Positions 1 through 64,000 of a stretch of 64,000 nt of DNA are shown here, piece by piece. The stretch is from Mustelus asterias (lineage: Eukaryota). How positions within the stretch are numbered: position 1 is the first letter of the stretch; each line of letters starts with the position of its first letter. The translations under genes were made by a program, and so were the position numbers. Where the stretch lies: assembly GCF_964213995.1 (NCBI RefSeq), contig NW_027590151.1, forward strand, positions 806,001-870,000. Reading direction: 5' to 3'. The notes below the pieces were generated by a model. It worked only from the letters and a program-made list of their open reading frames with translations. It made no database searches and was not told where the DNA came from.

Positions 1-885
1 GTTGTCTGTTCTCAGCTCTGCTGGATTTCTGCTGAAGTTTGGCCCCTTTTACACCTTTCAGATCAATAAAACATTTGGTCAATGAAGATCCAAACCACAA
101 TTTCCCATCCTGTCACCTGTCAACCATCCTTACCTAGAGTGTAATCACAACAGGAATAAAAACAGGAGAAGTGTAACAATCAAATTCAAAATCAATACAC
201 AGCCAGTCAGAGAATTTAATGTTCACTAATTAGCAAGAAAACCCAAAGTAGGGGGTCCCCCAGGATTCTTACAGTCCACACCTTGAGGGGGAGGAGAACT
301 CTCTCTCTGACCCCTCACTCAACTTCACTCCGTTATTTTCCAGTTCTGTTTTGGCCCCGCCTGGGGTAACATCTACTCGATCTTTCCTACTCCTGAAGGA
401 GCATCGTGAGTTCTAGGTTACTCGTACATAAGGACAGATGCTTCAAGCAACAGATCAAGCATGGATGTAAAAGATTCTCCAGCTCTCTCTTTACCCCTAT
501 CCAAGTTGTGGACAGTTCTTACTCTGTATTATTTCTCCCAATCCCTTAATTGTCTCAATCTATAATATTACGCATTTTATTTTAATTTTCCTCACTTTGT
601 GTCCCTGTGCAGTGTGTTTAATTGGATCCTGATTGTTTTGAACTCAGTTTCTCTCTGGAGTGTGTGTCAATGCGTTGATGATGTCACAATGTTGTCTCAA
701 TCCCCTGGCCACATGAACCATTTCATCTCCTGCTGTGTCTCAAGTAGCTGTGTGTGTTTGGGACCCGCTCTTCACTCCATCTCACCATGAATTTAGGCTT
801 GCTATTTTTCACATGTAACAAATCACATCTGTACACTCACTCCAGTATCCCAAAATCATGTCACACATTCTTAACTCTCAGATGT

Positions 886-1232
886 GGCACGGTAGCACAG
901 TGGTTAGCACTGCTGCTTCACAGCTCCAGGGTCCCGGGTTTGATTCCCGGCTCGGGTCATTGTCTGTGTGGAGTTTGCACATTCTCCTCGTGTCTGCGTG
1001 GGTTTCCTCCGGGTGCTCCGGTTTCCTCCCACAGTCCAAAGATGTGCGGGTTAGGTTGATTGGCCAGGTGAAAAAAAATTGCCCCTTAGAGTCCTGGGAT
1101 GCGTAGGTTAGAGGGATTAGTGGGTAAAATATGTGGGGGTAGGGCCTGGGTGGGGTTGTGGTCGGTGCAGACTCGATGGGCCGAATGGCCTCCTTCTGCA
1201 CTGTAGAGTTTCTATGATTTCTATGATTTCTA
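886..1232 (+). mobile_element. HE1-type V-SINE (tRNA-derived), full length
   Basis: tRNA-like head (GGCACGGTAGCACAGTGGTTAGC...GGTTTGATTCCC), V-domain GTGTGGAGTTTGCACATTCTCC, CR1-like tail and (TTTCTATGA)n; probable TSD AGATGTG (880-886/1233-1239). Confidence 0.9.
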
Positions 1233-1505
1233 AGATGTGCTCATGAAATGACCAAAGTGAGTGTCTGTCTTTCTTATCTCCCCCTGTTATGGTGCTGATA
1301 TTTCATGGAGTGGCCGGGCTTTCAAATGTGGATTTCCTTAAAACAAAGTTCATGAACAAAGATGTAAATATCACCAAGAGAAAGTGATCAACTTATTCAT
1401 CCCATCTACACATTCCAGACTTTTACTAGAGTGTGGGTGGATACCAGATTGATATATTCCATTCAACCACATCCAAGGTGAGTTATTCCAATTCCCTTAT
1501 TGTCC

Positions 1506-2001
1506 TGTTGTGATGTACTTCTTCCAACTAACCACAGGAGACCCAGGAACATGTTACAATAGTTTATTCATGCTTCAAGCCTGGAGGGAACTACCCCAGA
1601 GAAAGCTCTGGAAGATCACCCTCCTGTGATACAGCTCTCACAGCTCAAAGTCACAGCTCTGACACAGCTCTCGAACAGAGTAATCACAGAGACATCATTC
1701 TAATACAACTCTCAGCTCCAAGTCACAGATACAGACAGCTTACACAGTTATTCAATACACAGAACATTTAAAATTCCAATCTTGCCGACGTAGGCAGTTC
1801 TTAAACCTTCACTCAAACGTTTGTGAGAAAGTGGTCTGTTTTTCTAGAAAGTAAACAACCTTGCTGGCAAGTCTGCTGATGTCAGCACCTTGAGGTATTA
1901 GCAATTGATCAGCCTGTGATTTTACTCTAATGAGTGAGGGGTGAGAGAGTTAAATCTACCCACCCCCCACCCCCCACCAAATCCATTAATTCACTCTTAC
2001 A
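1506..2001 (-). mobile_element. Solo LTR (~496 bp)
   Basis: TGT...ACA termini, 4-bp TSD GTCC (1502-1505/2002-2005), AATAAA on minus strand near 1563-1568; absent from the paralogous arm at ~10020-10400. Confidence 0.75.
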
Positions 2002-2088
2002 GTCCAAATCTTTAAAACAGAAATTAAACATTCCCATTTGATTTCAGGTATTAACATATTCTGTTAGTTTGTTCTTTATTGTCAATGT

Positions 2089-2395
2089 CAGGCTGGGGTT
2101 GTTCCTCTTGGAGCAAAGGAGGTTGAGGGGAGATTTGATCGAGGTGGACAAGATTCTGACAGGTTTAGATAAGGTGGACAAAGAAAAGCAGTTCCCATTC
2201 GCTGAAGGGACAAGGATGAGGGGGTCACAGATTTATGGTTTTGGATCAGAGATGTGGGGGGTGAGGGGGGGGGGGGGGATGTGAGGAAGAATATTTTGAT
2301 GCAGTGAATGGTAATGACCTGGAACTCGCTGCCTACGAGGGTGGAGGAAGTGGAGACAATAAACAATTACAAAGGAAATTGGATGGGCATTTGGA
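2089..2395 (+). mobile_element. CR1 LINE 3' fragment
   Basis: Translates LGLFLLEQRRLRGDLIEV, the CR1 ORF2 C-terminal motif. Confidence 0.8.
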
Positions 2396-2620
2396 GGGTT
2401 TCAAACAGAAATGCTGACTAAATATCTCTGAACTTCTCAACACCCTGTCGCTCTGATCCTTGTGAAATTTGAAAACAGGTTTTTAGCAGCAAGAATCAAA
2501 GAGCATCAGCCCACTGGAGGCAAAATCGTGCGACCGGTTGACCATCTGTGAGAATGAACAAAACGCAGTCCTGGACGTATTTGAGAGCTGAATTGTAACA
2601 GCAGAATCCAACCCCTGGAA

Positions 2621-3463
2621 TCACTTGTGAACTCGCTGGTGTCTCAGCAGGCTGGATGAAACTCTGAATCCCTTCTCACACACAGAGCAGGTGAATGGCC
2701 TCTCCCCGGTGTGAACTCGCTGGTGTGTCCGCAGGGTGGATGAATCTCTGTATACCTTCCCACATTGAGTGCAGCAGAATGGTCTCTCCCCAGTATGAAC
2801 TCGCTGGTGTGTATGCAGGTTGCATAACTGAGTGAATCCCTTCCCACACTGAGAGCAGGTGAATGGTTTCTCTCCAGTGTGAACTCGCTGGTGTGTTTGC
2901 AGGGCATATAAATCATTGAATCCCTTCCCACATTGAGAGCAGGTGAATGGTCTCACCCCGGTGTGAACTCGCTGATGTACCTGCAGGCTAGATAGCCGAG
3001 TGAACTCCTTCTCACATACAGAGCAGGTGAACGGTCTCTCCCCAGTGTGAACTCGCTGGTGTGCCTGCAGGGTGGCTGCATGACCAAATCCCTTCCCACA
3101 CTGAGAGCAGGTGAACGGTCTCTCCCCAGTGTGAACTCGCTGGTGTGACTGCAGGCTGGATAATTGAGTGTATCCCTTCCCACATACAGTGCAGGTGAAT
3201 GGCCTCTCCCCAGTGTGAACTCGCTGGTGTGCCTGTAGGGTGGATGCGTGAGCGAATGCCTTCCCACACTGAGAGCAAGTGAACGGCCTCTCCCCAGTGT
3301 GAATTCGTTGGTGTCTCTGCAGGGTGGCTACAATACTGAATCCCATCCCACACCAAGGGCAAGTGAATGGCCTCTCTCCAGTGTGAATGCGCCGATGAGC
3401 TTCGAGATATGATGGGAATCTGTATCTCTTCCCACAGTCCCCACATTTCCATGGTTTCTCCAT
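2621..3463 (-). CDS. C2H2 zinc-finger protein, 10 fingers, 280 aa (ZNF locus 1, type A leader), apparently intact
   Basis: Ten CxxC-x12-HxxxH repeats with TGERPF linkers; first ATG (accATGg) at 3463; acceptor TTACAG| opens the exon at 3815; upstream non-coding exon donor |GTGAGT at 6238. Confidence 0.85.
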
Positions 3464-4354
3464 GGTGCGGGTGTCCTTGTGACTCTCCAGGTTAAACAAT
3501 CAGTTAAATCTCACACAGAACACGGGTACAGTCTCTCCCCACTGTGAATGCTGCGATGTATTTTCAGGCTGTGTAACTGGTTAAAGTTCTTTCCACACTC
3601 AGTTCACTGGAACACTCTCACTTGGCTGTGTGTGTCTCAGTGCATTTCTCGTCACAGCGATGTTTAAAATCTTCGGAAGCTGATAGACCGGGCAAACATT
3701 TCTCCTTCTAGATTTAGAGCCTGATGATATTCAGGTCCCAAGGAATCGAGTCACTCTGTCAGATCCAGATCTGACATTTTAGATTTCTGTCTGTGATTTC
3801 TCCTCATCTAATATCCTGTAATTCAATTTAAGAAAAACATCACAATTCAGTACATGATCAAAATTCAAATAAGTCAATTCTAGTTTCTATGGAACATTCT
3901 TTAAAGACACAGTCATGGAGCATTAAACTTGCCCAGCAGGGCTTCTCGTATCAGCACACAGGCAGCTGCTTTGTGAGACTGCCAGCAGTACAGACAAGTC
4001 AGAGATAAGGGTGTTCTCAGAAGAGGGATTCATTATGATGGCTCAGGGATGGCTGATAAGATGTAGGAATTCTATGATTCTAATGAACATTCTTTTCTCT
4101 CTCATCCCCAAAAGCTGTGAATCTCCATCCCACACACTCTCCCTCCATTCTCACTCTGCTTTATCTAATATTCACCCTCCCAATTCTCCTGAAGGTGCTG
4201 ATTGAGGCTGATTGACAGATCCATGCTCACTGGTTCGTGTCTTGGACATAGAGAGCTCAGAATCTCCATGCAGGCTGCCAGACAGATATATGTCTCTATG
4301 ACTGGACTAACAATGTGTGGAATGAACAGACTGGATTCACTTCCTTTCCCTTCA

Positions 4355-6155
4355 GTTGCCAGGATCCAATGAACTGCACGCTAGCCTTTTAATGGTGGTT
4401 GCTGAAGAGATAATGGAGAATTTTGTTGAAATTTTTCTTAACTTGCTAGATTCCGGGAGAGTATCAGAAGATTGGAAATCAGCCAATGTGATTCCCTTGG
4501 TCAAAAAGGCAGAAGGCAGGGAACTATTGGCCAGTTAATTTAACATCTATTATTGGCAAGAAGCTGGAGTCAATAATCAAAGAGGAAATAGCTAATCATT
4601 TAGGAAAGCTGAATATAATCAAACTAAGGCAACATGGTTCTCAGAAAGATAAATCATGTTCGACAAATTTGCTCAATTTCTTTGAGAATGCAAGAGGAAG
4701 AGTAGATCGAGTTCATTCTGTAGATGTAGTGTATTTAGAGAGGGTGGTACGGCGGCACAGTGGTTAGCACTGTTGCTTCACAGCGCGAGGGATGCAGCTT
4801 CAATTTCGGCCTCGGGTGACAGTCTGTGTGGAATTTGCACATTCTCCCCGTGTCTGAGTAGGTTTCCTTCGGGTGCTCTGGTTTCTTCTACATTCCAAAG
4901 ATATGCAAGTTAGGTGGATTGGCTATGCTAAATTGACCCTTCATGTTCTAAAATGTGTAGATTAGGGGGATTAGTGGGGTAAAAATGTGGGGTTGAGATA
5001 GGGCCTCGGAAAGATACTCTGTTGGAAAGTTGGTGCAGGCTCGATGGGCCAAATGACCCCCTTCTGCAATCTAGGGATTCTATGATTTCCAAAAGGCATT
5101 TGTCAAGGTGCCACATAAGAGGCTGGTGCATAAAGTAAAGGTCCATGGAATTGGTGGAAGTGTGTTAGCATGGATTGAAAACTGGCCGTCACATAGAAAA
5201 CAGAGAGTTGGAATAAATGGGTCATTTTCAGAGTGGAAAGATGTAACCAGTGGAGTACCACTTGGATCAGTTCTTGGCCTGCAATTCATGATTCAATTAA
5301 TGACCTGGAGGAAGGAACAGAATGTAAGGTTTCCAAATGATTCAAAGATAGGTGGAAGGACATGTTGTGATGAGGATATTTTGATTCTGCAGTGGGATAT
5401 AGATAGATTGTGATGAAAACCTGGCAAATGAAGTTTAATGTGGGGAAGTGGGAGGTCATGTAGAAATCAAAAGGGAGATTATCTACATGGAACGGCACTG
5501 CAGGTGAGTGAAGTACAGAGGGATCTGGATGTTCTTGCACATGAATCACAAAATGCTAGCAGGCAGGTCCCACAATAGGTAAGAAGAAAAATGGAATTTT
5601 GACCTTTATTGCAAAGGGGTTGGAGTTTAAAAACAGGGGGGTTGTGTTGGTGAGGCCTCACCTGGAATACTGCGTAGTTTTGATTTTACTTAAACAAGGA
5701 TACAGTAACATTGGATGTTGTCCAAAGGAGATTCACCAGACAAATTCCTGGGTGAGAGGGTTGTCCTATCAAGAGAGAATAAATTGTCTAGGTCTGTATT
5801 CCTTGAAGCTTTGAAGACAAAGAGGTGACTTTATTGAAATATTAGATCCTGAGGGGGGCTTGACAGGATAGACGGTGAGATATTTTTACAAGTGCGGAAG
5901 TCTCGAACAAGCTAAATGGTCGGTCATTTAAAACTGAGGTGCACAGAAATTTCTTCCCCCAGAGGGTGGTGAATGTCTGGAATTCTCTGCCCCACAGGTG
6001 GAGGCTGGATCACTATAAGTATTTAAAGTGGAGGTGGATAAATAGTTTGATAGATCGAGGGATAGAGGGCTATGGGAAAAGGCTCACAAAAGGAGTTGAA
6101 GCCGGCATAGATCAGCCATGAAGGGCCTGCTGGCCACTCCTGCGTCTATTTCTCG
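4355..6155 (+). mobile_element. Decayed CR1 LINE ORF2 (RT to 3' end) in the intron of ZNF locus 1
   Basis: Fragments PEDWKSANVIP-like, VTSGVPLGSVLG, VRPHLEYC, RNFFPQRVVNVWNSLP; multiple stops and frameshifts. Confidence 0.85.
4742..5087 (+). mobile_element. HE1-type V-SINE nested in CR1
   Basis: Same head, V-domain and tail as 886-1232; interrupts the CR1 'YLDFQKAF' region. Confidence 0.85.
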
Positions 6156-6717
6156 TGATCAGTTGCTGCAAATCAACAGTTTCCCCCCAGAATGAAAAAA
6201 GGAATGGAAGGGGGGAGTAAAGAAAGTGTTTTACTCACAGATGTTGGAGAGACAGGAGGAAGTTTGAGTCTGTCTGAAGCTCAATCTTCATTCAGAAAGA
6301 GAAGCAGCAGCTTTGCTGGGCCGGAATGAGCAGCTGAACAAGCTCATTGTGCAACTTCCGCATTCAGGCAATGGAGGAGCTTTGATTGGCTGGGGGACCA
6401 GAATCCTTCCGGTCCTCCAGAATGCCCATTGGCCAGAGCCTGTGAGAGGCAGCGACCGGAGCAGAGTCCTTCCGGTCCTCCGGAGTTCCCATTGGTCAAT
6501 CCCCCGCAGACAGACAATGAGGGGCGGAGCCCCACGTGGGGGTGGGCGGGACTTTGCCCTCCAGCCGCGCTGAGCTGTTGTCCAATGGGAAAGGCTGGAA
6601 GACCCGGACAGACAATGGTCACTGCGCCGGCTTTGTCCGGGCCCCGCCCCACACCCGCACATGCGCATTCACCCTAAAAACTCGCACATGCGCAATTTTG
6701 ATTCACTGTCTCTCCAG

Positions 6718-6864
6718 AATTCCCACTCACCTGAAGAAGGGGCTCAGAGCCTCGAAAGCTTGTGTGGCTTTTGCTACCAAATAAACCTGTTGGACTTTAA
6801 CCTGGTGTTGTTAAACTTCTTACTGTGTTTACCCCAGTCCAACGCCGGCATCTCCACATCATGA
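6718..6864 (+). mobile_element. Penelope pseudo-LTR fragment with hammerhead motif
   Basis: Matches the terminal repeats at 63055-63190 and 63860-63956; TSD TCTCCAG on both sides. Confidence 0.75.
6723..6767 (+). ncRNA. Minimal type I hammerhead ribozyme
   Basis: CCACTCAC CTGAAGA A GGGGCT-CAG-AGCCTC GAAA GC TT GTGTGG: intact core, stem II, palindromic AAGCTT stem III, bulged stem I. Confidence 0.6.
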
Positions 6865-8887
6865 TCTCCAGCTCTGGCCAATGAGAAGAGTTGGAGGACC
6901 GGAAGGCCTCAGGTTTTCCAGCCAATCAGAGCGTGGGTTTTTCGCGTGAATGACGATAGGGCATCAGACAGACTGAAACTTCCTCCTGTTCCAACATCTG
7001 TGAGTAAAACACTTTGTTTTCTCCACCTTTCCATTGCTTTTCTCATTCTGGGGGAAATTGGGGACTTGCAGCAACTGAAGGGAAAGGAAGTGAATCCAGG
7101 GAGGGTGCAGATTGTGGAAAGGTTGGCCCAGGTCTCTCTGTGTTAAAGACATTGACATCCCTTGCTCCCTCAGCTTGACACATTGATTTGTCTGGCTCAA
7201 AGGTCCCTTTCCTAATGTTCACAATTAAAGGGCTGGTTTCCCCAGGAAATATCTGACATTTAAGGGGACTGTAAATTAATATAGGTTAGAGATATGTTCA
7301 GTATTGTCATATGGCAAGATTAGACATGTATGGTTCTGCAGTAATGTCCATTTATTATTATTTCTAATCTGTAATATCGTACGGTCGTGTGACATTAGTG
7401 TTTCTTTACAAATTTTTTAATCTCAAAATCATGATCCTGCTGTTGTAAATAAACCTTTCAGTTTTTTTTTACATTATGGCACCGGCTTGTCTACAAAGAG
7501 TCCTTTATTTGCTCCTTAAGTGGCTTACATAGAGGTTGTTTGTTTTTACTTTGGGATTTGTGGATAAAAAACTGGTTGCAGGTCAGGTGACAGAAGTTCT
7601 TTCATTTTCAGTTCTGAGATGCAGTTTAGTTTTAGAAGGGGCATCACGCTGAAAAGAGACGTCTCTCTCGCTTTCTCTCCCGTTTTATTTGGAAATTCTG
7701 TTGGTTATCTGAAAGCCAGGTCTTGCCTTCCTGAAGAAAATATTCTGCTGTTGATGGGTTAGGCATTATCTTTGTTGTTTTGTTTTGTTTGTAATTGCTA
7801 AAAGTTCTTGCTAATTTTCTTACTAAACATGTTAACTATATTCTTAAGTAAACTTTGTGAAAAGGTGGGTCATTTGAATCATACCTGAAGTGAAACATTT
7901 CATGCCAAATTCAAGATGTAAAACGTATGATTCAGGCGGGTTCCATAAAACATTTTGGAGTTTCTAACCTGAGCCCTAACATGTAGCTACGTGATATATT
8001 TCCAGTAATAGAGTCATTACAGCACAGAAGGAATCCATTGGACCACTCGGGTTAATGCCGACTCACTGTCAGTGTCGAGTGGATCCCATTCTGCAGCAAC
8101 TCCAATTTCATTTCCAAGTTATTGATCATCTCTGCTTGACTACCCTCACAAGCAGTTCAAGATCATGATCAATTGTAGCCCCCTGTATCTTAGCCAACTG
8201 AAACAATTCTATCCATTAAACATATTTTTAGTCCTGTAATAGAGACATAGATCTGTCTGGCCGCCTGCATGGAGATTTTCAGCTCTCTGTGTCCAGGGCA
8301 GGAAGCAGTGAGCATGGATCTGTCAATCAGCCTCAATCAGCACCTTCAGGAGAATTGGGAGGGTGAATATTAGATACAGCAGAGTGAGAATGGAGGGAGA
8401 GTGTGTGGGATGGAGATTCACAGCTTTTGGGGAATGAGAGAGGAAAGAATGTTCCATAGAAACTAGAATTGTCTGTTCTGAATTTCTAATCTGTGCTGAC
8501 AGTGATGACTTTTGTAAACTCCTTTCACAGAATATGAGAAGGTGAGGATTGACAGACAGAAATCTCGAACAAATGTCATGTCAAATTCTGACAGTCATTC
8601 AGTTCATCTGGACCTGAATACCATCGGCCTTTCAATCGAAAAGGTGAAATATTTTTCTGTTCTGTCTGCTTCAGACTTTTTTTTTGCAGAAATGTGACTG
8701 GAAAGATGCCGTGACACACATATACCCGAGTGAGAGTGTTCCAGTGCACTGACTGTGGAAAGAGCTTTAAACAGTTACACAGCCTGAAAATACATCGCAG
8801 CATTCACAGTGGGGAGAGACTGTACCCGTGTTCTGTGTGAGATTGAACTGATTGTTTAACCTGGAGAGTCACAAGGACACCCGCACC

Positions 8888-9382
<495 letters not shown>

Positions 9383-9644
9383 TTCCAGGGATTGGATTCT
9401 GCTGTTATTGTTTCTGCTCTCAATTACATCCAGGACTGTATTTTGTTCATTCTCACAGTTGGTCAATGGGGAGGGTCGGAGGGTTTCTTTCTGCTGGACT
9501 GGCCGGTCTCACAACTTGGCCTCCAGTGGGCTGATGCTCTTTGAGTCTTGTTGCGAATACCTGGTTTTAAATTTCACAAGGATCACAGAGTGACCGGGTG
9601 TGAGGAAGTTCAGAGATATTTAGTCAGCATTTTTGTTTGAAACC

Positions 9645-9942
9645 TCCCAGTGCCCGTCCAATTTCCTTTGTAATTGTTTATTGTCTCCACTTCCTCCACC
9701 CTCGTAGGCAGCGAGTTCCAGGTCATTACCATTCGCTGCATCAAAATATTCTTCCTCACATCCCCCCCCCCCCACCCCCATCTCTGACCCAAAACCTTAA
9801 ATCTGCGCCCCCTCGTCCTTGTCTCATCAGCTAATGAGAACAGCTTTTCTTTGTCCACCTTATCTCAACCTGTCAGAATCTTGTCCACCTCTATCAAATC
9901 TCCCCTCAACCTCCTTTGCTCCAAGGGGAACAACCCCAGCCT
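9645..9942 (-). mobile_element. CR1 LINE 3' fragment (mirror copy of 2089-2395)
   Basis: Near-identical reverse complement of 2089-2395, including the poly-G/C run. Confidence 0.8.
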
Positions 9943-10026
9943 GACATCGACAATAAAGAACAAACTAACAGAATATGTTAATACCTGAAATCAAATGGAA
10001 TGTTTAATTTCTGTTTGAAAGAGATT

Positions 10027-10385
10027 GGCGGCACGGTAGCACAGTGGTTAGCACTGCTGCTTCACAGCTCCAGGGACCTGGGTTCAATTCCCGGCTTGGG
10101 TCACTGTCTGTGCGGAGTTTGCACATTCTCCCCGTGTCTGCGTGGGTTTCCTCCGGGTGCTCCGGTTTCTTCCCACAGTCCAAAGATGTGCGGGTTAGGT
10201 TGATTGGCCATGCTAAAATTGCCCCTTAGTGTCCTGGGATGCGTAGATTAGAGGGATTAGTGGGTACAATATGTAGGGATATGGGGGTAGGGCCTGGGTG
10301 GGATTGTGGTCGATGCAAACTCGATGGGCTGAATGGCCTCTTTCTGTACTGTAGGATTTCCATGATTTCTATGATTTCTATGATT
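10027..10385 (+). mobile_element. HE1-type V-SINE
   Basis: Full head, V-domain and tail with (ATTTCTATG)n. Confidence 0.9.
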
Positions 10386-10892
10386 GTGAATATATTGTCC
10401 TGGACAATAAAGGAATTTGAACAATTCATCTTGGGTGTGGTTGAATGGAATATATCAATCTGGTATCCACCTACAGTTCAGTTAAAGTCTGGATTTGTAG
10501 CTGGAAATCCCTCCCTAACAGCACTGTGGGTGTACTTACACCTCAGGCATTGTAGCAGTTCAGGAAGGCAGTGTTGGGGTTGACCACGGCCGAGGCAGCT
10601 ACATACAGCCACATATTCTGTTATAATTGAAGGACTGCAGATTGAATGTGAGGCATTGTGGGACTGGACTATCTTAACCACATTCCTGTGACTGCTCAGT
10701 TTCTGCAATCACGGACTGATGGGGGGTGATATAGAATTCCTAGTATGAGACCCTTCATTTCATTTTTACTAAAATAAATTGACTAAGTTAAGGTAATTAT
10801 AAAGTGCCTTACTGTATATGTACTGAGAATTCACAATGTGCCTGGAACAAAATATGCAAAGGTATGAAATGTGAAAAGAAATATGAAAATAT

Positions 10893-13583
10893 GAAAAGGA
10901 AGAGGGAAGCTTATGTAGGGATGAGGAAACAAGGTTCAGATGGCTCGATTGAGGGTTACAAGTTAGCAAGGAACAAGCTGAAAAGGGGCTTAGGAGAGCT
11001 AGGAGGGGACATGAGAAGTCCTTGGCGGGTCGGATCAAGGAAAACCCCAAGGCTTTTTACTCTTTTGTGAGGAATAAAAGAATGACCAGGGTGAGGTTAG
11101 GGCCAGTCAAGGACAGTCGTGGGAACTTGTGTATGGAGTCAGTAGAGATAGGCGAGGTGATGAATGAATACTTTTCTTCAGTGTTCACCAAGGAGAGGGG
11201 CCATGTTTTTGAGGAAGAGAAGGTGTTACAGGCTAATAGGCTGGAGGAAATAGATGTTCGGAGGGAGGATGTCCTGGCAGTTTTGAGTAAACTGAAGGTC
11301 GATAAGTCCCCTGGGCCTGATGAAATATATCCTAGGATTCTTTGGGAGGCAAGGGATGAGATTGCAGAGACTTTGGCTTTGATCTTTGGGTCCTCACTGT
11401 CCACGGGGATGGTGCCAGAGAATTGGAGAGTTGGGAATGTTGTTCCTCTGTTTAAGAAAGGGAATAGAAATGACCCTGGTAATTATAGACCGGTTAATCT
11501 TACTTCGGTGGTTGGTAAATTGATGAAAGAGGTCCTTAGGGATGGGATTTACGACCATTTAGAAAGATGCGGATTAATCCGGGATAGTCAGCACGGATTC
11601 GTGAAGGGCAAGTCGTGCCTCACAAATTTGATAGAATCTTTTGAAGAGGTAACTAAGTGTGTTGATGAAGGTAGGGCAGTTGATGTCATATACATGGATT
11701 TTACTAAGGCGTTTGATAAGGTCCCCCATGGTCGGCTTATGATGAAAGTGAGGAGGTGTGGGATAGAGGGAAAGTTGGCCGATTGGATAAGTAACTGGCT
11801 GTCTGATCGATGTGGTGGATGGAAAATTTTTGGATTGGAGGCAGGTTGCTAGCGGAGTGCCACAGGGACCAGTGCTTGGTCCTCTGCTCTTTGTGATTTT
11901 TATTAATGACTTAGAGGAGGGGGCTGAAGGGTGGATCAGTACATTTGCTGATGACACCGTGCAAAGGGACCTGGGGGTCCTTGTGCATGAGACGCAAAAG
12001 CCCAGTCTGCAGGTACAACAGGTGATCAAGAAGGCAAATGGGATGTTGGCCTATATTGCGAAGGGGATAGAATATAAAAGCAGGGATGTCTTGATGCACC
12101 TGTACAGGGCATTGGTGAGGCCGCAGCTGGAATACTGTGTGCAGTATTGGTCCCCTTATATGAGGAAGGATATATTGGCATTGGAGGGAGTGCAGAGAAG
12201 GTTCACCAGGTTGATACCGGAGATGAGGGGTTTGGATTATGAGGAGAGGCTGAAGAGATTGGGTTTGTACTCGTTGGAGTTTAGAAGGATGAGGGGGGAT
12301 CTTATGGAGACTTATAAGATAATGCGGGGGCTGGATAGGGTGGAGGCGGAGAGATTCTTTCCACTTAGTAAGGAAGTTAAAACTAGAGGACACAGCCTCA
12401 AAATAAAGGGGGGTCGGTTTAAGACAGAGTTGAGGAGGAACTTCCTCTCCCAGAGGGTGGTGAATCTCTGGAATTCTCTGCCCACTGAGGTGGTGGAGGC
12501 TACCTCGCTGAATATGTTTAAAGCGCGGATGGATGGATTCCTGATCGGTAAGGGAATTAAGGGTTATGGGGATCAGGCGGGTAAGTGGTACTGATCCACG
12601 TCAGATCAGCCATGATCTTATTGAATGGCGGGGCGGGCTCGAGGGGCTGGATGGCCTGCTCCTGCTCCTATTTCTTATGTTCTTATTATGTTCTTATAAG
12701 ATTGGTGGAGTAGTGGATGAGGTGGAGGGCTGTTGTAGACTGCAAAGAGACATAGATAGGATGCAAAGCTGGGCTGAAAAATGGCAAATGGAGTTTAACC
12801 CTGATAAATGTGAGGTGATTCATTTTGGGAGGACTAATTTACATGTGGATTACAGAGTCAAAGGTAGGGTTCTGAAGACTGTGGAGGAACAGAGAGATCT
12901 TGGGGTCCATATCCACAGATCTCTAAAGGTTGCCACTCAAGTGGATAGAGCTGTGAAGAAGGCCTATAGTGTGTTCGCTTTTATTAACAAGGGGTTGGAG
13001 TTTAAGAGCCGTGGGGTTATGCTGCAACTGTACGGGACCTTGGTGAGACCACATTTGGAATATTGTGTGCAGTTCTGGTCACCTCACTCTAAGAAGGATG
13101 TGGAATCGCTGGAAAGAGTGCAGAGGAGATTTACCAGGATGCTGCCTGGTTTGGAGGATAGGTCTTATGAGGAAAGGTTGAGGGAGCTAGGGCTGTTCTC
13201 TCTGGAGTGGAGGAGGCTGAGGGGAGACTTAATAGAGGTTTATAAAATGATGAAGGGGATAGATAGAGTGAACGTTCAAAGACTATTTCCTCGGGTGGAT
13301 GGAGCTATTACAAGGGGGCATAACTATAGGGTTCATGGTGGGAGATATAGGAAGGATATCAGAGGTAGGTTCTTTATGCAGAGAGTGGTTGGGGTGTGGA
13401 ATGGACTGCCTGCAGTGATAGTGGAGTGAGACACTTTAGGAACATTTAAGCGGTTATTGGATAGGCACATGGAGCACACCAGGATGATAGGGAGTGGGAT
13501 AGCTTGATCTTGGTTTCAGATATAGCTCGGCACAACATCGTGGGCCGAAGGGCCTGTTATGTGCTGTACTGTTCTATGTTCTA
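10893..13583 (+). mobile_element. 5'-truncated CR1 LINE (RT to tail), split by a second CR1
   Basis: KSPGPDEIYP, GNYRPVNLTS, QHGFVKG, DFTKAFDKV, FADDT|KIGG split at ~11958/12696; tail (GTTCTAT)n. Confidence 0.9.
11959..12695 (+). mobile_element. Nested CR1 3' fragment of a different subfamily
   Basis: Starts VQRDLGVLVHE, ORF ends 12594, own tail (TTCTTATG)n; the outer RT resumes afterwards. Confidence 0.85.
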
Positions 13584-15103
13584 TTATAAACTGAATAACC
13601 ACAAATTAACCAAGTATTATAAGCTTAAACTGTATTTTCAATATGTATTGTGCCTTGGCCAACTTCGTTCCGAATACAGCATGATGGGAAATAGTGGTGG
13701 ACAGGCTGAATTCTTTGAATACAATGGAGCACAGAAAGGCAGCTTCTGGATATGCGAAAGGCAAGTTTAATGGCCTGGTATTTAAGGGAGTAAATCCGTT
13801 CATGGGTAGCGAGGCTGGAGCAGTCTCTCAAGCTGATAAAGGAGGCCCTGGTTCCAGCGAAAGAGTGACTCCTTTCACCAATTAAAATTCGCAGGTGTTA
13901 GTTATGGCCTTGGTTACTGGAATGACATGGGTTCGGTTTCCTCGGTAAAGGGGAAGGAACCTACATGGGCAATAAGCGAATAATCGCCTATTCCTGTTGA
14001 CAGGTGGAACGTAATTGGCTCAGATAATAATGGGTAATGTTGTGATTGGGCCTCCAGTCTGATTGACAAGACTGGGTGGGATTTTGAAATGTTCAGAATA
14101 ATATTACCTTGCAATATTAGCTCAGCGAGGACATTGACTGTGTGTCTCTCCTGATGCATGCATTTGCAAATAAATTCCTTTTCGTTCTTTAACTATATGC
14201 TGTCTTTCGCAGTCTCTGTATTGGTTGAGAGAGGTTCAGCAAAATGCAGAGCACCCCAGGGGGACACCTGAGAAAATTCTTCTTCCACCCTGAATTTCAG
14301 GTTGTTAATCGAATGGATGAGGGTTCCAGATGAGCTCAGACTGGAGTGGAGTCAGGTGATGTTACTGGGGTGGAAATGGACGGGTCTTGCCGATGATCTG
14401 GATATGTGGCTGGAAGCTCAACTCGGGGTGAAATATTTCACCCTGGTTGTGAACAGCCTGGTTCAGCCTCAGACACTTGGCAAGAAGAGGGATAGAGTTG
14501 CTGGCGAGGGAGTGGAATTTGCAGTGAGGATTGAAGACAATGGGTTCAGTCTTATCAGTGTTTATATGAAAGCAATTTCTGTTCTTTCAATACTGAAAGT
14601 GAGATAAGTCAGGATGATGTGTGAGTTGGAGGAACTTGGAGGTGATGGTGATCACATCTATCTGCTATCTGATCCTTCTAGGTGATGGAGGTTGAGGGTT
14701 TGGGAGATTCTGTCAAAGTTATCGTCAAGTTGTAGATGTATAAAATCCCTCGCCTTCACCCCCGGCCTCTCCTATTTCTCTCCTAACTCCTCCCACAATG
14801 CCCAGAGTCTTGTGTAGACCCAGTCCAGGTGGCAGGTTTCTTTCCCTCAAGGACATCAGCAAACAAGTTGGGTTTTTATGACAATCCAATCGCTCGTGCC
14901 GGCCCCACAAATGACCAGATTCATTCAGCTCAATTTCACAACCCGTCTTTGTGTTTTTGTGGGTTCTTTTTCACTCACTTTTTTCAATTTCACAGGTTTT
15001 ACAAGAGGAAGATTTGCAGTTGAGAAACTGAAACAAAACATGATATCAGAATCTGATGGAATCGGCCAATTTATTGTAACCTGAATATCATTGTGTTTTG
15101 AAC

Positions 15104-16319
<1,216 letters not shown>

Positions 16320-16575
16320 CTATTGTGATTGGATTTCAAATTAGGGAGAAACTGTGAAACTGTGGAGACTGAGGAGAGTTTCAGTTACCTGTCAGAGCTG
16401 GAAGCTCATCAGGACTTTTTGTTGATCGAGGGTTTCCACAAGCTGCTCTGAGACTTGTCTTCTCTCTGGAAGTTTCAAGGCACTCTATACTCATTATAGC
16501 AAGTATATTTATGGTTGCTAACTATTTAAAGTGGCATTTGCATTGGTAAGAGGAATGTTGCTTATTTGGAACTGA

Positions 16576-16915
16576 AATCATAGAATCATAGAAACCCTAC
16601 AGTGCAGAAAGAGGCCATTTGGCCCATCGAGTCTGCACCGACCACAATCCCACCCAGGCCCTATCCCCATATCCCTACGTATTTACCCACTAATCCCTCT
16701 AACCTACGCATCTCAGAACACTAAGGGGCAATTTCAGCATGGCCAATCAACCTAACCCGTACATCTTTGGACTGTGGGAGGAAACCGGAGCACCCGGAGG
16801 AAACCCACGCAGACACGAAGAGAATGGCAAACTCCACACAGACAGTGACCCAAGCCGGGAATCGAACCCAGGTCCCTGGAGCTGTGAAGCAACAGTGCTA
16901 ACCACTGTGCTACCG
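16576..16915 (-). mobile_element. HE1-type V-SINE
   Basis: Reverse complement of the consensus. Confidence 0.9.
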
Positions 16916-16968
16916 AGTTAGAAATTAAATTAAAGTTATTTCCATTCACTTTTAAATATTGTTCAAAT

Positions 16969-17277
16969 GTTAGCACTGATGCCTAACAGCGCCAGGGACC
17001 TGGGTTCAATTCCGGTCTCAGGTCACTATCTGTGTGGAGTTTGCACATTCTCCCCGTGTCTGCATGGGTTTCCTCCGGGGGTTGCTCCGGTTTTCTCCCA
17101 CAGTCCAAAGATGTGCAGGTTACGTTGATTGGCTATGCTAAATTAACCCTCGTGTCGGGGGATTAGCAGGGTAAATATGAGGGGTTGAGAGAATAGGGCC
17201 TGGGTGGGATTGTGGTCGGTGCAGACTCGATGGGCTGAATGGCCTCCTTCTGCACTGTAGGATTCTATGATTCTATG
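16969..17277 (+). mobile_element. HE1-type V-SINE, slightly 5'-truncated
   Basis: B-box GGTTCAATTCC, V-domain, tail (ATTCTATG)n. Confidence 0.85.
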
Positions 17278-17487
17278 TTAATAGTCAAGCTGCTTCATTT
17301 GTTGGAATTATATTTAAACTTTCATTCAATAAAGTTTGTTTTACCATAAAAGATCCCTAATTTGTCAGTGGAATTACCCCTGGAGTGAAGCATCCTATCC
17401 TCACACTTATGCCAAAATAGAAAAATTGTTGGGGTCTACTCTGATTTCCTAATGTAATTTAGAGGTTCTGGTCCAGGACCCGAACAG

Positions 17488-17712
17488 AAAGGATTCACTC
17501 AATCATCCACAGTGCAAACACTCTGGTTTCACACTGGGGAGAGACCTTACAAATGCCCAGACTGCAGGAACTGCTATAAAAGTTGTGGAGAGCTGATGTC
17601 TCATCAGCGTATTCACACTGATGAGAGACATTCAGGTGCTTTTACTGTGAGCCTGGGTTCAGGGGATCATCTCAACTCACTGTACACCAGTGAGTTCACA
17701 CTGGGGAGAGAC
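17488..17712 (+). pseudogene. Degenerate C2H2 ZNF fragment abutting an LTR-like end
   Basis: [33 protein letters not shown], then frameshifts; preceded by ...GGACCCGAACA. Confidence 0.7.
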
Positions 17713-18296
17713 CGGGGTCCTGATGGACTTATTCCTAGAATCTTAAATCAGGCTATTGAGATGAAAGCAAAATTCCATGGGTGCCAATAATCTGAAAAAA
17801 ACCTCAGAAAATGTTGGAAAAACTCAGCAGGTCTGGCAGCATTGGTGGAGAGAGAAACAGAGTTAACATTCGAGTCCGAATGTCTGGTCTTTAGTTGAAG
17901 AGGGGTAGAAATGGTGAGTAAGATAGTTATGTCAGTGTCACTATCAGTTCAGGACACAAATTCAGAACAGACAATTCCAATCCTTCACCCAAACATGTGG
18001 TTCAATCAAACTAAAAGACCAAAATCAGCAACAAAGTCCCAACAGAATCTCCCTCTCCGGGGCCACCTGGGCACAGACAAGACAGAAGATAAGTCGGCAG
18101 CCAGAGTGACCCCCGCCTCCCCATTCAGCCCCACCCATCCTGGATCTACAGATTACTGCTTAACCAAGGTCTCGAGCAGATCCAGAAGATCCTCCCATTC
18201 ACCCACCCACACCCACATTTTACAGCCTTTCAGACTCCTCATTTAGTTCAACAGTTTCAGAGAGTAAACTCTCTTTACTCTGAGAGTAAACTCTCA

Positions 18297-19138
18297 ATTG
18301 GGCCAGTGGGCTGATGAATGGCAGATGGAGTTTAATTTAGACAAATGCGAGGTGATGCATTTTGGTAGATTGAACCAGGGCAGGACTTACTCAGTTAATG
18401 GACGGGCGTTGGGGAGAGTTACAGAACAAAGAGATCTAGGGGTACAGGTTCATAGCTCCTTGAAAGTGAAGTCACAGGTGGACAGAGTGGTGAAGAAGGC
18501 ATTCAGCATGCTTAGTTTCATTGGTCAGAACATTGAATACACGAGTTGGGATGTCTTACTGAAGTTGTACAAGACATTGGTAAGACCACATTTGGGATAG
18601 TATGTACAGTTCTGGTCATCCTATTGTAGAAAGGATATTATTAAACTAGAAAGAGCGCAGAAGAGATTTACTAGGATGCTACCGGGACTTGATGGATTGA
18701 GTTATAAGGAGAGGCTGGACAGACTGGGACTTTTTTCTCTGAAGCATAGAAGGCTGAGGGGTGATCTTACAGAGGTCTATAAAATAATGAGGGGCACAGA
18801 TCAGCTAGATAGTCAATATCTTTTCCCAAAGGTAGGGGAGGCTAAAACTAGAGGGCATAGATTTAAGTTGAGAGGGGAGAGATACAAAAGTGTCCAGAGG
18901 GGCAATTTTTTCACACAGAGGGTGGTGAGTGTCTGGAACAAGCTGCCAGAGGTAGTAGTAGAGGCAGGTACAATTTTGTCTTTTAAAAAGCATTTAACAG
19001 TTACATGGATACGATGGGTATAGAGGGATATGGGCCAAATGCGGACAATTGGGATTAGTTTAGGGGTTTAAAAAAAAGGTGGCATGGACAAGTGGGGCTG
19101 AAGGGCCTGTTTCCATGCTGTAAACCTCTATGACTCTA
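18297..19138 (+). mobile_element. CR1 LINE 3' fragment
   Basis: WADEWQMEFNLDKCEVMHFG...LRGDLTEVYKIM; tail CTCTATGACTCTA. Confidence 0.9.
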
Positions 19139-19380
19139 CAACTCTGAGCCTATTTTGTTTATTTTTCTTTGATTGTTTCATTTTTCTTTCAGTCGGCAGC
19201 CCCCCCCCCCCCCCCGCTCCAGGCACAGCTTTTGTTCCTTTTCTCGCTCCATTCCCTTTGGCTCTGAGGAATTCACTTTGCTCTCATTCAATTTCTCCTG
19301 GCTTCCACCCTATCAGACCTTCCTTTAGTCCCTGTCTCACCCGCCCCTTTCTCCAAACCTGTTACATTTCTAACTTTTCC

Positions 19381-19419
19381 CAGTTCTGATGAAAGGTCAC
19401 AGAGCTGAAATGTTAACTG
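19381..19419 (+). ncRNA. Slightly decayed minimal hammerhead ribozyme in a Penelope-derived repeat
   Basis: CAGTT CTGATGA A AGGTC-ACA-GAGCT GAAA TG TT AACTG: 5-bp stem I, intact core, one stem II mismatch. Confidence 0.5.
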
Positions 19420-19474
19420 TGTTTCTCTCTCTGCGCAGATGCTGCCTAAACTGCTGAATTTTGTTCCAACATAC

Positions 19475-20630
19475 CATTCGTCTTTTTTACTGTCTTTTAC
19501 ACCTGCATGCTTACCTTCAGTGACTATTGTGCAAGAACACCCAGGTTGTGTTGCATATTTCCTCCTCCTACTGTATGACTATTCAGATAGTAATCTGTCT
19601 TCCCATTTTTGCTCCCAAAGTGGATGACCTCACATTTATCCAAATTATACTGCAACTGCCAATCATTTGCCCACTCACTCAACTTGTCAAATTACACTGA
19701 AGGATTGCTGCATCCTCCTCACAGCTCACCCTCCCACCTTGCTTTGTGTCATTAACAAATTTGGAGATATTGCATTTAGTTCCCTCATCTAAGTCATTTA
19801 TATGTAGTAACGAGCTGAGGTCCCAGCTCTGACCCCTGCATTACCCCATTAGTCACTTCCTGCCATTTTAAAAAAGTTTTTAAAAAGTTTATTTATTAGT
19901 CACAAGTAAGGCTTACATTAACACTGCAATGAAGTTACTGTGAAATTCCCCAAGTTGCCACAGTCCAGCGCCTGTTCGGGTCAATGTACCTAACCAGCAC
20001 GTCTTTCAGAATGTGGGAGGAAACCCACGGGGAGAACATGCAAACTCCACACAGACAGTGACCCAAGCCAGGAATCGAACCTGCGTCCCTGGCGCTGTGA
20101 AGCAGCAGTGCTAAGCACTGTGCTACCGTGCCGCCATTTGGAAAAAGACCCGTTTATTCCTACTCTTTGTGTCCTGTCTGCCAACTAGTTTCTATCCATC
20201 TGAACACACTACCTCAATCCCATGTGCTTTAATTTGACACATTAATCTTTTATGTGGGACATTGTCGAAATCCTTCTGAAAGTTGAAATAAACCACATCA
20301 ACTGGCTCCCCCTCATCAACTCTACTAGTTATATCCTCAAAGAATTCGAATCGTTTTGTCAAGCACGATTTCCCTTTCTTAAATCCATGCTGACTCTGTC
20401 CGATCCTGCCACTGTTTTTCAAGTCTTTTGCAACAGAATCTTTGAAAATGGATTCTTGAATATTCCCCACTAACAGTGTCAGGCTTACTGGTCTATAATT
20501 CCTTGTTTTCTCTCTACCTCCCTTTTTAAATAGTGGGGTTACATTAGCTACACTCCAACCTGTCGAAACTGTTCCAGCGTTTATAGAATCTTGGAAGATG
20601 ACCACCAATGCATCAACTATTTCTCAGGCA
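19475..20630 (-). mobile_element. Decayed CR1 RT fragment
   Basis: ANVTPLFKKGGREKTRNYRPVSLT, QHGFKKGKSCLT. Confidence 0.85.
19885..20134 (-). mobile_element. V-SINE, second family with a (TAAACTT)-type tail, nested in CR1
   Basis: HE1-like head but different 3' body (CACAGTAACTTCATTGCAGTGTTAATG...AATAAATAAACTTT); same family at 31369-31618. Confidence 0.8.
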
Positions 20631-21052
20631 CAATGCCAAGGCCAGACCTTGTTTCCCCCTTGGTAGGGATGTAACCAGTATCCACATCTCCACTTTCATA
20701 TGGTTCAGACTCTGAGAGCAGCAGCGGGTAATCTGACCCTGACAATTCCCACTCACTTTCAGCCATTTCTCACAAAAGCTGCTGGGATTGCAAAACTTCT
20801 GTCTGAAAAATATTTCCCTTTAGCTTCCAATCTCCACCAATAGAAAATATTCCCTCTGACCATGTTACAATCCTGACAGTGTTATGGTGAAGGAAGAAGT
20901 TGGAGCCAACCTTTATTTGGTACAGATTTATTTGGAGTGAAACTTCACAGGTATTTCCCTCCTAACTTCACACTATGTCAGTACATGTCTCTTCATTTGC
21001 ATTCATAATCATCCAATCAATGCCCTCAATTTGTATTTACTTAATCTCAAAT
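20630..21052 (-). mobile_element. Copia-like LTR retrotransposon relic: LTR, PBS and gag start
   Basis: 20863-21052 aligns with the LTR at 41847-42047; PBS-like TGGTCAGAGG; frameshifted gag-like SDYPLLLSESEPYE/VEMWILVTSLPRGKQGLALAL. Confidence 0.55.
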
Positions 21053-21173
21053 GATTTGTTATCCCCAAGAGTGGGAGCAGATAATAAGTCTAATCGGAGT
21101 GACTGCTGCGATGTCTCAGCAGAGGTTGAATCATTCAATGAATATGATTAACAGAAAAATCCCATCACAATAG

Positions 21174-22127
21174 TTACTTGTGAACTCGCTGGTGTGTCTG
21201 CAGAGTGGATGACTGAGTGAATCCCTTCCCACATGTGGAGCAGACGAAAGGTCTCTCCCCAGTGTGAACTCGCTGGTGTAACCGCAGGTTGGATGAGCGA
21301 GCAAAACCTTTCCCACAAACAGAGCAAATGAATGGCCTCTCCCCAGTGTGAACTCTCTGGTGTTTCAGCAGGTTGGCTGAATGAGCAAATCCCTTCCCAC
21401 ACTGGGAGCAGGTGAACGGTCTCTCCCCGGTGTGCCCTTCCTTGTGTATTGCTAGGTTGGATGACTGATTGAATCCCTTCCCACATACAGAGCAGGTGTA
21501 TGGTCTTTCCCCAGTGTGAATTCGCTGGTGCGTCCGCAATGTGTGAGAGTGAGCAAATCCCTTCCCACACTGGGAACAGGTGAATGGCCTCTCCCCAGTG
21601 TGAACAGTCTGGTGTGTCAGCAAATTTGATGACCGACTGAATCCCTTCCCACATTGGGAGCAGGTGAACGGCTTCTCCTCAGTGTGAATTTGCTTGTGTA
21701 ATGCAAGGTTGGATGACTGAGTGAATCCCTTCCCACAAACAGAGCAGGTGAACGGTCTCTCTCCAGTGTGCATTCGCTGATGTTTCAGCAGATTGGATGA
21801 GTGAGCAAATCGCTTCCCACACTGGGAGCAGGTGAATGGTCTCTCCCCAGTGTGAATTCGCTGGTGTTTTACTAGGGTGGATGGGTGAGCAAAACCCTTT
21901 CCACACTGGGAGCAGGTGAATGGCCTCTCCCCAGTGTGACTGCGCCGATGAGTTTCCAGCAGGGATGGGTAATCGAATTCCTTCCCACAGTCTCTACATT
22001 TCTATGCCATCTCCCTGTTGTGACGGCAATTGTGCTCCGAAAGGCCAGATGATTGGTTGAAGTCTTGTCCACACAGAGAACATATGTACAGTTTCTCTTC
22101 ACTGTGAACGGTGCTATTTTCTTCCAT
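21174..22127 (-). pseudogene. C2H2 ZNF locus 4 (type B), 11 fingers, single early nonsense; a 7-finger ORF (21174-21773) remains
   Basis: ATG 22127 in frame with the 21773 ORF; TGG>TAG at 22004-22002 after finger 1; acceptor TTTCACAG| opens the exon at 22216. Confidence 0.8.
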
Positions 22128-22359
22128 GTTCAAAATACAATGATATTCAGGTTACAATAAATCGGACGATTCCATCAGGTTCTGATACATTGTTTGAATC
22201 CTCATCTTCTAAAACCCTGTGAAATTGATTAAAACAGAAAGAAGAGAGTAAGGGAACCCACAAAAATACAATGGTTGTGAAATTGAGCTGAATGAATCTG
22301 GGGCCAGCACTGGGAAAAAGTGACTATGAAAGCTTTTGGATTGCCAACTGATTCACTAA

Positions 22360-22585
22360 GATCAAAGCAAAATACTGTGGATGCTGGAATCTGAAACAAA
22401 AACAGAAAATGCTGGAGAAACTCAGCAGGTCTGACAGCATCTGTAGAGAGAGAATGGGGCCAACGTTCTGAGTCTGGAAGACCCATTGTCGACAAGTGTC
22501 ATCCAGACTCAAAACATTGGCTCTATTCTCTCTCCACAAACACTGTCAGACCTGCTGAATTTCTCCAGCATTTTCTGTTTTTGTT
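22360..22585. mobile_element. Palindromic non-autonomous element (Penelope-derived fold-back)
   Basis: ~100-bp inverted arms centred on TTGTCGACAA (22485-22494); 16-bp TSD CCAACTGATTCACTAA (22344-22359/22586-22601). Confidence 0.75.
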
Positions 22586-22689
22586 CCAACTGATTCACTA
22601 ATGTCCTTCACGAAAAGAAACTTGTCATCCAGGCTGGGTCTACACAAGACTCTGGGCACTGTGGGAGGAGACAGAGAGAAGTAGGAGAG

Positions 22690-23145
22690 GCCAGGGGTGA
22701 AGGAGAGGGATTTTATACATCAACAACTCAATGAGAACTTTGACAGAATCTCCCAAACCCTCAACCTCCATCATTCAGAAGGACTAAGATAGCAGGTAGA
22801 CGTGAACACCATCACCTCCAAGTTCCCCTCCAGCTCACACACCATCCTGACTTGTCTGACGTCAAGGACTAAGAGAATTTTTTTCCAAATCAATACTGGG
22901 AATTCTGAACCCATTGTCTTCAGTCCCCACTACAAACTCCACTCCCTCACCAGCAACTCTATCCCTCTTCCTGGGAACTGTCTGAGGCTGAACCAGGCTG
23001 TTCACAATCCTGGTGAAATATTTCACCCCAAGATGAGGTTCCAGCCACAATATCCACATCATCGTCAAGACCGCCTACTTCCACCTCAGTGACATCGCCC
23101 GACTCCACCCCAGTCTCAGCTCATCTGGAACCCTCATCCATTCTA
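22690..23145 (+). mobile_element. Old L2-like LINE fragments shared by type B ZNF introns
   Basis: Homologous blocks at ~14300-14760 (minus) and ~33840-34205; resembles the L2 stretch at 55180-55460. Confidence 0.55.
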
Positions 23146-23148
23146 TTG

Positions 23149-23800
23149 TGACGTCACACTCTCACCATTGTGACGTCACACTCACTCTCCATTGTGACGC
23201 GTAACTGTCATGAATTCTATTGTGACGTCAGGACTTCACTCCCTGCCGGTCTTCCACACTCAGCCTCAATGGCGGCAGTCAGCCCAGGCCTAACACGACA
23301 AGTTGCGGCTCCATTTGGCACAAACGGGGGGAACCGGGAAGTTCATTTCCGGGGTTTGCCTTTGAACATGTTTAGGATGCTGTTCACCCACCCGCCATGT
23401 TCATCGCTCCCCGCGCGCCGCCCTCTTCCTGGTATTGATCTTGGTTCCGACTTAAAACCGTCCGTCCATCGCCATTACCCGCACTGCGCATGCTTCAGAT
23501 CCCGCCCCTCATTCACTCCGATTGGTTGGAGGACCAGCCGCTCCCGCTCGGTCCTCCAGCCCCGCCCCCTCTTCCTATTGGTCCGGAGCTGCCGTCAATC
23601 AGTGCCCGGGCATTGTGATGTGGAGCATGCGCAGTGTCATTGCTGTCCTTGGCGCTTGTTTGTCCCGGAGAAGCGGAGTCAGCGTTAGGCGGTGGCTGGG
23701 AGGATTTGGAAACACTTTGTGGATCCGCAAACCCTTCAGAATCATTGTCAGCTCCCTGGTTTGCAGCTGCGGGGCTTCTCCCTCCCTCCCTCCCGGGAAC
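23149..23800. promoter_or_regulatory. Bidirectional CpG-island promoter P2 (locus 4 <- -> locus 5)
   Basis: High CpG; three TGACGTCA, NRF1-type TGCGCATGC (23485) and GCATGCGCA (23625), CCAAT (ATTGG) x2, GC boxes, YY1-like AATGGCGG; inverted paralog at 48700-49350. Confidence 0.7.
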
Positions 23801-24054
23801 AGGCCCAGGTTAACGGCCCCATCCTGGCTCAGCCACTGGAGGATGGTTCACATCAGAGGATGGGGGAGGGGGACAATAAATAACAGGTTACACTTTGGCC
23901 TCAAATCAATGAGGACTCTGATCTCTGGGAAGGAAGGAAACCCTGGGAGGTGGGCGGGGAGGATTCACAAACACCCGCTGGAGGCCCCAACACCCCCAAT
24001 AAGACCCATTGGTTTTATTGTCAGTCTGCAGACAGCAGCTGGAGAACTGAACCC

Positions 24055-24200
24055 ATGATGTGGAGATGCCAGCATTGGACTGGGGTAAACACAGTAAGAG
24101 TTTTAACAACACCAGGTTAAAGTCCAACAGGTTTATTTGGCAGCAAATGCGATTAGCTTTTGGAGCGCTGCTCCTTTGTCAGATGGAGTGGATATCTGCA
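24055..24200 (-). mobile_element. Penelope pseudo-LTR fragment with mutated hammerhead core
   Basis: Near-identical to 63055-63199; core reads CTGACAA...AAAA. Confidence 0.75.
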
Positions 24201-24789
24201 CCCAGACAGAGGAGAGGGAGGGAGAAAACTGGGAGTGGAGGAAAGAAATGGTGGAGATGGTGAGATGGGTTTGGATTTCAGCCCAGGGAGGAGGGAGAGT
24301 GTGTGGGACGGGGATTTACAGATTTGGGGGAACAAAAGAGGAAAAAATGTTCCAGAAAAACTAGAATTATCTTTTCAGAACTTCTAATCCAGACTTAGTT
24401 ATAATTTTCCTAAATTTCTTTTGCAGGGTGTTAGAAGGGGAGAATTTGCAGATAAAAAGTACAAAAGCAAACATCACATCAATATTTAACAGAATCACCC
24501 GATTCGTCAGGATTTGAATATCATCAACCTTTCACTGTGGAAGGAGGAGAATGTCTGTTCTGTCTGTGGGAAAAGATTTCAAACATCAGTGTGACTGGAA
24601 AAGCACCGAGACACACACACCCGAATGAGAGTGTTCCAGTGAACTGACTGTGGAAAGCGCTTCAACCAGTTACACAGCCTGATAAAACATCACACTATTC
24701 ACAGCGAGGAGAAACTGTACATGTGTTCTGTGTGCGGACGAAGCGTCAACTGATCGTGCAACCTGGAGAGACACAAGGACACCAGCACC

Positions 24790-25728
24790 ATGGAGAAACC
24801 GTGGAAATGTGGGGACTGTGGGAAGGGATTTAATTATCCATCCCGGCTGGAATATCATCGATGCACTCACACTGGAGCCAACATCACACACAGGCCACTG
24901 AAATGTGGGGACTGTGGTAAAGTGATCAGATCCCCATCAGATCTGGAAACTCATCGACGCGGTCACATTGGCGAGAGACCATTCACTTGCTTCAAGTGTG
25001 GGAAGGGATTTGCTCAGACATCCACTCTGCTGAGACACCAGCGAGTTCACACTGGGGCGAGGCCGTTCACCTGCTCCCAATGTGGCATGGGATTCACTCA
25101 GTCATCTCACCTCACTGTACATCAGCAAGTTCACACTGGGGAGAGACCATTTAGCTGCTCTGTGTGTGGGAAGGGATTCACCAGTTTAACTAATCTCACA
25201 TCTCATCAGCTTGTTCACACTGATAAGAGACCTTTTAAATGTTCGGACTGTGATAAGAGCTTCAAAAGCACAAGGAATCTACAGAGACACCAATACATTC
25301 ACTCTAGTCAGAGCCCATTCTCCTGTTCTGTGTGCGGTAAGGGATTCACTCGGTCATTCAGTCTCCTACGACACCAGCGAGTTCATACCGAGGAGAGTCC
25401 GTTCCCTTGCACTAAATGTGGAAAGCGATTCAGTCGGTCGTGCAGCTTGCAGAGACATCAACAAATTCACTCTGCGGAGAACCCATTCATCTGTTTCATC
25501 TGTGGTAAGGGATTCACTCAGTCAGCTCTCCTTCTGAGACACCAGCGTGTTCACTCTACAGAGAGGCCTTTCATCTGCTCTGAGTGTGGGATAGGATTCA
25601 TTCAGTCATTCCAACTGCTGAGACACCAGCGAATTCACACTGGAGAGAGGCCATTCATCTGCTCCCAGTGTGGGAAGGGATTTACTCAGTCCTATCACCT
25701 ACTGAGACACCAGCGAGTTCACGAGTGA
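24790..25728 (+). CDS. C2H2 zinc-finger protein, 11 fingers, 312 aa (ZNF locus 5, type A), intact
   Basis: accATGg start, 11 C2H2 repeats, acceptor TTTTGCAG| at 24426. Confidence 0.88.
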   Translation: MEKPWKCGDCGKGFNYPSRLEYHRCTHTGANITHRPLKCGDCGKVIRSPSDLETHRRGHIGERPFTCFKCGKGFAQTSTLLRHQRVHTGARPFTCSQCGMGFTQSSHLTVHQQVHTGERPFSCSVCGKGFTSLTNLTSHQLVHTDKRPFKCSDCDKSFKSTRNLQRHQYIHSSQSPFSCSVCGKGFTRSFSLLRHQRVHTEESPFPCTKCGKRFSRSCSLQRHQQIHSAENPFICFICGKGFTQSALLLRHQRVHSTERPFICSECGIGFIQSFQLLRHQRIHTGERPFICSQCGKGFTQSYHLLRHQRVHE

Positions 25729-26034
25729 CTGCAGAGTTGGAATCTGCTATTATTGCTCCTGTTAATCACATCCGGGACTGGACTATTTTCATTCTGACAG
25801 GGCTCATTCTTTTCATGATGTTAATAATTCCTGTGACTGCACTGGAGTTTAATATTTTCTTGTAGTGTTAAGTCTAACAGCATTTTGACACTGTGTGTTG
25901 GGTAAAAGTTTAAAGTTTCAAAGTTTATTTATTGTTGATTTCCCCAAGATAAGAGACAAATTGATGTCCTTGTTGTGATATGAAGTTGAGGAAATATACA
26001 TACGAACAAGTAACCAGGATGTAAAGCAGCAAGT

Positions 26035-27245
26035 GACTGAAGTGTTAGTCGGGAGCACTTTGGGATCAATGACCATAATTCGATTAGTTTTAACAATGTT
26101 ATGGAAAAGGATAGGTCTGGTCCACAAGTTAAAGTTCTAAATTGGGGCTTGGCCAATTTTGATGGTATTGTACAGGAACTTTCACAAGCTGATTGGGGAA
26201 GGCTGTTCACAGGTCAAGGAACGTCTGGAATGTGGGATGCTTTCAGAAGCGAGATAGCGAGAGTTCAGGGCCAGCACCTTCCTGTTACTGTAAAGGACAA
26301 AGCCGCCAGGAGAAGGAAACACTCGATGACGAGAGATACCGAGATTCTGGTCAATAAAAAGAAGGAAGCATATGTCAGGTTCAGGCAGCTGGGGTCAAGT
26401 GAATCCCTTGAGGAGTATAGGGAGTGCAGAAGTACACTTAAAATGGAAATCAGGAGGGCAAAAAGGGAACAGGAGATAGCTTTGGCAGATAAGGTCAAAG
26501 AAAATCCAAAGAGATTCTACAAGTATATTAAGGGCAAAAGAGTAATTAGGGAGAGAATAGGCCCCTTAAAGATCAACAAGGTCATTTATGTGTGAAGCCA
26601 CAGGAGATGGGTGAGATCCTAATGGAATATTTCTCATCAGTATTTACCTGGAGAAAGACATGAAAGCTGGGGAATTCAGGATGTAAATAGTGATGTCTTC
26701 AATGGCGCCCACATTACAGAAGACAAGGTGCTGGATGTTTTAAAACACATAAAGGTAGATAAATCTCAAGGACCTGATCAAGTGCATCCCAGGACATTGT
26801 GGGAAGCGAGGGAAACAATTGTGGTGCCCCCTAGCGTATATATTTGTATCATCAACAACCACGGGTGAGGTGCCAGAAGACTGGAGAGAGGCAAATGTTA
26901 CACTGTTATTTGAGAAAGGCAGCAAGGAAAAGCCAGGGAACTACAGACTGGTGATCCTAATGTCAGGGTGGGTAAGTTATTGGACGGTAGTCTGAGAGAC
27001 AGGATCTACATGTATTTGGAAAGGCAAAGGCTGATTATGGATTGTCAGCATCGCTTTGTGCGTGGGAAATTGTGTCTTAAAAATTTAACAGAGCTTTTTG
27101 AAAGGGTGACCAAAAAAAAATAGATGAGGACGGTGCAGTAGATGTTGTCTACATGGACTTCAGCAAGGCCTTCGACAAGGTACCTATGGTAGACTGGCCA
27201 GTTAAGGTTAGACCACATGGGATCCATGGAGAACTAGCCAGACTC
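26035..27245 (+). mobile_element. Decayed CR1 ORF2 fragment
   Basis: KMEIRRAKREQEIALADKVKENPKRFYKYIK, plus decayed GNYR and QHRFV motifs. Confidence 0.85.
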
Positions 27246-28311
27246 GTGAATGGGCCTACCTTGCACTAAATTGATCTTTCTCTACACCCAAGCTATGACT
27301 GTAACACTACATCCTGCACTCTCTCATTTCCTTCTCTATGAACAGTATGCTTTGTCTGTACAGTGTGCAAGAAACAATACTTTTCACTGTATACTAATAC
27401 ATATGACAATAATGTAAGGGACTGAGGACAATTTGTGGGGAAGACATTTACCAGTGTTCTTTGTCCCTTGTGGGTTTCAGTGTCCTGTTTGCCGGGCGGG
27501 TGCTGTGAACAGGATGCTGTTGGTTGAGTGATGTGGGCTGGGCCAATGGGATTGCTCTGGGGGCGGGAGGAAAAAAAGGCGCCAGGAAGTGAAGCAGCTG
27601 CAGAGCTGAGGAGGGAGTGTGCAGAAGAGGGACAGCCACGTTTTTGGAGAGAAGCTTTTCGGAGGCAGTAAAAACTCAGTTCGAAGTGAACCTTTCTCAG
27701 GTAGAACTGCTTGGTTTTTCATGACTGCCGAGGAGGACAGCCTTCAGCGCACGGGATCTGTGTTACTACACAGATGGCTCGCGGCACCTCTGCCTCGTGT
27801 GCTTGCTCCATCATCTTCCCTCTCATAGACCCGTCTGGACTGTGTGTGTCTCGGGGTTAAGTGAGTACTATCAGACAGGAACGGTAACAGAATGTGGTTT
27901 CCTTCCGATGTGCACCAACGGATGGGCCCCAACGTTTAAAATTCAAAGTGCTTGGTGATATTCTAATCATTTCTCAGCTTGAAACTGTTATTTGGAAAAT
28001 CTTCAGTTGGGATTCTTTACTTGTTTATATCTGCTAATTATATTTGTTATTAAATTTTTTTGTTATTCCGTTTACCTTGTTGTTCCGAACCTTTTCTCAT
28101 TATAAGGTTTATCTCAATAACATTTTTGGAGGCACCGCGCTAAACATACTCAAATCCTTTTCATGCAAGCCTGTACTGGCCTTTATGGGTAAACAGGAAA
28201 TTTAGCCAGCTCACCATCAACTGCTAGGAATTCAGGATCCTGTCAATCGAACAGTTAAATAGTAGCCCCATATCGTGATCAGCAGGGGGTTACAATAATA
28301 AATCAAATCAA
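27246..28311 (+). mobile_element. Rex1/Babar-type LINE 3' UTR fragment split by a solo LTR
   Basis: Matches the 3' end at 48430-48622; tail (AATCA)n resumes after the LTR. Confidence 0.6.
27413..28294. mobile_element. Solo LTR (882 bp)
   Basis: TGTAA...TTACA inverted termini and 4-bp TSD ATAA; removing it restores GACAATAATAAATCAAATC. Confidence 0.8.
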
Positions 28312-28838
28312 AAATTGAATACAAAATTGGCTTGCTGGTCGGAGACAGAGGGTGGTGGTCGAGGGTTGCTTTTCAAACTGGAATTAGAGCTGGAGATGGA
28401 TGGTCAGTTCCCCTGTGTCCGGGGCTGGGGGATTCACACTCATTTCCCCAGGGCACTCATTATCACTGCAATTTTACAGGAGAAAGTCCCCACTTCAATC
28501 CTGCCTGCAAACTTTGTGTTTAAAATTGTTACTGAGGAGGAATTAACAGTGAGTTTAGTTTCATGTTGAACAGGATGAGAGTTACTGTTGTCTCCTTCTT
28601 AAAACTCCTTCTTCATCTTTAAACAGGTAACGGTAAGTCAGAGAAAACTATCCACAGTGACCCCAAAACTAGACACTGCAAATCTGACCTCAAAACAGTG
28701 AATATCTTCCCAAACTCAAAGCAGGTGAACAGCCCCTCCCCAATGTGAACTTGGTATACAGTGAGTTGAAATGATCCCCTGAACCCAGTCTCTCATCAGT
28801 GTGAAAACATTGATGAGACATTAGTAATCCACAATTTT

Positions 28839-29144
28839 GGGTGACACGGTGACACAATGGTTAGCACTGCTGCCACATAGCGCCAGGGATCTGGGTTCAA
28901 TTCTGCCCTCGTGTCACTGTCTGTGTGGAGTTTGCACATTCTCCCCATCTGCATGGGTTTCCTCTGGGTGCTCCAGTTTCCTCCCACAGTCCAAAGATTT
29001 GCAGGTTTGTTTGATTGGCCATGCTAAATTGACCCGAGTGTCAGGGGTAAATATGTGGGGTTACGGGAATAGGGCCTGGGAGGGATTGTGATTGGTGCAG
29101 ACTCAATGGGCCGAATGGCCTCCTTCTGCAATGTAGGGATTCTA
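28839..29144 (+). mobile_element. HE1-type V-SINE
   Basis: Head, V-domain and tail. Confidence 0.85.
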
Positions 29145-29224
29145 TAAAACTTTTATAGCAGCTCCCACAGTCTGGGCATTTTTAAGATCTCTCCTGTTTG
29201 CCAGGTGCGTGAGTGAATCCCTTC

Positions 29225-29870
29225 TGTTAGGGTCCTGGACCCGGAGCCCCTAAATTACATTCGGAAGCCAGGCGAGACCCCAGCAATTTTTTTATTTCGG
29301 CATAAATGTGAGGATAGGATGCTTCTGACGAGGAGAAATTCCACTGACAAATTAGGGATCTTTCATAGTAAAGCTAACTTTATTTAATATCACAGTTTAA
29401 ATATAACTCTAACAAATGAATCAGCTTAATCATTAACAGTTGAACAACATTTAAAAATGCAAAGAAACAATCTTAATTTCTAACTTATCACTATTTCAGT
29501 TCCAAATGAGCAACATTACTCTTATAGTTGTAAGTGCCACCTTAAATATAGTTAGTAACCATAAATATAGTTGAGTGTAGATAGTCTTAACGCTTTCAGA
29601 AAGACAACAAGTCTCAGAGCAGCTTGTAGAAACCCTCTATCTTCAAACGATCAGAACTGCAAAAGCTTCTTTCTCCCTGCAAACACCCACTATCACATGA
29701 CCTGTCAATCAAATCTAGAAATCCCAGAGAAATGTCTTGTTTAAACAAAAGCCCATCAGCTCTATCAAAGTAACTGATTCCCAGCTTTCACAACCCTTGA
29801 GAGACACAGACACACCAGATACCTGCAGAATAAAGCTGGATTTTTAAACATTCCCCCTCAGCAGAAAAAC
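29225..29870 (-). mobile_element. LTR-like element (homologous to ~16400-17487)
   Basis: TGTTAGGGTCCTGGACC terminus; reverse complement aligns with 17280-17487 and 16420-16575. Confidence 0.5.
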
Positions 29871-30239
29871 ATACACCCACTGCAATACTATCATCACGCT
29901 TCCCACACTTGAAGCAGATAAATGACCTCTCCCCAGTTTAAACCCACTGGTGTCTAACAAGCTGAGAAGACTGAATGATCCCTTGCCTTACTCAGAGCAG
30001 GTAAAGGGCATTTCCCCAGTGTGTGTTTCCAGCTCTGATGGTTAATTGAATGTCGCTTTATACTCTCCACATTTCCATGGTTTCTGCCAAATGTGACTGG
30101 TTATCAATGATGCTGATTTCTTCCATGTTCAAAACTTTCTACTTTTCAGGTTATGATAAATTCTGTGGCTACATCCAATCCTGATCTGATGTTTTGTGAG
30201 AGTTTCCTGGCCACAAATCCTCCAAGACTGACTATATTA

Positions 30240-32130
30240 ACATTATCTCAGGATTGCTACCAGTGCCATGTACTATTCAGAGTCGAAACAGCAGGATATA
30301 TTGGGTGAATACCTGGCTGAAAAGATGATGTGAGAGGCAGGGTTTCAGATTCCTGGGACATTGCGACTGGTTCTGGGGAAGGTGGGACCAGTACAAACTG
30401 GACAGGGCCAGGACTGATGTCCCTGGGGGGGTTGGGAGTGTACTTGTTGAGTCATTGGGAAGGTTTAAACTAAAATGGCAGGGAGATGGAAACCTATGTA
30501 AGGATTCAGAGCAGAGGGTATCAAGAACAAGAGAAAAAGACAGCAAGAAGAATAAGAAAAGTGATAGGCAGAGAATCGAGAGCCAGAATCAGATACGGAC
30601 ACAGTAAAAAATGGTAGGAACTGGACAACAAATGTTAAAAGGACTAGCCTGAAGGTTTTGTCCATGAACGCTTGGAGCATTCAAAATAAAATGGATGAAT
30701 TTGTTGCACAGTTAGATGTAAAGGGGTATGATACAGTTGGGACTACAGAGACATAGCTCCAAGGTGACCAAGGATGGGAACTAAACATTGAGGGCTATTC
30801 AGTGTTTAGGAAGGACAGACATAAACAAAAACATGGTGGAGTTGCATTGTTAATTAAGGATGATATGTGGAATATGTATGGGTCAAGTTAAGCCACACCA
30901 AGGGGCAAAAAACATTTGTGGGTGTGGTATACAGACTACCAAATTAATGGTAATGTTAGGAAAAGCATTAGACAGGAAATCAGAGATGCATGTGTTAAAT
31001 AAATATCTGTGATTATAGGTGACTTTAATCTGCATACAGATTGGGTGATCAAATTAATCACATTACAATAGAGGAGGAATTTTTGGAGTGGTCTTCTGGC
31101 CCAATACTTTTGAGGAGCTAAGGGAGCATGCCATCTTGAACTGGGTATTGTGCAATGAGAAAGGATTGACAATCTAGTTGTGAGAGAACCCTTGGGGATG
31201 AGCGACCATAATATGATAGAATTCTTTGTCAAAGTGGATAATGATGTAGTTGATTCTGACACCAGAGTCCTGAATTTCAGTAAAGGTAACTATAATGGAT
31301 TGAGGCATGAATTGGCTATGATGGACTGGGAAACATGACTGAAAGGAAGGACAGTGGACAGACAATGTTAAAGTTTATTAGTCACAAGTAAGGCTGACAT
31401 TAACACTGCAATGAAGTTACTGTGAAATTCCCCTCGTCGCCACAGTCCGGCGCCTGTTCGGGTCAATGCATCTAACAACACGTCTTTCAGAATTTGGGAG
31501 GAAACCGGAGCACCCGGAGGAAACCCACGCGGACACGGGGAGAACATGCAAACTCCACAGAGACAGTGACCCAAGCCAGGAATCGAACCCGGCAGCATTG
31601 CGAACCACTATGCCACCCACGGTAGGCATTTAAGGAACAAGTAGGTGAACTTAAAGTTGTTTACTCCTATTTGGCACAAGAGTGGAAAAGGAACTGTAGC
31701 CAAACCATTGCTTCCAAGGGAAATTAGAGAGAGCATTAGATTCCAAGAAGAAGCATAAAAATTGGCAAGAAAAAGCAAAAGACCTGAGGATTGGGAGCAG
31801 TTTACAATACAGCAAAGGAGGACCAAGGAATTGATTCAGAAGGAGAAATTAGAATATGAAAGTAAGCTAGTGGGGAACATAAAAACTGAGTGTAAAAGGT
31901 TCTATAGGTATGTAAAGAGAAAAAGGTTGACAAAACGAATGTAGGCCCTTTACAGTCAGAAACAGGAGAATTCATAACGGGGAATAAAGAAGTGGCTGAG
32001 GAACTAAATTCGTACTTTGCTTCTGAATTCACAAAAGAATATCCCATGATTCAAAAAGGGAGGAAGCGAGAAAATGGGGAACTATAGACTACTGAGCCTA
32101 ATGTAGGTAGTAGGGAAGTTGCTAGGGTCA
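30240..32130 (+). mobile_element. Decayed CR1 LINE retaining the ORF1 end, ORF1/ORF2 junction and endonuclease
   Basis: ORF1-like NTWLKR..ERQGFRFLGH, GGTTTAAACTAA at 30462-30473, then decayed NAWSIQNK, GGVALL and IGDFN motifs. Confidence 0.8.
31369..31618 (-). mobile_element. V-SINE second family nested in CR1
   Basis: Same body and tail as 19885-20134. Confidence 0.8.
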
Positions 32131-32676
32131 GCATAACCAAAGTCTTATACAGCTGCAACATGTTTTCCCAATTCTTATACTCAGCGTCTCGACCGATTTA
32201 AGGCCAGCATGCGATTCGCCCTCTTGACCACTTTGTCCACCTGAGTTGCCACGTTCAGGGTACTGTGGATCTGCACACTTAAATCCCTCTGTGCGCCAAC
32301 ATTTCTAAGGACTCTAGCATTTACTGTATACTTTCCTTCTGCAGTAGACCTTCCAAATTACATCACCTCACGTTTGTCTGTGTTAAATTCCATCTAGTAA
32401 GAAGTCTCACAACACCAGGTTAAAGTCCAACAGGTTTATTTGGTAGCAAAAGCCATAAGCTTTCGGAGCACTGCTCCTCGAAGGATTTCAGGAAGGAAGT
32501 AGATTTGGCTCTTGGGGCTAAAGGTATCAAGGGATATGGATGAGGAGGGGTGGGGGAGAAGAGGCAGGATCAGGATATTGATTTTGATGATCAGCCATGA
32601 TAATAATGAATGGTGGAGCAGGCTTGAAGGGCCGAATGGCCTATTCCTGATTCTATTTTCTATGCATGTTTCTATG
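32130..32676. mobile_element. Composite: inverted CR1 piece, Penelope terminus (32396-32478) and CR1 tail
   Basis: ACAACACCAGGTTAAAGTCCAACAGG Penelope signature; CR1 tail GGGCCGAATGGCCT...TTCTATG. Confidence 0.65.
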
Positions 32677-32773
32677 TAACAGAGCTGGGGTTATTTTTCA
32701 ATTCAGCAGAAATAGACTCAAATGAATGTGGTTCAGTCTGAATATGAAAAACAGCAAAATCCAATCACAATAA

Positions 32774-33358
32774 TTACTTATGAATTCGCTGATGTGTCAG
32801 CAGAGTGGACGACTGACTGAATCCCTTCCCACACACACAGCAGATGAATGGCTTCTCTCCAGTGTGAATTCGTTGGTGTCTCAGCAGATTGGCTGAGTGA
32901 GTAAATCCCTTCCCACACTGGGAACAGACGAATGGCCTCTCCCCAGTGTGAACTCGCTGGTGTTTTGCTAGGTTGGATGACTCCTTGAATTTCTTCCCAC
33001 ACACAGAGCAGGTGAATGGTCTGGCCTCAGTGTGAATTCGCCGGTGTTTTGCTAGGTTGGCTGACTGACTGAATCTCTTCCCACACTGGGAGCAAGTGAA
33101 CGGCCTCTCCCCAGTGTGAACTCGCTTGTGTAATGCTAGGTTGAATGACTGATTGAATCCCTTCCCGCACACACAGCAGCTGAATGGTCTCTCCTTAGTG
33201 TGAATCCTTTGGTGTATACGCAAGCTGGATGACTGAATGAATCCCCTCCCGCATCGGGAGCAGGTGAATGGCCTCTCCCCAGTGTGACAGCATCGATGAG
33301 TTTCCAGCTGCGATGGGTATTTGAATCCCTTCCCACAGTCCTCACATTGCCATGCCAT
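32774..33358 (-). CDS. C2H2 zinc-finger protein (ZNF locus 6, type B): 8 fingers in frame, 7 from the first ATG
   Basis: ORF 32774-33481 is uninterrupted, but the family start aacATGgaa reads aatATAgaa; first ATG at 33358 (MAWQC). Confidence 0.65.
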
Positions 33359-34496
33359 CTCCTTGTTGTGACTGTAATTATGTTCCGAAAGGCTGGATGA
33401 TTGGTTGAAGTCTTGTCCACACACACAACACGTGTACAGTTTCTCTCCACTGTGGATGGCGCTGTTTTCTTCTATATTCAAAACACAATGATATTCAGGT
33501 TACAATAACTTGGCCGACTCCATCAGGTTCTGATACCACGTTTGGTTTGCGTTTCCCCACTGCAAATCCTCCTCTTCTAAATCAAACTGATTTAAAACAG
33601 CAAAAAGGGAGTGAGAGAGAACCCACAAAAACACAAAGGCAAGTTGTGAAATTGAGCTGAATGAATCTGGTATTTTGTGGGACCGGAGTGAGGAAAAGGT
33701 AAACATAAAAGCTGCTGAATTGTCATAAAAACCCAACTGAGTCACTAAGGTCCTTCAGGGAAGGGTATGTGCCACCTGGTCTGGGTCTACACAAGAATCT
33801 GGGCACTGTGTGAGGTGACAGAGAGAAGTGGGAGAGGCAGTGGCGAAGAAAAGGGATTTCAAACATCTATAACTCGACGGGAACTTTGACAGAATCTCCC
33901 AAACTCTCAATCTCCATCACCTATAAGGACCAAGGTAGCAGGTAGATGTGAACACCATCACCTCCAAGTTCGCTTTTAACTCACACACCATCCTGACTTG
34001 TCTGACATCCAGTACTAAAAGAACAGAAAATTCTTCCATATAAATACTGGGAAGACTGAACCCATTGAGTTCAGTTCCCACTACAAATTCCACTCTCTCA
34101 CCACCAAATCTACCCCTCTTCCTAGCAACTGTCTTGGGGTGAAATATTTCACCCCAAGATGAGCTTCCAGCCACATATCATCATCATCAAGACTGCCTAT
34201 TTGTGACATGAAACTCAGGAGAATGAGGATATAGAGGGAGAATGGAACTGACTGAATTGCTCTGCAGAGAGTTGCCATGGATTTGAGTTGCCAAATGGAT
34301 TCCTTCTATGCTGTAATTTTGCATGACTGTAACACTACATACTCTACCTCTCCTTTCCTTTTCTATGTACAGTATGCTTTGCCTGTGTAGCACGCAAAAA
34401 ACAATACTTTTCATTATACACTAATCCAAGAATAGAATCCCTATAGAATCGGGAAGACAATCCCCTGGGGCGGTTCCCCTCCATAATAGGTTTTCG

Positions 34497-35108
34497 GTGC
34501 TGGAGGCTACAGTTGAGGAGGAATCAACTGAGCATAGAGAGCAGATCTCTGGGGGTGAGCCGAGTGAGAAAGCTCAGGTGGTTAGGGGCTGTAAAAGACT
34601 GGGCCTTGTGATTGGGGACTCCACAATTAAGGGGACAGATGGGAGGGTCGGAACTAAAGGTAGGGACTCAGGGTTGGTGTGTTGCCTACCAGGGGCTGGG
34701 GTCCGGGATGTGTCTGACAGGGTATTCAGGACTCTTAGGGGGGAGGGAGATAAACCACAAGTTATTGTACATGTGGGGACACACGACATAGGGAGGATAG
34801 GGGAAGGGGTTATTAGGCAGGGATTTATGGAGTTGGGGTGGAAACTAAAGGCCAAGACTGACAGAGTGGTTATCTCTGGACTCTTGCCTGTACCACGGGA
34901 TAGTTTAGAGAGGAATAGGGAGAGGGAAGGTTTGAATTCATGGCTGAGGGGATGGTGCAGGAGGGAGGGGTTCAGGTACTTAAGCAATTGGGGCTCGTAC
35001 TGGGGAAGGTGTGACCTCTATGAGAAGGATGGTCTACACCTTAATCAGAAGGGGACCAATATCCTGGGGGGTAAATTTGCTAAGGCCATGCAGGGAGGTT
35101 TAAACTGA
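34497..35108 (+). CDS. CR1 ORF1, partial (SGNH esterase-like domain)
   Basis: VIGDS, CLPGAGV, VHVGTHD, DGLHLN motifs. Confidence 0.85.
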   Translation: MLEATVEEESTEHREQISGGEPSEKAQVVRGCKRLGLVIGDSTIKGTDGRVGTKGRDSGLVCCLPGAGVRDVSDRVFRTLRGEGDKPQVIVHVGTHDIGRIGEGVIRQGFMELGWKLKAKTDRVVISGLLPVPRDSLERNREREGLNSWLRGWCRREGFRYLSNWGSYWGRCDLYEKDGLHLNQKGTNILGGKFAKAMQGGLN

Positions 35109-35158
35109 TTCGGGGGGGGGGAGGGATCCTGAGTAGTGGGGCTGAAAGTGAGGGATGC

Positions 35159-37978
35159 ATGGATGGGGACTGCAATGCACGGCATTGCAGAGGTGGGGTG
35201 GAGCAGGGTTTGAAATGTGTATACTTCAATGCCAGGAGTATTCGCAATAAAGTGGGTGAACTTGCAGCGTGGATCAGTACCTGGGACTTCGATGTTGTGG
35301 CTATTTCAGAGACATGGATAGAGCAGGGGCAGGAATGGATGCTGCAGGTCCCGGGGTTCAAATGTTTTAGTCGAAGTAGGGAAGGAGGTAGAAGAGGGGG
35401 AGGGGTAGCATTATTGGTCAGAGATTGTATCACAGTGTCAGAGAGGAGGTTTGATGAGGACTTATCTGTTGAGGTAGTATGGGCGGAGATTAGAAATAGG
35501 AGAGGAGAGGTCACCCTGTTGGGAGTCTTTTATAGACCTCCTAAAAGTTCTAGAGAGGTTGAGGAAAGGATTGCGGAGTCAATCCTGCTTAGGAGTGAAA
35601 GTAATAGGGCAATTGTTATGGGGGATTTTAACTTGACTCATATTGACTGGAATTGTTATAGCTCTAGCTCGTTAGAGGGGTCAGTTTTTGTTCAAAGCGT
35701 GCAGGAAGGTTTTTTGACTCAGTATGTAGACAGGCCAACTAGAGGTGAGGCTATATTGGATCTGGTGCTGGGAAATGAGCCAGACCAGGTGCTAGACTTG
35801 GAAGTTGGTGTGCATTTTGGTGATAGTGACCACAATTCGGTTACGTTCACCTTAGTGATGGAAAGGGATAGGCATGAACCTCGGGCCAGTGGTTTTAGCT
35901 GGGGGAAGGGTAATTATGAGGCTATTAGGAGAGAATTAGGAAACATAGGTTGGACTAGGAGATTACAGGGACTGGGAACGTCCGACATGTGGAGTTTTTT
36001 CAAGGAGCAGCTACTGCGAGTCTGTGATAGGTATGTCCCTGTCAGGCAAGGAGGAATTGGTAGGGCTAGGGAACCGTGGTGCACCAAAAAAGTTTCTTTG
36101 TTGGTTAAAAAGAAAAAGGAGGCTTATGTTCGGATGAGACGTGAGCACTCGGGTAGTGCACTAGAAAGCTTTAGATTGGCTAAGAGGGAGTTGAAGAGCG
36201 AGCTTAGAAGGGCTAAAAGGGGACATGAGAAGACTTTGGCGGATAGGGTTAAAGAGAATCCTAAGGCGTTCTATAGGTATGTCAAGAACAGAAGGTTGGT
36301 TAGGGCAAGTTTAGGGCCAGTTATAGATGGCAGAGGGAAGTTATGTGTGGAACCGGAGGAGATTGGTGAAGCATTGAACCAATATTTCTCTTCGGTGTTC
36401 ACGCAAGGGGACATGAATATAGCTGAGGAGGACACTGGGTTGCAGGGGAGTAGAATAGACAGTATTACAGTTGATAAGGAGGATGTGCAGGATATTCTGG
36501 AGGGTCTGAAAATAGATAAATCCCCTGGTCCGGATGGGATTTATCCAAGGATTCTCTGGGAGGCAAGAGAAGTGATTGCAGAGCCTCTGGCTCTGATCTT
36601 CAGGTCGTCGTTGGCCTCTGGTATAGTACCAGAAGATTGGAGGTTAGCGAATGTTGTCCCATTGTTTAAGAAGGGGAACAGAGACTTCCCCGGGAATTAT
36701 AGACCGGTGAGTCTCACTTCTGTTGTCGGCAAGATGTTGGAAAAAATTATAAGGGATAGGATTTATAGTTATTTGGAGAGTGATGAATTGATAGGTGATA
36801 GTCAGCATGGTTTTGTGGCAGGTAGGTCGTGCCTTACTAACCTTATTGAGTTTTTTGAGAAAGTGACCAAGGAGGTGGATGGGGGCAAGGCAGTGGACGT
36901 GGTATATATGGATTTTAGTAAGGCGTTTGATAAGGTTCACCATGGTAGGCTTCTGCAGAAAATGCAGATGTATGGGATTGGGGGTGATCTAGGAAATTGG
37001 ATCAGGAATTGGCTAGCGGATAGGAAACAGAGGGTGGTGGTTGATAGTAAATATTCATCATGGAGTGCGGTTACAAGTGGTGTACCTCAGGGATCTGTTT
37101 TGGGGCCACTGCTGTTTGTAATATTTATTAATGATCTGGATGAGGGTATAGTTGGGTGGATTAGCAAATTTGCTGATGACACCAAAGTCGGTGGTGTGGT
37201 AGACAGTGAGGAAGGGTGTCGTAGTTTGCAGGAAGACTTAGACAGGTTGCAAAGTTGGGCCGAGAGGTGGCGGATGGAGTTTAATGCGGAGAAATGTGAG
37301 GTAATTCACTTTGGTAGGAATAACAGATGTGTTGAGTATAGGGCTAACGGGAGGACTTTGAATAGTGTGGAGGAGCAGAGGGATCTAGGTGTATGTGTGC
37401 ATAGATCCCTGAAAGTTGGGAATCAAGTAGATAAGGTTGTTAGGAAGGCATATGGTGTCTTGGCGTTTATTGGTAGGGGGATTGAATTTAGGAGTCGTAG
37501 CGTTATGTTGCAACTGTACACAACTCTGGTGCGGCCGCACTTGGAGTACTGTGTGCAGTTCTGGTCCCCACATTACAGGAAGGATGTGGAGGCTTTGGAG
37601 AGGGTGCAGAGGAGGTTTACCAGGATGTTGCCTGGTATGGAGGGGAGATCCTATGAGGAGAGGCTGAGGGATTTGGGATTGTTTTCGCTGGAAAGGCGGC
37701 GGCTAAGAGGGGATCTTATTGAAACATATAAGATGATTAGAGGTTTAGATAGGGTGGATAGTGATAGCCTTTTTCCTCTGATGGAGAAATCCAGCACGAG
37801 GGGGCATGGCTTTAAATTGAGGGGGGGTAGTTATAGAACCGATGTCAGGGGTAGGTTCTTTACCCAGAGGGTGGTGAGGGATTGGAATGCCCTGCCAGCA
37901 TCAGTTGTAAATGCGCCTAGTTTGGGGGCGTTTAAGAGATCTGTAGATAGGTTCATGGACGAAAAGAAATTGGTTTAG
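35159..37978 (+). CDS. CR1 ORF2: APE endonuclease + reverse transcriptase, intact, 939 aa from first ATG
   Basis: YFNARS, ISETW, MGDFN, SDH; QHGF, DFSKAFD, GVPQGSVLGP, FADD. Confidence 0.95.
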   Translation: MDGDCNARHCRGGVEQGLKCVYFNARSIRNKVGELAAWISTWDFDVVAISETWIEQGQEWMLQVPGFKCFSRSREGGRRGGGVALLVRDCITVSERRFDEDLSVEVVWAEIRNRRGEVTLLGVFYRPPKSSREVEERIAESILLRSESNRAIVMGDFNLTHIDWNCYSSSSLEGSVFVQSVQEGFLTQYVDRPTRGEAILDLVLGNEPDQVLDLEVGVHFGDSDHNSVTFTLVMERDRHEPRASGFSWGKGNYEAIRRELGNIGWTRRLQGLGTSDMWSFFKEQLLRVCDRYVPVRQGGIGRAREPWCTKKVSLLVKKKKEAYVRMRREHSGSALESFRLAKRELKSELRRAKRGHEKTLADRVKENPKAFYRYVKNRRLVRASLGPVIDGRGKLCVEPEEIGEALNQYFSSVFTQGDMNIAEEDTGLQGSRIDSITVDKEDVQDILEGLKIDKSPGPDGIYPRILWEAREVIAEPLALIFRSSLASGIVPEDWRLANVVPLFKKGNRDFPGNYRPVSLTSVVGKMLEKIIRDRIYSYLESDELIGDSQHGFVAGRSCLTNLIEFFEKVTKEVDGGKAVDVVYMDFSKAFDKVHHGRLLQKMQMYGIGGDLGNWIRNWLADRKQRVVVDSKYSSWSAVTSGVPQGSVLGPLLFVIFINDLDEGIVGWISKFADDTKVGGVVDSEEGCRSLQEDLDRLQSWAERWRMEFNAEKCEVIHFGRNNRCVEYRANGRTLNSVEEQRDLGVCVHRSLKVGNQVDKVVRKAYGVLAFIGRGIEFRSRSVMLQLYTTLVRPHLEYCVQFWSPHYRKDVEALERVQRRFTRMLPGMEGRSYEERLRDLGLFSLERRRLRGDLIETYKMIRGLDRVDSDSLFPLMEKSSTRGHGFKLRGGSYRTDVRGRFFTQRVVRDWNALPASVVNAPSLGAFKRSVDRFMDEKKLV

Positions 37979-38073
37979 GTTGGAGGGTCACAGTTTTTTT
38001 TTTAACTGGTCGGTGCAACATCGTGGGCCGAAGGGCCTGTTCTGCGCTGTAATGTTCTATGTTCTATGTTCTA

Positions 38074-38226
38074 CAGTGCAGAAGGAGGCCATTCGGCCAC
38101 CGAGTCTGTACCAACCACAATCCCACCCAGGCCCTATTCCCACAACCCCACACATTTACCCTGCTAATCCCCCGACACTATGGTCAATTTATTATGGTCA
38201 ATCACCCTAACCCACACATCTTTGGA
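38074..38226 (-). mobile_element. HE1 SINE 3' half
   Basis: CAGTGCAGAAGGAGGCCATTCGGCC...CACATCTTTGGA. Confidence 0.8.
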
Positions 38227-38779
38227 ACCAAAAGAGAAAATGCTGGAAAATCTCGGCAGGTCTGGCAGCATCTGTAAGGAGAGAAAAGAGCTGACATTTC
38301 GAGCCCAGATGACACTTTGTCAAAGCTAAAAAGCATAGAAAGTGGGAGATATTTATACGCAGGGTGAGGGAATGAAAGATGAGTCATAGCCACAGAAACT
38401 CCTTTGCTTCCCCTTTCCCTAAATATTACCTCTCTCCCACCCATTCTTCCCCCCCGTCCCCCCACATCTTCATCTGTCACAGCTTACCCTCTGATTTCAG
38501 CTTCTCTGCCATTAGGCCAGTCACACCCTTTATTCTCTCTATGGACTGCCATTAGCAGCCTTTTCCCCTGGTTTCTGTGGCTACGACTCATCTTTCAGTC
38601 CCTCACCCTGCAGCATAAATATCTCCCACTTTCTATGCCTTTTAGCTTTGACAAAGGGTCATCTGGACTCGAACCGTCAGCTCTTTTCTCTCCTTACAGA
38701 TGCTGCCAGACCTGTTGAGATGTTCCAGCATTTTCTCTTTTGGTTTCAGATTCCAGCATCTGCAGTAATTAGCTTTTAT
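38227..38779. mobile_element. Penelope-derived fold-back element with two decayed hammerhead motifs
   Basis: Inverted arms ~38227-38400 / 38570-38745; AGCT TTGACAA A GGGTC..GACTC GAAC CG TC AGCT; imperfect TSD CCRCACATYTTTGGA. Confidence 0.7.
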
Positions 38780-39601
38780 CCGCACATTTTTGGACAAGGG
38801 ATAATAATAAATCGAATCAAATAGGTAACATTGACAAAGTGCTATATATTCCAAGACAAGAAATAGGGAATCATAAATAACATAGTATATAACATACAAC
38901 TACGTTAAACATATCTCTGTCCCATACTAATTTACTGTTCATTTAAATATTAGCCCTCTCCTGGGAAACTCCCCCTTTAATTGTGAACATTGGGTAAGAG
39001 GCTATCCTATTATCCAGATAAATAAATCTGTCAAACTTAGGGAGTTAAAGGTTGTCTATGTCTTTGCGAGAGAAAGAAAAAGATACCTGGGCCTAGTCCT
39101 GCTCCTAATTCCGGTGTCCGTCTGTAACCCTTCCAGAGTGTGCAGCCTCCCTGGATTCACTTCATTCCCTTCAGTTGCTGCAAGTCCCCAATTTCCCCCA
39201 GAATGAGAAAAGAAATGGAAAGAGGGAAACATTGATTTCCTCCCAGATGTTGGCCCAGAGGAGGAAGTTTCCCTCTGAAGCTCGTTGGCCAACTTCCGCG
39301 TTGTGATGTCACAATGGAGCCCTGTCTGAAGCAGCCAATAGGAATCAATCTGCTCCACGGTGACGTCCTGATGTTCCAGTGCGCAGGCTCGGAAGCTGTC
39401 GCCTCTCCACCCCCTCCCCCCGGATAGGCATCAATTGATGCCCCTCCTCCGGGTTCTGGCCAATCGGGAAAAAGATACCTTTTGGTTTCAGATTCCAGCA
39501 TCTGCAGTAATTAGCTTTTATCCGCACATTTTTGGACAAGGGATAATAATAAATCGAATCAAATAGGTAACATTGACAAAGTGCTATATATTCCAAGACA
39601 A
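38737..39601. repeat. Perfect 123-bp direct repeat (38737-38859 / 39479-39601) bracketing an inverted promoter/exon-1 block
   Basis: Copies read identical; the enclosed 38900-39285 is the reverse complement homolog of ~6960-7300. Confidence 0.85.
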
Positions 39602-40676
39602 TTTATTGCAGTAAAAGTCTGAAATGAATGAAACCTTATTCTTTGGTTTATTCCATTGGGATTGTCTGGGAATTGTTTATTTGAAGATTATCAGTCTCTA
39701 CGGAGATCATAACAGAGGTATTTCTAGTTTTGTTATTGTACATGTTAGATGTATTATTTTTGGTGCTGCAGTAAAGTACATTTATTTTTTATTTCTATTC
39801 TTGGAATATAGTAATATAGTTGTGTTATATATTTCCAGTCAGTGAGACATTGCAGCACAAAAAGAGTCCATTTGGCAACTCGAGTCCATGTCAACTCTCC
39901 ATAGAACAATCCAGTGGGTCCCATTCCCCCTCTGTATCACTGTCCTACAGGTTTATTTCTTTTGAATGACCAACATCATTTGAAATCATGGGTTCTCTCT
40001 GCTTCCACCATCCGCATGTGGGGTGAATTCCAGTTTATGACCACTTGAAGTCCAAACAAACATTCAACACATATTCCCTACCTCTCTATAATAAAGTAAT
40101 ATAGCACTTTTACACAAATGATAGTCCAGTTCTATATGAATATAAGGGATATATTGGTGAACAGCTTGCCTGAAGATTGTCAGGTCTTTGTGTCCTGGAG
40201 CATGAACCAGCAGCTTCAGCAGAATCGGGAGGGTGAAGATTCGGTGCAGAATGTGTGGGACAGAAATTTACAACTTTTCAGGAATAAAAGAATAGAAAAT
40301 AGTTTAATTGAATCGAGAATTGTCCATCCTGAATTTATTTTCTATGTGCACGGTGTTGACTTTTGTAAACTTCTTTCACAGGATATTAGAAGGGGAGGAT
40401 TTACAGGACAGAAATATCAAAACAAAACATTACGTTCAGATCTGACAGTCACTCGATTAATCACAACGTGAATATCATTGGCCTTTGACTCTAGAAGGAG
40501 AATTGTTTGGGTTTGTTTCTGTCTGTGGGAAAAGATTGAACATTAGTGTGACTGGAAAAGCACTGAGAAGTACAAACCTGAGTGTGTGTTCAGGTTACAC
40601 AGCCTGAAAAGCATTGCCCCATTTACATTGAGAGGGAGTGTACATCTGTTCTCAGTGAGGACGAGGCTTCATCTGA

Positions 40677-41786
40677 TTGTCAAACCTGGAGGGACAGGCG
40701 GCCTCCCGCATCAGGGAGAAACAGTGGAAATGTGGGGACTGCGGAAAAAGATTCAAAGCACCGTGTGAGCTGGAGATTCATCGACGCAGTCACACTGGGG
40801 AGAAGCCATTCACCTGCCCTGATTGTGGGAAGGGATTCTCTCAGTTATCCAACCTGCTGACACATCAGAAAATTCACACTGGGGAGAGGGCATTCACCTG
40901 CTCTGAATGTGGGAAGGGTTTCGCTGATTCATCTCGTCTTCTGACACACGGACGCATTCACACGGGGGAGAGGCCTTTCACCTGCATTGAGTGTGGGAAG
41001 GGGTTCGGAGATTCATCCAGCCTCCGGAGACACAAGCGAGTTCACACTGGGGAGAGGTCATTCCCTTGCTCAGTGTGTGGGAAGGGATTCAGTGATTCCT
41101 CTGCTCTGCAGAAGCACCAGAGAGTTCACACTGGGCAGAGGCCATACACCTGCTCTGACTGTGGGAGGGGATTCACTCGGTCATCTCACCTGCTGATACA
41201 TCAGCGAGTCCACACCGGGGAGAGGCCGTTCACCTGCACCGTGTGTGGGAAGGGATTCAGTGCATCATCTACCCTGCAGAACCACCAGGCAGTTCACACT
41301 GGGGAGAGGTCATTCACCTGCTCCGTGTGTGGGAAGGGATTCACTCAGTTATCAACCTTGCTGCGACACCAGGCAGTTCACACTGGAGAGAGGCCATTCC
41401 CCTGCTCTGTGTGTGGGAAGGGATTTACTAGGTCCACTAGTCTGCTGACATACCAGCGAATTCACTCTGGAGAGAGACCATTCAGTTGCACTGAGTGTGG
41501 GAAGGGATTCACTGATTCCTCCTGCCTCTGGAAACACCGGCGAGTTCACACCGGGGAGAGGCCATTCACCTGCTGTGTGTGTGGGAAAGGATTCACTGAG
41601 TCGTCCAGTCTGCACGCACACCGTCGAGTTCACACTGGGGAGAAGCCTTTCACCTGCTCTGAATGTGGGAAGGGATTTGCTGATCCTTCCAGCCTGCGGA
41701 AACACAAGCAAGTTCACACGGAGGAGAGAGGCTGTTCACCTGCTCTGAGTGTAGGAAAGGATTCACTGAGTCATCCAACCTGCTGA
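40677..41786 (+). pseudogene. C2H2 ZNF locus 7 (type A): 12-finger ORF with no ATG and a frameshift before finger 13
   Basis: Family start ATG reads AGG; no Met in 369 codons; His>Tyr in finger 9; extra AG at ~41725; acceptor TTTCACAG| at 40381. Confidence 0.7.
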
Positions 41787-41846
41787 GACATTATGGCAGT
41801 CACACCGATTAGAGACCTTTTAAATACTCTGCCTGTGGGCGTTAAT

Positions 41847-42680
41847 TGTATAATTTGGGGTTAAATATATACAAGCAGTGGACATTGATTAGATGTTTAC
41901 ATGAGCACATATAGACACTTACTGACAGAGCATGGAATGGTATTAGGAGTTATATACCAGTAATGTTTCACTCTGTGAATAAATCTATACCAAGTAAAGA
42001 TTGGAACCAGTTTCCTCCTTCACCATAAAACGGTCAGGATTATAACGTGGTGACAGAGAATGTTTAAAAATACATGAAGTTTCCAATCTGAATGTTTTAG
42101 AAGGAATAATGATAGCTTTGATAAAAATCAAAGGGAAAGATGCAAATTATCTTAAAACTACACAGACAATTTGTTCACACTTTTTGCCAAAGATTAAAAG
42201 TCCTGCTTCAAGATGCAGGAGCAGTTGATGAAGAGTATACGAGACTCATACAAGAGACGAGTGCAAAGTGTACAATGTATAAAAGTTATCGGAGGATGCC
42301 ATCACATCCCAACAGTGAACCTTCCCTTGGCCCTTGGGGCTGGAGCTGTGGCACCAGCTCAGTTTCTGAATGAGGATTTTTGAGACGTGTGTGAAAACAT
42401 GAACATTCTGGTCAGGAACACGGCAGCTGAAAGTCCTTTCAGTGATGGACTCTGTGAAAGGAATCACACGGTGATCGATGAAATGCTGCAGGAAATCTCA
42501 GCTGATCAGCCAAACTGCAAGTTGACAACTGCACCGGCCTGGACGATTCATGTAAAGAATTCACTTCAGGTGGTTGGAGAGTATAATCCCTGTTAATTGG
42601 TCTGTGGGAAAAATTCCAAATGACCCTCTGTGCTGGGGATAGTCCTCCTGATTTAGAAGGGATGACAATTAGTACAATTT
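41847..42680 (+). mobile_element. Copia-like relic: ~200-bp LTR, PBS and integrase fragments
   Basis: TGTATAAT...ATTATAAC termini; TGGTGACAGAGAATG resembles a tRNA-iMet PBS; KLHRQFVH...C zinc-binding remnant; TAAESPFSDGLCERNH integrase core. Confidence 0.65.
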
Positions 42681-43409
42681 TTATTCATTTATTGTCTGAT
42701 TGTTTCACTGGTGCTCGAGCTAAGAAATTATTGTAGATCCTTGATGAGGGGTGTCTTATAGTGTAATACTTTGTACAAAATAAAGACCATCATGTTTTTA
42801 TTTTTCAAATTGTTTTGAAATATTGAGTGTTGTTATAATTCGGGTCGAGAACATTAACGTTCAGTGAGAAATCCAAACACCCATCACAAGATTCCAGGTT
42901 TTTAAACAAAATCAAACTTTACTGAATATAAACAGAATATTAAAAACCAGCTCGATGAATCATATTTTGTAAAGATTTATGCTGTAAACTCAGTTCTGAC
43001 TCAAAACATGAACTCTGTTTTCACTCTCTACAGATGCTGCCAGACCTGCTGAGATTTTGCAGCATTTTTCCTTTTTTGTACTTTTTAAACCCTTACTCCT
43101 GGACAAGAATGCCCTTATACTTAATATCTTGAATGTACATTCACTTCTGTTCCTGGGACAAATCCCAAAGGTATGTCAAAGCTCCCAGAATTAACTTTAA
43201 TTCTCCTCAGTATTCCAGCTCTTCTCCAGGCTCCAAGATTTCATGAGGATCCTTCTATTAGCTTTCGGCTAAACAACTCTCCAACTTTCCTTTGTGATTT
43301 CAAAATTGACTCAAAACATGGACTTCTCAATCCAAGCATGGGCTTTACTGCCTTCTTGCTGAGAGATTGATACAATAGGAACACCCATGGTTCCTAATGA
43401 CCTCCTCGG

Positions 43410-43532
43410 CTCCCGGTCCCACAGCTGGTTCACAGCTCCCGCTCCCACAGCTGGTTCACAGCTCCCGCTCCCACAGCTGGTTCACAGCTCCCGCTCCCAC
43501 AGCTGGTTCACAGCTCCCGGTCCCACAGCTCC
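43410..43532. repeat. 26-bp minisatellite, ~4.7 copies, within an LTR-like segment (~42830-43970)
   Basis: Unit CTCCCG(C/G)TCCCACAGCTGGTTCACAG. Confidence 0.9.
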
Positions 43533-44719
43533 CAAGCTAACTGCAGACTGCCTGCTTTCTGTGAAAAACATCAAGAAATCCAACCCACACCATCCTGAAT
43601 CACTTATCCTCATGGTACCAGACCAGGAGGGATGTCCAAAAGATGTTTAAATTAATTAACTTTTAGTTTCAGAACCAAACCTTTTTTCTTGAGGTCTGCG
43701 TGAAGAATTCCCCTCTCGAACAAAGACAGGAAAAACAGTTGTCAGACCCAATGTCTCCAGCTAAAAGAGCCCAGCTGCCGTGTTACACTTGTTCTTACCC
43801 TTCGAGCTTTGACTTCTCAAACCAATATGGGCCACACCTTGTGACTGCAAATTCCCTCAGGGTGTTTTTATCAGATTCTGAAACCAGGTTTTCCAGTTGT
43901 TACATTTTTTTAAAAATCCAAAATTAATATTTCTGAAACACATGAATTATTAAACTAGATCTTCACAACATATTCCCAGGAAGAAATGAAAATGTATCAC
44001 TCTATAATATCCCAATTAGAATATTACAATGTAAAGCATACTGTATATCTTAACAACAGTCATGATCTAATCGAATTGTGGAGCCGGCTCAAAGGGCCAA
44101 ATGGCCTCCTCCTGTTCCTAAATCCACTGTTTTCCTCTGTTGATCTATCTTATAACCTGCAATAGACATAATAATCCCTCCATTGTCCACTTCACAGTCA
44201 CAAGTCCAGCTTGGTGACAGCACACTGCTGGGTTCCATGTCCAGGAATCTCACTCCACTGAAGATGGAAAATATTATTGCTTGTAGTGTTTTCTGAAAGT
44301 TTTCTTCTTTCAATAATTATAGTAATTTTTACTAATTATAGTTTCTTCTGCAAGAGGACAGTCCTCATTGCTGTTCAGTTGTGGATTTCCAATTCTGAAA
44401 ACAGTCTGTTCAGAGTTCACATTTTGAACTTCACTTTCTTCCATGTTTGTAGCTCCTCCATTGTTTAAATCCAGAGAGAATATTCCAGTCAATTCCACAT
44501 TAAACTGTCTTCTTCTTGCTCTGTTGTAGCTGCAGCTTCATTTTTAACTCCACTTCCCAGACTCAAACATTCTGGATTCTCTTTTGGAGAGAGCAAGTTC
44601 AAAGCGGCTTCTTTCTGTTCCTTCATTGGACAAAATCTTCTTTAGCCACTTTAAGAATGTTGTTAAAATGCTTTTTATGTTAAGCAAAAAGGTCTGATAT
44701 TCTTGTTTGGAGCATTTTG

Positions 44720-45125
44720 GATCTTGGACTTCAGAAATCGGGGAATTGAGAACAGAAGCAGGGAATTTATTCTGATAGTTTCTAAAGCTCTGGTGAGGCC
44801 ACAACAGAATACTGAGCCCAGTTCTGGTCACCACACTTTAGGAAGGATGTGAGGGTCCTTGAGAGAATCGAGAGGAGATTTACCCCACAATGGTTCCAGA
44901 GATGAGGAAGATGACGCGAATGTGGAACTTGCTACCAGTGAGTGGTTGAGGTGAATAACATGAATACATTGAAGAGGAAGCTAAATACATAAATGAGGGA
45001 GAAAGGAATAGAAGGATATGCTGATGGGGGGAGATGAAGAGGGGGGTGGGTGGAGGCTCATGTGGAGCATAAATATTGACACAGACCAATTGAGCCGACT
45101 GGCCTGGCCCTGTGCTGTAGACTCA
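44720..45125 (+). mobile_element. Old CR1 3' fragment
   Basis: CTGGTGAGGCCACA...CAGTTCTGGTCACCACAC and a decayed tail. Confidence 0.65.
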
Positions 45126-45363
45126 CTGGAACAGAGACAAATGTATTTATTTTAGATTTACCTCGTGTTTGTGGATCATCACAGTAAAATGTGCACTCCC
45201 AAATTCAAACAGCATCGACCCACTGGCAGCAAAGCCATGAGGTTGGTCAGTCCAGCAGAAAGAAACCCTCCGACCCTCTCACTTCAGCAACTGTCAGAAT
45301 GAACATGGTTCAGTCCTGGATGTGATCAACAGCAGCAAGAACAGCAGAATCCAACTCCTGTAA

Positions 45364-46195
45364 TCACTTGTGAATTCGCTGGTGTCTTAGCAGGTGAGAC
45401 GACCGTTTAAATCTATTCCCACAGTCAGAGCAGCTGAACGGCCTCTCCCCAGTGAGAACTCGCTGGTGTGTGAGCAGATTGGAGATCTGAGTAAATCCCT
45501 TCCCGCACACAGAGCAGGTGAATGGCCTCTCCCCAGTATGAACTCGCTGGTGTGCCAACAGGGTGGATGAATGACTGAAACCCTTCCCGCACACAGGGTG
45601 ACTCCCCAGTGTGAACTCGCTGGTGTATTAGCAGTTGGGATGATGTTCTAAATCTCTTCACGCAGTAAGAGCAGCTGAACGGTCTGTCCTCAGTGTGAAT
45701 GCGCTGGTGGCCCATCAGAGTCTGAGAGCTTTTGAAGCTACGCTCACAGTCAGAGCATTTAAACGGTCTCTCATTCGTGTGGGTGACACGGTGTGTCTGC
45801 AGGGTGGATGAATGACTGAATCCTTTCCCACACACACAGCAGGTGAACGGCCTCTCCCCAGAGTGAACTCGCTGGTGCCTCCACAGGGTGGAACGATCAC
45901 TGAATCCTTTCCCACAGTCTGAGCAGGCGAAAGGTCTCTCCCCGGTGTGAACTCGCTGGTACGTCAGCAGGCTGGATAACTGAGTGAATTCTTTCTCACA
46001 CACAGAGCAGGTGAACGGCCTCTCCCCAGAGTGAACTCGCTGGTGTCTCAGCAGGGTGGTTGATATACTGAATCCCTTCCTACACACGGAGCAGGTGAAC
46101 GGCCTCTCCCCAGTATGAACTCGTCGATGTGTGTCCAGTGCAGATGGGCACTGGAATCCCTTCCCACAGTCCCCACACTTCCATGGTCTCTCCAT
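45364..46195 (-). pseudogene. C2H2 ZNF locus 8 (type A), 10 fingers, frameshifting deletion after finger 7
   Basis: ATG 46195 (MERPWKC); deletion near 45600; His substitutions in fingers 3 and 9; acceptor opens the exon at 46545. Confidence 0.8.
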
Positions 46196-47084
46196 GGTGC
46201 CAGTGTCCTTTCGATAATCAGTCGATTCCACATCCAAGTACAGAACACATGTACAGTTTCTCCTCGCTGTGAATGGGGTGACGTTTTTCAGGCTGTGTTA
46301 CTGGTTGAAGCTCTTTCCACAGTCAGTTCACTGGAACACTCTCACTCAGGTGTGTGGGGTCTCCATTCTTGTCCAGTCACACTGATGTTTGAAATCTTTT
46401 CCCACAGACAGAACAAACAAACATTTCTTCTCATACATTCAAATGGCAATTATATTCAGGTCCTGATGAATCCAGTGACTTTGTAACATCTTGTTGTGAC
46501 GTTTGGTGTGAGATTTCAGTCTGTACATTCTCTCCTTCTAATATCCTGTTTATAGAAGTTATCAGTGTAAGTATAGAACTGAAATTCAAAACAGACCATT
46601 CTAGTTTCCATGGAATATTCTTTGTTTTCTCATTCCCTAAAGTTGTAAATCTCCATCCCACACACTCTCCCCCCATTGTCATACTGCTGTACCTCATACA
46701 CACCCTCCCAATTCTCCTGAAGGTGCTGATTCAGGCTGATTGACAGACCCATGCTCCTGTCCAGTACAAAGAGACCTGAAAATCTTCATGCAGGCGGCTA
46801 CCCAATGTCCACATTACTAAACATATCATTGATCAGCAATAGAAAGGAGATGTGAGGACCAATTTTATTCATGAATGGTCACGACCTGACCTCACTGCTT
46901 CTGTGCATGGTGGAATCAGAAATGATCAATGATTTGAAAAATAAATCAGATAGGTGTGAAGGAATTAAAAAGGGAACAGAGTTATGGAGGGGAAATGGGA
47001 CTGAGTGGATTGATGTACAGAGAGTCAGCATGGACTTCTTCCAACTATCACTGGAATATATACAAAATTTCAGGCAATGTAGTG

Positions 47085-48622
47085 GAAGGCACGCCCTGTC
47101 TACATCAACGGTGACAAAGTGGAAATGGTTGAGAGCTCAAGTTTCTCGGTGTTCAGATCACAACAACCTGTCCTGGTCCCTCGAAACTGCTGCTTAAGTT
47201 AAGAAAGCCCACCAACGCCTCGACTTTCTCAGGAGGCTAAGGAAATTCGACATGCCAACATGTCAGCTACGACTCTCACCAATTTTTACAGGGACACCAC
47301 AAAAAGCATCCCATCCAGCTGTATCACAGCTTGGTATTGCTGCTGCTCTGACCAAGAGCGCAAGAAGCTACAAGGGGTGTGAATGTGGCCCAGTCCATCA
47401 CGCAAATCAGCCTCTTATCCATTGACACTGTCTACATTTCCTATTGCCTCAGAAAAGCAGCCAGCATAATCAAGGACCCCACGTATCCTGGACATTCTCT
47501 TTTCTCTCTTCTTCCGTCGGGAAAAAGATACAAAAGTCTGAGGTCACACACCAACTGACTCAAGAACAGCTTCTTCCCTGCTGCCACCAGACTTTTACAA
47601 ACAAAGAACAAAGAAAATTACAGCACAGGAACAGGCCCTTCGACCTTTCAAGCCTGCACCGACCATGCTGCCCGACTGAACTAAAACCCCCGACCCTTCC
47701 GGGAACCATATCCCTCCATTCCCATCCTATTCATGTATTTGTCAAGATGCCCCTTAAAAGTCACTGTCATATCTGCTTCCACTATCTCCCCCGGCAGCAA
47801 GTTCCAGGCACCCACCACCCTCTGTGTAAAAAACCTGCCTCATACATCTCCATTAAACCTTGCCCCTCACACATTAAACTTGTGTCCCCTAGTAAGTGAC
47901 TCTTCCATCCTGGGAAAAACTTTCTGATATCCACTCTGTCCATGCGGCATGGTAGCATAGTGGTTAGCACCACTGCTTCACAGCTCCAGGGACCCGGGTT
48001 CGATTCCCGGCTTTGGTTACTGTCTGTGTGGAGTTTGCACATTCTCCTCGTGTCTGCGTGGGTTTCCTCCCACAGTCCAAAGATGTGCAGGTTAGGTTGA
48101 TTGGCCGTGCTAAAATTGCCCCTTAGTGTCCCAAGATGCGTAGGTTAGAGGGATTAATGGGTAAATATGTAGGGATGTGGGGGTAGGGCCTGGGTGGGAT
48201 TGTGGTTGATGCAGACTCGATGGGCCAAATGGCCTCTTTCTGCACTGTTGGGTTTCTATGATTCTGCGCCCCTCATAATCTTGTAGACTTCTGTCAGGTC
48301 GCCCCCTCAACCTCCATCGTTCCAGTGAGAACAAACCAAGTTTCTCCAACCTCTCCTCATAACTAGTGCCCTCCATACCAGGCAACATCCTGGTAAATCT
48401 TTTCTGTACCCTCTCCAAAGCCTCCTCCTTTTGAATGGACCTACCTCATATTAAGCTGATCTTTCTCTTCACCCTTTCTGTAACTGTCACACTATATTCT
48501 GCACTCTCTCCTTTCCTACTCCCCTATGTACTCTATGAACAGTATGCTTTGTCTGTACACCGCGCAAGAAACAATACTTTTCACTGTATCCCAGTACATG
48601 TGACAATAATAAATCAAATCAA
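47085..48622 (+). mobile_element. Rex1/Babar-type LINE 3' part, split by CR1 (47597-48425, minus), which itself contains an HE1 SINE (47944-48264, plus)
   Basis: KKAHQRLDFLRRLRKF motif and (AATCA)n tail; inner CR1 ERVQKRFTRMLPG; SINE consensus. Confidence 0.75.
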
Positions 48623-48699
48623 ACCCATTGCTGCATGTCCTTCCTGAAGCCACATTTGTCCAGTGGGACCTGGCCCCGGGAGAAAGCGCTGCAGCTGCC

Positions 48700-49350
48700 G
48701 TTGTGTTGGGTGTTGAGGCGGTGCCGCTAGTTCCTTATTGGGGGTGTTGAAGCCTCCACTGGGTGTGTGGAGCCTCCCCTCCCACCCACTGCCCCTAACG
48801 CTGCCTCCGCTTATCCGCCTCCTTCCCGCCTGAAGATCAGACAAACAAGCGCCTGTCCCTGGACATGAGCCGCACTGCGCATGCCCAACGTCACAATGCC
48901 CGGGGACTGATTGACGGCGGCTCCGGGCCAATAGGGAAAGGGGGCGGGGCTGGAGGACTGGGCGGGAGAGGCTGGTCCTCCAACCAGAGTGAATAGGGGA
49001 GGGGTCTGAAGCATGCGCAGTGCGGGTAATGGCGGCGGACGGACGGTTTTAACTTGGAGCCGAGATCAGTTCAAGGTAGAGAACGGCGCGCAGGGAGCGA
49101 TGAATGTGGCGGGTGGGTGGAGAGGCTTCGTAAACATGTTGTTCAAATCCAAACTTCGGAAAATAACTTCTCGGGCGTCCTGTTGGTACCAAATTGGAGG
49201 CAACTTGTCGTGTTGGGCCTGGGCTGACGGCCGCCAATCTGTCGTTGGCAATGTCCATCAGTGCGCATGTGCGGCCGGCATCTTTGTCAGGGGCGAAGTG
49301 TCGCAGCGGGCAGGCGCGGAAGCCATATTTGTAGGGGGCAGCAGGGCGCA
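48700..49350. promoter_or_regulatory. Bidirectional CpG-island promoter P4 (locus 8 <- -> locus 9)
   Basis: Reverse-complement paralog of ~23270-23770; NRF1-type sites (48876, 49010, 49262), CCAAT, GGGGCGGGG, AATGGCGG. Confidence 0.7.
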
Positions 49351-49729
49351 GGAGCGGCGACCTTTGTGACCTGAACCCCCTGCAGTACATGTGGTGTAGG
49401 TACATCCACACTGCTGGTAGGGAGGGAATTCCAGCATTTTGTCCCAGCGACTGCGAAGGAATTGCGATGTATTTCCAAGTCAGGATGGTGAGTGACTTGG
49501 AGGGGAGTTTGCAGCTGGTGGTGTTCCCATGCCTCTGTTGCCTTTGTCCTTTTAGATGGAAGTGGTTGTGTGTTTGGAAGGTGCTGTCTAAGGACCTTTG
49601 GTGAATTCTTGCAGTGCGTCTTGTAGATAGTACACACGGCTGCCACTGAGCTTCGGTGAGAGGAACTTGTTCCCCATTGTTCAGAATGGAGACAACTTGT
49701 CCATCAAACTGCATAAACCCTGTAAGGAT

Positions 49730-51697
49730 GAAGAATAAGTATGGCAAGTTTTGGGACCCTTGGATAACAAGTGATATTGTGAGCTGAGTCAAAGAGAAAA
49801 AGGAAGCATTTGTCAAGGCTAGGAGGCTGGGAACACACAAAGCAAGTGTGGAATATAAAGAAATTAGAAAGAAACTTAAGCAAGGAGTGAGGAGGGATAA
49901 AAGGGGTCATGAAAAATCATTGGCCAGCAGGATTAAGGAAAATTCCAAGGCTTTTTATACATATATAAAGAGCAAGAGGGTAGCCAGGGAGAGGGTTGGC
50001 CCACTCAAGGACAAGGGAGGGAATCTATGCATGGAGCCAGAGGAAATGGGCGAGGTATTAAATTAGTACTTTGCGTCAGTATTCACCAAAGAGAAGGACT
50101 TGGTGGGTGATGAATCCGGGAAAGGGTGTGTAGATAGTTTGAGTCATGTTGAGATCAAGAAGGAGGTGGTATTGGGACTCTTGAGAAACATTAAGGTCGA
50201 CAAGTCCCCAGGGCCTGATGGGATATACCCCAAAATACTGAGAGAAGCAAGGGAGGAAATTGCTGGGGTCTTGAGAGAAATCTTTGTATCCTCACTGGCT
50301 ACAGGGGAGGTCCCAGCGGATTGGAGAATAGCCAATGTTGTTCCTTTGTTTAAGAAGGGTAGCAAGAATAATCCAGGTAATTACAGGCCGGTGAGCCTTA
50401 CATCAGTGGTAGGGAAATTATTGGAGAGGATTCTTCAAGATAGGATTTACTCCCACTTGGAAATAAGTGGACTTATTAGCAAGAGGCAACCTGGTTTTGT
50501 GAAGGGGAGGTCAGGTCTCTCTAACTTGATCGGGTTTTTCGAGGAAGTGACGAAGATGATTAATGAGGGTAGGGCAGTGGATGTTGTCTACATGGAGTTC
50601 AGAAAGGCCTTTGACAAGGTCCCTCATGGCAGACTGGTGCAGAAAGTGAAATCACATGGGATCAGAGTGAGCTGGCAAGGTGGATACAGAACTGGCTTGG
50701 TCATAGATGACAGAGGGTAGCAGTGGAAGGGTGCATTTCTGAATGGAGGGCTGTGACAAGTAGCGTTCATCGGGGATCAGTGCTGGGACCTTTGCTGTTT
50801 TTATATATATATATATATATATAATATATATATATATATGGATTTGTGGATTGCGATGAGGACCATCAGAGGATACAGCAGAATATAGATCGGTCGGAGG
50901 AGACTTGGGCGGACAGATGGCAGATGGAGTTTAATCCGGACAAATGTGAGGTAATGCATTTTGGAAAGTTTAATAAAGATAGGAAATGTACAGTAAATGG
51001 CAGAACCCTTAAGAGTATCGATAGGCAGAGGGATCTGGGTGTACAGGTACACAGGTCACTGAAAGTGGCAACGCATGTGGAGAAGGTAGTCAAGAAGACA
51101 TGCGGCATGCGTATGTCTTCATCGACCGGGGCATTGAGTTTTAAAAATTGGCAAGTCATGTTGCAGCTTTATAGAACCTTAGTTAGGCAGCACTTGGAAT
51201 CTAGTGTTCAATTCTGGTCGCCACACTACCCGAAGGGTGTGGAGGTTTTGGAGAGGGTACAGAAAAGATTTACCAGGATGTTGCCTGGTGTGGAGGGCAT
51301 TAGCTACGAGGAGAGGTTGGAGAAACTTGGTTTTGTTCTCACTGGAACGACAGAGGTTGAGGAGTGACCTGATAGAAGTCGACAAGATTGAGGGGCATGG
51401 ACAGAGTGGATAGTCAGAAGCTTTTTCTCAGGGTGGAAGAGTCAAATACTGGGGGGCACAGGTTGAAGGTGTGAGGGGCAAGGTTTAAAGGAGATGTACG
51501 ATGCAAGGTTTTTACAGAGGGTGGTGGGTGCCTGGAACTTGCTGCCGGGGGAGGTAATGGAAGCAGATACGATAGTGAGTTTTAAGGGGCATCTGGATAA
51601 ATACATGAATAGGATGGGAATAGAGGGATATGATCCCCGGAAGGATAAGGGATTTTAGTTCAGTTGGGCAGCATGGTCGGTGCAGGCTTGGAGGGCC
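49730..51697 (+). mobile_element. Decayed CR1 ORF2 with an internal (TA)n microsatellite (50801-50838)
   Basis: KSPGPDGIYP, GNYRPVSLTS, WQMEFNPDKC; tail (TTCTTTG)n. Confidence 0.9.
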
Positions 51698-51847
51698 AAA
51701 GGGCCTGTTCCTGTGCAGTATTTTTCTTTGTTCTTTGCTCTCTGAGTCCCACTGTCTTATTGATCAGACAGAGCGGTGGCAGCGCAGGAAAGAAAAGGAA
51801 ACAAATCCTGCTCTCCGAATCCCACTCCCTCATGGAACGTCCTAGCA

Positions 51848-53092
51848 TCATAGAATTCCTACAGAGCAGAAGGAGGCCATTTGGCCATCGAGGCTGCATC
51901 AACTACAATCCCATCAAGGACCTATCCCCATAACCCTATACATTTACCCTGGCTAGTCCCCCTGACAGTAAGGGACAATTTAGCATGGCCAATCCACCTA
52001 ATCCGGACATCTTTTTGGCTAAGTATTTATAGATCTGTGGGTTTGTTCAGTCACATGAAGAACCATGGTGAAACTCACGACCCTAAGTAGACGCGAGCAT
52101 CACGGTGGCACAGTGGTTAGCACTTCTGCCTCACAGTGCCAGGGATCCAGTTTCCGTTCCTGGCTTGGGTGACTTAAGTTAATTTATTTATTAGTGTCAC
52201 AAGTAAGCTTACTTTAACACTGCAAATTAATTACTGTGAAATTCTGTGGAGTTCATACGTTCTCCTCGCATCTGTGTGGGTTTCCTCCGGGTGCTCCAGT
52301 TTCCCCCCCACAGTCCGAAGATGTGCAGGTTAGGTGGATTGACCATGATAAATTTCCCCTTAGTTTCCCAAGATGTGGAGATAAGGGGACTTGGCTAAGA
52401 TAAATCTGTGAGGCTACGGGGATAGCTCATAGAATCATAGAGGTTTACAGCATGGAAACAGGCCCTTCGGCCCAATTTGTCCATGCCGCCCTTTTTTTTA
52501 AAACCCCTAAGCCAGTCCCAATTGCCTGCATTTGGCCCATATCCCTCTATACCCATCTTACCCATGGAACTGTCTAAACGCTTTTTAAAAGACAAAATTG
52601 TACCCGCCTCTACTACTACCTCTGGCAGCTAGTTCCAGACACTCACCACCCTCTGCGTGAAAAAATTGCCCCTCTGGACCCTTTTGTATCTCTCCCCTCT
52701 CACCTTTAACCTATGCCCTCTCGTTTTAGATTCCCTTACCTTTGGGAAAAGATATTATCGATCTAGCTGATCTATGCCCCTCATTATTTTATAGACCTCT
52801 ATAAGACCACCCTTCTGCTTCCTACGCTCCAGAGAAAAAAGTCCCAGTCTATCCAGCCTCTCCTTCTAACTCAAACCACCAAGTCCCGTTAGCATCCGAG
52901 TAAATCATTCTTCCTAGTTTAATAATATCCTTTCTATAATAGGGTGACCAGAACTGTGCACAGTATTCCAAGTGTGGGCCTTACCAATGTCTTGAGTGGG
53001 CAAGAGGGCCTGGGTAAAGTACTCTGTCAGAGAGTCAGTGTCGACTCAATGGGTCGAATGGCCTCCTCCTGCACTGTAGGGATTCGATGATG
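51848..53092. mobile_element. SINE/LINE stack: HE1 3' half (minus, 51848-52015) and HE1 (plus, 52097-53092) interrupted by a second-family SINE tail and a CR1 3' fragment (minus, 52427-52993)
   Basis: Consensus matches; the CR1 piece is the same subfamily as 18297-19138. Confidence 0.75.
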
Positions 53093-53603
53093 ATAAATAT
53101 CATCCTCAAATTGAGGGACTGTTGACAATGACGACAATCAAGGTGCAACAGGGAGTTAGTGTGGATATCCTGGTCTTAGGAGAATCTGTTAAAATCCTGG
53201 TTTATTTGTACAAATATAAAATCCCTCTCCTCTGTTCTGCTCCCAAATCCTCTCTCACTTTCCTCCCCTCAAAGAGGACAGAGTCTTGTGAAGACCCAGA
53301 CCGTGTGGCAGCTTCCCTTCCCTGAAGAACATCAGTGAGTCAGTTGTGTTTTATATGACAATCCAGCAGTTTTTATGGTCACTCTTTCCCAGTGCCGGCC
53401 CCACAAATTACTGCATTCATTCAGCTCCATTTCACAACCTGTTTTTGTGGGTTCTCTCTCACTCACTCTTTTCTGTTTTAAATCAGTTTTATAGGGTCTT
53501 CAAAGGGGAAGGTTTGTATTCGGGAGACGGGAAACCAAACATCACATCAGGATCTGACAAAGTTGCCCAAGTTATTGTAATTGAATATCATCGAGTATTG
53601 AAC

Positions 53604-54359
53604 ATGGAAGGAAAAAGCACCGTTCAGAGTGGGGAGAAACCGTACACCTGTTCTGTGTGTGGACGAGGCTTCAGTCGATCCTCAGGCTTGTCGCAACATA
53701 AATGTCTTCACACTTGGAAGGAGTCATTTTGTTCCCCATCTGAGCTGGAAATCCATCAACGCACTAACGCTGAGAAACCTTTCACTTGCTCCGAGTGTGG
53801 GAAGGGATTCAGTGATTTATCCAGCCTGCTGAGACACCGGCGAGTTCACACTGGGGAGAGGCCATTCAGCTGTACTGTGTGTGGGAAAGGATTCAATGAT
53901 TTATCCAACCAGTTGAAGCACCAGCGAGTTCACGCTTTGGAGAAACCATTCACCTGCCCCAAGTGTGGGAAAGGATTCACTGATTCATCCAACATGTTGA
54001 GACATCAGCGAGTTCACGCAGACAAGAGACCATTTAAATGTCAGGAATGTGGGAAGGGCTTTAAAGGTTCTGAGGATCTGATGTGCCATCAGCGAGTTCA
54101 CTCTGACGAGAGACCTTTCCAATGTCTGGACTGTGGGAAGTGTTATAAAAGACGCTGGGATCTGATTTGCCATCAGCGAGTTCACTCTGACGAGATACCG
54201 TTCAGGTGCTCCAGCTGTGGGACTGGGTTCAGGCAGTCATCTGAACTCACTGTACACCAGCGCACTCACACCAAGAAAAGACCATTCACCTGCTCCGAAT
54301 GTGGAAAGGGATTCACTCGGTCATCCTACCTGCTGAGACACCAGCAACTTCATGTGTGA
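53604..54359 (+). CDS. C2H2 zinc-finger protein, 8 complete fingers plus one half finger, 251 aa (ZNF locus 9, type B), intact
   Basis: aacATGgaa start ([14 protein letters not shown]); acceptor TTTATAG| at 53494; frame open from the acceptor. Confidence 0.85.
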
Positions 54360-54549
54360 CTACAGTGACTGGATTTTGCTGTTAATCACATCCAGGACTG
54401 AACCGTGTTCATTGGGGTCTGTTTCTGCTCCTATTTCTAAACTCCAGCCCAGTTACAGGGGCTAATATTTTTGCTTTGAAAAAATAGTTTGTGTAAAGTA
54501 CACTGTGCTGAATCTTTTTAATAGCTGTTACAAGTTAGTTCCTGTTAAA

Positions 54550-56215
54550 ATTCTCACCCCCTCCCCTGTCTCCTCCATCCTCACCTCCAACAACAAGTGT
54601 GAGGAGCTCAAAGAGCTTTTTGTCACTAAGATTGAGGCAATCTGATCAGCTGCCTCTGCTGCTTCCCTCTCACACTCGGCCAAACTGTCCTCCACTCAGT
54701 CTGGAACTCGCATCTTTTTCCAGTTTCCCTCCCATCTCTCCCTTCTGTCCTGTCGGACTCAGCTTGTCCATGACATTCCCCCCGATCTCCCACTATGTTC
54801 CATTGACCTTATTCCTACGAAGCTGTTGACCATTCACCTCCTCCATATTAATCAATACTGTTTACAGTTCTCATTCTCTTCTAGTCCTCGCCTTCTCACC
54901 TTTAAATCCATTGTCACCACACACTCTGAAAAAACAATCTTTGACCTCTCCAACCTCCTTTTCCTCTCCAAAGCCCCTGAACTAGGTGTCCCCCGAGGAT
55001 CTATCCTTGGCCCCTCCTATTTCCCATCTCCAAGCTGCCACTGGGTGACATCATCCAAAAGCACTGTGTTGGTTTTCACCTGTACACTGACAACACCCAG
55101 CTCTACCTCACCCCCATCCCCCTCCATTCCTCCACTGTTACTAAATTAACAAACTGCTTCTCCCACATACATTACTGGATGAGCAGAAATTCCTTCCAGT
55201 TAAAAATTGGGAAGATCAGTCACCACTACAATTCCCTAACTACTGAGTCCATCCCTCTCCCTGGGAACTGTCTGAGGCTGAACCACATTCTTCACAATCT
55301 CCGTGCCAGATTTGATGTCAAGATGAGTTTCTGACCACATTTCCACCCCATCACTGATCCCAGATATTTCAATCTCCATAATGTCGCCTGTCTCCACCCC
55401 ACCTGCTGCTGAAACCCTCATCCATACCCGTGTTACCCTTAAACTGGATGATTCCAATCCATTCCTGACCAGCCTCTCTCACTCACCCCACCCCCACATT
55501 AAACATGTCTTTTTTATTCATTTGTGGACCGTGGGCATCGCTGGCTGGCCAGCAATAATTCTCCATCCCTAATTGGCCCTGGAGGGCAGTTGAGGGTCAG
55601 CCAACATTGCTGTGGGTCTGGAGTCACATGTAGGCCAGACCAGGTAAGGTCAGCAGATTTCCTTCCCGAAAGGACGTTAGTGAACCAGATGGGTTTTTCC
55701 AACAATCGACAATAGTTTCATGGTCATCAGTAGATTCTTAATTCCAGATATTTTTTATTGAATTAAAATTCCACCACCTGCCGTGGCAGGATTCGAACCG
55801 GGGTCCCCAGAACATTGACAATAGTCTAGCGACAATACCACCAGCCCATCGCCTCCCCACATTTGTGATTATCCAAAACTCTGCTGCCCGTGTGCTGTTC
55901 ACCCATCACATCCTGTGCTCACTGAACTACATCGGGTTCACATCAGGTAATGCATTGATTTTAACATTTGCATCCTTGTTTTCAAATCCCTCCACGGCCT
56001 GTCCTTCCCAATCTCTAATCTCCAATAACACACCCTCTGAGATATCTGTGCTCTTCTCATTCTGGCCACTTGAACATCTCTGATTTTAATTACTCCATCA
56101 TTAATGTCTGTGTCCTGGTGTGAAGTTCTGAAATTCCCTCCCTAAACCTCTCCACCCCTCCATTCCCTCCCTCCTGATTAAAGATTCTCATTAAAATCTC
56201 CCACTCCTATCAAGC
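54550..56215 (+). mobile_element. Old L2-type LINE fragments
   Basis: C-rich; GVPRGSILGP, IQNSAARVL motifs. Confidence 0.65.
55510..55858 (-). mobile_element. tRNA-derived SINE (third family) nested in L2
   Basis: Minus-strand head GGGGAGGCGATGG...GGTTCGAATCC (B box), ending AATAAAAAA. Confidence 0.7.
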
Positions 56216-56536
56216 TTTGGACAGTATGTGGGGTTGTCGAGCTCTCCTGAGCTGAGATTGGAGCTGATTGAGCTGTGGGCCTGTAGTGGACCTCGACGAA
56301 CCGCTGTCTGGAATCTTTCCTCTCAATTCACTGACTCCCAGTGTGACTCAGTATTTTGTTACAAAATTCCTCTCAAGCACCTTGGGATGTTTTATTACAT
56401 TAAACGTGTTCTCTAAATACAAGTTGTTGTTGATCCCAGCAGTCAGTTTGTACACAGTAGGATTCCACAAACAGCAATCAGTCCAACTGATCAATCCATG
56501 GTGATGTTAGTTAAAACACAAATGTTGGTCCCACTG

Positions 56537-56847
56537 CACGGTGGCACAGTGGTTAGCACTGCTGCCTCGCAGCGCCAGGGACCCGGGTTCAATTCCGGCC
56601 TCAGGTCACTGTCTGTGTGGAGTTTGCACATTCTCCCCATGTCTGTGCGGGTTTCCCCCTGGTGCTCCGGTTTCCTCCCAAAGTCCATAGATGTGTGGGT
56701 TAGGTTGATTGGCCATGGTAAATTGACCCTAGTGTCAGCGGATTTGCAGGGTGGGGTTAGGGGATAGGGTCTGGGTGGGATTGTGGTCGGTGCAGACTCA
56801 ATAGGCTGAATGGCCTCCTTCTGCACTGTAGGGATTCTACGATTCTA
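56537..56847 (+). mobile_element. HE1-type V-SINE inserted into a DeuSINE-like relic
   Basis: Consensus match; flanks GATTCCACAAACAGCAAT...GGGGAACTCCCCTG resemble the Deu domain. Confidence 0.85.
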
Positions 56848-57169
56848 TACAGCAGGGGAACTCCCCTGTGGACAGTGTGTGGAGTTGTTGAGCTCTCCTG
56901 AGCTGAGACTGGAGCTGATTGAACTGTTGGGCCTGTTGTGGACTTTGAAGAGCCGCTGTCTGGAATCTTTCCTCTCAATTCACTGACTCCCAGCCGAAAT
57001 TGTTCCTGATCAGTCAAATAATTAACTCTGAAATCAATCCCTATTTAATCTTTGAAGCAAAATCTACAACCTTAAAACAGCTGTGAAAGAGAAATAAATT
57101 TCTTGTGAACTCTCAGAATATCCCAAAGTGATTCACAACGATAGATCTTGGAAGGAAGAATGAGGAGTG

Positions 57170-57770
57170 GCAGAATAAACGAAATGGGACAATTTTAAAC
57201 AGAGTGCAGGAACACAATGACCAGGCAGTGGATGTAAACAAATCCTTGACTGTGACAGGACAAGTTGATCAAGCTGTTTAAAGATAAAGCTAATGGGGTC
57301 CTCGGTTTATTAATGGAGACATGGATTACAAAAGTAAGGCAGTTATAGTGAATCTTTATAAATCACAGATTAATCCTCAGCAGAAATTGTGTGTTCAATT
57401 CTGATCACCGCACTCTGGGAAAGATGTCAAGGCCTTGGAGAGGGTGCAGAGAAAATTTCCCAGAATATCAGGGATGATGTCCTGTGGAGAGACTGGAGAA
57501 GCTGGGATTGTTCTCTTTAGAGCTGAGAAAGTTACAAAGTGATTTAATAGAGATGTGGACATTCCTGAGGCGTTTTCATCGACACGGAGAAATTGATTCA
57601 ATTGGGGGAATGTTTGGTAACTGCAGAACACAACTTTAAAATAATCAGCAAACAATCCAGGATGGAGATGAGGAGAGATTATTTTACTCAGTGAATGATA
57701 ATGATCTGGAACACATTATCTGAATGACAGGTGGAAACAGATGCAATAGTAACTTTCAAAAGTGATTTAG
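57170..57770 (+). mobile_element. Old CR1 3' fragment
   Basis: GCCTTGGAGAGGGTGCAGAG and related decayed motifs. Confidence 0.65.
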
Positions 57771-58510
57771 ACTAATCGCACTGCTTGTGTTTGACACATT
57801 TACAAACTACTCGGTGGCCATGGCAACACACACTCCATTTGTTGGTTCAGGGAGTTGAGTGGAATTTCCATTTTAAAGTGTCATCATTCATTGTACATCA
57901 GACCACATCTACAAACCTCTTTCTCACACTTCCAATGAAGAGGGACAAATGTGGATGGATGGATGGATCACTTTGAGAAATTCTTTACTGTCTAATGTGA
58001 TTTTCCCTCTCAACAGACCATTTATAAACCTTATTTCTGGGATCTTACGTCAATCACTTATTCAATTGTCCATTAGTCAGGGACATATTCTAGATAATCC
58101 GTCCTATTCCGATTGGATGTCCATGAAGTCATTTAGTGGCTCATCACTTGCTTGGACATCCTGTTCAATCTTTACTCAGACGGTTGGTTTACACGTGGGT
58201 CATGAGAACCCCACAACCCTATCAAATTCATCTTGTTTCAGGTTCTGTGCCAGTGACATGTCCTTGGCAGATATAACAGGCCGACACTGTCCTGTGTTTG
58301 TCAACCCAGGAAGCTTTCTTCATAAGTGAGAGAGATATTCCTATAATATTCAATACATTTCTAAATATTTTATCTCACAGTGATGCCTTACAGATCTCCG
58401 CACCCTGAGAAGGGAATAAAAGCAAAATACTGCAGAGGCTGGAATCTGAAACAAAAACAGAAAATGCTGGAAAATCTCAGTAAGTCTGACAGCATCACGA
58501 CCTTCGGACC

Positions 58511-58866
58511 TGCGTCTTGGAAGTGCAGCAGAGAGGGAGAGATTCGCGAGAGGAGTGCTGCGGGTAAGCGCTGTTATTTTTAACTTACTTTTTCGCGGGT
58601 TTTTTCTTTAAAAATATCTAAACCCGGAAGTGGTCGCGCAGGGAGGTCTGGGAGAGAGAGATTTTTTTTTTTTTAAAAAGTTACTCACCTCAGTGAATCG
58701 GCCTCATTGCGTCTTGGAAGTGCAGCAGAGAGGGAGAGATTCGCGAGAGGAGTGCTGCGGGTAAGCGCTGTTATTTTTAACTTACTTTTTCGCGGGTTTT
58801 TTCTTTAAAAATATCTAAACCCGGAAGTGGTCGCGCAGGGAGGTCTGGGAGAGAGAGATTTTTTTT
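58511..58866 (+). repeat. Two identical ~158-bp 5' UTR monomers (offset 197 bp)
   Basis: 58511-58669 matches 58708-58866; each has CCGGAAGT and CGG|GTAAG. Confidence 0.9.
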
Positions 58867-59053
58867 TCCCCAATAAATTGGAACAGAGAGGAATCCCGAT
58901 ACTCTACACTTGTAGAGTATCCCACCCTCCCTCCTCCTCTAACCTAAAAAAAAAGACCCAGTGAGAGCAGGGCTTTGGAGAAAACAGGAGGAGGAAAGGT
59001 AAGTTTAAAATTTTCATTCACTTTTTTTTCCCTGTGTGTTTAAAGGGGCAATT

Positions 59054-59971
59054 ATGAGTGTGAGGCCAGTATGTTGTTCCCAATGTAGGATGTGGGAGGT
59101 CCTGGAGGCTCCTAGCCTCCCGGACGACCATATCTGTGCTGGGTGTGTTGAGCTGCGGTTCCTAAGGGAACATGTTAGGGAACTGGAATTGCAGCTCGAG
59201 GACCTTCGCCGGGTTAGGGATAGTGAGGAGGTCATTGACAGGAGCTATCGGCAGGTGGTCACACCGGGACCATGGGAGGAGGGTAACTGGGTAACAGTGA
59301 GGAAGGAGAAAGCTCAGTTGATGGTGAGCACCCCGGTGGATGTGCCCCTTAATAATAAATACTCCTGTCTGAGTACTAATGGGGTGGACAGCCCACCTGG
59401 GGGAAGCAGCGTTGGCAGTGTCTCTGGAGCTGAGCCTGGCCCAGTAGTGCAAAAGGGTAAGGAAAGGAGGGTAGTGCTAACTGGGGACTCTACGGTGAGG
59501 GGGTCAGATAGGCGTTTTTGCGGACACAGACGGGACTCTCGGATGGTGGTTTGCCTCCCTGGTGCAGGGGTCCGGGATGTCTCTGGTCGAGTCCCAGAAA
59601 TCCTGAAGGGGGAGGGAGAGGAGCCGAAGGTCGTGATGCATATAGGTACTGCTGACATAGGTAGGAAGAGGGAAGGGGTCATGAAAAGAGAATATAGGGA
59701 GTTAGGTAGACAGCTGAGAAAGAGGAATGCAAAGGTAGTAATCTCGGGATTGCTGCCTGTGCCGCGGGAGAGTGAGAACAGGAATCGGTGGAGAATGAAT
59801 GCGTGGCTGAGGGACTGGAGCAAGGGACAAGGATTTGGGTACTTGGATCATTGGGACCTCTTTAGGGGCAGGTGTGACCTGTTTAAAAAAGACGGGTGGC
59901 ACTTGAATCCCAGGGGGACCAATATCCTGGCGGGAAGGTTGGCTAAGGCTACTGGAGAGACTTTAAACTAG
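59054..59971 (+). CDS. CR1 ORF1, 305 aa: Cys zinc-binding motif, coiled coil, SGNH esterase-like domain
   Basis: CSQC..CAGC, LREHVRELELQLEDLRR, LTGDS, HIGTAD, DGWHLN. Confidence 0.92.
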   Translation: MSVRPVCCSQCRMWEVLEAPSLPDDHICAGCVELRFLREHVRELELQLEDLRRVRDSEEVIDRSYRQVVTPGPWEEGNWVTVRKEKAQLMVSTPVDVPLNNKYSCLSTNGVDSPPGGSSVGSVSGAEPGPVVQKGKERRVVLTGDSTVRGSDRRFCGHRRDSRMVVCLPGAGVRDVSGRVPEILKGEGEEPKVVMHIGTADIGRKREGVMKREYRELGRQLRKRNAKVVISGLLPVPRESENRNRWRMNAWLRDWSKGQGFGYLDHWDLFRGRCDLFKKDGWHLNPRGTNILAGRLAKATGETLN

Positions 59972-59976
59972 AAAGG

Positions 59977-62889
59977 TTGGGGGGAGGGAATCGAAATGAG
60001 GGGACTGAGAGCGAGGAGGTTAGCTCGCAAATAGATAAGGAATGTAAACAGGGTAAGAGGGAGGTTAGACGAGTGATGGAGAAGGGAAGTGCTCAGGCTG
60101 AAGGTCTGAGATGTGTCTATTTTAATGCCAGGAGTGTAGTGAATAAAGTGGATGAGCTTAGAGCGTGGATTGCTGCTTCGAATTGTGATGTGGTGGCCAT
60201 TACGGAGACTTGGATGTCTCAGGGACAGGACTGGGTGCTTCAGGTGCCGGGTTTTAGATGTTTCAGGAAGGACAGGGAGGGAGGCAAGAGAGGGGGGGGA
60301 GTGGCACTGTTGATCAGGGATAGTGTCACGGCTGTAGAGGAGGTGGACGCCGTGGAGGGATTGACTACGGAGTCTCTGTGGGTGGAGGTGAGGAACAGGA
60401 AGGGGTCGGTAACGTTGCTGGGTGTTTTCTATAGGCCGCCCAATAGTAACAGAGATGTTGAGGAGCAGATGGGGAAACAGATCCTGGAGAGATGTAGGAA
60501 TAACAGAGTTGTCGTGATGGGAGATTTTAATTTCCCAAACATAGATTGGAATATCCCTAGGGCTAGGGGTTTGGATGGAGAGGAGTTTGTTAGGTGTGTC
60601 CAGGAGAGTTTCCTGACACAGTATGTGGATAAGCCTACTAGAGGAGAGGCTGTACTTGATCTGGTGCTGGCTAATGAACCTGGACAGGTGGAGGATCTCT
60701 CGGTGGGTGAGCATCTTGGGGATAGCGATCATAATTCTATCTCCTTCACGATAGCATTGGAAAGAGATAGGATCAGGCAGGCTAGGAAAGTGTTTCTCTG
60801 GAGTAAAGGGAAATACAGTGTCATCAGGGAGGAAATTAGACGGGTAAATTGGAAGGAGGCATTCTTGGGGAAAAGTACCGAAGGAAAGTGGAGGATTTTC
60901 AAGGAATGTTTGTCTGGAGCTCTGCATGACAACGTTCCGATGAGACAGGGGGGTGTTGGTAGGGTACGGGAACCGTGGTGCACGAAGGTTGTGATGAACC
61001 TGGTGAATAAGAAAAGAGAGGCGTACAGAAGGTTCAGAGAGCTAGGAGGTGTTAAGGATTTAGAGGAGTATACGGGATGTAGGAAGGAGCTTAAGAAGGA
61101 AATTAGGAGAGCGAGAAGGGGTCATGAGAAGGCCTTGGCGGGTAAGATTAAGGAGAATCCCAAGGCTTTCTACAAATATGTCAAGAGTAAAAGGATGAGA
61201 TGTGAAGGCATAGGACCCTTAAAAGGTGAAGGGGGAAAAGTTTGTGCGGAACCGTTAGAAATGGCGGAGCTGCTTAATGAATACTTTACCTCGGTATTCA
61301 CGGTGGAAAGGGATCTGGGTGGTTGTACTGCTGGTTTGCGGTGGACAGAAAGGATCGAGCATGTGGACATAAAGAAAGAGGATGTGTTGGAACTATTGAA
61401 TGGCATCAAGGTTGGTAAGTCGCCGGGACCGGATGGGATGTACCCCAGGTTACTGTGGGAGGCGAGGGAGGAGATTGCGGAGCCTTTGGCGATGATCTTT
61501 GCATCGTCGATGGAGACGGGAGAGGTTCCGGAGGATTGGAGGATTGCAGATGTGGTCCCTATATTCAAGAAAGGGAACAGGGACAGCCCGGGAAATTACC
61601 GACCGGTGAGTCTAACCTCAGTGGTTGGTAAGTTGATGGAGAGGATCCTGAGAGACAGGATTTATGATCATCTAGAGAAGTTTAGTATGATCAAAAGTAG
61701 TCAGCACGGCTTTGTCAAGGGCAGGTCGTGCCTTACGAGCCTGGTTGAGTTCTTTGAAAATGTGACCAAACACATTGACGAAGGAAGAGCGGTGGATGTG
61801 GTCTATATGGACTTCAGCAAGGCGTTCGATAAGGTCCCCCATGCAAGACTTCTTGAGAAAGTGAGAGGGCATGGGATCCAAGGGGCTGTTGCCTTGTGGA
61901 TCCAGAACTGGCTTGCCTGCAGAAGGCAGAGAGTGGCTGTGGAGGGGTCTTTCTCTGCATGGAGGTCAGTGACCAGTGGAGTGCCCCAGGGATCTGTTCT
62001 GGGACCCTTGCTGTTTGTCATTTTCATAAATGACCTGGATGAGGAAGTGGAGGGATGGGTTGGTAAGTTTGCTGACGACACCAAGGTAGGTGGTGTTGTG
62101 GATAGTTTGGAGGGATGTCAGAAGTTGCAGCGAGACATAGATAGAATGCAAGACTGGGCGGAGAAGTGGCAGATGGACTTCAACCCGGATAAGTGTGTGG
62201 TGATCCATTTTGGCAGATCCAATGGGATGAAGCAGCAGTATAATATGAAGGGTACCATTCTTAGCAGTGTAGAGGATCAGAAGGACCTTGGGGTCCGGGT
62301 CCATAGGACTCTTAAATCGGCCTCGCAAGTGGAGGATGCGGTCAAGAAGGCGTACGGCGTACTGGCCTTCATTAATCGAGGGATTGAGTTTAGGAGTCGG
62401 GAGATAATGCTGCAGCTTTATAGGACCCTGGTTAGACCCCACTTGGAGTACTGCGCGCAGTTCTGGTCACCTCATTACAGGAAAGATGTTGAAGCCATTG
62501 AAAGGGTGCAGAGGAGATTTACAAGGATGTTGCCTGGATTGGGGGGCATGCCTTATGAGGATAGGTTGAGGGAGCTTGGTCTCTTCTCCCTGGAGAGACG
62601 AAGGATGAGAGGTGACCTGATAGAGGTTTACAAGATGTTGAGAGGTCTGGATAGGGTAGACTCTCAGAGGCTATTTCCAAGGGCTGAAATGGTTGCTACG
62701 AGAGGACACAGGTTTAAGGTGCTGGGGGGTAGGTACAGAGGAGATGTCAGGGGTAAGTTTTTCACTCAGAGGGTGGTGGGTGAGTGGATTCGGCTGACGT
62801 CGGTGGTGGTGGAGGCAAACTCGTTGGGGTCTTTTAAGAGACTTCTGGATGAGTACATGGGATTTAATGGGATTGAGGGCTATAGATAG
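59977..62889 (+). CDS. CR1 ORF2: APE endonuclease + reverse transcriptase, intact (first ATG 60076)
   Basis: YFNARS, ITETW, MGDFN, SDH, QHGF, GVPQGSVLGP, FADD. Confidence 0.95.
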   Translation: MGGGNRNEGTESEEVSSQIDKECKQGKREVRRVMEKGSAQAEGLRCVYFNARSVVNKVDELRAWIAASNCDVVAITETWMSQGQDWVLQVPGFRCFRKDREGGKRGGGVALLIRDSVTAVEEVDAVEGLTTESLWVEVRNRKGSVTLLGVFYRPPNSNRDVEEQMGKQILERCRNNRVVVMGDFNFPNIDWNIPRARGLDGEEFVRCVQESFLTQYVDKPTRGEAVLDLVLANEPGQVEDLSVGEHLGDSDHNSISFTIALERDRIRQARKVFLWSKGKYSVIREEIRRVNWKEAFLGKSTEGKWRIFKECLSGALHDNVPMRQGGVGRVREPWCTKVVMNLVNKKREAYRRFRELGGVKDLEEYTGCRKELKKEIRRARRGHEKALAGKIKENPKAFYKYVKSKRMRCEGIGPLKGEGGKVCAEPLEMAELLNEYFTSVFTVERDLGGCTAGLRWTERIEHVDIKKEDVLELLNGIKVGKSPGPDGMYPRLLWEAREEIAEPLAMIFASSMETGEVPEDWRIADVVPIFKKGNRDSPGNYRPVSLTSVVGKLMERILRDRIYDHLEKFSMIKSSQHGFVKGRSCLTSLVEFFENVTKHIDEGRAVDVVYMDFSKAFDKVPHARLLEKVRGHGIQGAVALWIQNWLACRRQRVAVEGSFSAWRSVTSGVPQGSVLGPLLFVIFINDLDEEVEGWVGKFADDTKVGGVVDSLEGCQKLQRDIDRMQDWAEKWQMDFNPDKCVVIHFGRSNGMKQQYNMKGTILSSVEDQKDLGVRVHRTLKSASQVEDAVKKAYGVLAFINRGIEFRSREIMLQLYRTLVRPHLEYCAQFWSPHYRKDVEAIERVQRRFTRMLPGLGGMPYEDRLRELGLFSLERRRMRGDLIEVYKMLRGLDRVDSQRLFPRAEMVATRGHRFKVLGGRYRGDVRGKFFTQRVVGEWIRLTSVVVEANSLGSFKRLLDEYMGFNGIEGYR

Positions 62890-63324
62890 GCCTAGAGGTG
62901 GGGATGTGATCGGCGCAACTTGTGGGCCGAAGGGCCTGTTTGTGCTGTGGCTTTCTATGTTCTATGTTCTATGGAGAGAGAATAGAGCCAACGTTTCGGG
63001 TCTGGATAACCCCCTGCCTTGAAATGTTGGCTCTATTCTCTCTCGGTGGTAGTCATGATGTGGAGATGGCGGCGTTGGACTGGGGTAAACACAGTAAGAG
63101 TTTTAACAACACCAGGTTAAAGTCCAACAGGTTTATTTGGTAGCAAATGCCATTAGCTTTCAGAGCGCTGCTCCTTCGTCAGATGGAGTGGATATCTGCT
63201 CATAAACAAGGCGTACAGAGACACAAACTCAAGTTACAGAATACTGATTAGAATGCGAATCTTTACAGCTAATCAACTCTTAAAGATACAGACAATGTGA
63301 GTGGTGAGAGCATTAGGTCACGGT

Positions 63325-63657
63325 ACCTCCTCTTGCAACTCGGCCAACATTGTCTACCTGATATGCTGCAGGAAAGGATGTCCTGAGGCATGGTACATTG
63401 GGGAAACCATGCAGACGCTACGACAACGGATGAATGAACACCGCTCGACAATCACCAGGCAAGACTGTTCTCTTCTTGTGGAGGAGCACTTCAGCGGTCA
63501 CAGGCATTCGGCCTCTGATCTTCAGGTAAGCGTTCTCCAAGGCGGCCTTCACGACACACGACAGCGCAGAGTCGCTGAGCAGAAACTGATAGCCAAGTTC
63601 CGCACACATGAGGACGGCCTAAACCGGGATCTTGGGTTCATGTCACACTATCAGTAA
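63325..63657 (+). CDS. Penelope GIY-YIG endonuclease domain (C-terminal fragment)
   Basis: NIVYLICCRKGCPEAWYIGET..LRQRMNEH...HF...EQKLI...GLN. Confidence 0.85.
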   Translation, partial: TSSCNSANIVYLICCRKGCPEAWYIGETMQTLRQRMNEHRSTITRQDCSLLVEEHFSGHRHSASDLQVSVLQGGLHDTRQRRVAEQKLIAKFRTHEDGLNRDLGFMSHYQ

Positions 63658-63864
63658 CCCCCACAACTTGCCTGGCTTGCAAAATCTCACTGGCTGTCCT
63701 GTCTTGAGACTATACACATTTCTTTAACCTGTGCCTAATGCTCTCTCCACTCACATTGTCTGTATCTTTAAGACCTGATTAGCTGTAAAGATTCGCATTC
63801 TAATCAGTATTCTGTAACTTGATTTTGTGTCTCTGTATGCCCTGTTTGTGAGCAGATTTCCACT

Positions 63865-63901
63865 CCATCTGACGAAGGAGCAGTGCTCCGAAAGCTAATG
63901 G
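63865..63901 (+). ncRNA. Minimal hammerhead ribozyme (second copy on the minus strand, 63150-63186)
   Basis: CCAT CTGACGA A GGAGC-AGT-GCTCC GAAA GC TA ATGG: perfect stems I and II; predicted cleavage after 63897. Confidence 0.75.
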
Positions 63902-64000
63902 CATTTGCTACCAAATAAACCTGTTGGACTTTAACCTGGTGTTGTTAAAACTCTTACTCTATTCTCTCTCCACAGATGCTGTCAGACTTACTGGGATTTT

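Follow-up and report, generated by a model that had tools for sequence, protein, structure and literature searches.

The coronavirus ORF1a/1b -1 frameshift site is U_UUA_AAC. The same heptamer, in the correct phase and followed by a polymerase in the -1 frame, lies at the junction of ORF1 and ORF2 in the CR1 LINE described here. In contrast to the coronavirus signal, the CR1 junction has an immediate stop and a G-rich box at a 10-nt spacer, and no conserved hairpin or pseudoknot was found there. UUUAAAC has been called an efficient slippery sequence (PMC3919603). At the -1/-2 site of PRRSV nsp2, a C-rich motif located 11 nt downstream is bound by nsp1beta and PCBP, and no RNA structure is present (PMC7939443). 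The CR1 motif is instead G-rich, with no open frame other than -1, and the likeness is one of motif geometry. G-quadruplexes (G4s) provide another comparison. In engineered reporters with G-tracts 3' of the slippery site, G4s stimulate -1 shifting on the UUUAAAC heptamer up to ~7% at a spacer of 6-8 nt, with fewer quartets giving less shifting (Yu et al., PMC3919603), and in HDAC1 a +1 shift occurs on codon repeats with G-tracts 3' of the site (PMC12809536). Unlike in these systems, four G3 tracts are not conserved in CR1. According to a 2016 paper, productive frameshifting by G4s was not then known to occur in nature (PMC5009743).

Among retrotransposons, Dictyostelium TRE5-A and TRE3-A are, like CR1, two-ORF APE-type LINEs, and a review describes a -1 frameshift as required for their ORF2 (PMC5911963), although they differ from CR1 in clade, ORF1 type and host, and the cited passages mention no heptamer, stimulator or experiment. 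The bicistronic RNAs of L1 and SART1, like that of CR1, must yield little ORF2p. In these elements the ORFs are separated by a spacer or joined by an overlapping stop-start (PMC5972666), whereas CR1 has a slippery heptamer and a fixed -1 overlap, and the initiation of L1 ORF2p has been called unusual (PMC5009743). In most vertebrate species, CR1-group elements dominate among the retrotransposons (PMC13343379). In the main text of that 2026 survey, the words "frameshift", "overlap", "translation" and "start codon" do not occur. No paper on CR1 frameshifting was found in the literature searched, which did not extend to the full-length chicken and turtle CR1 descriptions of the 1990s. Those descriptions may have suggested a frameshift.

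The CR1 element and the junction of its reading frames

The window, which is the whole 64-kb stretch of DNA that was analysed, contains a young copy of a young CR1 subfamily, termed A, at 34447..38073 (all features described here are on the + strand). From 34447 onward it is 99.7% identical to the full-length copy L013. Alignment with L013 indicates that the promoter and the start of ORF1 are missing, so this 5'-truncated copy is dead on arrival. A microsatellite 3' end without poly(A) is a feature of CR1 LINEs, and copy A ends in TTCTATG repeats up to 38073, with poly(A) absent. Its ORF1 remnant (34447..35108; C-terminus ...AKAMQGGLN*) contains an SGNH/GDSL esterase domain, for which the Pfam match to PF13472 in this truncated ORF1 (E 1.3e-07, 32.7 bits) falls marginally below the cutoff of 32.9; the ORF1 of a second subfamily, B, matches with an E of 2.6e-12. 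ORF2 lies in the -1 frame (35105..37978) and consists of a 35-residue linker, an APE endonuclease (EN) and a reverse transcriptase, with Pfam matches to PF03372 (E 8.5e-20), PF00078 (E 7.6e-36) and also PF14529. The EN motif starts at 35210, and the earliest in-frame ATG of ORF2 is at 35159. The canonical CR1 LINE is defined by an ORF2 with these two enzymes, and poly(A) is unique to Zenon within the CR1 group (PMC13343379). The element thus has the characters of a vertebrate CR1, namely APE endonuclease and reverse transcriptase in ORF2, an esterase ORF1 and a microsatellite 3' end without poly(A). Among named EN homologues, the closest come from rays and a sawshark, followed by those of birds, a turtle and a frog. 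The site at 35099 marks where ORF1 and ORF2 of a CR1 LINE meet.

At this junction, the heptamer TTTAAAC (35099..35105), the predicted -1 shift site, lies in the phase of ORF1 and is directly followed by the ORF1 stop TGA (35106..35108), which is replaced by TAA or TAG in other lineages. The -1 frame opens at a TAA (35081..35083) located 15 nt before the heptamer, reads LIRGGGGILSSGAESEGCMDG and then LKCVYFNARS, and remains open to 37978. The heptamer is followed by TGATTC, a run of ten G (G10, 35112..35121), A, GGG (35123-35125), GGGG (35138-35141) and GGG (35152-35154). The first-pass annotation had described the heptamer and stop, the open -1 frame and the 6-nt spacer with its succession of G-tracts, and all of these are present as it described them. 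Subfamily B has the same signal at 59962..59988, composed of TTTAAAC (59962-59968), TAG, 7 nt and the G-rich box (59979-59988). Its TAA is at 59944-59946 and its ORF2 is open in -1 to 62889. The distance between TAA and heptamer had been reported as equal in the two elements and is indeed 15 nt in both. It had likewise been observed correctly that the earliest Met precedes L[KR]CVYFNARS by 17 residues in A and 10 in B while the heptamer is identical. Thirty copies of subfamily B were taken, and ORF2 is in -1 in all 23 with a detected ORF1 end, the other 7 being unscored. A third, degraded CR1 copy retains the heptamer, a TAA and a decayed G-box (30464..30490). TTTAAAC has 34 strand-matches in the window; in only three is an in-phase stop next, and these three sites (35099, 59962 and 30464) are all CR1 ORF1 ends.

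Phase and codon choice across lineages

Conservation of the junction was examined in 21 representatives, 16 from this genome and 5 amniote-like, which are not independent because they are mutually related and were hand-picked as the least degraded. The heptamer and adjacent stop are invariant in all 21. The codon that gives the first U of the heptamer always ends in T (25% background), yet it encodes nine different residues. The Leu codon is TTA in 21/21, whereas TTA accounts for 14% of Leu in the corresponding ORF2s, and the Asn codon is AAC in 21/21, against a background of 36% in the same ORF2s. The stop that opens the -1 frame is found 15 nt before the heptamer in 9 of the 21 lineages and at 1-71 codons in the rest. 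The linkers of the representatives (105-267 nt) are open in -1 alone, with no stops in this frame versus 85 and 106 in the other two, each of which has at least one stop in every representative. For the in-genome lineages, modal linker lengths take 14 values from 116 to 266 nt, and all are -1.

Larger samples contain the same arrangement. Of the EN-anchored copies, 61 show ORF1 homology; 49 of these end ORF1 in TTTAAAC plus stop, and 41 of the 49 are in -1. Heptamer and stop are present in 10 of 23 amniote-like metagenome loci, 9 of them in -1. Three apparent recombinant lineages, which have a B-type ORF1 end and an EN 87-93% identical to that of lineage H, are each -1. In the old lineage M, a point against frameshifting, only 3 of 17 junctions have -1 open throughout their first 40 codons. 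M was considered as a frame-0 counterexample (L150), but 30 further loci indicated an old, indel-ridden family in which the three copies open there are -1, and M does not amount to a counterexample.

An in-frame Met before EN motif I is absent from 11 of the 21 lineages and present in 10, including subfamily A, and an in-frame ATG within 30 nt of the stop occurs in only two. These counts bear on the possibility that ORF2 is translated by termination-reinitiation or AUG-independent initiation, with TTTAAAC-stop conserved merely as the Leu-Asn terminus of the protein or as a signal for restarting. Such translation has been proposed for other LINEs, L1 and SART1 (PMC5972666, PMC5009743), and would be compatible with the ATG 50 nt past the stop in subfamily A and with the ten lineages that have a Met before EN. 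However, it would leave unexplained why the -1 phase stays fixed while the linker takes 14 lengths, why the synonymous choices are invariant and why the heptamer is exchanged in distant relatives, as described below, and the AUG is missing in the other 11 lineages. This route to ORF2 is therefore considered improbable.

Two elements expected of a -1 frameshift site are present: the X_XXY_YYZ heptamer is phased with the upstream ORF, and the downstream ORF is open in -1 across it. Taken together, the -1 phase, the synonymous constraint, the invariance of heptamer and stop and the AUG-less linkers point to programmed -1 frameshifting at the CR1 ORF1/ORF2 junction, which we infer from this comparison of sequences to be likely. 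The frameshift proposed in the first-pass annotation gains good support from the same comparison. With slightly less assurance, the junction as a whole, with heptamer, stop and G-box in fixed order, is probably a programmed -1 site producing an ORF1-ORF2 fusion. Most ribosomes would stop at UGA and release ORF1p, while a smaller share would shift back by one base at U_UUA_AAC as the tRNAs re-pair from UUA/AAC to UUU/AAA. The slipped ribosomes would read LIRGGGG... and go on through the EN and reverse transcriptase, so that the product ratio would resemble that of Gag and Gag-Pol. The pause would likely come from the G-box 11-20 nt downstream and the stop in the next codon.

In subfamily A the length of the G-run sets the frame. 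The -1 phase of this copy could instead be accidental, through an assembly error or slippage that altered the homopolymer length, or ORF2 could be reached when the polymerase slips on the G-run or when the stop is read through. The length does vary. Among the first 100 copies listed, 24 are not G10, of which 16 are G11, and 22 of the first 30 loci returned are G11, a length that puts ORF2 in frame 0. In the whole-genome count, however, G10, which keeps the -1 frame, is exact in 1953 of 2626 subfamily A junctions (74%), and the remaining 673 (~26%) have other lengths. Variants are also shared between the two classes. Of 65 G10 and 22 G11 copies sampled, 10 and 4, respectively, carry variant 35889, and 5 and 2 carry variant 35599, so G11 appears sporadic and no G11 source lineage was seen; for one variant, present in three G11 copies, just two G10 copies had coverage. 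G11 as the true state of the subfamily was rejected by the whole-genome counts and the shared-variant test on 90 copies. Moreover, the same phase occurs in lineages with runs of 4-6 G, and ORF2 is already in -1 without an indel. Assembled contigs from three of four sequencing runs match the window ungapped at G10, and the fourth, the one raw-read RNA run, gave 0 reads here. The agreement is not an unbiased sample because the runs were chosen by word-sharing with this G10 copy. The homopolymer accident is largely refuted, and this group of explanations as a whole is very improbable. The earlier annotation had proposed that the G10 length be checked in other copies and that a G-run breaking the -1 frame in other young copies would count against frameshifting; G10 proved to be modal, and G11 forms no sublineage.

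The G-rich region downstream of the heptamer

The G10, GGG, GGGG and GGG tracts of copy A had been singled out as a strong G4 candidate. The G4Hunter score of the junction, 1.92, is within the top 0.1% of locus background windows and agrees with this description, whereas the canonical three-tier pattern with loops of at most 7 nt has no match. Loops of up to 12 nt are required, and the region can also be described as a two-tier G4. As the conserved element, the G4 proposed from these four tracts must be set aside, since the distal GGGG and GGG (35138..35154) are subfamily-specific and unconserved in other lineages, and a three-tier pattern occurs near the site in only 2 of 21.

A real frameshift might still be stimulated by an RNA G4 that is two-tier in most lineages and possibly three-tier or intermolecular in some. 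G4Hunter reaches at least 1.2 in 18 of the 21 lineages, with all lineage scores in the top 3% of locus background. According to ViennaRNA, the minimum-energy fold of 10 of the 21 junctions includes a G4, almost always a two-tier one, versus 2 of 118 ORF2 windows at the same offset in each of two elements, but that of the other 11 includes none, and the nearby G-tracts of lineages D and E are GGGGG and GGG only. Similarly, the G-run of subfamily A begins at a 6-nt spacer, within the reported 6-8 nt, but the conserved box is at a 10-nt spacer, past the reported optimum (PMC3919603), and a weak hairpin in A (z -1.0) competes with the G4. A G4 is thus a rather unlikely stimulator in general, and it may add to the effect in subfamily A.

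The comparison and genome counts identify a different conserved feature, a G-box of the form GGGG-N3-GG. Its two tracts lie at +11..+20 after the heptamer (35116..35125 in copy A), with G invariant at +11..+14, +18 and +19. The 6-nt spacer of copy A results from four extra, subfamily-specific G ahead of the box. In a genome-wide comparison covering exact and one-base-off spacers, the full signal has 21,137 matches at the right spacing, 751 and 891 at spacings one base off, and 4 in the reversed control. Because the box encodes Gly-x-Gly, part of its conservation may be at the protein level. The third codon positions +11 and +14 are G in 21/21.

No conserved Watson-Crick hairpin or consensus fold was found in the 21 lineages, with no z below -1.8 under a model that does not include pseudoknots. 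Under the same model, the region 5-9 nt downstream lacks a stable hairpin (z -1.01 and -1.38). What is present, as at the PRRSV site, is a conserved motif without structure some 11 nt downstream. In certain copies of A and B, the G-box is predicted to pair strongly with a distant C-rich motif of the 5' UTR (-32 and -28 kcal/mol); this pairing was rejected because it is missing from other copies of these subfamilies and from other lineages. Judged from sequence, the G-box is the likely stimulator, possibly bound by a protein. A G-rich single-stranded motif recognized by a host factor or by ORF1p is the tentatively favored form of this stimulator. The first-pass annotation also gave the adjacent stop a part in the pause, which stays plausible because the stop is kept in 21/21. 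That the stop alone is the stimulator is doubtful, to the same degree as the G4.

Distant relatives and the wider CR1 group

The chances appear evenly balanced that vertebrate CR1 elements, from cartilaginous fish to amniotes, produce their fusion through an ancient 27-nt -1 cassette (U_UUA_AAC, stop, 7 nt, G-box) stimulated by the G-rich motif via a bound protein or a G4, and that the wider CR1 group uses -1 shifting on interchangeable heptamers. If true, a structure-free -1 signal would exist in an element of the host genome, possibly with a new kind of frameshift stimulator. ORF2p would carry ORF1p at its N-terminus in the manner of Gag-Pol, and annotations of the ORF2 start would need correction.

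Two scans of viral contigs found no relatives. The G-box is missing in all 26 distant loci checked. In some distant loci of the CR1 group (L256, L257, L259 and L263) the ORFs overlap in +1; together with the Met before EN in 10 of 21 lineages and the ~26% of junctions that are not G10, these overlaps are points against frameshifting. Distant esterase-ORF1 elements with 32-36% EN identity end ORF1 at the same place in FLL*, FLG* or FLV* on U_UUU_UUA. Among hand-picked distant -1 overlaps, 27 of 29 have a strict heptamer in phase, with 4 and 5 in the other phases.

The host element and its junction

The window, part of a 3.68-Gb vertebrate assembly, is set amid C2H2 zinc-finger genes; at least nine C2H2 exons form a cluster at 2600-54400, with CR1 fragments between them. 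The junction is carried by a 5'-truncated copy of a CR1 LINE (34447-38073) from a young subfamily, termed A. What is left of ORF1 shows a match to GDSL/SGNH esterases, its ORF2 possesses APE endonuclease (EN) and reverse transcriptase domains, and its 3' end consists of TTCTATG repeats. The best named homologues of the EN are those of rays and a sawshark, so the host is termed shark-like. Because of the truncation, translation of the complete element from this copy is impossible. At 99.7% identity to a full-length copy, by comparison with which its 5' part is missing, it thus preserves the sequence of a source that was active recently. It appears to have inserted into the 3' tail of another, antisense repeat; the flanks (34430-34447 and 38073-38100) are continuous. 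Most of the sequence at 34900-35500 also occurs in runs from eight code-labelled organisms and in a hot-spring metagenome, which may represent close relatives, recent spread or contamination.

Re-examination of the sequence at 35081..35170 bore out the coordinates, the heptamer U_UUA_AAC (35099-35105), the stop codon and the G-tracts described in the first-pass annotation. It had also correctly placed a TAA 15 nt upstream of the heptamer both here and in the element at 58-63 kb, of subfamily B, and correctly noted that the two differ in linker peptide and in the position of the first Met (17 versus 10 residues before L[KR]CVYFNARS). A third, degraded CR1 copy at 30464 has the identical heptamer, followed by a TAA. 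The cassette of heptamer, ORF1 stop, spacer and G-box (+11 to +20 after the heptamer) is a real feature, and the CR1 junction is likely a -1 frameshift cassette, the shift itself being predicted. The account as a whole, of a CR1 LINE with a likely -1 frameshift cassette, is considered probable.

A tandem duplication of ~200 nt is present in the B element's 5' UTR, at about 58510-58900. Within single subfamilies, unrelated sequence precedes ORF1 in different copies (L013 versus L008 and L029; L062 versus L079), and similar 5' UTR modules are found across different CR1 subfamilies. This mixture suggests promoter swapping among CR1 copies.

Phase of ORF2 across CR1 lineages

In subfamily A, a run of ten G residues (G10, 35112-35121) keeps ORF2 in the -1 frame. 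Among the first 30 copies from a protein search, 22 had G11, and in 24 the ORF2 downstream of the stop was in frame 0. This G11 majority was rejected as typical because the sample is unrepresentative: genome-wide pattern counts found 2626 subfamily A junctions with a free-gap pattern, and 1953 (74%) were exactly G10. A hand count of the first 100 matches listed gave 76 G10, 16 G11, 2 G9, 3 G12, 1 G13 and 2 with 14 nt. The existence of a separate G11 source was tested by shared variants in 90 copies (65 G10, 22 G11 and 3 longer), and the informative variants split G10:G11 as 10:4 and 5:2, about the sample ratio. A variant common to three G11 copies was uninformative, as just two G10 copies covered that position. 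In three of four public runs, chosen by similarity to the A copy, contigs matched the G10 window without gaps. The dependence of the -1 frame on G-run length in other young copies had been set beforehand as a test, and the frame held, with G10 in the majority and the informative variants shared by G10 and G11 copies. On these sequence counts, the source state of subfamily A is G10 and hence -1.

Other junctions were sampled through the endonuclease motif, without the heptamer as bait, which yielded 80 distinct EN starts. No upstream ORF1 end was present at 19. In 49 of the 61 left, TTTAAAC plus a stop closes ORF1, with ORF2 in -1 in 41 and in frames 0 and +1 in four each. Most of the off-frame copies differ by small indels from lineages that are modally -1, and one comes from the old lineage M. 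Two further copies have one heptamer substitution each and are both -1, and the remaining 10 are degraded, their first in-frame stop not being at the junction. Subfamily B is -1 in 23/23 scorable copies (of 30). One B copy (G000:C4:149881183) sits within an open frame of 1330 aa, which may be an ORF1-ORF2 fusion created by an indel. In lineage M, too decayed for a reliable score, 8/17 junctions are -1 by length and 3/17 are open over 40 codons. A metagenome scan gave 80 loci, 23 of them sharing 50% identity or more with an EN from a bird, with hosts assigned by similarity only; heptamer and stop occur at 10 of the 23, and 9 of these 10 are -1.

Twenty-one representative junctions comprise the least degraded copy of each of 16 in-genome lineages and five amniote-like loci. 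Because the selection is biased towards intact frames and the lineages are interrelated (EN identity of 32-94% among 18 compared), the counts are given without a P-value. Both the heptamer and the stop's T are the same in 21/21. The Leu codon of the heptamer is always TTA, a codon used for 14% of Leu in these ORF2s, and the Asn codon always AAC, used for 36% of Asn. The codon supplying the first U ends in T in all 21 yet encodes A, G, T, N, D, R, C, S or V. The linkers, of 105-267 nt, have zero stops in -1, with 85 and 106 in the other two frames. A Met before the first endonuclease motif is absent in 11/21 and present in 10/21, including subfamily A. Three apparently recombinant lineages (L156, L112 and L130) combine a B-type ORF1 end with the EN type of lineage H and retain -1. 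In the recombinant lineage with a 266-nt linker, a duplicated first endonuclease motif is still in the linker.

Candidate stimulators of the predicted shift

No outstanding hairpin was found at the A and B junctions (z of -1.01 and -1.38), nor a consensus fold across the 21 junctions. In the G-box, G occupies +11 to +14, +18 and +19 in 21/21, third codon positions included, and large changes in linker length sit behind it. The heptamer-stop-N7-box pattern occurs 21,137 times genome-wide and 4 times in a reversed control. Counts for the one-base spacer variants are 751 (N6) and 891 (N8); the N6 count takes in lineages H and M, whose box break natively comes one base earlier, and 1-nt spacer shifts are disfavoured by frame preservation alone. 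A C-rich 5' UTR partner for the G-box seemed promising from some A and B copies, but was rejected because others lack it.

The first-pass annotation had proposed a G-quadruplex (G4) of G10, GGG, GGGG and GGG and/or the adjacent stop codon as the pause element. With ViennaRNA, a G4 of some kind, nearly always two-tier, is predicted in 10/21 junctions versus 2/118 background windows per element, so G4 potential is enriched yet not general. The four-tract form requires a 12-nt loop, the three-tier pattern was found in just 2/21 lineages, and the 10-nt spacer of the box exceeds the 6-8 nt optimum for a G4 on the same heptamer (PMC3919603). The specific structure is a minority reading and unlikely. 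In PRRSV, a protein-bound motif lies at 11 nt (PMC7939443), close to the CR1 spacer, and a stop located 3 nt beyond the shift site is of importance in pea enation mosaic virus (PMC5009743). Because the CR1 spacer is past the G4 optimum and near that of PRRSV, we lean, by analogy, to a protein-bound G-box, helped by the adjacent stop, as the element that would stimulate the shift.

Other LINEs and distant relatives

A -1 frameshift is needed in Dictyostelium TRE5-A and TRE3-A according to a review (PMC5911963), +1 shifting or read-through has been suggested for Paramecium LINEs (PMC5405496), and ORF2 of L1 and SART1 is ascribed to reinitiation (PMC5972666). No paper on CR1 frameshifting was found in the literature searched, older subscription papers being outside its scope. 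The word 'frameshift' is absent from the main text of a 2026 CR1 survey, and no relevant passages were found in PMC11835228, PMC5006619, PMC7175516 and PMC8764243.

From 57 metagenome loci below 50% identity, 29 distinct loci were kept that have an ORF, 70 aa or longer, overlapping ORF2 in the -1 relation. A strict in-phase heptamer is present in 27/29 (22 A_AAA_AAC, 3 U_UUU_UUA, 1 A_AAA_AAU and 1 G_GGA_AAC), whereas the two remaining phases have 4 and 5. The G-box is absent from 26/26 distant loci. In all three U_UUU_UUA elements ORF1 ends one codon past the heptamer, and both of those scanned have an esterase ORF1, which argues against 'Leu-Asn-stop' as a mere protein feature. One caveat is that in the A_AAA_AAC group the heptamer lies deep in ORF1 and doubles as codons for a recurrent Lys-Asn. 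The invertebrate-like CR1-group loci L211-L269, in which -1 overlaps are long (mostly 190-280 nt) and an in-phase A_AAA_AAC lies far upstream of the ORF1 stop, are a candidate for a distinct frameshift class without the G-box. Shifting to -1 is not universal in the CR1 group, since in four loci outside the 29 (L256, L257, L259 and L263) a long ORF1 overlaps ORF2 in +1. The one scanned among these four has a PHD-finger ORF1.

Follow-up and report, generated by a model that had tools for sequence, protein, structure and literature searches.

How does a LINE whose two reading frames overlap out of phase make its endonuclease-reverse transcriptase? This question is raised by a retrotransposon copy at positions 58511-62973 of the window, the 64,000-nt stretch of Mustelus asterias DNA that was analysed (all coordinates refer to the window, and all features lie on the forward strand). 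CR1-group elements are described as the dominant retrotransposons of most vertebrates and occupy 22-34% of elasmobranch genomes (PMC13343379), and the translation of LINE ORF2 is described as reinitiation or coupling (PMC2881922, PMC5972666). The first-pass annotation had interpreted the ORF1/ORF2 junction of this copy as a programmed -1 ribosomal frameshift site, an interpretation that is supported by the sequence comparisons given below.

Organization of the element and its ORF1/ORF2 junction

The CR1-type copy is full-length and young, and both of its ORFs are open. Its 5' end at about 58511 is common to 10 of 30 copies of the family. The 5' UTR (58511-59053) contains two identical 160-nt repeats (58511-58670 and 58708-58867; spacing 197) and is followed by ORF1 (59054-59971), which encodes 305 aa from ATG 59054 and ends with Leu-Asn-stop. 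The ORF1 product has an N-terminal Cys-rich region and an SGNH/GDSL esterase domain at residues 144-288 (about 59483-59917; PF13472, E 2e-12, above the cut-off). ORF2 encodes an APE-type endonuclease domain (exo/endo-phosphatase; 60106-60732; PF03372, E 9e-23) and a reverse transcriptase domain (RVT_1; 61567-62235; PF00078, E 9e-34), and it stops at TAG 62887-62889. The 3' UTR (62890-62973) ends with (TTCTATG)3 at 62953-62973. A short 3' UTR that ends in a tandem microsatellite, without poly(A), is a feature of vertebrate CR1. The esterase ORF1, the APE and RT domains in ORF2 and the microsatellite 3' end were all found in the present element, which is probably a CR1 as judged from this architecture and from its visible likeness to published CR1 consensus junctions. 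All 40 scored genomic matches (695 candidates) were 100% identical over 59800-60300. The LINE belongs to a very young CR1 family, and because the 40 copies are identical there, the junction motif is not a copy-specific accident.

At the junction the heptamer T TTA AAC (59962-59968) is read as X XXY YYZ in the ORF1 phase and is directly followed by the ORF1 stop codon TAG (59969-59971; TAA or TGA in other lineages). ORF2 occupies the -1 frame, which is closed upstream by a TAA at 59944-59946 and open from 59947 to 62889; the ORF overlap is thus only 22 nt. The locus therefore has the formal make-up of a -1 frameshift site, i.e. the X XXY YYZ pattern in the upstream phase and a downstream ORF that is open from the heptamer. 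These positions and frames are those given in the first-pass annotation, and computation reproduced the length and junction of the fusion it had proposed (305 + 973 = 1278 aa; ...ATGETLN-LERLGGG). The same heptamer followed by TGA occurs at 35099-35108 (heptamer proper 35099-35105) in a second CR1 lineage, whose ORF2 is 62% identical and lies in the -1 frame. Followed by TAA it occurs at 30464-30473 (30464-30470) in a third, decayed CR1 lineage with its endonuclease in the -1 frame. Since these two lineages in the window share heptamer, stop and -1 phase, the junction pattern is far beyond chance.

Conservation of the heptamer

Genome-wide, TTTAAAC was found exactly in 9,316 of the 9,686 copies that match a Leu/Phe-Asn-TRR end of ORF1, and it was present in 84 of 91 sampled copies. 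The lineages compared, whose final junction set was anchored on the DGxHL motif, share ancestry and are not independent observations: in these, the residue before Leu varies (seven amino acids), yet the third base of its codon is T in 16/16 lineages, Leu is TTA in 14/14 and Asn is AAC in 14/15. Three other Leu columns within the same 26 codons use 3-5 different codons each, and of the 36 columns in the flanking ORF1 and endonuclease blocks whose amino acid is invariant among nine representatives, only 2 were codon-invariant. In ORF2 of the copy at 58511-62973, TTA serves for 4 of 80 Leu and AAC for 10 of 33 Asn. Both the genome-wide counts and the codon columns of the 16 lineages reveal suppressed synonymous variation at the heptamer, and the synonymous Leu-Asn codons that the first-pass annotation had named as evidence against its reading are not in use at the site in related CR1s. 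As the varied residue keeps its third-base T and the Leu and Asn codons stay fixed, the constraint acts on nucleotides and not on protein. The invariance is not unique to the heptamer, because another third-position column, nine codons before the stop, is likewise T in 16/16 lineages. A TAA or TAG in the register of 59944-59946 follows from the commonest codons in 13/16 lineages.

The junction was also found outside this genome. Among ten metagenome contigs, TTTAAAC-TAG was present in 5/5 CR1-type loci, bird-type contigs included, and the endonuclease was in the -1 frame in all four loci long enough to reach it. A search of genome-contig and viral-contig collections gave no relatives. In a published consensus table (PMC13343379 supplement), TTTAAACTA was located at the ORF1 end in 17 of 23 matches as judged by eye, and reptile and shark consensuses carry the junction motif too. 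None of six synonymous heptamer variants was seen at a CR1 ORF1 end among 24 of the 35 matches in the same supplement, a control made by eye on the first 400 characters per consensus and with one ambiguous L2 row.

The linker and its start codons

The linker between the shift site and the endonuclease (59968-60105) is open in the -1 frame. In 66 copies the -1, 0 and +1 frames of the linker contained 8, 145 and 314 stops; the 8 stops in the -1 frame (2,881 codons) compare with 141 in shuffles, and 61 of the 66 copies were open in this frame. The modal linker lengths of the eight multi-copy lineages (104, 116, 119, 125, 128, 134, 137 and 164 nt) all keep the -1 phase, and no other ORF2 phase is used by these lineages, in line with the earlier reading. 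Off phase were 25 of 91 copies, among them 6 of the 8 single-copy lineages; these 25 copies look decayed. Synonymous/non-synonymous counts in the linker (dN/dS, family versus sister lineage) were 6/13 in the -1 frame versus 1/18 and 4/13, a weak signal that was not used as support for frameshifting. Contigs crossed the ORF1/ORF2 junction gap-free in three of four sequencing runs, their RNA origin being mostly guessed and the crossing having no bearing on translation.

An ATG at 60076-60078 (GTG ATG G) lies in the ORF2 frame, as had been noted at first pass, 10 codons before the endonuclease and with G at -3 and +4. It is specific to the family: in the sister lineage, 12 of 15 copies carry the near-cognate ATA at this position and none carries an ATG. 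The ATG is not conserved among related lineages either, in line with the frameshift reading. An AUG before the endonuclease is missing in 6/9 families; 3/9 families and 2/3 non-shark representatives have an AUG in the linker, and AUG positions differ (+53, +68, +107). In L202 and L151 the frame stays open for 977 and 968 codons from the heptamer onward, and the first Met lies 21 and 84 codons inside the endonuclease. No near-cognate start was common to the lineages. The missing AUGs alone are no proof of a frameshift, since L1 ORF2 is reported to tolerate the loss of its AUG, with a sense codon in its place (PMC1965478).

A G-rich element at a fixed distance from the heptamer

The heptamer-stop signal has a second part, new here, which is a G-rich element at fixed spacing. 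In the copy under study GGGGGRWGGG is located at 59979-59988, exactly 10 nt after the heptamer, and is a candidate stimulator. The two-part signal TTTAAAC-stop-N7-GGGGGRWGGG had 17,367 matches in the genome versus 4 for the reversed control, and the spacing is fixed, with 82 matches at N10 and 10 at N4. GGGGGRWGGG was present in 8/8 multi-copy lineages and also in the bird-type L263 and L264, and the two-part signal was seen again in bird-type contigs and in reptile and shark consensuses from the literature. Heptamer, stop and G tag at fixed distance end ORF1 in nearly every lineage examined, from Mustelus asterias to bird-type copies. Given this conservation across lineages, the copying enzyme is likely made by a one-base-back slip of the ribosome, as happens in retroviruses.

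The G tracts that had been described as starting 6 nt downstream are present here, but not all lineages share the GG at +6 nt or the fourth G tract, and a G-quadruplex stimulator is for this reason supported in part only. A two-tier G-quadruplex was predicted in only 5 of 10 distinct junctions, and in 6 of 10 the local G4Hunter score ranked within the top 1% of element windows. No significant local stem or pseudoknot was found 3' of the heptamer (MFE z-scores of -1.7 to +1.8 downstream), alifold on the junctions gave no shared fold, and no conserved long-range pairing partner was common to the lineages. The stem-loop or pseudoknot 5-9 nt downstream that characterizes coronavirus- and retrovirus-type sites was therefore not found, and an Rfam scan of 58400-60300 returned nothing near the gathering score.

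Two pairing partners were considered and rejected. For pairing with the 3' end the best duplex positions were scattered over 26 copies, and this candidate was dropped for this CR1 group. Pairing with a C-rich module of the 5' UTR reached -27.6 kcal/mol in the 58511-62973 family and down to -36.4 in lineage 7, and the module was also found in lineages 11 and 14. The 5' regions shown for lineages 6, 10 and 12 lack the module even though these lineages retain the G motif, and no pairwise co-variation was seen for the variable central base. The module is thus not the general stimulator.

Proposed mechanism and alternatives

It is very probable, judging from the junction sequences, that programmed -1 ribosomal frameshifting supplies this CR1 LINE with its endonuclease-reverse transcriptase, in the form of an ORF1-ORF2 fusion. 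For most ribosomes translation would end at UAG, with the 305-aa esterase ORF1p as product. In a minority, the tRNAs on UUA (P site) and AAC (A site) would slip back to pair with UUU and AAA, and continued reading through ...TLN-LERLGGG would yield the 1278-aa protein. For mammalian ribosomes, U_UUA_AAC is counted among the heptamers most prone to shifting (PMC5009743). With less certainty, the stop adjoining the shift site might cause a pause jointly with GGGGGRWGGG, whose place would be just outside the mRNA entry channel. Because no conserved Watson-Crick stem was found, this motif would most likely act as a protein-binding or non-canonical (G-quadruplex-like) element. Tentatively, and with the balance slightly against it, vertebrate esterase-type CR1s may have made a Gag-Pol-like fusion for several hundred million years via an undescribed type of signal, consisting of a heptamer, an immediate stop and a structure-free G motif at a fixed 10-nt spacer, that acts via a bound protein (host or ORF1p) or a G-quadruplex. 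If so, the structure-free G motif would be a class of natural stimulator not yet documented.

Alternatively, ORF2p could be a separate protein made by reinitiation: after stopping at UAG, ribosomes would start anew at ATG 60076 or at a non-AUG codon, as is the case in L1, and the role of heptamer and G element would lie in termination or 40S retention. The G element of many lineages contains UGGGA, which resembles the calicivirus reinitiation motif, but the 58511-62973 family has AGGGA. ATG 60076 is in good context, and the linker AUGs of the minority of families and of the non-shark representatives would fit such a restart, yet their positions differ and most families have none. Reinitiation or coupling is the reported mechanism for L1 and SART1 (PMC2881922, PMC5972666), and L1 works with a sense codon replacing the AUG (PMC1965478). 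Neither an X XXY YYZ pattern with invariant X nor a -1 frame that is open from heptamer to AUG would be expected from restart, nor would linker indels in threes, and we regard it as unlikely. About half as probable is that the motif is a transcription or RNA-processing signal (an internal ORF2 promoter of TTTAAA plus GC-box, a variant poly(A) signal or a splice site), with ORF2 made from a separate RNA. TTTAAA and GGGTGGG resemble TATA-like and GC-box-type elements, and one contig-level joint with GT..AG ends (59585-59914) was seen in one run. However, this joint lies upstream of the heptamer and would leave the frame after the stop unchanged unless ORF1 itself was shifted, and loose ends at both its borders suggest contigs of other lineages. 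Since the stop can be TAG, TAA or TGA, it does not serve as an AG acceptor. In most lineages no AUG would precede the endonuclease on an RNA of ORF2 alone, and this reading leaves unexplained both the open -1 linker and why the motif is tied to the codon phase and stop of ORF1.

The least probable reading takes the heptamer as a by-product of protein constraint, either because ORF1p needs a C-terminal Leu-Asn or because an upstream start of ORF2 puts the bases under constraint from both frames. ORF1 homologs do end with LN in 22 of 30 cases (IN in 1, LNLNG in 1, elsewhere in 6), and Phe-Lys-Leu recurs in the -1 frame. Synonymous codons are nevertheless not used, the short overlap has no conserved start, and although the last base could still vary under dual coding (CTA or TTA), 14 of the 15 Asn-ending lineages have C there. 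The invariant codons have largely refuted this explanation already.

If frameshifting is correct, it would provide a directly testable answer to how CR1 makes its reverse transcriptase. The active enzyme would arise, like Pol with Gag, in one polypeptide with the esterase-bearing ORF1p, and annotations would be corrected in which ORF2 begins at an arbitrary downstream Met or the ORF offset is taken for damage. The site would also offer a natural system in which to test a G-rich frameshift stimulator; according to a 2016 review, no natural use of G-quadruplexes in frameshifting was known at that time (PMC5009743).

Comparison with known systems

Canonical vertebrate CR1 elements share the esterase ORF1, the APE-RT ORF2 and, in the consensus table, the same junction motif (PMC13343379). 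Frameshifting is mentioned neither in the main text nor in the supplement of that study, and no -1 frameshift for CR1 was found in the open literature, out of whose reach the 1990s CR1 papers lie. L1 and SART1 likewise have a bicistronic LINE RNA and need ORF2 at low level, but they make a separate ORF2p, with a 63-nt spacer in L1 and an overlapping stop-start in SART1 (PMC2881922, PMC5972666), whereas the CR1 junction has a slippery site instead of a conserved start.

Coronavirus 1a/1b (IBV U_UUA_AAC) and retroviral gag-pol are described with the same heptamer and phase, a short -1 overlap and a polymerase downstream of an abundant upstream protein (PMC5009743). The CR1 site differs in that no pseudoknot or stem was found 3' of it, its stop codon adjoins the heptamer, a 10-nt G-rich sequence follows at a 10-nt spacer and the host is a non-LTR element. 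The PRRSV nsp2TF shift acts via a short motif at about 10 nt, without a structure. It is trans-activated by nsp1beta and PCBP (PMC5009743) and so offers a precedent for protein-stimulated shifting; it yields -2 shifts through a signal bound by a poly(C)-binding protein, whereas a CR1 binder is hypothetical.

The earlier statement that non-LTR elements make ORF2 by reinitiation or coupling holds for L1 and SART1, but not for Dictyostelium TRE5-A and TRE3-A, which need a -1 frameshift for ORF2 according to a review (PMC5911963). Compared by that review statement alone, these are APE-RT LINEs with two ORFs, as is CR1, and differ in clade, in ORF1 and in being targeted to tRNA genes. Frameshifting in a non-LTR element thus has a stated precedent (PMC5911963).

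The CR1 element and its ORF junction

In the CR1 element of the window (approximately 58511-62973), domain search identified a GDSL/SGNH esterase in ORF1 and an APE-type endonuclease and a reverse transcriptase in ORF2. The first-pass annotation had placed a TAA of the ORF2 frame at 59944-59946, the heptamer T TTA AAC at 59962-59968 and the ORF1 stop codon TAG at 59969-59971, and all these coordinates were right. Rechecking of the sequence also bore out the ORF1 of 305 amino acids from ATG 59054 and the -1 frame that is open from 59947 to 62889, with a predicted fusion of 1278 amino acids. In a genome search all 40 scored matches (of 695 candidates) were identical across 501 nt spanning the junction, and therefore the window family is very young.

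The named ORF1 homologs included ray and skate proteins (50-71% identity), so that a cartilaginous-fish host is likely. One homolog, P0018, is labelled Pseudomonas aeruginosa and lies on a 4-kb contig; it is probably vertebrate contamination. In the window family, block III of the esterase is GTAD and the catalytic block DGWH (ORF1 residues about 196-200); its relatives mostly have GTND and DGLH. The CR1 is inserted into a GIY-YIG (Penelope-like) element, within the terminal repeat of the latter (flanks 58440-58500 and 62974-64000; weak PF01541 match at 63301-63654). No clear target-site duplication was found around it, and a 24 nt inverted repeat is present on its 3' side at 62974-63044.

The 5' UTR contains a module at 58885-58950, also found in copies L256, L257, L192, L134, L189 and L246, in which a hairpin showing compensatory changes precedes a C-rich tract; it has no Rfam match. 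Because it is common to four otherwise distant CR1 lineages and missing from three others, this patchy module suggests that 5' UTRs are swapped between lineages. At 58999-59044 and 58562-58570, donor-like GTAAG motifs in the 5' UTR and, immediately upstream of the ORF1 ATG, a pyrimidine tract ending in AG suggest splicing of the 5' UTR.

Conservation of the heptamer

Junctions were collected from the 3.68 Gb genome blind to the heptamer, using 60 arbitrary 10-kb stretches, a Pfam esterase search and a motif search with the catalytic DGLHLN (13,090 matches). An endonuclease start lay downstream of 123 of the 142 anchors, and in 92 of these ORF1 stopped after the expected 26 codons; the remaining 31, with indels or early stops, were excluded from the counts, the heptamer still being visible by eye in most of them. 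Removal of one duplicate place left 91 copies in 16 clusters, 8 of which had at least three copies. The window family was grouped with a sister lineage (85% identity over the first 85 endonuclease residues).

TTTAAAC was present in 84 of the 91 copies and, genome-wide, in 9,316 of 9,686 copies matching DGLHLN-N53-NYTNAAY-TRR, the genome-wide counts being weighted by large families. The codon before the Leu specified seven amino acids across lineages and its third base was T in 16/16; the Leu codon was TTA in 14/14 lineages and the Asn codon AAC in 14/15. The remaining Leu columns of the same block used 3-5 codons each, and the Asn of DGLHLN both codons. Among nine representatives, just 2 of the 36 amino-acid-invariant columns in the flanking blocks were codon-invariant. 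The constraint at the heptamer acts on nucleotides. Another third position, nine codons before the ORF1 stop, was also T in 16/16 lineages, and in 13 of them this T and the next two bases form a -1-frame stop (59944-59946 in the window, 22 nt before the ORF1 stop), so that any shift must fall within the final seven ORF1 codons. The junction is a real, strongly conserved feature, and both its anatomy and its conservation are matters of direct observation.

The linker and the G element

In the eight multi-copy lineages the endonuclease lies at a modal 104 to 164 nt from the ORF1 stop, with eight different values, and the -1 phase was kept at the modal length in all eight. In the 66 in-phase copies, for which openness was no selection criterion, stops in the linker numbered 8, 145 and 314 in the -1, 0 and +1 frames, respectively, whereas 141 were expected in the -1 frame from dinucleotide shuffles. 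These sequences indicate that the linker is read through in its -1 frame. The phase was not kept in the other 25 of the 91 copies, most of which departed from the lineage mode by one or two bases, or in six of the eight single-copy lineages.

In a second lineage (window 35109-35121; copies L184, L195, L256 and L257) the stop is followed by a run of 10 G that differs by 1-2 bases among otherwise near-identical copies, 4 of 10 thereby being out of phase; this reflects either real slippage or assembly error. In copy L151 (G000:C12:51333500-51340500, minus strand), seen once, ORF1 and ORF2 share one frame of 1290 codons owing to a small indel near the end of ORF1.

GGGGG(G/A)(T/A)GGG starts 10 nt after the heptamer in 8/8 multi-copy lineages. 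The two-part pattern of heptamer and G element gave 17,367 matches versus 4 for a reversed control; a spacer one codon longer gave 82 and one codon shorter 10. Three Gs of the element occupy synonymous positions in the -1 frame, and GGG accounts for 25 of the 91 Gly codons of the window ORF2. Metagenome contigs L263 and L264 have the same spacing, and L261 has it in part; from the ORF1 sequence we take these contigs to be 'bird-type'. A shared secondary structure was not found at the junctions, either locally or at long range; a two-tier G-quadruplex was predicted at 5 of 10. What is most unusual about the site is this G element, which stands at a fixed distance and lacks a partner strand. The same spacing was seen by eye in alligator, elephant-shark, sawfish and catshark consensuses in excerpts of a published supplement (PMC13343379), with species taken from row codes, motif-selected matches and 400 characters per cell.

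Among ten esterase-related metagenome loci, five had an ORF1 ending in Leu-Asn, all with TTTAAAC-TAG, and the endonuclease was in the -1 frame in the four long enough to reach it. The motif was absent from the other five, two of which run on in the same frame beyond a TGA. The metagenome contigs L265 and L266 are L2-like esterase LINEs in which an endonuclease-like reading frame runs on in register past a TGA; this suggests readthrough of the stop, or reinitiation, rather than frameshifting.

How ORF2 may be translated

With the window family tallied apart from its sister lineage as a ninth family, three families as a rule had an in-frame AUG upstream of the endonuclease (+53, +68 and +107), and six had none. 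In copies L202 and L151 the ORF2 frame is complete, and its first Met is 21 and 84 codons, respectively, into the endonuclease. ORF2 appears to have no conserved start. Reinitiation could draw on ATG 60076, which is in good context and has a near-cognate ATA at the same place in the sister lineage, and on the precedent of L1, whose ORF2, according to excerpts of PMC1965478, remains functional after its AUG is changed to another sense codon. It does not account for the invariant X base of the heptamer together with the open -1 linker and is considered improbable. The same combination is beyond the reach of a transcription or processing signal, which is still less probable, and of a protein-level constraint, the least likely of the three.

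All these features are most simply explained by a -1 frameshift through tandem slippage at U UUA AAC, with the majority of ribosomes terminating at the adjoining stop. This heptamer is among those most prone to shifting in mammalian ribosomes (PMC5009743, in part). A programmed -1 shift is very probable; that the stop and the G element act as its stimulators is a less certain proposal.

Relation to known systems

No proposal of a CR1 frameshift was found in the open library searched; the original descriptions of CR1 in chicken and turtle from the 1990s, and also Kapitonov and Jurka (2003), outside that scope, may note the overlap or suggest a frameshift, so that priority is uncertain. In the portions consulted, CR1 is not mentioned in a 2016 frameshifting review (PMC5009743), nor frameshifting in a 2026 CR1 survey (PMC13343379), and no mechanism for CR1 ORF2 translation is proposed in PMC3905857, PMC5006619, PMC2734521, PMC11835228 or PMC4700185. 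Sections of reviews attribute ORF2 translation in L1 and SART1 to reinitiation or coupling (PMC2881922, PMC5972666, PMC3708506), and the gag of HeT-A in Drosophila is described as using frameshifting (PMC5009743, in part). Text excerpted from PMC5911963 ascribes a -1 frameshift to the Dictyostelium elements TRE5-A and TRE3-A; for CR1 we infer it here from sequence.
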